From positions 32,320,001-32,384,000 of the forward strand of contig CP068257.2 of NCBI GenBank assembly GCA_009914755.4: 64,000 nucleotides of DNA, read 5' to 3'. Position numbers and translations under genes: made by a program. Every line of letters starts with the position of its first letter. Positions within the stretch are counted from its first letter, which is position 1. This document shows positions 1 to 64,000 of this stretch, in pieces. The notes under the pieces were generated by a model. The model did not search any database. It worked only from the letters and a program-made list of their open reading frames with translations, and was not told where the DNA came from. Origin of the DNA: the human T2T-CHM13v2.0 reference genome, Homo sapiens.

Positions 1-478
1 GAGTCTCTCTGAATCTGCCGTGATCCTGGGGGCTGCCCGATTCGTGCATTGTTCATTGCTCAATTAAACTCCTTTAAATTTAATTTGGCTGAAGTTTTTC
101 TTTTAATGATACTATGATGTGTCATTATTATTTCACTTTTCAAATTATTCAAAATTATTTTCAATTTTATGGTATGGTACATACCGTAAAATTTCTGTAC
201 TCTTTTAAAGCTTACATTTCAGTGGTTTTCAGTATATTCACAAGGTTGTGCAACCATCACCACTATCTGGTTCTAGAACATTTTCTTCACCCCCAAAGAA
301 GCTTCATACCCATTAGCGGTCACTTTCCATTCCTTCTTCCCCACAGCCCCTGGCAAATTCTGACGGTTTTAATGGTTAAATCTTTTCAATTACATCACAA
401 GACACCATGGAACTCATTACTCTTTCTGGCACATAGTAGGTACTTAGTAAATTTTTTTTTTTTGTGATAAAGCTTTCA

Positions 479-838
<360 letters not shown>

Positions 839-1499
839 CTAGAAGAAGACGACATACAGCTGAGTTGGATTTTTTCCCCCTCCTCTCCCATTTAGAAAAG
901 TCTGAACTCAGAGGTCTCATGTCAACTGGATAATTGTTTTATTGGCCTTATTCTTAACTTAGTGTGATTTAGGAAAAGACAAGGACATCTAGAGTCATGT
1001 TGTAATCACAGTTCTGTGATATTTCATGTTTTTCTAACTCATAAAAATACAGTGAGGAAATCAACAGCTTGGACTGTGGGAAAAGAAGTAAAGCTGAAAC
1101 TCTGATACGCACAGGCCTGAGTATGTTGTTTACAGAATGAAAAGCGAGTTCCACATAAGCTGAGACTTGGCTTCAGTCATGCCTGGGAATCTACAAACTC
1201 AATGCCCTCTCACTGGCAGAACATAAAAGCTAAAGATTACCCCTAATCCCGTGGCATTTTAAAATCCATGGAATGGGCTTTGGTGCTCAGCAATTTTCAC
1301 TTAAAGTCACACACTCTTTTGGAGGTACAAATGTTTCAGTTCCCCCAGTAGTATCTCTGGTAAGACTTACCAGAATGAATATTGATGCAGATGAAGACAC
1401 GATTGTTCTGTCCAGAAGTGATCACACTCCCCTTCACCCCCAAGTTCCACTTTTTAAACAATTCAAATAATGGAAGCTCATGTGACAGCTTTCTGCTGG

Positions 1500-2312
1500 T
1501 AAACCAGAGAATAAGATTCACTGCACTGGAAAAAAAGTGGAAACCACTCACATATTTATCAATGGATGCATGAGTAAACAATATCTGGCATATCCATACA
1601 ATGGAATATTATTCAGCCATAAAAAGGAATGAAGTACTGACACATGCTACCACCCTGAAAAGATGATGCTGGCCGGGCGCAGTGGCTCACGCCTGTAAGC
1701 CCAGCACTTTGGGAGGCCAAGGTGGGTGGATCACCTGAGATCAGGAGTTCAAGACCAGCCCGGCCAACATGGTGAAACCCTGTCTCTACTAAAGATACAA
1801 AAAAAAAAAAAAAAAAAAAAATTAGCTGACCACGGTGGCAGGCGCCTGTGATCCCAGCTACTTCAGGAGGCCGAGGCAGGAGAATCACTTGAACCCAGGA
1901 GGCGGAGGTTGCAGTGAGCCGAGATCGTGACATGGCACTGCAGCCTGGGTGACGAGAGCAAAACTATGGCTCAAAAAGAAAAGAAAAGATGATGCTGAGT
2001 GAGAGAAGCCAGATGACACAAAAGTCTACTTGTATGATTCCATTTATATGACGTGTCAGCAGAAAAACAAACCCGTAGAGACAGAAAGCAGATGAGTGGT
2101 TTCCAGGGTCCGGGGAAGGGAAAAGGGAAGTGACTGCTAACGGGTAAGGCATTAGCTTTAGTTAGTTGATTTCTTTTTGGGGTGATGAATATTCTGGAAT
2201 TAACGGTGATGGTTGCACAACTTTGTGACTATACTAAAAACACTAAATTGTATAGTTTCAGAGAGAAATTTTATAGTGTGTAAACTACATCTCAATTAAA
2301 AAAAAAAAAAGT
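1500..2312 (+). mobile_element. LINE-1 3' end fragment (older L1M/L1P-like; ORF2 C-terminus + 3'UTR + polyA), split by a nested Alu
   Basis: '...catacaatggaatattattcagccataaaaaggaatgaagtactgacacatgctac...' and '...ggtgatggttgcacaactttgtgactatactaaaaacactaaattgtatag...tctcaattaaaaaaaaaaaaa' match the L1 3' end. Confidence 0.8.
1671..1983 (+). mobile_element. Alu SINE (AluS-like) nested inside the L1 fragment
   Basis: Full dimeric Alu with an expanded A-rich middle linker. Perfect 14-bp target-site duplication 'aaaagatgatgctg' at 1657-1670 and 1984-1997. Confidence 0.93.
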
Positions 2313-3156
2313 AAAAAGAAAACGCTGCATAAGCCTCCCGTGGGGTTAAAATAAGAGTAAGAGAAAAAAACATGACTTCATTGTGTGGGTGCCTGTGTTG
2401 AAGATGATTTAGTAGCTTCTGCCGTGAGGCATTTGCTAGAATAAAATCCTTTCTGCCCTCATCATTGTCAGCACACTGGTTCGGGCCTTTAGCACTCCTA
2501 CCTGGATCGTGGAACTAAAGAATTTTAGCAGCTGACAAGGACCTTAAAGATTGTAGCCTAACTCTCTCGCTTGTCAGGGGAGGCAGCTGGTGCCAGGCAG
2601 AAGAAGTGGCATGTTTGGAGTGGCCTGCCTGGTGTCTGAGCCACACCTGACACCCAGTGTTCTTTCCACTGGGCCTTTATTGCAATTGTTTTCCTCTCTC
2701 TTTAGTCTCTTCCTGCTCCAGTAGGATTGTACATTCCACTGACCTAATCTTCCCGAAATACAGATCTCATCACGTCACTGCCCTGCTGAAAAAACCCACA
2801 GTGGCTCCCCACTGCCTTCAGGCCCAGACCCCGGGAGCCTCCTTCACCTTCTGTCCACTTCTTGGCTCTCATGGCTTCCTAAACAAACTCCCTTTGCCAC
2901 TGCAGCACATGGCGTGTGTCCCAATATCACGCTTCTGGGCACATGTTGTTAATCCACTTTGCATATGTTTATGTCTTTGTGGCTCAGCTAGATTGCAAGT
3001 TTCTCGGAGACCAGGATCATGCCTTTGACCTCCTGACACAGGGCACAGTGCAATTCCTTGTACTTGTTAGGGGTCTGGAAATATTTGTAGATTAGTTGAT
3101 TTCATTCACAACCACAGCTAGTCTTCACCTGGTACACCTAAGAATATCTTGGAGGA

Positions 3157-3495
<339 letters not shown>

Positions 3496-4732
3496 TCACT
3501 GTTTTATGCTGCGTCTCTCATGAGTTTAACTTTTGGGTGTAATCTGGACAAGAAGATTCTCGAAACCTCCTATGAGATTGGATTTACTGTCAAAAAAGCA
3601 AAACACACTGACTTCAAAAGAAAAAAGCAAACATTATTTTTGAAACAACCTTTTAATTTCTTATAGAAGTACTGTAATTTGTGTTCTTGGAGATTTAGAA
3701 AATTCAGAGAAAGTTCCAAGAAAATAAAGAAGAAAATTGAAAGCTCCCATAATCCTAGCCCCTAGGGGCTGTCTATTGATAATCTTTCATTTTTACAGCC
3801 ATTTTTCTATGCACACACAAACACCACATATATATTCTTTACAAAAATGAGATTCCACTCTGTATACTGTTTTATATCATGCTTTTAAATTAAGATAAAA
3901 ATTAAAATTTAATAGGACTGCATTAAGTGGGAACAATTTTGCTGCTGTCAACTCGAGAGAGCATTCCAATGACACAGAGAAAGAGCAACTCCCTATTTGT
4001 TTTGCTTCTTTGCAAAACAAACAGGGTAAGAAGAGTTCTGAGAACTAAGGGGCAAGGTGCCTTCCTAGCTGCCGACTTGAGTTGGGCGTGGAGTTGCTTC
4101 ATCTCCTTCTCTGTGTCTCCTCACCAGTTCTATTGAAGGAATTGGAGCTTGTACCCATGAAGGTCCTTTTCTAGTTTTTGGATTTTGTAAGCTTTGTTTT
4201 ACATTTCTCCCATCCCTTCTTTGTGAATATTTCAGAGCCCTCTACTCAAGAGGGTAGGGGATGTGGCTACTTTGTTCCCTGTTTTGTTGCCAGCATGGTG
4301 CCTGGCAAAGAATAGACACTCAATAAATATTTGGTAATGAATGAATGGGTGAGACTCTCATGAGTGATGTCCTTTGTTATGGAAATCACTAGGCCACATG
4401 GTCTTCTTTTGGAAGCACCAAGTAGGAATTCTATATTTAGGTTCTTGGAATTGAAATAATAACACAAGTGACATTGTACATTAATCAATTAATGGAATAT
4501 ATGTAGCTGTGGCCCCATGAGGGAGTTCTTGTTAATTCCATTCCACAAGTGGCCAGGGTCCACTGCTAGCCTCATGATCCCAGGTCCCGGGTCCCCTCTG
4601 CTAATCTTCACTTTTGGGCACCACGGTTTCTCTCTGGTTGGGTAAGTCATTCCACGACCAGTAAGGCAAGCTTAAGGCCGAAGTTTTCAAATGTCAGTGT
4701 TCTTAAGAATTGCCCAGGCCTTACTAATCCCA

Positions 4733-5044
<312 letters not shown>

Positions 5045-5235
5045 TGATTTGAATGCAGGTGGTCTGAAACCTATCGAGAACACTAGCTTGAAACATTTCA
5101 GATTCAGTGTTTTGTAAAGCAGAGGAGAGGCCATGATTGGCCATTAGGAGCTTCATCAAGCGTCAGCTTGCCCACAGCTTTGGTTTCCAGGGAGACTGGG
5201 AAGTAACAATACAATAGTTCATCTTCATTATGAGT

Positions 5236-5445
5236 GTACCATGCCAAGAGCTTTCCTAAGTGCTTTACATTCATTATCCTCTTTAATTCTCTTAAGAATT
5301 GTATGAGGTAGGTCCTATTATTACCTCTATCTTACAAGGAAACTGAGGATCAGACAAGGATATCTAGCTTATCCATGATTAGGTAGAGCTGACAATGGGA
5401 TTAAATAATCAAGTCCTGCTACTGCCAGGTTAAGAAAACCCAGCT
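5236..5445 (-). mobile_element. MIR SINE fragment, minus orientation
   Basis: '...aagtgctttacattcattatcctctttaattctcttaagaattgtatgaggtaggtcctattattacctctatcttacaaggaaactgaggatcagacaagg...' matches the reverse complement of the MIR core. Confidence 0.65.
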
Positions 5446-5669
5446 CTTTGTTGTTTTATAACAACTGGGGGAAGCTGGTGTGCATCATTGGCTGATAGGA
5501 AGAGAAATTGAATTCCACATCTATGTCCTACTTCATGCATGGATTGCTCTCAACAACCGTGAAACGGAATACAAAACAGTGAAACAGGTGAAATTCACAT
5601 CTTGTCTTTCCGTGTGCATACTCTTAGGACCAGCCCTGGCCATGTTCTGTATATGACCACTTTAACCTC

Positions 5670-7059
<1,390 letters not shown>

Positions 7060-7124
7060 ACCCCTGAATTGTTTTAACAGGGATATTTGAATATTGAGTA
7101 CTGACCAGATATTTACTGATATTA

Positions 7125-7497
<373 letters not shown>

Positions 7498-7518
7498 TTA
7501 AAAAGTCTTTATGTTTTT

Positions 7519-7647
7519 AGCTGGGTGCGGTGGCTCAGGACTGTAATTCCAGCTACATGAGAGGATTGCCTGAGGCCAGGAGTTTGAGACCAGCCTGAAC
7601 AACATAGTGAGTACCTGTCTCTAAAAAAAAAAAAAAAAAAAAAAAAA
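7519..7647 (+). mobile_element. Monomeric Alu (FLAM/left-monomer-like) retrocopy with A-tail
   Basis: ~105-bp left-arm-like sequence 'gctgggtgcggtggctcaggactgtaattccagctacatgagagg...gagaccagcctgaacaacatagtgag' plus (A)24. Flanked by a ~19-bp direct repeat 'aaaagtctttatgtttttag' / 'aaagtctttatattttag'. Confidence 0.8.
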
Positions 7648-8100
7648 GTCTTTATATTTTAGAGTTATATACTGTAATATGTATGAATGAAATGCTATGA
7701 GGTTTTAGATTTGTTTCAAAACACTCCAATGTGTGTGTGTTGGGAGGAAGTAGATAAAACAGGGCTGGTGATAGGATGATAATTGTTGAAGCTAGCTGAT
7801 GAGCACATAGAGCTTGATTACACTATTACTTCAAGTTTGTACATGTTTGGACATTTCCATAATGTAAAAACACAATTACATGCTTCAAGTCTCAATCCCT
7901 AGGTCTCTTACACTCTGGGAATGGATTTAATAAATTTAGCAAATGCACCTGAGGTTAATAATGGATTTATACATTGCTGTGGCTACAGAACATTTACATT
8001 TTGACACAGGTCTTCAATATCTTAATCTAAATAAGCAAATATTGTGGAAATTTCAGACATTACCCCAATCTGACAGGGCAAATATTTTTATTAGTTCTAA

Positions 8101-8626
<526 letters not shown>

Positions 8627-10113
8627 TGACATCATGGCATTTCAAATTGTGTAACATTCAGAACGTTTTCTGTTGTATCCTTTCCTAGGTCTTCATTACT
8701 TTCCTGGGACTTGACAGGGCATATTGAATCTATCCTGTAATGCATGGGAATAAATAAGGATTCCAAAACGTGAATTGGATTTAGTTAATTTTTGTTTCTC
8801 CATGTCTCCATACACACAGGCAGCATGAGTGAGCATCTAGTATGTATTGGATATGTGCTGGGTTGATACCATAAAGAGATTTATAAAATGGTGCCGACTT
8901 TGAGGGGTTCACACTCTGGGGGAAAGACTGTGCTGTCTAAGTGAATAAATTTGGAGATTGAGGGCTTCATGGAGAGGAGGAAAGTTGTGCTTTATAACAT
9001 CATGGCATATTTGCATGAGCCATGCAAATAAGAAGCTCATCACCCACCCGATTTATGTCAGAATCAGAACCCAAAGCCAGGGACCCACCAACCAACTGTT
9101 CGGCCCAGCACAGTTTCCCTGTGGCAATTCCACTTCTTTTTTTCTTATCTTACGTCGCAGTGTACTTTGTCTCTTGTAACTCCTGCAGGATTTTTCTTAA
9201 AGCCTTACATGGTGCTGTTATCACGTGGCACAAAATGAAGCCGACCTCTTTGTGTGTGGGAATAGAGGGAGCATTACACTGCTGGGATGCAACAGATGGA
9301 GGGTGGAAAGCTGTCCAGCACCTTGTCTCTTCCAAGATACATAGCCCAGGGGTATTCCCATTCCTCCACGACACAAATGACAACTTCCTTGAGCTCTGAT
9401 GGCTTGCCAGGTGGCTGATGGCGTGGAGAACCTTGCTCATGTTTACCTGTTCTTGCATCCATTACTCACCTCTGCCCACGTGCCCCCACACTTGCACACA
9501 AAGCCACAGAGTGGCTTAAAAAAAAAAAATGAAAAGCCTCCCCCCAACCCTATTGTAAAATGTCAAGTGTTTCAGTTTTGAGAAAAAAGAAAGCTGAAGA
9601 AACCATGACTCATGACATGGGCTGACAAACAACGATCTGAAGGTATGCTGGTGAGTCACACTGTGGAGCTCTGCCTTTGTGTTGTGGTGAGGGCCGGGGC
9701 TGGAAGGAGTGTCATGGGACCAGCCAGTAAAATTCCACTACTCTCCGAAGCCGATTGGGAGGCAATTTAAAAACCCTGGGCTTTTTCCAGCCCCAGTGTA
9801 GTGGATGACTCTGGGTCCCCTCAGGTATGTCGATCTGTATGGGAAATCAGGAAGAATGATTATTAATAACTGGAAAAAAAAAACCTGTTAGTATCTTTCC
9901 ATGCCCAATGCCATGCTGAACCAGCCCTGCCTGCTTCTGCAAGCCAGCGAGGCTGCTGGATTTTCTCGAAGGGTATTGAGTTGCTAAGCAACAGCACTGG
10001 CGGCGCCTATCATGCCCAGCGATGTCAATGCCTGAGTGTGGCCTGCAGAGCACATTTGCTCCCCTCCCCCTCGCCTCCTCTCGACCCCTTCCCCCCACTA
10101 CATGAGAACATTA

Positions 10114-10162
10114 ATTTGCATCTCAGGGACAGGAGCTGTGCCAGGTGATTCTGTGTATAAAA
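10114..10162 (+). promoter_or_regulatory. Candidate core promoter motif pair: octamer ATTTGCAT (10114-10121) 35 bp upstream of TATAAAA (10156-10162), in repeat-free DNA
   Basis: Motifs read directly. A TGACGT (CRE-like) lies at 10220-10225. No ORF follows, and the function is speculative. Confidence 0.15.
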
Positions 10163-11436
10163 CAGCGCAGTGCAGCCCCTGAAGCACAAATATTGTTTTG
10201 GGTTGCAAGGCGGTGCATGTGACGTAGTTGAAAATACAGACTCATTTGTGTATACTCCCCACGTAAGGAGGGTAGGCTTCATCTAAAAGCCTGCGTGTCA
10301 AATACTCCTTTCTAATACATCCTGGTGTGCTCTGCCTTGAAGTGTTTTTTTCCTGTCTGCCCATCCAGCATCTTATTTATGCCCCATTCTGTCCCTCTCT
10401 CTCGTTGCCTTTGTTCTGTGGTCTCCTGGGTGATGGAGTTATTGTTTGTGTGTAGGGATGTGTGGATAAAAGGGAGCTGATTTCTAGAGGTGAGATGGCC
10501 CTGTGGTTAACGGTTGGAGGCTGCTGTTGACAAGGCCTGTTGCTGTGGCAGTTTTGCTCCGGAAGTGGCCATTTTCTGGGCAGGGCTCCACCAGAGCACC
10601 ATCTGTCTGTGCCTTTTACTTCCTGTCAAGAGGCAGCAGGCTTCGTGAGCTGGGGAAGTGCCAGAAGCAGCCTTCGAATTAGACAGACCTGGACCCAAAC
10701 CCTTTCTCTTCCCCCCACCCATTTTGGCATCTTGGCACGAGACTGTCCCCATTTCTGGAAAGGGTGTTCACAAGAACAGTCTGGCTGGGTTGTTGGGATG
10801 ACCGAGTGTGATCATGCGTCTCTATGGCTGGCCATGGTGTTTATTCGATGGCAGGTATTACCAGGATGGAGCGAGTCCCAGTAGGAAGGGCCTTTAGGAT
10901 GTCATCTGGTTCCACCCAACAGGGATGGGAACTGTAATTCCCCACTCTCCCTGTGGAGAATCAGGGCGGGCTCCGGATGGATGGCCAAAGGCTGCACAGA
11001 GGTGAGCCTCCAGGGTTGGGTTCTAAGCGCTGTTCACACTCCTGTCCCAGTGGTGTTTGGTCTGGGGCACATTGTGATATGTGTTTCCCTCCTTTCTTAA
11101 AATTAGCTCTTGGCTTCAGGGCCTTGTAGTGGACTGATGTCCCTCCTTAACTGAACAGTCAGTCTGCTTATTTTTTTGGGGTGGTTTAGGGGTAAAAATA
11201 AGTAGATAACTGAACAAAGCTGGCTGGCAGGAACCTTCGGCTGACCGCAGGGCTTTGGTGGTGGTCAAGACCTGGAATTGGATTTGAGGCCTGGCCAGCG
11301 TGAAGGATATGCCATAGGAGCCCAGGAGGATGACTCTGCCAGGCCTGCTTTTGACATGTCTGTCATGCTTCATGCTTTATGCTGCTCTGGGCCATTAAGC
11401 AAGAACTAAATCTGATGCCCAATCAAGGCTGAGCTC

Positions 11437-11740
11437 TTTTTTTTTTTGAGACACTGTCTCACTCTCTTGCCCAGGCTGTAGTGCAGTAGTGTGATCATGG
11501 CTCACTGCAGCCTCAGTCTCCTGGACTCAAGTGATCCTCCCACCTCAGCCTTCTGAGTAGCTGGGAGTACAGGTGAGTCAGGTGAGTCCCACCACACCCG
11601 GCTAATTTTTTTTTTTTTTTTGGTAGAGATGGGGTTTCACTGTGTTACCCAGGCTGGTCTCAAACTCCTGGGCTGAAGACCATCCACTCGCCTCAGCCTC
11701 CCAGTGTTGGGACTATAGGCGTGAGCCACTCATCTAGTCT
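11437..11740 (-). mobile_element. Alu SINE, minus orientation
   Basis: Reverse-complement Alu consensus. TSD 'aggctgagctc' at 11426-11436 and 11741-11751. Confidence 0.92.
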
Positions 11741-12389
11741 AGGCTGAGCTCCTAAACAGGAAATGTGTGGCATGGCTTCTTTGAAGGTGGCTTTCTCATT
11801 CTGAGTTTTAAACCACAACCACTGAAGATGGTTAGTGCCTGCAGAATGCGTACCATTTCCACTCAGAGAAACCATTCCTCCTTAAGGAAAGCTGGGGCCG
11901 TTCCTGGTCTGGCGTTCCCAGTGAAGGAAGAACCAAGTGGATGCCCCTCAACCCCAGCCCGAGGCAGCTGTGTCGTTATGGTCCAGCTGGGCACCCCACT
12001 CTTTAGGAGGTGGAGAGGGAAACAGGGGGATTGGTCTAGGTTTGTGTGGGTCAGAGCCAGGTGAGAAGTTATAGTAGTTGCTGGGCAAAGTAAATAAGAA
12101 GGAGACAGAAAGGCCCAGGCACGCAGGAGACCCCAGCTAAAAGGGCAGGGAGAGGGACACGTTGGTGGTCAAGAAGAGGGAAATGAGGAGGGGCTTTTGG
12201 AGATCCCGCCAAAGAGGTGTTCTGTGAACCCCTCCCGCTGACACACCTACTGAAGGGTCCACTGAGACAGCAAAGCAGGAAGGGTGGAAAGGGTCCGCCA
12301 GGGGCAGTGCCTGACATGTGCTAGAGGTGACGTAGAATCTGGGATCAGCGACAAAAGATCACACCTAGAACCGTGGTCAAGGATGTGAG

Positions 12390-12790
12390 CCAGATTTTCT
12401 GGGGCTCAGTCCTGGGTTTGTCACTTAACTGTGTCACTTGGAGCAAGTCACATACCTCTGGCAGTCTCAGTTGCTCATCAGAAAAATGGGAATTTTATAT
12501 ATATATATAAAAAATATAATTATATATTTATTTATAATATGTGTATATATAATTATATGATTATAATAATCACAAATGGGATTATATATAATATATAATT
12601 ATACATTAATTTATAATATATATTTATTTATAATATATGTGTGTATATATACGCATATATACATATGTATGTATGTCTATATCTCTATCTTTCGGGTTGT
12701 TTTGAGAATTAAATGACCTAACCCATGTAAAGCCCTGTGTACCGTGCCTGGCATGTAGGATACTTCATCACTGTCACCTGTTTTTGTTGT
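12390..12790 (+). mobile_element. MIR SINE split by an internal AT-rich microsatellite expansion
   Basis: Left part '...tcagtcctgggtttgtcacttaactgtgtcacttggagcaagtcacatacctctggcagtctcagttgctcatcagaaaaatggga'. Right part 'gggttgttttgagaattaaatgacctaacccatgtaaagccctgtgtaccgtgcctggcatgtaggatac' matches the MIR 3' half. Confidence 0.65.
12495..12690. repeat. AT-rich (TA)n / (TATAA)-like low-complexity tract
   Basis: Read directly: 'atatatatataaaaaatataattatatatttatttataatat...'. It sits at the position of the MIR 'ataataatag' segment. Confidence 0.9.
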
Positions 12791-14037
12791 TATGACCTGA
12801 GCATCTCCCTGTTCACCAGCCCTTGTTCTTTAGCCACAGGTTGAAGATGACAGTAGATCCTAAGGAACCTCAGTTCTATCCCGAAATGCGAAGGCCTTTT
12901 TACTCAACCACAAAGAAGTGGTCAGCAGAAAACTGGTCATCCCGGCCTCTGGGGCCATGCACAGCACTCAGGAGGAGCTACTATTTTCCCTGCCTGTTTA
13001 CATGCGGCCTGGGGCCTTGTGGGCTATTTGAAAATTAGGACACGAGAAGTCCAAGCAGCACCTGGTAATTAAACTGAGTCCTCTATCAGAGAGAGGCGTG
13101 ACCTTGAAGGGCATCCATACAGGAGCCAGGGGCAAAGCAGAAGGTGGGAGGGATTCTCCAGGCTTGACCCTCTCAGCACATCTCAGTCAGGGGTGCCTGG
13201 CAGCCTAGATTCCAGCCCTGCCCAGTGCCACCCAGAGACCTGAGGGAGGTGGACAGCTGCTCAGCTGGGTGATGGGAGCCTCTAGAAATAGTTGTCAACC
13301 TCATCAAACCAGAGATGAGCCCTTAGGACAGCCAGGGTGTTGATTTCCAGCCAGGCAGGGCATTGGTTCTCCAGTGGGATGTGGACAAGGTTCACTGCAG
13401 CCTCTCAGCAGATGAACTAGGGGAGAGACACTACCCCAACCATGCTCCCCCGACCCTTCGGTGTTAAGTGAAAGTATCTTCCTTTTTTCTCTCTGCTCTC
13501 TCCGCTTTACAACAAAATATTATCTTTAGTCTGCAAAACCAGGGCCAGGAAGAATCTTCACAGCTAGACAGGGCCATGGAAAGATGATGAGGCATATCAG
13601 GAACTATGTAATCTTGTAATACTTCTGCTGCAAAACCTCCTGACGTTCTGAATGAACAGTCACATGCAGCCTCTTCAGTGCAAAACTGAGCTCATAAGAA
13701 AGTAAAGCAAATCTGTAGGGGCCAAATGAAGAGTGAACTGGAAGTCAGAGCTTCAAGTACATGACTGATGTGGTGTATCCCTTGGGGATGGGGGTGTACA
13801 CGCTGGTTTTGGGAAGCAGGGCACTTGGGTTTGAAAGTTCATCCAGGACATTTGTGTGACTCTCAGTTTTTGAATATTGGTGAATAGTGCTGCTTAGAAC
13901 ATTCTGGTATGTGAGTTTTTGTTGCACATAAGGTATTTATGTTGAACAAATATTTAAGAGAAAAATTATTGAATTTAGGTATGTATAACCTCAGATTTGG
14001 AGAATACTGCTAAACAGTTTTTCAAAGTTGCTGTTCA

Positions 14038-14360
<323 letters not shown>

Positions 14361-14397
14361 GTCCAACAGCAATGACAACAGTGTAGGAGCATTCTAA

Positions 14398-14776
<379 letters not shown>

Positions 14777-14952
14777 TTGGATTTGCATTTCTAGGATGAT
14801 GAATGAGAGTGTACTTTCTCATATGTATTGTGGCAATTTGATACCTGCTTTTATGAAGTGTTTGTTCAAGTATTTTGCTCATTTTTTCTATTGGGTCATC
14901 TGTATTTTTCTTACTGATTTACAGTTTATACTTGATTTATAGATTTGTTTGA

Positions 14953-15323
<371 letters not shown>

Positions 15324-15599
15324 CTCGTTCTCTTAATGGTGTTTTTGATAAGCAGATGTCCTTGATTTTATTAAAGTTCAAGTCTCTTATTTTTTCCTTA
15401 TAGTTATTACTTTGTGAGACCTACTTAAGAAATATTGCTTAGTCCAAAATAATATATTTTCCTGTGATTTCTTTTAGAAGCTTTATTTTTATATTTTTCA
15501 AATTTAGAGCTACAATCCAATCCATCTTGAATTCTTTTTTTGTATATATAGTTTTAAAAAAATATATAGAGGTTGGTATTAATTTTTTTACATCTAGAT

Positions 15600-16095
15600 A
15601 GCCAACTGACCCAACACTATTTATTGAAAATAATATTATTTCTCTTGTGTTACATTGTCACCATTGCTGTAAATCAAGAGACCGTATATCTATAGGTCAG
15701 TTTCTGGATCCTGGATTCTGTTCCAATGGTCTATTTGTTTATCCTTGTGACATTATCTTACTGTATACCATTACTTCATTCTATAATGAGTCTTGATATC
15801 AAATAGGGAAAGTCTTCCAACTTTGTTTTTCTTTAAGATTGTCTTGGTTCTTTTTGCCCCTTAACATTTTCATATAAAATTTAGAATGAGCTTGTCAATT
15901 TCCATGCACGCTCACAATAAACCCGCTGGGATTTTTATTAGAATTACACAGAAACTCTAGATATGCCAGATTGTAGAGAGTTTATATCTTTATAATATTG
16001 AATCTTCCAATATTGAATGGTAGAGCTCTTACACAACTTCCATTATGTTAATACCTAGGTTTGTGATTTTTTGGATGCTACTATTTATTAGTCTG
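15600..16095 (-). mobile_element. LINE-1 fragment, antisense (mid-ORF2 region)
   Basis: 'ccaacactatttattgaaaataatattatttctc...agtcttccaactttgtttttctttaagattgtcttggttctttttgccccttaacattttcatataaaatttagaatgagcttgtcaatttcc...' matches the reverse complement of L1 ORF2. Confidence 0.7.
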
Positions 16096-16500
16096 TTCAG
16101 GCTGCCATAACAAAATAACATAGACTGGGTAGCTTAAAAAACAGAAATTGATTTCTCACAATTCTGGTGGTTGGGAAGTTCAAAATGAAGGTACCAGCCA
16201 ATTTGGTTCCTAGTGAGCATTTTTCCTGGTGTAGGAGATGGTTATTCTTCTAGGTGGGCACCATCTTGCTATGTGTTCACATGATCTCTTCTTTGTGGGT
16301 GTGTCGCAAGAGATAGCAAGTGAGCAAGCTCCCTGGTGTCTCTTCTTATAAGGGCACTAATTCCATCATGAAAGGCCCACCTTCATGGCCTCATGTAACC
16401 TTAATTACTTCCCCAAAGCCCCATTTTCAAATACAATATATTGGGGGTTAGGGCTTCAACATGTGAATTTTGGAGGGACATAAACATTCAGTACGTAACA
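16095..16500 (+). mobile_element. MaLR-type solo LTR (MLT1-like), copy 1 of 3 related copies
   Basis: 'tattagtctgttcaggctgccataacaaaataacatagactgggtagcttaaaaaacagaaatt...tcttataagggcac...aaaggcccacc...ggggttagggcttcaacatgtgaattttggagggacataaacattcag'. The exact family name is uncertain. Confidence 0.5.
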
Positions 16501-17126
16501 TACTATAAATTCTTCATGTAGGTTCAAGGTTCAAATGTATATTACCCATTTGGTCTGGGAATTCTTAAGATAAAAGATTAATATAGAAGTGGTATCAAGC
16601 AGTGATGGTATCCCTGCAATGTCTGTCAGAAGCAATAAAAAATCTTCTCTGGAGGAACATTCCCTCAATTCAGGCAGTTGAAGATTGCTACAAACAGAGT
16701 CCTACTAAATATAAGTTCACAATCCAATTACAAAACATACGAGGAATCAATTTACCATGAGCAAGAGTCAGCCGACCAAGCAACTGATGGATTATGTTTC
16801 AAGAACTTAAGATAATAGAACTATCAAATATACTATAAAATAAATATATTTAAAATTATTAAAGACTTAAAAAGGAATTGAAAATTGATAAAGAGAATAA
16901 GACTATTAAAAGGAGGAGGCAGATTTGAAAAAGAATAATATTAATAAAAATGAAAAGTATATAGTCATTAAAATTAAAAACTCAATGGACAGATTAGAGA
17001 CAGCTGAAGGGGAATTAGGGACTTGGAAGGTACAGGAAATTTCACAGAAAGCAGTTTAGAGAGATTAAGAGATGGAAAATATGAAAGAGAGATTAAGAGA
17101 CAAGTAGGACAGAATGAGAAATTCTA

Positions 17127-17525
<399 letters not shown>

Positions 17526-17782
17526 TTAGAATTGGTTTAAGACTTAAATCCTAAAAATCAATCAGTCTGATTACTCTTGAGCAGAATTAAAAAAATATAT
17601 ATGTATAGTTTAGAGGATAAAGGAGGAATCAGTAAAACTCAAACAATCCAAGAGACAGAGAAAAGAAACAAAGAAAAGACAGAGTAAGTAGGAAGTATAA
17701 AATAAAGCAATGGTAATAAAACTAAATATATGAGTAATCATAATGCATATAAATAGAATAAATTATTCAGTTAAAAGACAGA

Positions 17783-17917
17783 AGCTAGGTGTGGTGGCTC
17801 ATGGCTTGAAGTCTCAGCTACTTGGGAGGATGGTGTGGGAGGACTGCTTAAGTCTAGGAGTTTGAGACCAGCCTGGGCACCACAGTTAGACCCTGTCTAA
17901 AAAAAAAAAAAAAAAAG
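17783..17917 (+). mobile_element. Monomeric Alu-like retrocopy (FLAM/FRAM-like) with A-tail
   Basis: 'aagctaggtgtggtggctcatggcttgaagtctcagctacttgggaggatggtgtgggaggactgcttaagtctaggagtttgagaccagcctgggcaccacagttagaccctgtctaaaaaaaaaaaaaaaaaag'. Confidence 0.7.
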
Positions 17918-17935
17918 AGATTGTTAGAATAGGTT

Positions 17936-17936
<1 letters not shown>

Positions 17937-17988
<52 letters not shown>

Positions 17989-17990
17989 TG
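17937..17990. repeat. (CA)n microsatellite, about 24 repeats
   Basis: Read directly. Confidence 0.95.
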
Positions 17991-18426
17991 CAGTCTAGTA
18001 TTCTAGTATGCCTCTTGTTTAGAGAGTGACGCAGAAAGGTAGAAAATACACACCAGGGGAATACTAATCAAAAGAAAACTAGTTCGGCTATAGTAATAAC
18101 AGACAAAATGGACTTTTTAATACATGTATAAAAACACTTTAAAGAGAAAAATAGTCACTACATATGATAAAAGGAACAGTTCATTAAGATACATTCACCT
18201 CCATTGACCTAGCAAGATCACCTTAAAACATATGTAGCAAAATTTTACAAAATTAGGAGGAAAAATAGACAAATCCATACTTGTAGTGAGAGATTTTAAC
18301 ATACCTCTCATAGTAATTGATAAACCAAGAAGACAGAGAATTAGTATGATTATGGAACATATAAACAATATAAGAAGCTTGAACAATAATTATATGTGTA
18401 ATTTTACACTCAACAATCAGAGAATA

Positions 18427-18741
18427 GGCCGGGTGCAGTGGCTCATGCTTGTAATCCCAGCACTTTGGGAGGCTGAGGTGGGTGGATCATTTGAGGTCAG
18501 GAGTTCCAGACCAGCCTGGCCAACATGGCAAAACTCCGGGTCTACTAAAAATACAAAAATTAGCTGGGCATGGTGGCGGGCACCTGTAATCTCAGCTACT
18601 CAGGAGGCTGAGGCATGAGAATCGCTTGAACCCGGGAGGTGGAGGTTGTAGTGAGCCGAGATCATGTCACTGTACTCCAGCCTGGGCAACAGAGCGAGAC
18701 TTCGTCTCAAACAACAACCACCCCGCCCCCCACTGAAAAAA
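18427..18741 (+). mobile_element. Alu SINE nested in the L1 ORF2 region
   Basis: Alu consensus with a degenerate tail 'aaacaacaaccaccccgcccccc...'. TSD 'agagaata' on both flanks. Confidence 0.9.
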
Positions 18742-19335
18742 GTTAGAGAATATACATTCTTTCTAAGCAGATACAGAAAATATACAGATTTTGACCATGT
18801 ACTGGATATTTATATCATGAAGCTATTTATGTAAAGCTTAAAAACCCATAAAACTATACTATACCATATTCATGGATCTTCATAAAAAACATAAAATACA
18901 TGGGGGCAATAGATCCTACATTCAGGCTGTAGGTTTTTCTGCAGTTGGAAGGAGGAAAAGGGGATGGGGGAGGGACATATTAGGGGCCTCAGCGGTATAT
19001 GTAGTGCTTAAAACAACCTTAAATAAGAGATCAGCTTCCTGTCCTGATCCAGAAGGAGTCTAACCTCTAAGCCTCTCTCTCTCCCACTGATTATAACTAA
19101 AACTTTTAAAAGCAGAAAATACTTAAGACTTGGAAAAGTCATAGCATGCAGACTGAGGAAGGGAGTCAAAACTTGAAGAATGAATTGTTCAGAGCTGAAT
19201 TTCTCATTTTCCCCCATTCTATTTCCCAACTTTGATCTGAGGGCAGCCTAGTTGTGGACCTAAAATCCTGAGAAAAACCCTATATTTCTGGCCAGAGGAC
19301 TGAGAAAATGGATCCCTGGGAACTAGATAATAGGG

Positions 19336-19835
19336 CAGCAGTCCCCAACCTTTTTGGCACTGGGGACCAGTTTCATGGAAGAAAATTTGTCCATGGACCT
19401 GGGTAGGGGGATGGTTTCAGGATGATTCAAGTGCGTTACATTTATTGTGCCCTTTTATTTCTATTGTTATTACATTGTAACATATAATGAAGTAATTATG
19501 CAACTCACCATAAGGTAGAATCAGTGGGAGTGCTGAGCTCGTTTTCCTGCAACTAGACGGTCCCATCTGGGGGTGATGGGAGACAGTGACAGATCATCAG
19601 GCATTTGATTCTCATAAAGAGCATGCAACCTAGATCCCTTGCATGCACAGTTCACAACAGAGTTTGTGCTCCTATAAGAATCTGATGGCTCTGCTGATTT
19701 GACAGGGGATCAGGCAGTAATGGGAGAGATGGGGACTGGCTGTAAATACAGATAAAGCTTCACTCGCTTGCTTACAGCTCACCTTCTGTTGTGTAGACCT
19801 GTAATGGTCCATGGCCCAGGGACTGGGGGCTCCTG
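19336..19835 (+). mobile_element. Non-autonomous hAT-Charlie DNA transposon (MER1-like), inserted between the two L1 pieces
   Basis: Termini 'cagcagtccccaacctttttggcac...' and '...ggcccagggactgggggctcctg' are inverted repeats of the 'CAGGGGTCCCCAACC' type. 8-bp TSD 'taataggg' / 'gagtaggg'. The internal '...atcatcaggcatttgattctcataaagagcatgcaacctagatccc...' is typical. Confidence 0.55.
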
Positions 19836-19849
19836 GAGTAGGGGAAATG

Positions 19850-22000
19850 CTGGAGAAGAGGGATTCCTTAGTTCTGTGTATGGACCAACACAAATCTTGA
19901 GCTCAGCCTCAAGTTGTATATACCCAGGACAGACCTAAAAGTACTACTGCAAAGATTTTCACAACTGACCTGACACTAGAACCCTGCAAACAGAAGGCAA
20001 GACAGAACCTGTGATCTGAACACAACAGGGTTAATGGCCTGCTAAACAAATCGAAACCAACATTCTCTAGAAGTTTTACAAGGAGAATCTAGAATTTCAT
20101 GGAATAATATTAGAAATGTACAAGATACAATCCAAACTTACTTGACACATAAAGAACCAGGAAAATGTGATTATTTTTTAAAGGAAAAGGCAATCGATTA
20201 TGTTAATCCTGAGATGGCCCAGATGCTGAAGTTATCAGACAAATACTTTACTTGTTATAACCAAGCCCATGAGGTAAAGGTAAACACCTTAAAATGGAAA
20301 GAAAAAAGTGTTTGGCAAAGAAATAGAAACTATTATAAAAGAATACAATACAACTTTTGAAAATGAAAATTGTAATATCTGAAAAACAAAACTCATTGAA
20401 TGGGCTTAATAGCAGAATGGAGATGGCAGAGGAGTCAGTGAACTTGAAGATGTATCTATAAAAATTATCTGGTCTCAAGGACAGAGAGAAAAAATGATTG
20501 AAAAAAATTAATAGAATCTCAGTGGCCTGTGGTACAAGACCAAAAGGTCTGACATTCTTGTTCTTGTAGCACCAAAAGGAAAGAGAAAAGAGACTGGATT
20601 ATGAAAAAAATATATATTTGAAGAATTAATAGCTGAAAATGTCTTACATTTCGGAAAAACATACATTTGTAGATTTAAGAAGCTCAGCAAGTCTCAAACA
20701 GAATAAACCAAAAGGAAATCATGTCCAGATGCATCACACACTGTTGAAAACCAGATATAATTGAAAAATCTTGAAAGCAGCCAGAAATAAGTAACACATT
20801 ATATATAGGGGAACAAGGATTCATATGACTGAGTATTTCTCACCAGAAACCATGGAGGCTAGAAGACAGTAGAATAACATTTTTAAAGTGCTTAAAGAAA
20901 GGAGCTTTTAACCCAGAATTCTATATTCAGAAAAAATATCCTTCAGGAATGATGGTAAAATAAATACATTCTCAGATTAAGAAAAAGTGAGAGAATTCTT
21001 TGGTATTAAACCTGCTCTAAAATAAATGCTAAAGAGAGTCTTACAGGCTGAAGGTAAATGATACCAGAGGGAAACTTGAAACTTCAGGAATGAAGGAAGA
21101 GCAACAGAAATGGTAAATATTGAGCTAAATAAAATACCCTATTTTTATCCTTTTAAATTCTTTAAATATTTATGGCTGTTGAAGGCAAAAATCATAACAT
21201 TGGTGAGGTTCTCAATGTATATAGATATAAACATATGACAGGTATAACATAAAGGGGGAGGGTAAAAGTATGTATATGTTTGTCAGGCTCCTACATTTTA
21301 CTTTGAATTGGTAAAATAGTAACTTGAAGTAGACTGTAAAACACTAGGAATGCATATTGCAATATCTAGAACAGTCACTATACACACACACACACACACA
21401 AAGAGATATTGCCAAAAAAGGCAACAGATACATTAAAATGAAATACTAAAAACTTTAAGTAATTCAAAAGAAGGCAGGAACAATGGAACAGAACCAAAAC
21501 ACACAGAGGACAAACAGAAACCACATAATACAATAATAGACATAAATTCAACCATACCAATAATTACATTAAATGTAAATGAGCTAAACATACCACTAAA
21601 AAAACAGAGATTGTCAGATTGGATAAAAAAGAAGACTCAAATATAAGCTGTCTACAAAAAGCTAATTTAAATATGACATAGGTTAAAAAAGGAAACAATA
21701 TAAAGCAAATATGATGAAATGATAGAACCAAGTGGTAGATACCTGTGAGTTAATTCTGTTACTTGCTATTATATTCTATATGTTTGAAATATTTATAATA
21801 ATAATAAAAGGTGATTGGATGATTTTTTACATAAATATTCTAGTCCTCTAGGGAGGAAAAAGGAAAGATTGGTTAATAGATACAAGTTACAGTAAGATGG
21901 GAGGGATAAGTTCTAGTGTTCTACGGCATTTTAGGGTGAATATGGTTAACAATAATTAAATGTACATGTTCAAAAAGCTGGAAGAGAGGTTTTTTTTTTT
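19850..22000 (+). mobile_element. Second LINE-1 partial copy (ORF1, ORF2 start, then 3' end; apparently internally deleted)
   Basis: ORF1-like '...aatagcagaatggagatggcagaggagtcagtgaacttgaagatg...'. ORF2 start-like '...accataccaataattacattaaatgtaaatgagctaaacataccactaaaaaaacagagattgtcagattggataaaaaag...'. Then 3'-end-like '...gatgggagggataagttctagtgttctacggcattttagggtgaatatggttaacaataattaaatgtacatg'. Confidence 0.6.
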
Positions 22001-22133
22001 TTGAGATAGAGTCTTACCCTGTCACCCAGGCTGGAGTGAAGTGGAGTGATCTCAGCTTACTGCAACCTCTGCCTCCTGAGTTTAAGCAATTCTTGTGCCT
22101 CAGCCTCTTGTGCCTCTGCAGCTCTGTAGCGAT
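21990..22133 (-). mobile_element. 5'-truncated Alu (right arm only) sitting in the A-tail of the next Alu
   Basis: Poly-T then 'gagatagagtcttaccctgtcacccaggctggagtgaagtggagtgatctcagcttactgcaacctctgcctcc...', ending abruptly at the T-tail of the Alu at 22136. Confidence 0.8.
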
Positions 22134-22135
22134 TC

Positions 22136-22447
22136 TTTTTTTTTTTATTTTTTGAGACAGAGTCTTGCTCTGTTGCCCAGGCTGGAGTGCAGTGGCATGA
22201 TCTTGGCTCACTGCAATCTCCACCTCCTGGGTTCAAGAGATTCCCGTGTCTCAGCCTCCTGAGTAGCTGAGACTGCAGGCTTGCACCACCATGCCTGGCT
22301 AATTTTTTGTATTTCAATAGAGACAGGTTTCACCATGTTGGCCAGGATGGTCTTGATCTCCTGACCTTGTGAGCTCCTGACCTCGTGATCTCCCACCTCG
22401 GCCTCCCAAAGTGCTGGGATTATAGGCATGAGCCACTGTGCTCAGCC
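22136..22447 (-). mobile_element. Alu SINE, minus orientation
   Basis: Full reverse-complement Alu. The TSD 'gaagagagg' / 'aaagagagg' brackets the whole 21990-22447 composite. Confidence 0.9.
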
Positions 22448-23094
22448 TAAAAGAGAGGATTTTGATTGTCTGCAACACAAAAAAATGATAAATGTTTGAG
22501 GTGATGGATATGCTAATTACCCTGATTGGATCATTATACATTGTACACATGTATCAAAATATCACTCTGTGTCCCATAAATATGTACAATTATTGCATAT
22601 CAACTAAAAATAAAAAGAATCAATGCCCTTTAGATGGGTATATGAGATCTTTAGATGCCTGGCTCCAGACTGATGTCTCATCTTTTTCCTTCTAGTCCCT
22701 GGTGTGGGGCCAGAGCTTAGGATCTGGAATCAGACTTCTTAAACCCAAATTCTACTTCTTACCTGGTAATCACGTCCAAAGGACTTTAACTTTCTTAAAC
22801 CTCAGAAGACTTCAACAGTAAAATAATTATAACATTGCCTAACTCTAAGGGTTTATTTTGAGGAATAAATGTAATATTGTACCTAAGTAATGGCAAAATG
22901 CTTGGCACATAGGACTTGTTTAACGAACATGAGCTGTTATTAGCTAGACTGATTCACCTGGCTGGAGTCACTGATTCCACTGTAGGTCATCCTAGTTCCC
23001 TGCCTTTTACTACCAACGAAACACAGATTGCAACACATTAATGGCTGGTGAAATCAATAGTTTATTGTGACCAGCATTAAAAAAAAAAATTGTA

Positions 23095-23504
<410 letters not shown>

Positions 23505-25099
23505 TTAGGATAATGATTGTTTCAGTGTGTGGGTATAAAACATATTTATTATTGTGGGTTTTGGCCAAAAGAAGCTTGAGAAACACGGGTTTCCATGATT
23601 CCTTTTGCCTGGAGTACTGAAGCTTAGTGCCGCCCTCCAATGGATTTTCAACAGCCTGTTGGAGCCCCACTTCCTTGAAAAGTTTTCACATGATTTTCTT
23701 TAGCCAGAGTGCAAAACCTGTGGAAGCCATGGGTACGTTTTAAACAAGGGAGTGATGAGATGTGATTTACATTCTAAGAACAGGCGCTCCTGTGAAGAGG
23801 AAGCCTCAGGAGGGAGTGAGAGCAGAAGGGAGCCCACCTGTGGTTGTCTCAGCAACAGCAGAAGAACCTGGGCCGCTGGGAGTGGAGTTGGAGAGAAACA
23901 GGTTGATTTGGAAGTTCTTCTGCAGGTAGAACGGAAAGGCGAATTCTGCAAGATGCTCTGGGGTCCACTGAGCTCAGCTGCTGAGGCTCAGCTCTTTCTG
24001 TGGCTTCTTCTTGAGCAGCCTGTTGACCAAGATGTGGCCCATGCCACTCCCTATATTCGGAGTCCATTTTCTGATGCCCTCTTTCAGCTCTTCGCCTGCA
24101 CTCATCTGTGACTGCCTGGTACTGCTAGGAAGCCTCTGTTTGTGTCTCATCTCTCCAGGTGGACTGGAGCTCCTGGGGGTCCTTTCCTTTGTGGGGGTTC
24201 TCAATATCAGAATGGAGTCGCTTATGTCAAACCCTAACAAAATGGAGGTGGAGGTCACGAATTGGAGCCTATATGCGTGCCTGTAACAGGACTTGTCACA
24301 AGGAATCCCTGCACATATGTGTATGATGGGGACTATGCCAGGAACTCCTCACATATGGAGGATTCGAGGTAAGCCATTTGCTCAAGGACACTTACCCAGC
24401 AATGGCAGCCTCCACTAATGAGACATCGCGAACTCCTGTAATCAATGGTCTTTGTTTCTAAACAGCTTATGTGGAATTCTCCGTTTTTTTGTCTGTAAAA
24501 GTTTTCTTTAGCCCCAGTCTCTTTGGATATGCCTATGATTCATCATAGCACATGTTTCCCAGGTTGCAATCCCCTGCAATTCCCAAATAAGCTCCTTTTG
24601 TGGAGATCCTGTCTCTCTCTGTCATTATTTAGGTTGACACCTTTTATGTCCTGCATTGCTGTTGATGACACCCACATTTGTACCTCCTGCTTGAATGTCC
24701 CCTCCCCCAACTCCAAAATTCCTCTCTCTGTCTACCCTGTACCTCTATTTGAACCACTAAGAGGCATCTCAGACTTAAAGTGTCCCAAACTGAGCCCCTG
24801 TGATGCCCCCAGAGCTGCTCCTCCCCACCACCTCCTCCTCAGCAATGGCAGCTTGATTCTTCTTTGGGCTTTATTCAGTCCCCCAACTTTGGAGCTTTCT
24901 TGACCCCTCTCTATTGCTCACATGCCATATTCAATGTGTAGGCAAATCCTTTGGCCCTGCCTTCCAAAGACATGCAGAATCTACTCACTTCTCGCCACCT
25001 CGCTGTCTCACTCTGCGTCAGGCCACCCTGTGTGTCCTTGCACAATTGCGGGAGCCTTGGCTCGAGTCCTCCAGACCTTCTACCTCTTTGACTTCATCT

Positions 25100-25692
25100 A
25101 GTGCTGCTCCAAGCCCCGTGCTCTTCCTTGGACACACCAGGCATGCTGCCAGCAGAGCCTTTGCATGTGCTGTTCCCTTTGTCGGGAAGCCTTTTCCCCA
25201 GCTATCTGCTCAGCTCATCCGCTGTCTCTTTCGTCCTCGCTCAGATTCCCCTTCTCTGTGAAGCCTTTCTGACCATCCTCATTAAAATCAAATAACCCCA
25301 CCCCTCCACTCTCTTGCCCATTTTCCTCATCCATTTCCCCCTAGGACTAATCACTCTCTAACATTCTCTATATATTTTTCTGATATATTTGTTTATATGT
25401 CTTGCATAAACAAAATGATTTGGTTTATGGTCTATCTCTTCTTGCTAGAATGTGAGCTCTACAAGGGTAGGGATGCTTGCTTATTTTGTCACCGTTGTGT
25501 CCCTGACTCCTAAAATGCTGACGGTGTGGCCAGCTGCATGCCCTGCTGTCTCTATTTTGAAACTCTAACAAAATTTTGGACAAGACCCTCCTCTTTCATT
25601 TTATGCTGGACCTGGAAAATTACAGAGCAGGTTCTGACTTCCAGGCACATGGTACGCATTCAATAAATAATCTCTTGAATGAATGTTGAATG
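25100..25692 (+). mobile_element. LINE-2 (L2) 3' end fragment
   Basis: '...cttctctgtgaagcctttctgaccatcctcattaaaatcaaataaccccacccc...gctagaatgtgagctctacaagggtagggatg...ggcacatggtacgcattcaataaataatctcttgaatgaatgttgaatg'. The start is uncertain. Confidence 0.5.
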
Positions 25693-25744
25693 TAGTGGTT
25701 TTCAAAGCAGATGGGAGATAAGAGGTTACTGAGTGGTTGACTGA

Positions 25745-26010
25745 ATGGAGGGAGGGCTGATCATTCATTCATTCACGCATTCATTCATTCACTAACATTC
25801 AACAAATATTTACCTGACATCCTTAGGGATTAAATTTCTGTCCACTGATAGTGAACCTCATGCATCATGTTGCACAGTCCATAGATGTGAGGGATTTTAC
25901 GAACACAACACCCTGTGATGTAGGTATGATTGTCTCCACTTCCAGATGAGGATACTGAGAAGTTAAGGCATTGCCTGAGGTCATGTGGCTAGTGGAAGCC
26001 ACAGGCAGGA
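25745..26010 (-). mobile_element. MIR/L2-type 3' end, minus orientation, tail-to-tail with the preceding L2
   Basis: 'tcattcattcattcacgcattcattcattcactaacattcaacaaatatttacctg...aggtatgattgtctccacttccagatgaggatactgagaagttaaggcattgcctgaggtcatgtggctagtggaagccacaggcagg'. Confidence 0.55.
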
Positions 26011-26840
26011 TTATCCCATGGCTGGCCAGGCTGAGCTGTAGGGGCAGCTCCTGTACTCTCAGCCTCCTCCTTCAGAATCCCTCCTCCTCACTCCCCATTC
26101 GTGGGCTGCTTCTCCCAGGATCAGGCAGCCTCTGCCCACCTTTTCTCACTTCACCCTTTCTCCTTGCAGAATTAGAAAGAATCGGCTCCAGCTATTTGTT
26201 TCTTACTGTGGATTTATCCATGTGTCACCTCTCCCAGGCAGAATTACATTCTGAAGGCATCTCTAATTGAGATTGCTCCATGGGGAAGGACTCTTAGGGC
26301 TCAGAAAGCAGGTGGTAAAGCCCTGGAGTGAGGCAGGAACCCCAAAGCCCTATGACACCCCATATAGGTACCCCCAAACCTGCCTATACTTCAGGCCAGG
26401 CCCCCAGTATAGAGATGGAAAAATAGTCCCACTTTTGGTCACAGATTCTGGAAAACTGTGAGATTCTGGGGAAATCCATTTTGAGTAATACCTTTTAGAA
26501 GAAGAAAAAAATGGAAGTAGCTTATCATAGAATGGGTTTTGTTAGACAAAGATGGCAATTCAGGAGGAAACATAAATTTAACAACTCTCAAGTATGCACA
26601 GCTGACATCTCGTAGAGCGGGGCTGGTGACTAAGCCAGAAGTTACTGTCTGCATCCTTTGTAACTTACAAATAAAAATGAGGACCAGACATTAGTTATGA
26701 AATGCATGAACAACCACTGCTCTGGGAGCCACATAAAAAGATGGTGATTCCAAACATTTAACCTTAGCATTTGTCTGTGTGGTTTCATTTGAAAATGATG
26801 GGGTGCTTGAAACTCTCAGAACTTAGAAAACTCTTAAGTT

Positions 26841-27140
<300 letters not shown>

Positions 27141-27263
27141 TAACAAATATAAGAAATAGATAAAAATATAATACATAATGAATATAATAAACAAATATAA
27201 TAAATATACAAATATATAAATATTGTATTCTATATGTAAACTCATGTATTTTATATATGAATA

Positions 27264-28037
27264 TATTATATGCATAACATAATATATTGTGTGTGTATTA
27301 TGTGCATAACATAATATATTGTGTGTGTATTATGTGCGTAACATAATATATTGTGTGTATTATGTGCGTAACATAATATATTGTGTGTGTATTATGTGCG
27401 TAGCATAATATATTGTGTGTGTATTATGTGCGTAGCATAATATATTGTGTGTATTTGTGCGTAACATAATATATTGTGTGTGTATTATGTGCGTAACATA
27501 TTGTGTGTGTATTATGTGCGTAACATAATATATTGTGTGTATTATGTGCGTAACATAATATATTGTGTGTGTATTATGTGCGTAACATAATATATTGTGT
27601 GTGTATTATGTGCGTAACATAATATGTTGTGTGTATTATGTGCGTAACATAATATATTGTGTGTATGTGTGTAACATAATATATTGTGTGTATATTATGT
27701 GTGTAACAATATGTTGTCTGTATATTATGTGTGTAACATAATATATTGTGTGTCTATTATGTGTGTAACATAATATATTGTGTGTCTATTATGTGTGTAA
27801 CATAATATATTGTGTGTCTATTATGTGTGTAACATAATATATTGTGTGTCTATTATGTGTGTAACATAATATATTGTGTGTCTATTATGTGTGTAACATA
27901 ATATATTGTGTGTCTATTATGTGTGTAACATAATATATTGTGTGTCTATTATGTGTGTAACATAATATATTGTGTGTCTATTATGTGTGTAACATATATT
28001 GTGTGTCTATTATGTGTGTAACATAATATATTGTATA
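27264..28037. repeat. Minisatellite, ~24 tandem copies of a 30-32-bp unit, in two sub-blocks
   Basis: Block 1 (27264-~27700) unit 'gtgtgtgtattatgtgcgtaacataatatatt' with 30-32-bp variants. Block 2 (~27700-28037) unit 'gtgtgtctattatgtgtgtaacataatatatt', nearly perfect for ~9 copies. Confidence 0.95.
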
Positions 28038-28789
28038 TACATTTGAAAATATTGTATATATAAAGTATATAACATAAAAATCAGAAATAAACATAAGGAA
28101 TGTAAGTATTGAAATTACATTGTGAGCTTGCTTTTTGTACTCAGACCTTCCCCACAGTGTTAGGATGGTTTCATTGGCAAATAAAAGAAACTGAACCCAA
28201 CCCAGCTTAGGACTTCAGGAAAATTGATTGAATGATTGCTTGATTGCTTCTATGATTGAAAACGCTGCCTCACCTCCAGGCCTCCCTGGCTTGATGCCCA
28301 GAGGGGCAAAAGGAGCTTCTCTTTTCTCCCAGCAGTCACATGTCAAATCCTAGATGAGCTCAGGCTGGCCTTACTTGGACACACGCCCCTCCCTTGGGCC
28401 TTTGACTTAGCAGGAAGGATGGGGGGCTAATTAGCCAGAACTTGAGGGGGCCAGACACTGTGACTGAACCCCCAGAATCAATACCATCAGCTTTGGGGAG
28501 AAGCAGCTCCCAGGAAAAAGAAACAGTAATTGCCTATAATCTTGCTTTTCTTTCCATGCTGACAAGAGACATTTTCCCTGAGACTGACAGAAAGCGCTGT
28601 GTTATAAAGAACTAGTCCTTTCTCTTAGCTGTTTTCATAATTCCAGGTGTTTTCTGTTCCAGTCAAAAGACTCGAGAAAAGAAAAATTTCCCAAGAGAGA
28701 GGATCAACTTCTTCTTTATTTTGGGAACAGTAGCTAAAATGTGGTCTCTGGACCCAGGCTAACCTAGATTTCAACACTGCATCTCCTGT

Positions 28790-28945
28790 GGAGTGTAGGA
28801 ACTTGGGAATTTAGGTCCAGTTGGCCTTCACTTTCCCTGTTTGCAAAACAGAGATAAAATTATACCCCTCTTAGTTTTATGGTAAGGATTAGATAAAATA
28901 ACACGTATTACCAAATAGCACAGTTCTTGGTAGATTTTCTTTTAT
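28790..28945 (+). mobile_element. MIR SINE fragment
   Basis: '...ttccctgtttgcaaaacagagataaaattatacccctcttagttttatggtaaggattagataaaataacacgtattaccaaatagcacagttcttggtag' parallels MIR '...tcagtttcctcatctgtaaaatggggataataatagtacctacctcatagggttgttgtgaggattaaatgag...'. Confidence 0.55.
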
Positions 28946-29606
28946 TTACTTTCTCCTTCAAATACCCACTGGGTAATTTTTTACCCCTCGAGAAGCCTTG
29001 GAAAAGCAGTGATACTGGATGCATTCCCTTATCTTATCACTTGTCACATTCATTATGCTGAAATCATTCATTTAAGTGTGACTCTCTCTTTTATTTTCCA
29101 TCAGGCGGCAGGTTCCTTGAGATCCAGGGCCATGTGTTATCCGTTTTGATGTCCCCAGTGTCAGACTTAATGCCTGGGAACACAATAGGAATTCAACCAA
29201 TGTGGAGCTGCTGAACTATTGAACCACCAGATAGAGCTTTTGAGGGTGACCGATCGTTATTGCCTTTAGAAAAGCAAGATTGGTGGGTTACACCCACACA
29301 GAGCCAAGTTAGACTATTTTCTGGAATTTGTTTAACCCAGGGTATGTATTTACCTGGACCACAAAGAGAATGTTGATGTGACCAAGTCATCTTATAGGGG
29401 AATGGCAAGGAAGGGAAGAGGCAACAGGGAGTTACATGGCTGGGTTGGAATCTTAACTCTCCCGCCTACTTGCTTGTGGAATCTGAAGCAAGTTTTTTCA
29501 TCTATTTCTACCTCAGTTTTCTGATTTTTAAAATGGTACAATAATACCAACTACATGGGACTATTGGGATAATTAAATGAGACAATGTATTTAAAAAGCC
29601 ACTGCA

Positions 29607-30002
<396 letters not shown>

Positions 30003-31039
30003 TTAACTGCTGTAACAAAGGGGCTCCAAAGTACAGTGACTTACCAAGAGAGAAGTTGATCTGTTTCCATGTCACAGTCTGGAGGTCAGCAGGTCAGGGC
30101 TGCTGGGGTAGCTCCACATCCTTAATACGTGCTTTCCATTTCTGTGTCTAAGGAGATACCCTGGTTCTTCTCCTCTCCTTCCAGCAGTGGAAAGGGGGAA
30201 AGGGACTGGGCACAAGGGGTCGATGATACTACCAATTTTTTGAGGGCAAGATCAGGATGTGACCCTCATCACTTCTGCTGGCTTTACCTCGTCACATGAC
30301 CATGGCTACTGCAAGGGAGACTGGGAAATGTAGTCTTTGGCCAGGCAGCCATGTTGCCAGCTAAAATTTATACTACAGAAGTATAGAAAAACAAAAATTG
30401 GGAGACAACCAGCCACCTGCCATAGCCACTTAGGACCTCACGAAAAAAGGCAAGAGTGATAGTTACCTCTCAAAAGGGCTCTTTGCTGGGTTCCCTTGGC
30501 AGCAAGTGCATAGTACAAAGTCTAACTCCCCATGAACCAGAAGGGAATTCAGGAAATGATTCAGGCTCCCTGGCTGACTCAAACACTCAGGATCCTGGAG
30601 AGAAAAGTAGCCATACACCCATTTGGGGCTTGGGGTTTAGTTTATAATAATAATAATGACTTTGGCACAGAAAACTTCCTGAGGGTTAATGAATGACTGG
30701 CTTGGATTAATAGCCCAAATCACTGCTGAAATCTATCAACTCCTTCCAGCTTCATATTAATCTACAGGAAATTCTTTGTATACCGAGCTATTACAGCTTC
30801 AATCTCACAAAATAAAAATGAATGGATGTTTCATTAGAACTTGGAAAAAAACTTGATCACCATTGTGGGTGGCCACCATGCTGTTATTATTTTTTTTCCA
30901 GGCACATTTCCTGCATTTCCTCCGGTTCTCTTTCTGGCTTCAATTTGCTGCAGTGGCAACAGCAGCAGCTGGCCCTCTAGACTAACATCTCCTTGCTATT
31001 TATAATACACTTTGCAATGCTCATTATTTCTTAACTTTG

Positions 31040-31150
31040 TCTTCCCAGATAGACTGGGAGCTCCATGAGGTCCGAGACAACCTGAAGACGCCCAGCTCAG
31101 CAGAGACTGGCTACGGCAATCACTCAGTAACTATTTGTTGAATTGGACAT
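31040..31150 (+). mobile_element. L2/MIR-type 3' end fragment
   Basis: '...gactgggagctccatgaggtccgagacaacctgaagacgcccagctcagcagagactggctacggcaatcactcagtaactatttgttgaattgg' parallels '...ctccatgagggcagggact...cagcgcctag...ggcacatagtaggcgctcaataaatatttgttgaatgaatg'. Confidence 0.45.
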
Positions 31151-32738
31151 AATAGAAGAGCTGAAGAATTTTAAACAAGTCACCATCAGTGCAGTGGATT
31201 CCTCAAAGCAAACCTGGAAATCTCGGCATGAGTTGGATTTAAGGCAGTACATTTTCAGCTCCTGAAAATTTGAACAGTTTCTCAAGAGAACAACTTGAAA
31301 CAGAAAGGCAAGGATGTAGATGTGGTTGTAGAAGATGATGTCTGCGGCCACCAAACTGTCCACTGTGAAGACAAACCATGCATGTTTAGTAGGCAGTGGC
31401 TCCTCTTCCCTGTGGGGAGTCCCACTGCTTCCCTGGCCTGGGTGTTCTCTGCCGGTAGATGTTATTGACAAAATAAGCAAAGTCCTCTGATTCTGAGAAT
31501 TAGAGTTAATGATAGCTCTAGATTGCCTCTGCCATGCTATTTAAAGTCCTGCTTTATTGTCTGACATGAGTTCGGCATCTATGAGGACTTGTCCAGTGCA
31601 AAGTACAATCTCCACTGAAAGATATCACCAGCACATCTTGTCACTGTGCTGTAGCAAGCTGGGCAGTACAATGATGTTGGCAGGATCCTGTTTAGGTGGA
31701 GGATGGCCACCTGGGCATCAAGAATCTTCTACCCTGATTCCACATTGACTCCCCAAAGTGGGCTTCAGACAGCTCTTTACTTACGTCTTCTGATTAAAGC
31801 AGCAGACAGGGTCCCAGCTAGAGAAAAGTTCTGGGAGCAGGAGAGGTGTTGGTGGCTTTAAAACCAGGGGTGAAGATTGAATTAGGAGGTTAGGCAGGAG
31901 TAGGATCAAAGACTTAGAAAATGCTTGTTTCCTCCTATTATTCTTATGAGAGCTGATACGGGGCTTTCAGTTTTGGGGGAGAGCCTTGGAAGAGAATGAG
32001 GGAATTTAATCAACTAGCGGGACCTTTCCAACTTACATTTCCCAGTGTTTGTTGGATGATACGTTTGCCTAATAAGTTAAAGCTTCCAAAAATAGAAAGT
32101 AAAGCTTGGTGACACTAAGCTCTGGCATGCTGTCATCTTCTGGCTAGGGGTCTTGTGCTTCTGTTTTTCTATTTCTGACCAAAGACATAAAATGTGTTGT
32201 GACCTCTCAGGTAATGCTGTGGTATCATGTCCAAGCAGTAACTAACCAGAGTGGAGTTTTTACAGGTAAAAAAGTATTGAATAGCTCAGCAACAGGGAGG
32301 ACTTAATGATAAATTGCTTTTTCAGAAAATGACAAGGGGACAGACACTTGCGGTTCTTCCATTGAGAGCCTTAAGGAAGTTAAGCGAAGCCTCTGCTCAC
32401 CCCTTCAAGTAACGATGACCCATCAGATCGTGGTCATAACCAGTAGCATCTGAGGCACCCCTAAGCTCTCTGGGCCCCAGATTCCTTGTTAAGTTAAATG
32501 AGGTGACTTCCCAGTTTACCATTCTAGGGGTTCCTGAGGAGTTAAAAATGAAGGAGAAAATGCAACATGTACCAAGTGAGCAAGAGCTCAAGGCTTATCT
32601 CTGGCACGAAAGTGACCGCTGTCCGTTAGAGATGTGATTGCCCTAGATTTCCTTTAGGAAATGCAAACATTGAACTCTGGCCTTCAGGACCCAAGTCCCG
32701 GCTTGCATCTATTCTATACACTTTCTGTTATTTGTTAG

Positions 32739-33069
<331 letters not shown>

Positions 33070-33843
33070 CATTTGTTTTCTTTCAAACCCTTCTGTAAGA
33101 CCAGTGCTTTAGGTGAACACGTGGACAGAACAAGATCATCACTATTTTGCAATATGAAGACCAACTGCGCTGTGACCAGAAAAACAGAGGCAAAATGTTG
33201 AGCTTAATGATACCTTTTTATAATTTGTATTTGGTGTTTCTCAATTTTCCATTGGATAGTTTGAGAGATAAGTACAAGTCAATGACATGTTCTCTTTCGT
33301 ACCCTATTGTCTAATCCTGCTAACACACACACACACACACACACTGATTACCTAATTTATCTGTTCCCCGATTATTACACTCTCAATTGCTGCAGAGTCT
33401 CAGAAGCAGCATGGTGTAACAGAAAGAATATGAGGCTTAGAATCCAAAAGCCAGAGTGTGAATTCCAGCTCCACTGACTTGCTGCGTGACTTGAAGCAAG
33501 TCATTACGTGTCTCTGTTTACTCATTTTATGACTTTCCTATTGCCTCTGTAATATAGCACCACAAACGTGTGGACTTAAAACAACATGCATTTATTCTCT
33601 TAGCGTTCTGGAGGTCAGGAGTCTGACATCAATTTCGTTGGGCTAAAATCAAGATGTTGGTAGGACCAAGATCCCCGTGGAGGCTCTGGGAGAACCCATT
33701 TCCTTGCCTTTGCCAGCTTCTAATGCTGCATTCCTTGCATTCCTTGATTGTTGACCTCTTCCCCCATCTTCAAAGCCAGCAGAACAGCACCTTGTTTCAT
33801 TGCCTTCTTTACTGTCAAATCTCCCTCTGCCTTCTTCTTATAA

Positions 33844-34384
<541 letters not shown>

Positions 34385-34627
34385 TAAAATTTGTGAAGAG
34401 GCACATAATGAAAGCCCATACATGTCACTGAGTTCAGAGGAGGGTGGGTCTGACCTCCCATTGGCTGGTCTCTGCCTGATGGACATCGTGAAGAAGAGAG
34501 CCAGGACTAGTGTGGCTGGGGGATGTTCAGGGGCCAGAGTGGCTTCAGGTGCCAGCAGCCCTGGCCGAAGGATGACTCCAGGAGCAAGGCTCAGAGCCGA
34601 GTGGAAGAAGCTTCATAAACGCAACTG

Positions 34628-34778
34628 AGCCAAGCATGATGGGATGTGCCTGTGGTTCCAGCTACTCAGGAGGCAGGTGGGAGGATGGCTTGAGTCAGAA
34701 GTTCGAGGCTGCAGTGAGCTATGATCACACTACTGTACTCCAGCCTGGGTGACAGAATGACACCCTGTCTCTAAAAAG
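34628..34778 (+). mobile_element. Alu right-arm-only element (FRAM-like or 5'-truncated Alu)
   Basis: 'agcatgatgggatgtgcctgtggttccagctactcaggaggcaggtgggaggatggcttgagtcagaagttcgaggctgcagtgagctatgatcacactactgtactccagcctgggtgacagaatgacaccctgtctctaaaaag'. Confidence 0.75.
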
Positions 34779-35852
34779 AAAAGGCACCTGGATGCTCATG
34801 ACCGAGATGGGGTGGGGTGGGTGGGGTGGGACAGCCGCACTTTATAACTTTGCTTTCAGCATGATGTGGATTAGTGTCTCCCATGTGGGAAAATTATGTT
34901 TACCACTTAGAGAGCTGATAGTGCTTGCTTACCCCATAACGCTGGACGGTGGCAGGCTTAACTCCCCCATCAAGGGCCTTAATGTATTTGGGGCCCTAGT
35001 CCTAGCAACAGCAGCAAATCTCCTTTTTCTTTTCCTCGAGCTGGTTGTTCACCAGGCAGTTGGGATGTTAATGGGAAGAGAAGACACACACAAGTCCCTT
35101 GTTTTCAATAAGGCAGTCTGGTCACGTCCTTAGCAGGTTATTAATCTTTTTCAAACCCCTCCTCTCCACCAAGTTTTATGATCCTGGGAAGGAGATTCCT
35201 ACCTAGCATCCTTAGAGTTATCGGGGGTTAGGATCGGTGCATGCAGTCACTTCCGTGGAATCATCAGTAGCCCTCCAGCCTCTGGGGGAGAGCTGCCAGT
35301 GGTCAGAGATGTTGGGAATTACGAGGGAGGAGCTAGGGAGAAGGAACTCACAGTCCCTCAGTCTCTGAAGGTGGCTCCTGGCAGGAGAGGGGGCCAGTCC
35401 TAGATAAGAGCTCTCCCAGGGAATTCCAAGGGTCCTCCCAAGGTCCAGCCACAAGATGAGGAATTACTGTTGGGCTCTTCCTCAGATGTGCCTGTGAATT
35501 CATATCACAGATGCTTGATGCATTTGACAATTGTTTAATTGCTTGAGCCCAACTGATACTCTTTCAGTCACTTTAAGGGAGTGATTTCAAGTATGATCAT
35601 TGCCTCAAATCTGTATGGCTTTCCTTGCCTTTCAGGTGCTTTAAGAGGGCTTATGTTCTTTGACTCCCCTAGTAACTCAAAAGGGTGGCTAAGATGCAAC
35701 TCTGGAGGTTTCCAAGCTCTCTGCAAAGCCTGCCTTCAGTAGTCTGTGCACCACAAGAAGCATAACTTTATTATCCTCTAGCTGAATTTACCTCCTGCTT
35801 CGAGCCCCTGTTTTCCCATGTCATTTTAGGGGTCCAATGTTTTTCCTGGAGG

Positions 35853-35859
<7 letters not shown>

Positions 35860-35914
<55 letters not shown>

Positions 35915-35925
35915 CACACACATTC
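35860..35925. repeat. (CA)n-(TA)n-(CA)n compound microsatellite
   Basis: Read directly. Confidence 0.95.
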
Positions 35926-35959
35926 CAGGGGCCTCTGAGGTGCCAAGACATGTGTGGGG

Positions 35960-36440
35960 TCCATCTGGTTCACACTGATGTCCATGATCATTGAGTTCAT
36001 TTTTTATATCAACTATGTGACACTTCCTATAGTTTCCAGTTCCTGGTTAGAATTTGCAAAGTTGCCGACTATTTCTTTGAATAGAGTAGCTAGATCATGG
36101 GTCTACACCAGTCATCAAGCAGCGATTTCCCTGTTGGAAGCTCCAAGCAAATTGTCAGCTCCAGCATTCCACACAGCTGTGGGTGCCACACTCCTTTTCC
36201 TTTTAAAAGATGATGATCTGCTGGTGGTGAATGCTCTTGGAGTTTTATTTGTAGGTTTTTCTTGTTGTCGCAAATGTCTATATTTCATCTTCCCTCTTGA
36301 GGGATATTTTCCATGGGTAGAGGATCTAGGCTTTTCTTTTGGATTCCATTGTGGCTTTAAAAAAAAGTCAGTTGACTGTTTATTTATGGCTTCTCTAAAG
36401 GTGATCTCTTTCTTCCTAAGGCTGCTTTAAAAGTTTCCGT
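35960..36440 (-). mobile_element. LINE-1 fragment, antisense (ORF1 / inter-ORF region)
   Basis: '...gacacttcctatagtttccagttcctggttagaatttgcaaagttgccgactatttctttgaatagagtagctag...'. The 158-aa track ORF at 35954-36430 is its antisense translation. Confidence 0.6.
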
Positions 36441-36610
36441 TCCCTCCCTCCCTTCCTCCCACCCCATCCCCCTTCTTCCTTTCCTTCCTCCCTCCCTTCC
36501 TCCCTTCTCTTCCTCCCTTTCTCCCTTGTCTTCCTCCTTTTCTCCCATCCTCCCTTCCTCCCTCTTTCCTTCTTTTTTCCCTTCCTCCCGCCCTCCTTCC
36601 TTCTTCCATC
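36438..36610. repeat. Polypyrimidine (CCTTCC/CTTCCT)-like low-complexity tract (GGAA-rich on the other strand)
   Basis: Read directly: 'ccctccctcccttcctcccaccccatcccccttcttcctttccttcctccctcccttcctccc...'. Confidence 0.9.
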
Positions 36611-36630
36611 ATTATATATTAAAATATTTT

Positions 36631-37440
<810 letters not shown>

Positions 37441-39496
37441 CTGTTCACTATCACCCAGTGAACTGCCATGTGTTTGTCTCCTGTCATGGTAACATTTGCA
37501 TTCAGGGAGAGGCCTCTGCTCTCTGCAGAACAGTGTGAAATCACCTCATTTTTGCCTTCAATGAAGGTTGTCTCTTGCTGGTCACCACCACTTCCTCAAA
37601 TGACTAATGCCACTCTTGCTCACAGTGCTAAGGCGCTAAGGAGTTTTCAGAGGGCTAGAGTGATTCTGCATCCTCTGGGGTTCTCAGGAAACGAGGCCAC
37701 AGGGCCATCTGTGCATGAGTGACAGTGGGGTGGGGTGGATGAGCAGTGGCAGTGGTGGGCACCTATGCTGCTGGCGCCACAGCTTTTTATATCTTGGTGA
37801 AAACAACGCCTTGCGTTTTCACTTGTAGATTCTCCGGCTACATTCCACAAGAACAAATTCTGGTCACAGAGGCCAGAGTAGACTATCAGTGTAATGGCCC
37901 TTCCCCTTTGATGATAGCAGCTTTTTTCGGGGGAGCAGGGGTGGCCAAACTTCCTAGCCTTATTTTATCTTCCTTTCTAGTTCTCCCCAGAGGCTGCTGG
38001 GTTCACCTCTCCCTCTGCCAGACAGACAGGCTCAGACATGCAAGAACGGAAGGGGGTGTGGGGGTTGGTGGGAGGATTAAGTTGGGGAAAGCCAGTCTTG
38101 TCTTTGTAGATTACCAGAACTGACACACGTACACACACGTACACTCACTCACTCATCTATTCATCTATTTTTGGCCTAAGTGCCTTTGGACACTTCTTCG
38201 GAAAAGCACATGAACTCTTTGGAGTCTCCTGTTCCACTTGGTAAATTTCCTATAGCCACGCACTGAAAGTCCCTGCTGCCCTCCTTCCTCTGAGCTTGTG
38301 GGGCCCACAGATCCCCTGCTCCACTTCCTGCTTCATTTCAGCTGATGGTGAGTCCAGGGCAGGCTTGTAGGAAGGGCGGGCTAGGCGTGGGGAACTGCAG
38401 CACCCACCCCACCCCCCGCCCCAGTGCTTGTTGCCCCAGCCTCTGTCTCCCTCGCTGTGCCCTTCCCTTAAGCCCCACTCTTGGCCTCCCCAAAGACAGA
38501 GTTTGTTCTGTTTTTATTGATAGGATGACACTCCCTCGTTCTAATACCATCTGAATGCCTGAGCAATTACATCTTACAACCTCATGAAAAACACAGCAGC
38601 TTGTCACGATGAATGATGTTACCGTGAATAATGCAGTTTTGAGTTCAAACTCCTTCTTATTCCAAGAATGAGTAAATATCCCTATTCCCTCCCCTCCCCA
38701 TTGCATTTGGGTTTGACATGACATGAATCATTGTGGTTTTACTCCTGGGTAGAATTGTTTTTCTGTATTGCATTGCCAATTGATGGAAGGACAAAAAAAG
38801 GAAACTTACCAATGAGCAGTTTCAGATGAACTTAAATTCTCAGAAATCTTGAAGAATGAATGAACTATAACTTTCTGAAGTTGCAAAAATGTTCAAGTCG
38901 GAAGTGACCCATGGGAAGCAACCTGGTCCTTAATTAGGACTGGAAAGAAAACGGAGGCCCAGCGAGGGAACAGTGGCTTCCCCAAGGTCACACTGCAAGT
39001 GAGTGGTGGCACTAGTCACCCAGGAGTCCTCCTGACTCCATGGTATCCTGACCCCAGACCAGCAGCCTTATTTGTGGTTAAAGAACGTGGAAAAACAGCT
39101 TATGTTTGAATTTTAAAATCATGCCAGTACTAAAGATCTGCATTCCATGAATATTGAGCTTTGCTGTGTGCGGGTTGCTACGAATTTTGTAACTATTTTC
39201 TCTAAGAGCTCTCAGTATTTTACATATACAATTCCATTCTTTATTGTCCAGGGAAAAAGTTGCATTTACTGAGCAGTAAGAGGGTGATTTGAAGTCCCTG
39301 GGGTCCCCCACCCTTGTCTTTCTATGTGAGATTGTATTGCAGGGCTCACATTTATTCTCTCAGCAGCTCATTGCACAGACAGTGTATTTATTGAGCACCT
39401 ACTGTGTGCCAGGAGCTATGTGGTAAGCTAAGCAGACAAAAACTCCTGCTCTCACAAGAAGAAAGAATAAACAAGCAGACAATTGCACCTATAATG

Positions 39497-39802
<306 letters not shown>

Positions 39803-40175
39803 CTAATGTCAAGTTAGGAAGTGTGGCAAAAAGGAACAAAGTCAGGGTGACTGCCATTCTAGAAAGGGTGGTGAGGGAAGGTCTCCTTGAGTAGACCCTG
39901 TGGGAGTGGAAGGGTAAGTCACGAGACTCTCTGGAGGAAGAAGATTCCAGGTGGAAATGCCTTAGTGGGTGTTAAACGCTTTAACGGGTGTTAGCCAGAA
40001 AGCCAGAATGGCTGGAGCTGAGGGAGTAGAGGAGGCGGCATAGAAAATGAGGTCAGAGATGGAGGCAGGGCCGGATCACAGAGGGGCACAGAGAACGAGG
40101 AGGGAATTGGATTTTTGGAAAAGATTGTGGCAAAATACAAAATATAAAATACAAAAATAAAATATAAACCATAAA

Positions 40176-40686
40176 ATGTACTACCTTTACCATTTTAAGT
40201 ATGCAGTTCAGTAGTGTTAAATACATTTACATCATTGTTCAACCCGTCTCCAGAACTCTCTGCATCTTGCAAAATTAAAACTCTATGCCATTTCAACAGT
40301 TCGCATTTCCTCTTCCCTCTCGTTCATGGCAACCGCCATTTTTCTTTCTGTCTCTGTAAATGTTAGTACTTGGGGTATCTCATCTAAGTGGAATCATACA
40401 GTGTGTGTCCTTTTGTGACAGACTTATTTCACTTTGCATAATGTCCTTAATATTCATCCATGTTGTAGCATGTGTCAGATTTTCCTTCCTTCTTAACATT
40501 GTGTAATATTCCATTGTACGCATAGACTACATTTAGCTTATCTGTTCACCTGTGGATGGACACTTGGGTTGCTATAGTGAATAATATTGCTGTAAATATG
40601 GGTATACGATTATCTCTTTGTGACCCTGCTTTTAATTGTTTTGGATATATACCCAGAAATGGAATTACTGAATCATGTGGAGATTC
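40176..40686 (-). mobile_element. LINE-1 fragment, antisense (ORF2 3' portion)
   Basis: '...tccttttgtgacagacttatttcactttgcataatgtccttaatattcatccatgttgtagcatgtgtcagattttccttcc...gttcacctgtggatggacacttgggttgctatagtgaataatattgctgtaaatatgggtatacgattatctctttgtgaccctgcttttaattgttttggatatatacccagaaatggaattactg'. Confidence 0.8.
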
Positions 40687-41152
40687 TGTTTTTGATTTAT
40701 TTATTTATTTTTAATTTTTGAGATGGAGTCTCGTTCTGTCACCCAGGCTGGAGTGCAGTGACACGATCTCTGCTCACTGCAACCTCTGCCTCCTTGCACC
40801 ATTAATTCTGAAAATGCAGGCCTGGATCCAACCGCCTTTGGGGACGGGTACCTGCCCACAGGAAGAGGTTGAGGAGACAATAATGTCACGAGAATCATCA
40901 TCTTTGACTGGGAAATGGTGTGCAGAGTTTCTGGTGCCTTCTGAAGTGATTGTCGCATCTCAGCCTCCCTAGTAGCTGGGATTACAGGCATTTGCCACCA
41001 AGCCCGGCTAATTTTTGTATTTTTAGTAGAGACGGGGTTTCATCATGTTGGCCAGGCTGGTCTCAAACTCCTGACCTCAGGTGATCCACCTGCCTCAGCC
41101 TCCCAAAGTGCTGGGATTATAGGTGTGAGCCATGCACCTGGCCTGATTGGTT
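40687..41152 (-). mobile_element. Alu SINE (minus) carrying a ~150-bp non-Alu insertion at 40794-40944
   Basis: Alu sequence runs to '...ctcactgcaacctctgcctcc', then 150 bp of unrelated sequence, then Alu resumes at 'gtgattgtcgcatctcagcctccctagtagctgggattacagg...gtgagccatgcacctggcc'. Confidence 0.88.
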
Positions 41153-41396
41153 ATTTAAATTCTGAGATGGGGTATACTAATGTTTGAAAACCACAGGGAT
41201 GGGATAGGTATAGGTGGGGAGGGAGAGCAAAAGTGGTATTTAGAATATGTTACGTTTGAAAAACCTAATACACATTCTACATCCAAGTGGACATAGATGG
41301 AGTTATTTGAAGCTCAGAAGACACCTGAGTTGGAGACAGGAATTTGTGGATCATCTGATATATTTAGCATTTATAGCCACAGGGCTGCTGCCTGAC

Positions 41397-42009
<613 letters not shown>

Positions 42010-42589
42010 ACTGCTGCCTGTTTTTGTACTGCTTGGCAAGCTAAGAATGGTTTTCACATATTTGAATATTTGAAAAAAATTTTTCAAGAATACCATTTTG
42101 TGGCACACGAAAATTATATGAAATTCAAGTTTCAATGTCCACAAATAAAGTTTTATAGGAACATAGCATGCTCACTCATTTAGGTATTGTTACGGCTGCT
42201 TCCACACTACAGCAGCAGGGTTCAGAGGTCATGGCAGAGACCACGTGGCCCACAAAGGTGAATGTACTTCCCTTTGTAGAAGCTGTTTGCCAAACTCTTG
42301 GCTAGCAGAGTGAGTCATGAGAGAAGAGAGAAGTGCATGGACTGAGGTCTGTCCAGGGCCTGTCAAGAGCCAGTAACCGTTGCTGTGCGTCAAGGATGCC
42401 AAGATGGTGCCTGCTCCATGAGCAACAAAGCCCAGGGGCCCAGCAAGCCAAGGCTGCTTGCCTCTTCCCCTGGGGCCAGCTGTGCATCTTGTGGATGGCT
42501 GAAGTTGAGCAACCCATAACAGGCTCCTGACCCACTGTGAGATGGTGGCATGTGAAAGGACCAGCATCCAACAGTCTTGCCCTTACTAT

Positions 42590-43050
42590 ATTAGTAATTT
42601 CCTGGGGCTACAGGAGCTATTTACTACAAACTGAGTGACTTAAAACAATGGAAATGGATTCTCTCGCAGTTCTAGAGGGTATTATTCTTTCAATCAATCA
42701 AGGTGACAGCAGGGCCATGCTCCCAAAGACAGCTCTAGGAAAAGCTCCTGGTTTCTAGCGGCTGCCTGCACTCCTTGGCATTCCTTGGCTTACAGCTGCA
42801 TCATTCCAGTCTCTGCTTCGGTCACCACGTGCCTTCATCCCTGGGTCGCTTCCATGTCTCTATGTCCAAATGTCGCTCTTCTTATAAGGATGTTAGTCAT
42901 TGGATCAGGGCCCACCCTAATCTGGTATGACTTCATATTAATGTGATTGCATTGATAAAGACGCTGTTTCCAAATAAAGCCATCGTCACACGTATGGGGA
43001 CTAGGACTTCAACATATCTTTTTGAGGGACAAAATTCTACTCACTATACT
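42590..43050 (+). mobile_element. MaLR-type solo LTR (MLT1-like), copy 2
   Basis: '...ctacaaactgagtgacttaaaacaatggaaatggattctctcgcagttctagagg...ctcttcttataaggatgttagtcattggatcagggcccaccctaatctggtatgacttcat...ggggactaggacttcaacatatctttttgagggacaaaattc'. Confidence 0.55.
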
Positions 43051-44008
43051 TCCACACACATGCAGATTTCACGTGGTTGAATCTAAGAGTATTTGGGTTC
43101 TTGCGATAAAAGGATATGGCCCGGTGACTAATCCTGGGGAAAGAAATAAAAAGAGAAAAAAACCTCTAGTATTGGTGTTAAGACCCTGAGTTTTACTTCA
43201 TTTCCTCACCACTCCCTGCTGCCTGCAGGCAGGCCAGCTGCCTCCCTAGGGGCAGAATTGGAGAAAGAATACGTCTCTCTGATGTAACTACTGCGCTCAG
43301 GCAACCCACTGTGGAGCTTCACAGTGGTTCTCTGCCAAAGATTCTGAGGTTTTTAGCCTGAGATGATAGGTCAAAACCAGGGAGGTGCTCATGGGGGAAA
43401 GCAGCACTGGACAGAGTCTAGATGCTGCTTCCCTCAGGCTGTGATGACCTTCAACTGGCCCTCATCCCCAAGAACCTCAGCTTCTTCCTCTGTATTAAGG
43501 AAATAACCATAGCCCCGTCCGTCTGTCACAATGTAGAAGCGGGGATGAGAAGTGAAAAGTGAGGTCTTGCAAAGGTCTCGCAAGTCCTCTGCAAAGCTAA
43601 GGGGTATTACTGGACAGCGACTTGGATGAGGATGGCCAGACATTGTCCTCCTTCAGGACCAGCTTCTCAGAGCAGAGTCTCCAAACATAATGTCGCTTCC
43701 AGATGACGCAAATCTGATATCAGAGAATGACTAAAAGCTTGAAACTTTGCTTTTAATCTGTTGTGGATCAAGTTTCTTTTCAAATAAATCAAAGTCTGTG
43801 AACTTAGGAAGGAGGAAAATTGCTGGATATCTTTTTTGGCGGAGGGATGGGGGGCCCTCTGCCAATTTAACCATTTCAAAGTGTCCAATTCCATGGTTTT
43901 AAGTATACTCTAGTTCCAGAATTTGCTCATCATCCCAAATAGAATATCTATACTCATTAGCAGCCTCTCCCTGGCTCTTCACCCTTCTCCCGTTCCTGGC
44001 TACCATGA

Positions 44009-44815
<807 letters not shown>

Positions 44816-46865
44816 GATTTAACACTCATTTTTATTAAATGCAACAACCCCTCCCGCATCTGGCCTGAGTGTCCTGGGCCAGCCAACTGCTTGCTCTCCA
44901 TCGTTCCTGTTTGGTCAGAGGCCCTGGGTGCAGCCAGTGGGTTACGCACTCTGATCCCCTCAGTGACTTCTCCTGGGAGGTCACCAAGGATACTCATTCA
45001 GTCAGGTCTTCCAGAGCCACAGTGTTGATCCTGCAGTGAGGACATGAGTGTGCAGTGACTGGACTCTCTCAGGCAGTCGTGGAAGCAGAGGATTGCTCTG
45101 GCCAGCCTGGGGACAGTTCCCATTGGTTCCTGGACTTGATCTGAATCAACTCCTTCTTCCTCACCATCTCTTGCCTGGTGCTGCTGGCTGAGGCGTTGCA
45201 TCTGTGGGGGCTGTCCACTCCCAGCTCACGTCTTCTGGCAGCTCCTTACTCTATTCTAATGCGCCTAGTGGTACTGCCGATTTTCTCTTTTCCCAGACAC
45301 CTCTCTCCACACTCCTTCTCCCACATTGGCCTGGCCCTCATGGCTCTTTGATCCTCATGGAACATTCTATTGTCTCCTAGGTGAGAAGAAAAGGCATCCC
45401 AGCTTATATTCAGACACATGGCCTTGAACTCGTAATAACTCACACATGTAAGCCACAATAACTTCATTTGCATGCAACCACCTTGAATGAATGGTCTCAG
45501 TAAATGTGTCATTTATTCTCAATATTCTGGAGTGCTGGAAAAAATGGGGAGTCAAAGGATCCCTCAGTCTGCTGGTGTGACCTGGGGCACCCATCCCTGT
45601 TCCCTCTCCTCTTACATGGGATAAAACCCCAGTGGAGCCGTGTCTCTGGATCACTGTGATGGATTAGGTGAGTCTCTACCTGGGCACCCTCTTTCACGTG
45701 GCAGCATTTTTATCGCTGTGACAACCTGGAGTCACCTTGCCATTTACCACAGTTGCCTTGGATGACCAAGTAACCCTCCTGCCCTTCATGGGGGGATGTC
45801 CTTTGAAGAACACCATTCATTCTGGAAGTGCAGGCCTGGCCTGAACCACTTTGGGGACGGGTACCTGTCACAGGAAGAGGTTGAGGAGACTATAATGTCA
45901 GGAGAATCATCATCTTTGACTGGGAGATGGTGTGCAGAGTTTCTGGCGTCTGGGGGCATTCCATCTGTGAGGTTTTCAGTTCTTCATGAGCTGTTACAGG
46001 AAACAATGTTTTCGAAAACAAAGTTGTCCCTGGCCCAGGGGCGCCAGGTCATTCCGTGCAAGCAGTCCCCATCAGCTGAGGGAAGGCCCAAAATATGCAA
46101 GTGCATGAGCCAGGCTGGCGTGGCACGTGAGGCTGCATAATTTTCGCCGCCCTTCCCTAGGTGTTCTGCTGAGAGCTGGGCTGTCTGCTTAGAAATCAGC
46201 CTCCAGGCCTGACTTTTGGCCTCTGCCCCGCCTGTGGAGTCGGTGCGGGCTCCAGATTCCAGAGGCGAAGGATACATCCTAGTGCCAGCTCAGATCTGAA
46301 ACAGGCTTGCCCTTCGTTTTCAGGTAACTTCTGTTCTGGTCTCTGAGGCTGTGCTGGAGCACTGGCCGGGATTCCAGGCGGCATTTTGTATTTGGAGACA
46401 GCAATCTGGGGAGGGGCATAAATAGTAGGAGGGGCAGTGTCATCTGTTTTTACCTTTTCTTTTCTTCTTCTTCTCTTCTTCTTTTTTTTTAATGTAGTCT
46501 GGTCTTTCCAACTTTGTTTTCAGCCAATGCAGAAGATGTCTATTTGTGCTGCACGGCCCAGAAGGGAACTGCCAGTTCAGAAAATGTCAGGTCAACTTGA
46601 TGCTCCCGGTTGACATTTGGCACTGGCTTGGGGGAGCAGGAAGGAAGGGGAGGAAAAGGACGTGGAGAAGAACCTAGGAAGGATTCGTACTTTCGTGCTT
46701 TTCTTCTTTTCTCCTCTCCTCCTCTTCCAGTCTGCTCCAGGCTGACGGGAAGGGAAAGGCAAGTAGCTGGGTTTGATGGGGCCCTGCGGGGAATGGGGTG
46801 GAGACGGGGCAGGAGGGGGAGCTGTGTGTCTCAGAACCACTCCTGCTCCTGACCACGCTGCCCCC

Positions 46866-47428
46866 CAACACACACCACACCACACATACCACACACATAC
46901 CACACACACACCACACCACACACACCACACAACACACCACCCACACCACACCACAAATGACACACCACACAAACCACACCACACACACACAACACACACC
47001 ACACCATACAACACACACACTACACATCCATACCACACTACCCACACATTACACTATGTCACACCACACCCACACATCACACTACACATACACACCACAC
47101 ACACACCACATAACACCACACACACACACCACAACACACCACCCACACCACCCACACCACACGACACACCACACACACCACACCGCACACACACACCACA
47201 CCACCCACACCACACACTACACATACCACACATCATCCACACAACACCACGCACACATACCACACCACACACACACCACCCACACACTTCACACTACACT
47301 ATACCACACCACCCACATACACCACAACACACACACACACCACACACACACACCACACACACATCACACACACCCTCCTCACACCATGTACACACACACC
47401 ACACACCACACCCCACACCTCACACCCT
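46866..47428. repeat. Long degenerate (CACACC)n / (CA)n-derived cryptically simple repeat (~560 bp)
   Basis: Read directly: 'cacaccacaccacacataccacacacataccacacacacaccacacc...'. It produces the His/Thr/Pro-rich and Cys/Val/Trp-rich ORFs at 46592-47586 on both strands. Confidence 0.95.
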
Positions 47429-47479
47429 GCAAGCCTGTGTTCCGAGCTCCTCAGGGAGTGGAGGCCCCTGAGGAACAGC

Positions 47480-48010
47480 CTGAACCAGCATTTCCCAGGG
47501 TTCGCAGCTCCAGTTCCTTGCCTGGCAAATTCAGTAAATCCCAGGCTGTCACAGTTTACCACAGCTGCCGTAACAAAGCACCATGAAGCATGCTGCGCCT
47601 ACAGAGATGTCCTGCCTCACAGTTCCGGAAGCCACGTGTCCCAGATGGAGGTGGCGGCAGGGCGGGTTCCTCTGAGGCTGTGAGGGAGGCGCTGTCCCAG
47701 GCCCTCCCTGGCTTCCGCTGGGGGTGCTGGCCACCCTGGGCGTTCCTTGGCTTCTAGAAGCATCGCCCAGATCTCTGCCTTCATCTTCACCCGGGGTGCT
47801 CTCCCCGTGTGTGTCTGTGTCCACATTTCCCCTTTTTATAAGGACACCAGTCAGACTGGATTGGGGGCCCACCCTACTCCTATACCATCTCTTCTTAACT
47901 TTTCTCTGCAACGACCCTGTTTCCACATAAAGCCACATTCAGAGGTACTGAGGGTTAGAACTTCAAAGGATGAATTTGGGTGGTGGGGGCCGCAATTCAC
48001 CCCATCACAG
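47480..48010 (+). mobile_element. MaLR-type solo LTR (MLT1-like), copy 3
   Basis: '...cacagctgccgtaacaaagcaccatgaagcatgctg...cctcacagttccggaagccac...tttttataaggacaccagtcagactggattgggggcccaccctactcc...gaggtactgagggttagaacttcaaaggatgaatttgggtggtgggggccgcaattcacc'. Confidence 0.55.
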
Positions 48011-48678
48011 CAGGTGTACATGCTCCCTGCTTCTGGGGCTCCCTGCCTTCTGGGGCTTTCCACTCTGAGATCAAGGTGCCCAGGATGTGGAGCAGGTCAG
48101 GTGTTCAGAATTAGGAGGAGTGCAAAGGTAAGCAGAGACTTGTCCCTTGGCCCTCAAGACAGAAGTGGCAATTGCCCGGGGCCATTCAGAGCTGCCAAAG
48201 CATTTTCCTGCTTATTAGCCATTCCAGCCTCACAACTAGCAACCTTGAGAGAAAGGTCTGGAGAGAATTTTTATCCAAAAAGATGGAGTAACTTGTGCAA
48301 AAATCACGCTGTCAGCTGGAGTTGGAACTTGGGTCTTCAGGCTCTGTGTGTGGCCCTCTCAGGAGGTTGAACCAGTGATATGGGGGAGGGGTATGCACGA
48401 AGGTTCTCCTGTTGCAGGGGTTCGGGGAAGGCATTGTGAACGTGGTGACATCTGAGGAGGGCCTTGATTAAAATTTGAGGGAGAAGGGAGCTTTTTGGTT
48501 GCAGGCGACAGTTAAGTGCAAAGGGCCACCAACTCAAAGTGTCCCTGAGTTTGGGGTGCTCTGAAGTGGCATCGTCCTAATGTACAATGGGAGGATTTGG
48601 TTTTTATCTGATCTCTGTCACCCGCTGACACCTTTGTCTCATCCATTACCCTCAGCCACACCTCATCTATTCGTTAGT

Positions 48679-48999
<321 letters not shown>

Positions 49000-49991
49000 T
49001 AGAAAGCTCTTGCTGCTTTCTCTTCACTGGGGCCAACAGAACCTCCTCGTCTAAACTCTCCTCTCTCAACAAAAATTCTCCCCACAGCCTTGGTGTGCAG
49101 CAGTTCATGCAAATAAACCCAGAGGATGATGCCAAGCTGGACTCTTCTTTCCATTTTGAGCTCCTGTCCCCCGCCCATGGCTCAAAGCCCCTCTGGCTCA
49201 TGGCACATCAGGGCAGGGTTCCCACCTGCACACCTCAAACCTTGGGATGAAAGGGTTCATAGCTCTGGTCTCACGGATCTTCCCCACAGCAGAGCCAGGC
49301 GAGCTTTCCTATGGACACAGCCCAGGCCTGCTCCCCAACTCCCATAGGCTAAGATGGCCCTGCAGGACAGGTAGGACCTTGGCAGGCAGGACAGGATGGG
49401 AGTGGGGAGGCTGCAGACGTCTGTAGAACTCCATGCTGTTCCTGGATGCCTCCCCATGCATTGTCCCATCTGGTTCCTGCTCCCTTGCAGGACTGGGCAG
49501 ATGCCATTCCCCTTTTAGAGCTGGGAAAAGAGCCCTCTGTGACTTGTCCGCGATCCCACAGTCAGAAAGCATCTGAGGGAGACTGAACACAGTTCTTCTG
49601 GATGCAAACTCAGTTCTCATTTCCCAACCTGACTCAGCCTCTGGGTGGAGGCAGCTTCTTTAGAGAGGACGCGCATCTGATGTCCTTGCAGAGAAACCCT
49701 CTGCAGAGGCTGCTGGATTGGCAAGGGCATAGGGGAGGGGACAGGGTGGGTGCAGCCCAAGATCACTGGAGTTCCTGGGAAGCGGGGAGTCTGTGGTTCT
49801 CTAATGGCTGATTTTTCTGGGGAAAAGGTGGTGTTGACTGTCCCAGCTTGGATGAGAGGATTTGCGCATTGCATCTGAAACCAAGAAAGACTAGGATCGT
49901 CTTTGGAATGTTTGGGATGGTTGATTCCGCTAAGGACTATTCATAAGGCACATTTACCAGCTCTCCCTTAGGTCTTTTCATGAACATGTTT

Positions 49992-50310
49992 TTATTAGTT
50001 CGTTCTCACACTGCTATAAAGAAATACCCGAGACTGGGTAATTTATAAAGAAAAGAGGTTGAACTGGCTCACAGTTCTGCAGGCTGTACAGGAAGCATAG
50101 TGGCTTCTGCTTCTGAAGAGGCTTCAGGAAGCTTCCAATCATGGTGGAAGGCCAAGGGCGAGTGAGGCACTTCACGTGGCTGGAGCAGGAGGAAGGTGCA
50201 GGGGAGGTGCCACACACTTTTAAACAAGTAGATCTCACGAGAACTCACTCACTGTCACGAGAACAGCACCGAGGGGATGTGCTCAACCATGAGAAATTGC
50301 CCCCATGATC
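49992..50310 (-). mobile_element. THE1/MST-family (ERVL-MaLR) solo LTR, minus orientation
   Basis: 'tttattagttcgttctcacactgctataaagaaatacccgagactgggtaatttataaagaaaagaggtt...ctcacgagaactcactcactgtcacgagaacagcaccgaggggatgtgctcaaccatgagaaattgcccccatgatcc'. Confidence 0.7.
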
Positions 50311-51046
50311 CTGAACAAGCACACAGAACAGGCTGCCCCTGCTGCTAGAAGGGCTTCTTGTGGGCCCCCTTCTAACCCCCACCAGCTCCTGAGTTAGAAT
50401 CCAGGAGGGTGCATCTGATTGGCTGGACCTAGGTCATGTGCTTGAGCCCTAGCAGCCCCGGCAGCAAGGGAGGCTGGAAAAGGCAGGAGTGAAGGGGCTC
50501 AGCTTCTGTACTAGGAGGTTCCACGCCCTGCCTCCTACACGATTCATACATAAATAGAGGATTCCCTGAACCCAGGAAGGGAGTTCAGATGCTGGGCAGC
50601 CAGGATAATTACAAATATTCTCTACGTTAGGGTGTGTGTGTATGTACAGGGCAGGGCTGGGATGAGCAGGGTGGTTAAGAGAATGAGATTTGGCATCACA
50701 CAGATGGGTCTGAGGACCAGCAATCTTCACTTATTATCTCTCAGTCCTGGCGATATACAGCCTGTCCCAGCCTCAGTTTTCTTGTCAGCAAAACTGGGAT
50801 ACTAATGCCTATTTCACAAAATGGTAGCCTTATTATTCTTATAGTAGATGTTATTATTAGGAATATTGTGATAGCAATCATAACATGGTGTACCCATCAT
50901 GTTATGATACCTCGGTCATGAACTGTAAGCCTATGTGTAAGGCCTGGTTAGATTGACCTTCTAATTTTTTACATGTCTCTCCAGCACAGATGGTCAAATC
51001 AGCTTTTGAGGCCTGAGTCCTGATACAGTCCTCAAAAGGCAGGTGC

Positions 51047-51355
<309 letters not shown>

Positions 51356-52249
51356 TAAAAGGATTAACCTAAGCTCTAAGTATAAAGTTTTTATTGCTGT
51401 TTTATCCTATAGTGTAATGACCCTCTAACTTTTAATTGTATATATATCTATAAAATATATAGTCTTATATAGCAATGTCTGGTTGGGTGTGCCCAAAGTC
51501 CTTTATAGCTCTAAGCTTCAGAAAAGTAAATAGAAGAAGAAGATAATTAAAAGACTAAGATAAAATAAAACAATTGTCTTTCCCACTGGAATTTGGAGGA
51601 GATGGAGTTTGCAAGTAGGAGAGTTGGAGGGGTAGTTCAGCAGCTGGTTTTATCGGCAAATAGGCCAGTTAGGAGGGGTCGCTGAGGTTTATTACATGAA
51701 ATCCTCAATGGGTGGGCACTGCAGCACAGAGCAACCTGGAGTGTGTGGGGTGGGTACCCCAGTCAACACACACAGGACTCTTGCAAACAGGCTCCTTGAC
51801 TGACATGCTTCTGTATAACTTTCATAAAAAGATATTGATGTTCAGAGTAATCCTGGGGCTATGTAGATCCAGAAACCGTCAAAGAAAGTTTAGATTCTAC
51901 TCAGTAGATTTTTACCATGAAGCACATTTCACCGTGTTCTCATTCTTGGAAACTTAGGGATGGATGAGTGATGTTAATTGCAGTTTGCAATTCTCTGTCG
52001 ACCACAATGTTGAACACAGCGGGATACTCTGTTCTCATGCCTACGTGAATAGCTACCTAAATCTGATTGTTAAGTAGGCCCATAAGGTTTACAGGACAGT
52101 TTTTTTTTTTTTTTTTTTTTTTTTTTGCACATAGGGAAAAAGATGAGTCATGGTACATGGTTGATTTCTGGATTGTATCAAATTGGGAAGAATTTATGTA
52201 ATCCCAAACTGGTATATTTGCACCAAAATTCTTGATAATGACAGGTTGA

Positions 52250-53100
<851 letters not shown>

Positions 53101-54286
53101 AGGAAAAATATGCTAATCTTGCTAGAGAGGATTTGAAAAGCTTCCTAGAAGGAAAGAAAGGATGCTGATTGCCAGCCTTTAGAGACAGCTGAGAGCTTGC
53201 CAGGTAGCAGAGAGAGCAGAAGAAGATTCTAGGCAAAAGGAATGAGAAGACATCTATTGGGGGAAGGGAGCACTAAAAGAAGGCTGTCAGGCAGGGGAAG
53301 GCTGATGGTGGAGAGCCTTTATGGGAATTGTGATTTTAATTTAATTTGAGACATGATGGGGGCCACAGCCAGGTTGAGGAGGTAACTCCATGAAAATTAC
53401 ATTTGAGGTTGATGACTTCTGTGTGCTTGTTCAGGATCATGTCCTTAAACAGGGAATACTCATTAGCAAACTAATTAAGGACCTTAACAGGAGGGACGGT
53501 AATTTGTTGGGTTTTAGAAGACTTAGTACAATAAATATATTGATTGAGTTTGGGTTTGCCAAGGAATTAAAGAGTCCGCACTTCCCTAATAAAAATAAAA
53601 TGAAAATACTTTTTTGGAAAACTGACAGTAAGGCAGTAATGACTATAATAAACCAGAAGTCCTTCGTCCACAAACCACTGTGGTTGACAATAAGGGATTA
53701 AACATTACCTGAATTGGTAGAGAAATTATTAATAGCTGTTGCTTTTTAAAAATAGACATTTACTGCCAGTCTCTGGGGAGGAGGGAGAAGCAGAAAGGTG
53801 CAGGTGCTGATGGCTTTGAAGGGCATTAGCTGTGCCTCTTCCATTCTCATTTTCTCTTCCCTCATTCCCTTTTCCAAACTGAGAACCTGGATTCCATGTC
53901 CAGGTGGGCAGAGGGAGGAGGAGGAAGACGTGGGAGATGGCTGGAAAGAAGAACAAGCCAAATTCTTATGTACTTCTGGGCATGCTTGTGCTCCTGTTTT
54001 AATTTTTTATACCTTGCAATTTAGTGAACTTGGAGCTCCAAAACGTCTGTTGAATCTTGCCTCGGTGCTCTGGTTCTCAGCCTTGGTGGCAGCAGAAACC
54101 CTTAAACAAAAGGTTGAAAACTGCACGTTCCCAGCGCTTTCCTCCCCGCCCCTTTCCTGGGTTTTCTGTTTACTGGGATGTGGAGAGGAAGTGCAAACTC
54201 TGTAGTTTCTAAAGTTCCACAGGGGGCTTTGGATGCTTTACCTGGGGTTGAGGTACTGACTTGGAGGCTCACTTGTTGTATTAGTC

Positions 54287-54636
54287 TGTTTTTATGCTGC
54301 TGATAAAGACATACCTGAGACTGGGTAATTTATAAAGAAAAAGAGGTTTAATGGACTCACAGTTTCACATGGCAGAAGGCAAAAGGCACGTCTTACATGG
54401 TGGCAGACAAGAGAGAATGAGAATGAAGCAGAAGGGGTTTCCTCTTATAAAACCATCAGTTCTCATGAGACTTAGTCACTACCACGAGAACAGTATGAGA
54501 GAAACTGCCCCCATGATTCAATTATCTCCCACTAAGTCCCTCCCACAACATGTGGGAATTATGGGAGCTGCAATTCAAGATGAGATTTGGGTGGGGACAC
54601 ATATCACTTGTGTCCCCAAACCATATCACTTGTGTT
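54287..54636 (-). mobile_element. THE1/MST-family (ERVL-MaLR) solo LTR, minus orientation
   Basis: 'tattagtctgtttttatgctgctgataaagacatacctgagactgggtaatttataaagaaaaagaggtttaatggactcacagtttcacatggcagaaggcaaaaggcacgtcttacatggtggcagacaagagagaatgag...cccccatgattcaattatctcccactaagtccctcccacaacatgtgggaattatgggagctgcaattcaagatgagatttgggtggggacaca' is a near-consensus reverse-complement THE1. Confidence 0.8.
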
Positions 54637-54985
<349 letters not shown>

Positions 54986-57089
54986 TAGTCCTGGGAAGGC
55001 AGTGCTGCTCTAGACTTTCCATGGCTGTTTTGCCAGACATGCAGCAGAACTGGTGTGCCTGTCTGGGGTAGGGAGATGGGGCCCAGGGTGGGCTCTGAAA
55101 GAAGGCTCTGGAAGGAGTTTGGAGCATGACAGCATTGGGTGCCCTCAGGGGGCAAAACAGCAGAGGACAAGGTACAGAAAGATCTAGGTGGTAGGAGAGG
55201 CTTCCAGAAGAGAGGCAGTAGGGACCTGGGTCTCGGCTATGCAGGCCCACGCCCTTGGACCTCAGGCACGCTTATCTCCAGCTTCTCCCCTTCCCTGCTG
55301 TGGGTGGGGCATGCCCACCTGCTGAGGAAATACCTGGAAAGAAACCATGGGACAACAATCTAACCCTGGTACTTTTCCACTCCATATGGATCTAGAACTC
55401 CTGGCACATACTCCTGTGTGATCTTGTGGAACACTGGGCTTCTCTGGAGGAGTCATTAAGTGCTGGCTGCACCCTGAAACGGTGGCCCTGTGACTCTGCA
55501 GAGGTCACCACAGAAGTTCTTTCACTCTGGGTCATCCCCCATCTTTAGCTCCCCTCCCCTTGGTCTTGTGTTGCTTATCTTCATTAATTTGTGATGAGGA
55601 GATATGTTTTTATCACTGAGGCCTCAGCCTGCCACCTGCCTCCCCGTTTTCCTTTTGCCTTCAGAAACTAGTTATTTTTACAAAGGAGGGAGGAGTGCTC
55701 CTCCCTCCAATTCCATTTAAAACAAACATGGTTTTGGCACAACAAGCCTGCCTCCTCGAAGTAATGGCCGCTCCCCCGTGCCAGTTGCTATTCTGCCCTC
55801 ATGAGAGTGGAGCGTGTGTTTCCTCCCCTAGTTCCTCTTTGTTTCTCTGCCCTTCCTCCTCTGAGGGCACAGGGGCAGACAGGACATCCTCCCACCAGGG
55901 GCTGCCTAGTGACTGGCCGAAGATTCTGATCATTTCAGGCCTCCCTTCACATTCTCCAGCGGCATTTTAAGGTCTTTGCTGTAAGGCAAAAGCTGGTTTT
56001 TCATCCTTCCTCCTTATCCAGGTCTTCTGTTTCTGGGGTCAGTCTGGTGCGTAGACAGTTCCACACATACTCTGTATTAGGGATCCTGAAAGAGAGAAAG
56101 CTAAAAGGGACTTCTTCCATTTCAAGAAGAGACTTAAACAAGATAGAATTCCCTTTCCTTCTTATGAGACTGAGAATAAGCACTCTAGCAGCCCTTAGTA
56201 TCAGGGTCCCAGGCTCCCTCTGCCATATTGTTTTGCCATCTATAGGGTGTTGCTGCCTTTTACGGGACTCACAGTGGGTCACAATCATTTATTGATCCAG
56301 GTAGTAGGATGCCCTTTAAGGGCCTGATTCAGAAGTTGTACATATCACTGCCACTCACATCCCATTGGTTGGCTCTTAGTAACATAGCCCTACCTAGAGG
56401 TAGGTGAGGCTGGGAAATGTAGTCTTTACGTGGGTGTCTGGGAAACCAACTAAAATCTCTATTAATTATTAGAAGTTTTAAAAAGATAAATGTTTCATGC
56501 ATGTGTGAGAAAACGGCATTCTCTAATTGTCGAATGCAGAATTCTATATATGGTCGTTAGTTCAAGCTTGTAATTTGTGTGGCTGTTTTGTCTGCCTGAC
56601 CCATCAATAATAGAGACCTATCAATAATTGAAATCTCTCTCGACGGTAGTGGATTTGTCAATTTCTCCATGTATTTCTATCCATTTTTTGTTTTATATAT
56701 TTTGAGGTTAATTAGGTGCATTCATATTTGGCATTGTCATGTATTTAGCATTCCCCATGTATTTCTATCAATTTTTTGTTTTTTGTATTTTGAGGTTTGT
56801 TCATTAGATGCATTCATATTTAGCTTTGTCGTGTCTTCTTCGAGAACGAACCCTTTTCTCTGCATCCAGTGATCCTCTCTAGCCCTAAATATGCTTTTTC
56901 TTTTAAAGTATATTTATCCTATATTGACATATGTTGTTATCTTTCTTCATTCTTTTAATTTCAACATTTGTTCATGTTTTTATACTTTAGATATACCTTT
57001 TATAAATAGTATGTAGGTGGATTTTGTTTTTTAAATCCAATCTGATGATTTCTGTCTTTTAGTTGGCAAATTTAGGCCATTTATATTGA

Positions 57090-57417
<328 letters not shown>

Positions 57418-57643
57418 TTATTTCACATATTTCTTGCGGCTTTTCCTGGATTTATTTTTCTTATTTGAATATCACTTCTTCAAAAAGTGTTTTTAAATGT
57501 GGATTGTAGCATGACAGACTTCCTCAAGCCTTGTATGCCTGAGAATATTTTCATCACACCTTACATTTGAATGACAATCTTGCCAGAAATGGAATTTTAG
57601 GTTCAATGTACTTTCCTCAGTACTTTATTTATGGATTAATACT

Positions 57644-57930
57644 TTTTAGAGACAAGGTCTCACTCTGTGTCCCAGGCTGGAGTGCAGTGGCATGATTACA
57701 GCTTACTTCAGCCGCGACCTCCTGGGCTCAAGCGACCCTCCCACCCACTTCAGTCTCTCAAGTAGCTGGGACTTGCGGTGCTACCATTCCCAGCTAATTT
57801 TTGTATTTTTGGTAGAGATGGGGTTTCGCCATGTTGCCCAGGCTGGTCTCTAACTCCTAAGACTAAGCTATCCACCTGCCTTAGCCTCCCAAAGTGCTGG
57901 GATTACAGGCATGCACCATGGCTCCCAGCC
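57644..57930 (-). mobile_element. Alu SINE (AluJ-like, minus)
   Basis: 'tttttagagacaaggtctcactctgtgtcccaggctggagtgcagtggcatgattacagcttacttcagccgcgacctcctgggctcaagcgaccctcccacc...gcatgcaccatggctcccagcc'. Confidence 0.9.
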
Positions 57931-59204
57931 ATTCAGCACTTTACAACTCACACTTCATTATGTTTTTGCATTCACTGTTGTGGTTAAAAAGTATGATATT
58001 CACTTTTAAAGTGACTTTTAAAAAGTATGATATTCACAAAGGAAAAAGGTTATTTTTCCTTAGTAGGTGTTATGCTCCTTCTGAGAGTTTTCAAAATTTT
58101 CTTTTTGAGTTTGGTATTTCTAAATTAATTAATTAATTATTTCCATGATTCTGCATGGTATTCCTAAATTTGATTCTAGTGTGCCTAGATGTGGAATTTT
58201 CTTCTCTTTCCTTTTGATGTTCTATGCACTCTTTTAATTTGAATATATTCATCTTTAATGCTTGGAAACGTATCTCCATGAATTCTTCATCTATTTTCTT
58301 CTCTTCATTTCTATTTATTTTTTTCTATTCTGTGACTCCTTTTGTCTGGATGCTGGTAGTTTTACTTTCATTCTCCAAGTCTCTTAACTTTTCTTTTATA
58401 TTTTCTACATTTGAATTTTCCCCTGCTTGCTTCCTGGAGTGTTCCTCAATCTGATTTTCTAATTCACTAATTCATTCTTTAGCTGTATCCATTCAACCAC
58501 GAAGCCCATTTATTGTGCTCTTTATTCCCATTATATAATTTCCATACCTTGTATTTTCTCCCTGTTCTTGTTTTATATTGCTATGTTTGGATGAACAAAG
58601 AGAGAGAATGGGCAAGCCTGGGAAAGAACCCCAGATAGGATGCCCCCATTTGGTATCACCCACCAAGCAACACCTGAGGCCAGAGCTTCCTCTTCAGATC
58701 CTCAGGCAGAAGCAGCAACAGGAATAGGCATGCACAGTTTATCATCCCCAACTCTGGGATTGGGAGGGCAGGGAATGCAGAGGCTACTCAGCCTTCACTG
58801 AAGTTCTATAAGGTTTCACTGGAATGGGACTTCTGGGCTGCCCTGATTTTACTCTTGTGTCAGCAGTTTGGGCCACAACTGCCAATTTCTAAAGGCCGAG
58901 GAAAGATAGTGATTGTCCCAAGGCAATGATGGAAGAGAAGAGTGGAACTCAAGTTGCTTTTTCTACTGTCTCCTCCTAGAGCAGCACCAGCTGGCTCATC
59001 CCAGGCTGCAACCCTTACCACTCTTACCACCATACACATGCAACAGTTTCTCTTTCAGTATTCTCACAGTTTTTCCGTTAGTTCCTGAATTTTGTGTTTT
59101 GTACCTCAATTAGGTTGACTCTGGGCAAGACGTATAATGGTTTATGTGAATTTTCCATCTTGGCAAAAATTGGAGTCTCAGCAGAGCAACCTTTGTAAGC
59201 CTGT

Positions 59205-59685
59205 TGTATTAGTCAGGCTTCTCCAGAGAAACAGAACAAATAGAATGTGTATATATTTATAGAAAGAGATTTATTATATGAAATTGGCTCATGAGATTAT
59301 GGAAGCTGACAAGTCAAAAATCTGCAGGGTAGGCTGGCAGTCTGGAAACCCAGGAGAAGCAATGCTTTAGTTATAGTTCTAGTTCAAAGGCAGTCTGCAG
59401 GAGAACCAGGAGGTGCCAACATTGCAGATGAAGTCCAAAGGCCATCTGCTGGAGAATCCTCTCTTGCTCAGGTGAGGCCAGTCTTACTGCTTTCTATTCA
59501 GACCTTCAACTATTTGGAGGATACCCACCCACATAATGGAGGGCAATCTACTCAAAGTCTATGGATCTAAATGTTAATCTTATCCAAAACCAACCTCACA
59601 CCCAGAATGGTGTTTGACCAAATATCTGGGCGCCCCATGGCCCAGTCATGTCAACACGTAAAATTAACTCTTACACCTGCTATTC
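59205..59685 (+). mobile_element. MaLR solo LTR (MLT1-like)
   Basis: 'tgtattagtcaggcttctccagagaaacagaacaaatagaatgtgtatatatttatagaaagagatttattatatgaaattggctcatgagattatggaagctgacaagtcaaaaatctgcagggtaggctggcag...ggagggcaatctactcaaagtctatggatctaaatgttaatcttatccaaaaccaacctcacacccagaatggtgtttgaccaaatatctgggcgccccatggcccagtcatgtcaacacgtaaaattaac'. Confidence 0.65.
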
Positions 59686-59694
59686 CAAGTATGG

Positions 59695-59860
59695 TTTGAG
59701 GACCAGCATTGGCCTCACCTGGGAGCTTGCTAGAAATGCAGAATCTTGGGCCCACTTTTGCCAAGATGCCTGCATTGGAATAAGATGCGAATCTTTTCAA
59801 TTTATTGAGCCAGAGCTTCATATCAGTAAAAATAAGAACTTTGGATTACATAAGAGATTC
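59695..59860 (+). mobile_element. hAT-Charlie non-autonomous element fragment (MER5-like)
   Basis: '...ggaccagcattggcctcacctgggagcttgctagaaatgcagaatcttgggcccac...' parallels MER5A 'ggaccagcagcatcagcatcacctgggaacttgttagaaatgcagattctcaggccccac...'. Confidence 0.5.
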
Positions 59861-60039
59861 TCTGATTAATGTCCCTGCATGATCAGGGATCTTAAAAAAA
59901 AAACAATTACATAAAACTGCCTAGGCTCACCCCAGACCAATTAAAACCGAATCCCTAGAATAGGGCTCAGGCATCTCTTATAGTGTTTTGTTTTGTATTT
60001 TTTTTTTAAATCTATGCTGGTGAATCTGTTATCCACTGA

Positions 60040-60215
60040 AGGTGAGAATCTTCAGAGTTGTGCTTCTCAAACTACAATATGCATGCACATCACTTGGAGA
60101 TCTTGTGAAAAATGCAGATTCTGGCTCATGAGACCTGGGAAGGCTGGAGATTGCATTTCCATCACTTCCTGTTTCAGGACCACTGTTGGACTTGGGAGAT
60201 GCTAGACTGGATGAC
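60040..60215 (-). mobile_element. hAT-Charlie non-autonomous element fragment (MER5-like), opposite orientation
   Basis: '...ttgtgcttctcaaactacaatatgcatgcacatcacttggagatcttgtgaaaaatgcagattctggctcatgagacctgggaaggctggagattgcatttccatcacttcc...'. Confidence 0.45.
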
Positions 60216-60932
60216 AGGTGAGATCCTTTGCAGTTCTGAACTGCTCTGATCCCTGAAACCAGGAGAGCTTCACAGGTTTGCCAAGGTGGGTTCCACCCAG
60301 GGACACACCTCTTAGTATCTAACCAGGAAATAAGGCCTCCCTCTCTGTGGTTTCCAGCATCTTCTGAACTCCTCAAGTCAAAGAAATCAGATGCCTTCCT
60401 GCTGCTGCTACCCACATGGAAACTAATACATTGCTCCTATTGAAAGCTTGGCTCTGTGCCCTGTGGCCAGAGTATAAGGCTCTAGAAGATATTAACTGTG
60501 TCCTCTGTGGGGATGGGCAGATTAAGAATGGTGATTTGGCATCAGAGTAACCTCATGTGGTGACTGAAAAACGTAAACTAATTGCAGACCAAATTTAAGA
60601 TGGTCGTACCTGAAGCCTAAGCCGAGGCCTGAGCGGCACCCTCAAGAGTCCCCTCTTGTCTCCTCAGCTGGAATAACTTTTTCTCAACTGGTGGCTATCT
60701 TGGACGTTAGTTTAAAGCTCTGTTGTAATGTATGTCACCCTGACTGGAGTTCTAGGTATTTTGTTTCTTTTCTAGATTGAGATCTTTGGGGCAACCACTA
60801 TGACTCTCTGCTTTCCTTCCAGTCCCTTCCACCACCCATCCCCAGCTGCGGCCAGGGCAGACCTTAGAAAACCTAAGGGGTTTTACTCCCCTGCTTGGAG
60901 CGCTCCAAGGAGGCGCTTGATGCTTGGAGTAA

Positions 60933-61436
<504 letters not shown>

Positions 61437-63129
61437 TAGCTGGCTGCTTCTTTTCATTCATCTCACAGCTTCAATGTCACTGCTTCCAAAGGAAGACCTC
61501 CCTTCTAAGTGGTCTTTCTCATGCCAAAATGACTGTGTACCCCATAACTTATTTTAATGTCTCCATAGCATTTATGACTATTAGAATTCTCTTACATATT
61601 GATGTTTTCTGATTTATTCTCTCTTCCCTTGTCCTCACCCCCTACCACTACATTGTAAACTTTACAAGCCACTCTATATCTCTTAGTGTCACCTTAGTAT
61701 CTCTAGTGCCTAGAGCTTTGACCTGCAGCAGTAGGAGGTCCTGGATTATTAATTGGATTAATCTTGAATTTTCCACTGCACTTAGCTCAGTTCATTCATT
61801 TAACAAAGGATGTTTTTCCTCTAACCAAAATATGGGTAGCAATTTTGGGTGTCCTCTGGAAAAACTTATTCATGGAGAAACTTACAAAAACAAGATACAT
61901 TTGACAGAAATAGCATGGGACTCAATCGGACTCTAGTTTGCATTGGTAAGGGTAAATGTGGGGCCCTGGGCTGTGAAATGTTTGCCAATCAGATTTGAGG
62001 AACTCATAAAAAGTTCAGAATCAGCTTTTGCTTCTGCCCCCTGCTCTACATTCCTCTTGGGTGCCCAGTGGTAAACTGGCAAGAAGCAGCAGCTGAGGGC
62101 ATGGGCAGGATGTTCTGGTCCTGGATCTCTGCCTTGCCCCCACATCCTAACACCACTGGGAAGACAGAAGCTCTCAGCACCTGGCCCAGGTTTCCACTAA
62201 ACCCTGGCAAAGTAACGCAGATGTGGGATGCCAGGGCCACCACACAGGGAGGCAAAGAGACCTTCATTGGAGGAGGCTGCTGCTGCTAGGGGTGTAGAGG
62301 TGAGCCAGGGGCCAGCAGCAGATTGTGCCAGGGGCAGCTGGGAATGGGCTGTGCCTCCACCGAGCCTCAAGCCATCCTCTGATCTCGCTAGTCAGACTTG
62401 ACCACTCTTCCAGATGTGCATGATTCAACCCAACACAGCTGGCAAGGTGGAGGGGCAATATGATGTTTCACTCGTACTAATGTTGTAGCTTCACAGCCTC
62501 TTGGGGTGGTCCATAGGCCCCTCCAAGGTGGCCTTGGGTGGGTGGAAGGAGGGGCAGAGGTTGGCATCCAAATTGCTCCAGACTGAGTCTACTTTCAAGA
62601 TCTATTTTGCACTGGAGATGTAAATTTCCACTTAAAAATGCAAAGTGAGCATTAACACAGAGGCGTGGCTAAAGTTATTTGCTCTGAAAAAGATGCGCAG
62701 ATATTTTTGTGTCTGGTGGGAAAGGAGAGAGTGTCAAAGGATGGACAAAGGCCACCTCTGTGTGAAGGTGGCTTTTGTGATTTTGGCTTAACCAAAAGGT
62801 CCTGGAGATGGAGTGACTTGGATTCTGATTATGGGGGTGTCTGCTGTGTCCCATTCTTCTCATTCAGTTGAATTTAATTCATCAAGGAGGAATCGTGTGC
62901 CTGCTCTGTGCCAGGCACTGTCAGGTGCCGGGAATGCAGCAATGAACAAAATGTAGATCAATTCCTGCCCTCTTGGGCCTTACTACCTGGCAGAAGATAT
63001 AAAAAAGGGCCACTTCCACAGCATTGTGATGACAGTGGGATGTGACCATCCCTTTCCTAGCTAGAACTGGGGATTTGGAGTCCGAAGGCCCAGTTGACGT
63101 TTCTGGCCCTTCAACTTCCAGCTGTTTGA

Positions 63130-63597
<468 letters not shown>

Positions 63598-63924
63598 TAA
63601 GCTTTAGTTTTTTTCAGTTCTCATATGAGGAAATGACATCTGCCATGTCCACTTTGTGAGTTTTTAAAAATGAGAATACAGTGAGATAATCTACCTGAAA
63701 GCTTTTTGTGAGCTCCTAAGGAGACTTTTGAACTGTTATTGGTACTATGATCTCTCACTATCCTCTATAATGTCATGATGCTACTTGTTATCAAAAGCTG
63801 ACAAAAGCTATAAACGTGCACTCTTTGTCATAGTAGCCACTAGCCACATGCAGCCGAAATGGGGCTAACTGGAATTGAGATGTGCTGTGAGGGTAAAATA
63901 CACACTAAACTGTGAATTTAGTAA

Positions 63925-63946
63925 AAAAAAAAAAAAAAAAAAAGTA
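63925..63946. repeat. (A)22 homopolymer
   Basis: Read directly. It may be the tail of an old retroposed element upstream ('...ccactagccacatgcagccgaaatggggctaactggaattgagatgtgctgtgagggtaaaatacacactaaactgtgaatttag'). Confidence 0.7.
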
Positions 63947-64000
63947 AATCTCTTATATTGAATATATTTTTGATCTTTTGGGTTAAATTGAATATATTAT

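What the first reader, a model, noticed from the sequence alone, without database searches (positions are those of the whole stretch)
27264..28037. 775-bp minisatellite of a 32-bp unit with two internally homogeneous sub-blocks (candidate VNTR)
About 24 tandem units. The first ~14 are 'gtgtgtgtattatgtgcgtaacataatatatt' with 30/32-bp length variants. The last ~9 switch to 'gtgtgtctattatgtgtgtaacataatatatt' and are almost perfectly identical to one another. A block of near-identical units points to recent expansion or unequal exchange, so copy number is probably variable between individuals. The unit mixes (GT)n with an AT-rich core, and the array sits in an AT-rich block.
Basis: seen in the sequence. 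Interest (0 to 1): 0.5.

Follow-up and report, generated by a model that had tools for sequence, protein, structure and literature searches.

The report
Ordinary human 32-bp minisatellite array
This is a real but ordinary non-coding tandem repeat in human DNA, about 24 copies of a 32-base AT-rich unit that can fold into a small hairpin. It very likely grew by copying errors, and whether its length differs between people could not be tested here.

Summary
Tandem Repeats Finder reports one array at 27264-28034 with period 32, 24.8 copies, 92% matches and score 1157. It splits into 12 A-type units, 3 transitional units and 9 B-type units. Eight of the nine B units are identical.

- Every unit carries a perfect 8-bp inverted repeat (TATTATGT-N5-ACATAATA). 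Predicted hairpin stability per unit is similar to the 33-bp FRA16B repeat.
- Block A is four copies of a 94-bp trimer, with GT runs of 4,4,3 (p about 0.006).
- The A-to-B switch includes a CpG-to-TpG change.

The window is human. It holds about 35 Alus, and one stretch is 99.8% identical to host DNA in a gut-metagenome contig. I found no coding exon, no RNA family, no related array elsewhere and no paper holding the unit.

The best reading is a neutral minisatellite built by slippage or unequal exchange. Variable copy number is plausible from general knowledge but untested, because no second allele or ape orthologue could be retrieved. Zero substitutions in block B only bounds its age to about 21 million years or less. 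Interest is low.

The parts
26839..27121 (-). Alu element directly upstream of the AT-rich block. Context only, not part of the array.
   Evidence: It matches about 30 other copies in the window. The reverse-complemented Alu head is read and the poly-T tail. AAAACTCT lies on both sides (26827-26834 and 27122-27129), which may be a target-site duplication. If so, the AT-rich block is not this Alu's tail.
27122..27263 (.). AT-rich low-complexity 5' flank
   Evidence: 86% A+T over 27124-27263. TRF reports weak 9/17/22-bp periodicities at 27138-27223. It is no more unit-like than shuffled flank: score 19 against 16.2 +/- 2.4.
27264..27288 (+). Proto-unit: the palindromic core plus ATATATT tail, without the (GT)n run, and with CpA where later units have CpG
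   Evidence: TATTATATGCATAACATAATATATT matches the unit at 25 of 27 positions and is the first hit of the core motif.
27289..27658 (+). Block A: units 1-12, GTGTGTGTATTATGTGCGTAACATAATATATT, organised as four copies of a 94-bp trimer with GT-run lengths 4,4,3. It holds all 11 CpGs of the array.
   Evidence: Unit table and distance matrix. Units three or six apart are closer than others (permutation p = 0.007). The chance of a perfectly periodic 4,4,3 pattern is 3/495 = 0.006.
27659..27747 (+). Transitional units 13-15. They already carry CpG-to-TpG (GTGTAAC) but have irregular GT/AT heads and small deletions.
   Evidence: Unit sequences. Edit distance is 2-8 to both consensus types.
27748..28032 (+). 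Block B: units 16-24, GTGTGTCTATTATGTGTGTAACATAATATATT. Eight of nine are identical and unit 23 (27972-28000) lacks 3 bp.
   Evidence: edit distance 0 among eight units. Autocorrelation at lag 32 is 0.91.
28033..28110 (.). AT-rich 3' flank, possibly holding one decayed unit
   Evidence: 84% A+T over 28035-28110. Alignment to the unit scores 22 against 15.6 +/- 2.8 for shuffles, which is suggestive only.

Best explanation
This is a non-coding minisatellite in human intronic or intergenic DNA. It arose inside an AT-rich low-complexity stretch and grew by out-of-register copying, meaning replication slippage and/or unequal sister-chromatid or homologue exchange.

**Steps read directly from the sequence:**
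1. A founder of about 25-32 bp survives at the 5' edge. It has the palindromic core TATTATGT-GCGTA-ACATAATA.
2. Units acquired a (GT)3-4 head.
3. One unit lost a GT, and the resulting 94-bp trimer (32+32+30) was copied four times to give block A.
4. At the 3' side a unit lost its CpG (CG to TG) and then changed GTGTGTGT to GTGTGTCT. That single 32-bp variant was copied at least nine times to give block B.

**Inferred, not shown:**
- The 8-bp hairpin in every unit, and the fact that any unit's core can pair with any other unit's core, favours slipped or misaligned intermediates.
- The array has no sequence-specific function.
- Its copy number is probably polymorphic in humans (my estimate is about 0.75).
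For: - **Tandem structure and sub-blocks:**
- **Motif confined to the array and far above chance:**
- **94-bp higher-order period in block A:** (p about 0.006-0.007).
- **Gradient of variants along the array, with CpG/TpG/CpA states:**
- **Hairpin in each unit:**
  - One unit folds at -4.5 (A) or -4.3 (B) kcal/mol, z = -3.3 and -3.9.
  - The whole array folds at -102 kcal/mol against -60.7 +/- 4.1 for shuffles, z about -10.
  - Cross-unit inverted repeats are listed.
- **No sign of function:**
  - Stops occur in all frames. The longest open stretch is 81 aa, with no homologue among 5.8 billion proteins.
  - No Rfam match reaches more than 21 bits, against gathering scores of 80 and above.
  - No Pfam domain turned up in 500 ORFs across the window.
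- **Human origin:** about 35 Alus, and window 25518-26656 is 99.82% identical to a contig from a human gut metagenome.
- **Literature:** slippage, unequal crossover and gene conversion are the accepted routes of VNTR change (PMC8096271). Duplications and deletions anywhere in the array dominate allele differences (PMC8327921).
Against: - Nothing contradicts this reading, but key parts are untested.
- No second allele was seen, so instability is inferred from structure only.
- The hairpin stem is short, A/T-rich and weak. Variant units break it without compensation (units 4-6 and 13), so it is not maintained by selection and its mechanistic role is conjecture.
- I could not run a transposable-element library, so an origin inside an old repeat element is not excluded.
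- The genomic position and nearest gene are unknown, so a regulatory effect cannot be assessed.
Confidence: 0.85

Rival explanations
1. It is a real tandem array that is now effectively fixed. It expanded millions of years ago and has the same length in essentially all people, so it is not a VNTR.
For: - Zero substitutions in block B is compatible with ages up to about 21 million years.
- Keeping 11 of 12 CpGs in block A is compatible with ages up to about 41 million years.
- Only about one in five reference minisatellites was found variable in 2770 genomes (PMC8096271).
Against: That one-in-five figure comes mostly from short arrays that fit within a read. This array has 25 copies, 92% purity and a 224-bp run of identical units, which is the substrate on which misalignment is easiest. 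Several independent small indels between units show ongoing slippage.
Confidence: 0.2
2. It belongs to a dispersed family, either the internal repeat of a transposable element or a satellite present at many loci, rather than a locally born array.
For: Some minisatellites arise inside transposable elements, and PMC8096271 flags 16% of reference tandem repeats as members of dispersed, indistinguishable families. I had no repeat library to test this.
Against: - The core occurs nowhere else in the 64 kb.
- The exact unit is absent from three public contig collections.
- The array ORF has no homologue.
- There is no similarity to the 32-bp ape subterminal satellite pCht, and only marginal similarity to FRA16B.
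- A proto-unit at the 5' edge fits birth in place.
Confidence: 0.07
3. It is a functional element, for example a length-dependent regulatory VNTR, a matrix-attachment or replication-related AT-rich element, or a source of small hairpin RNAs.
For: - VNTRs are enriched in genes and regulatory annotations (PMC8096271).
- The array is an AT-rich block with regular hairpins.
- The region is Alu-rich and therefore probably gene-rich.
Against: - No Rfam family comes near threshold, and 8-bp stems are far too short for miRNA precursors.
- Variant units break the stem without compensatory change.
- No exon or promoter-like CpG island lies nearby.
Confidence: 0.05
4. It is a short, normal allele of an expandable hairpin-forming AT-rich minisatellite of the FRA16B/FRA10B kind, able to grow to kilobases and stall replication.
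For: - The unit size of 32 bp compares with 33-42 bp.
- Predicted hairpin energy for three units is -13.5 or -12.9 kcal/mol, against -15.1 for FRA16B.
- Fourteen FRA16B copies are enough to stall forks in vitro (PMC2875025, PMC9714581).
- The reviewers of PMC9714581 argue that various AT-rich motifs may become fragile when expanded.
Against: - The array is 73% A+T, against about 91% for FRA10B (PMC9714581).
- It is 0.77 kb long, whereas fragility appears above about 5 kb.
- The unit shares only ATAATATAT(T) with FRA16B, and about 5% of shuffles do as well.
- No expanded allele is known.
Confidence: 0.04
5. It is an assembly artefact, meaning a mis-assembled or collapsed repeat.
For: Runs of identical 32-bp units are hard to assemble from short reads. 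The only independent contig I retrieved stops 600 bp short of the array.
Against: The ordered variant structure (trimer periodicity, transitional units, unique junctions) is not what collapse or chimerism produces.
Confidence: 0.02

Closest known systems
Classical human minisatellites / VNTRs (tens of thousands of loci; more than 55,000 VNTRs per PMC8327921; 228,486 curated reference tandem repeats per PMC8096271)
   Same: It has a 32-bp unit and about 25 head-to-tail copies. Variant units are ordered along the array, and blocks of identical units imply duplication by misalignment. The setting is non-coding.
   Different: Polymorphism, the defining property of a VNTR, was not observed here. 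Many classical hypervariable minisatellites are GC-rich, whereas this one is 73% A+T with a (GT)n head.
AT-rich minisatellites of the rare fragile sites FRA16B (33 bp) and FRA10B (about 42 bp)
   Same: The unit length is similar, the flanks are AT-rich, the units are self-complementary, and predicted hairpin stability per unit is comparable.
   Different: This array is less AT-rich (73% against about 91%) and short (0.77 kb against several kb when fragile). Unit sequence similarity is not convincing, and no expansion or fragility is known.
Higher-order repeat organisation, as in alpha satellite
   Same: Block A repeats as a multi-unit block of three units (94 bp), and units in equivalent positions are more alike than neighbours.
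   Different: There are only four copies of a tiny block. There is no centromeric context and no sequence relation.
pCht / StSat, the 32-bp AT-rich subterminal satellite of chimpanzee, bonobo and gorilla
   Same: Both have a 32-bp unit and are AT-rich.
   Different: There is no sequence similarity to the published consensus gatatttccatgtttatacagatagcggtgta (PMC12758386). pCht forms arrays of hundreds of kilobases and is described as absent from human.

Membership tests
Minisatellite (tandem repeat, unit about 10-100 bp) | Unit length within the range | tested here: met
   TRF period 32. Individual units are 27-32 bp.
Minisatellite (tandem repeat, unit about 10-100 bp) | Many head-to-tail copies with no spacer between them | tested here: met
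   24.8 copies that abut one another. The core motif occurs 21 times against 0 expected.
VNTR | Copy number differs between individuals | not testable with these tools
   No other allele reaching the array was found. The one independent human contig covers only 25518-26656.
VNTR | Internal evidence of repeated duplication or deletion events | tested here: met
   A 94-bp trimer present four times, a 32-bp variant present nine times, and several unit-specific indels.
AT-rich fragile-site minisatellites (FRA16B/FRA10B) | Unit of about 33-42 bp | tested here: met
   32 bp, against 33 bp and about 42 bp (PMC2875025, PMC9714581).
AT-rich fragile-site minisatellites (FRA16B/FRA10B) | Very high A+T content (about 91% for FRA10B) | tested here: not met
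   The array is 73% A+T. Only the flanks reach 84-86%.
AT-rich fragile-site minisatellites (FRA16B/FRA10B) | Single strands predicted to fold into hairpins | tested here: met
   -13.5 or -12.9 kcal/mol per three units, against -15.1 for FRA16B. The whole array has z about -10. These are predictions only.
AT-rich fragile-site minisatellites (FRA16B/FRA10B) | Alleles expanded to several kilobases that show cytogenetic fragility | not testable with these tools
   This allele is 0.77 kb. No population or cytogenetic data are available.
AT-rich fragile-site minisatellites (FRA16B/FRA10B) | Unit sequence related to the FRA16B consensus | tested here: inconclusive
   Best local score is 20-22 against 14.4-15.1 +/- 3 for shuffles, and 21-28 of 500 shuffles do as well. 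The only shared stretch is ATAATATAT(T).
pCht/StSat subterminal satellite | More than 90% match to the 32-bp consensus (criterion used in PMC12758386) | tested here: not met
   The alignment is no better than shuffles, with 75-432 of 500 shuffles as good.
CRISPR-like array (considered only because the direct repeats are about 32 bp and palindromic) | Repeats separated by unique spacers, in a prokaryotic or viral genome | tested here: not met
   Units abut with no spacers, and the window is human DNA.

The most novel reading that the evidence does not exclude
The array could be the common short allele of an unrecognised expandable, hairpin-forming AT-rich minisatellite. Rare long alleles would stall replication forks or create a rare fragile site or deletion hotspot. 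Alternatively, its length could tune a nearby gene as a primate- or human-specific regulatory VNTR.
Probability: 0.04. Interest if true: 0.45.

Novelty: already known. Interest (0 to 1): 0.12.

Why it matters
On its own it matters little, since the human genome holds tens of thousands of arrays like this. If it is polymorphic, it would be a usable multi-allelic marker whose internal variant map (A, transitional and B units) records how alleles arose. Its location is still unknown, but it could also be a candidate for length-dependent effects on a neighbouring gene. The one mildly instructive point is structural. In 770 bp it shows two modes of growth side by side: copying of a 94-bp three-unit block and copying of a single 32-bp unit. 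It also has a self-complementary core like those of the AT-rich fragile-site repeats.

Tried and rejected
**Naming the locus or gene**
- Rfam over the whole window at gathering threshold found only an Alu scored as SRP RNA.
- Pfam on 500 non-repeat ORFs of 45 aa or more found nothing better than E = 0.002, which is chance level for that many queries.
- A codon-usage ranking showed no outlier.
- The genomic position therefore stays unknown.

**Getting other alleles or orthologues**
- Scans for the exact unit in the metagenome, prokaryote-genome and viral contig collections found 0 hits.
- A 3'-flank 34-mer found 0 hits in the metagenome and prokaryote-genome collections.
- Exact-protein look-ups of six flanking or overlapping ORFs gave one hit, a 1139-bp human-gut-metagenome contig that ends 600 bp short of the array.
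- A homology search with the 81-aa open stretch of the array gave no hit.

**Literature and catalogues**
- No paper holds any 16-mer of the unit.
- The supplements of PMC8096271 lack it.
- Three other VNTR papers have no supplements held as text.

**Rejected identities**
- pCht/StSat.
- The FRA16B sequence family.
- A known ncRNA or miRNA.
- Coding sequence.
- A CRISPR-like array, because there are no spacers and the DNA is human.
- The tail of the adjacent Alu, because AAAACTCT flanks that Alu on both sides.

**Not run:** I ran no further search on concatenated ORFs to hunt for an exon. The estimated chance of reaching an ape orthologue that way was under 10%.

Full report
**1. Observation**

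Reading 26900-28400 and running Tandem Repeats Finder on the whole window confirm one strong array at 27264-28034. It has period 32, 24.8 copies, 92% matches, 6% indels and score 1157, by far the highest-scoring repeat in the 64 kb.

Splitting it at unit boundaries gives:

| Segment | Coordinates | Content |
|---|---|---|
| Proto-unit | 27264-27288 | TATTATATGCATAACATAATATATT; no GT run |
| Block A, units 1-12 | 27289-27658 | GTGTGTGTATTATGTGCGTAACATAATATATT; lengths 32/30/29/27 |
| Transitional, units 13-15 | 27659-27747 | intermediate variants |
| Block B, units 16-24 | 27748-28032 | GTGTGTCTATTATGTGTGTAACATAATATATT |

In block B seven consecutive copies are identical, unit 23 lacks 3 bp, and unit 24 is identical again. 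The 21-nt core TATTATGTGYRTAACATAATA occurs 21 times within two mismatches. All hits are inside the array and on the + strand, against 0.00 expected from shuffles.

**2.

- **Hairpin in every unit.** Each unit contains a perfect inverted repeat, TATTATGT / 5-nt loop / ACATAATA.
  - As single-stranded DNA one unit folds at -4.5 kcal/mol (A) or -4.3 kcal/mol (B), with z = -3.3 and -3.9 against dinucleotide shuffles.
  - The whole array folds at -102 kcal/mol against -60.7 +/- 4.1 for 20 shuffles, z about -10.
  - The core is self-complementary, so the core of any unit is also an inverted repeat of the core of any other unit.
  - Variant units weaken the stem without compensating changes: AGCAT in units 4 and 5, and deletions in units 6 and 13. 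The hairpin is therefore a property of the founder sequence, not something selection maintains.
- **Higher-order period in block A.**
  - GT-run lengths in units 1-12 read 4,4,3,4,4,3,4,4,3,4,4,3. This is a 94-bp trimer (32+32+30) present four times.
  - Only 3 of 495 arrangements of eight long and four short units are perfectly periodic, p = 0.006.
  - Units three or six apart are more alike than others, permutation p = 0.007.
  - TRF itself reports periods 32 and 62 for this block, not 94, because small deletions shift the phase.
- **CpG decay along the array.** All 11 CpGs lie in block A (GCGTA). The proto-unit and unit 1 have CpA (GCATA). Units 13-24 have TpG (GTGTA). These are the two products of CpG deamination, so CG is the ancestral state. 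Transitional units 13-15 already carry TG but not yet the GTGTGTCT head of block B. The variants therefore form an ordered series along the array.

**3. Surroundings and origin of the window**

- Self-comparison finds about 35 Alu copies, and 14.2 kb of the window is repeated within it.
- The only Rfam gathering-level hit is an Alu scored as SRP RNA.
- A 71-aa ORF at 26439-26654 is on record on a contig from a human gut metagenome. That contig equals window 25518-26656 at 99.82% identity, with 2 mismatches in 1139 bp. This is the level of difference expected between two humans, so the window is human DNA.
- A minus-strand Alu (about 26839-27121) abuts the AT-rich block. AAAACTCT flanks it on both sides, so the AT-rich block is not its tail.
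- No recognisable coding exon was found. Pfam on 500 non-repeat ORFs gave nothing better than E = 0.002, and codon-usage scores showed no outlier. I could not name the locus or the nearest gene.
- The array itself has stops in all frames. Its longest open stretch is 81 aa on the minus strand, with no homologue among 5.8 billion proteins.
- No Rfam family scores above 21 bits over 27050-28200, against gathering scores of 80-93 for the miRNA families concerned.

**4. Mechanism**

The anatomy fits the standard picture of minisatellite growth by out-of-register copying, through slipped-strand mispairing, unequal crossover or gene conversion (PMC8096271). Duplications and deletions anywhere in the array are the main source of allele differences (PMC8327921).

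Read directly from the sequence:
- a founder copy at the 5' edge;
- a three-unit block copied four times;
- a later single-unit variant copied at least nine times at the 3' side;
- several small unit-specific indels.

Inferred:
- The self-complementary core and the (GT)n head promote misalignment.
- The array is selectively neutral.

The age argument is weak. With 0.5e-9 substitutions per bp per year (a textbook value, not measured here), zero substitutions among 285 bp of block B has probability 0.5 at 4.9 million years and 0.05 at 21 million years. Keeping 11 of 12 CpGs in block A is compatible with up to about 41 million years. 'Near-identical units' therefore does not by itself mean recent on a population time-scale.

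**5. Is it a VNTR?**

This could not be tested.
- The exact unit is absent from the metagenome, prokaryote-genome and viral contig collections.
- A 3'-flank 34-mer is absent from the metagenome and prokaryote-genome collections.
- ORFs touching or flanking the array are not on record.
- No paper contains a 16-mer of the unit, nor do the supplements of PMC8096271, the only VNTR paper searched whose supplements are held as text.

[quoted passage not shown] That study could not genotype arrays longer than a read. A 25-copy, 92%-pure array with a 224-bp run of identical units is, from general knowledge, far more likely than average to vary. I put this at about 0.75, as a prior and not a finding.

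**6. Comparison with known kinds**

- It meets the structural definition of a minisatellite.
- It resembles the AT-rich minisatellites of the rare fragile sites in unit size (FRA16B 33 bp, FRA10B about 42 bp) and in predicted hairpin strength. Three units give -13.5 or -12.9 kcal/mol, against -15.1 for FRA16B (PMC2875025, PMC9714581).
- It fails the AT-content criterion (73% against about 91%). It is only 0.77 kb long, whereas fragility appears above about 5 kb. It shares only ATAATATAT(T) with the FRA16B unit, which about 5% of shuffles match.
- The 32-bp AT-rich ape subterminal satellite pCht/StSat is unrelated (consensus from PMC12758386).

**7. Verdict**

This is a real feature, accurately described, and an ordinary member of a very large and well-known class. 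TRF found 1,199,362 tandem repeats on GRCh38 in the reference set of PMC8096271. An array with score 1157 in the human reference would be among them. I therefore rate it as already known in kind and almost certainly catalogued, although I found no paper about this particular array.

Interest is low (0.12). The most novel reading not excluded is an unrecognised expandable or regulatory AT-rich hairpin minisatellite, to which I give about 4%.

Noticed in passing
window 46866-47426: A complex CA/CACC-rich array of about 560 bp. TRF reports periods 2, 7, 9, 13 and 62, with scores up to 396, in the most GC-rich part of the window. It is another candidate length-variable repeat.
   Followed up: no
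window 36441-36607: A polypyrimidine CCTT/CCCT-type tract of about 165 bp with several overlapping periods and scores up to 111. A strand-asymmetric tract of this kind could form triplex DNA.
   Followed up: no
window 12496-12682: An imperfect (TA)n tract of about 190 bp. It is an AT-dinucleotide run of the kind discussed for cruciform formation at common fragile sites.
   Followed up: no
window 17938-17988 and 35860-35902: Two (AC)n microsatellites, one of 25.5 copies at 95% purity and one of 21.5 perfect copies. Both are long enough to be polymorphic markers.
   Followed up: no
window 8181-8322: A (TTTC)n run of about 36 copies lying at the edge of an Alu copy at 8180-8617. It probably grew from that Alu's tail.
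   Followed up: no
whole window; window 25518-26656 = L001: There are about 35 Alu copies in 64 kb. A human-gut-metagenome contig (ENA ERZ982604) is 99.82% identical to this stretch, so it is host DNA assembled in a metagenome and carries a spurious called 'gene'.
   Followed up: partly
window 26827-26834 and 27122-27129: AAAACTCT lies on both sides of the minus-strand Alu at about 26839-27121. It is probably that Alu's target-site duplication, which would show the Alu inserted next to an AT-rich block that already existed.
   Followed up: partly
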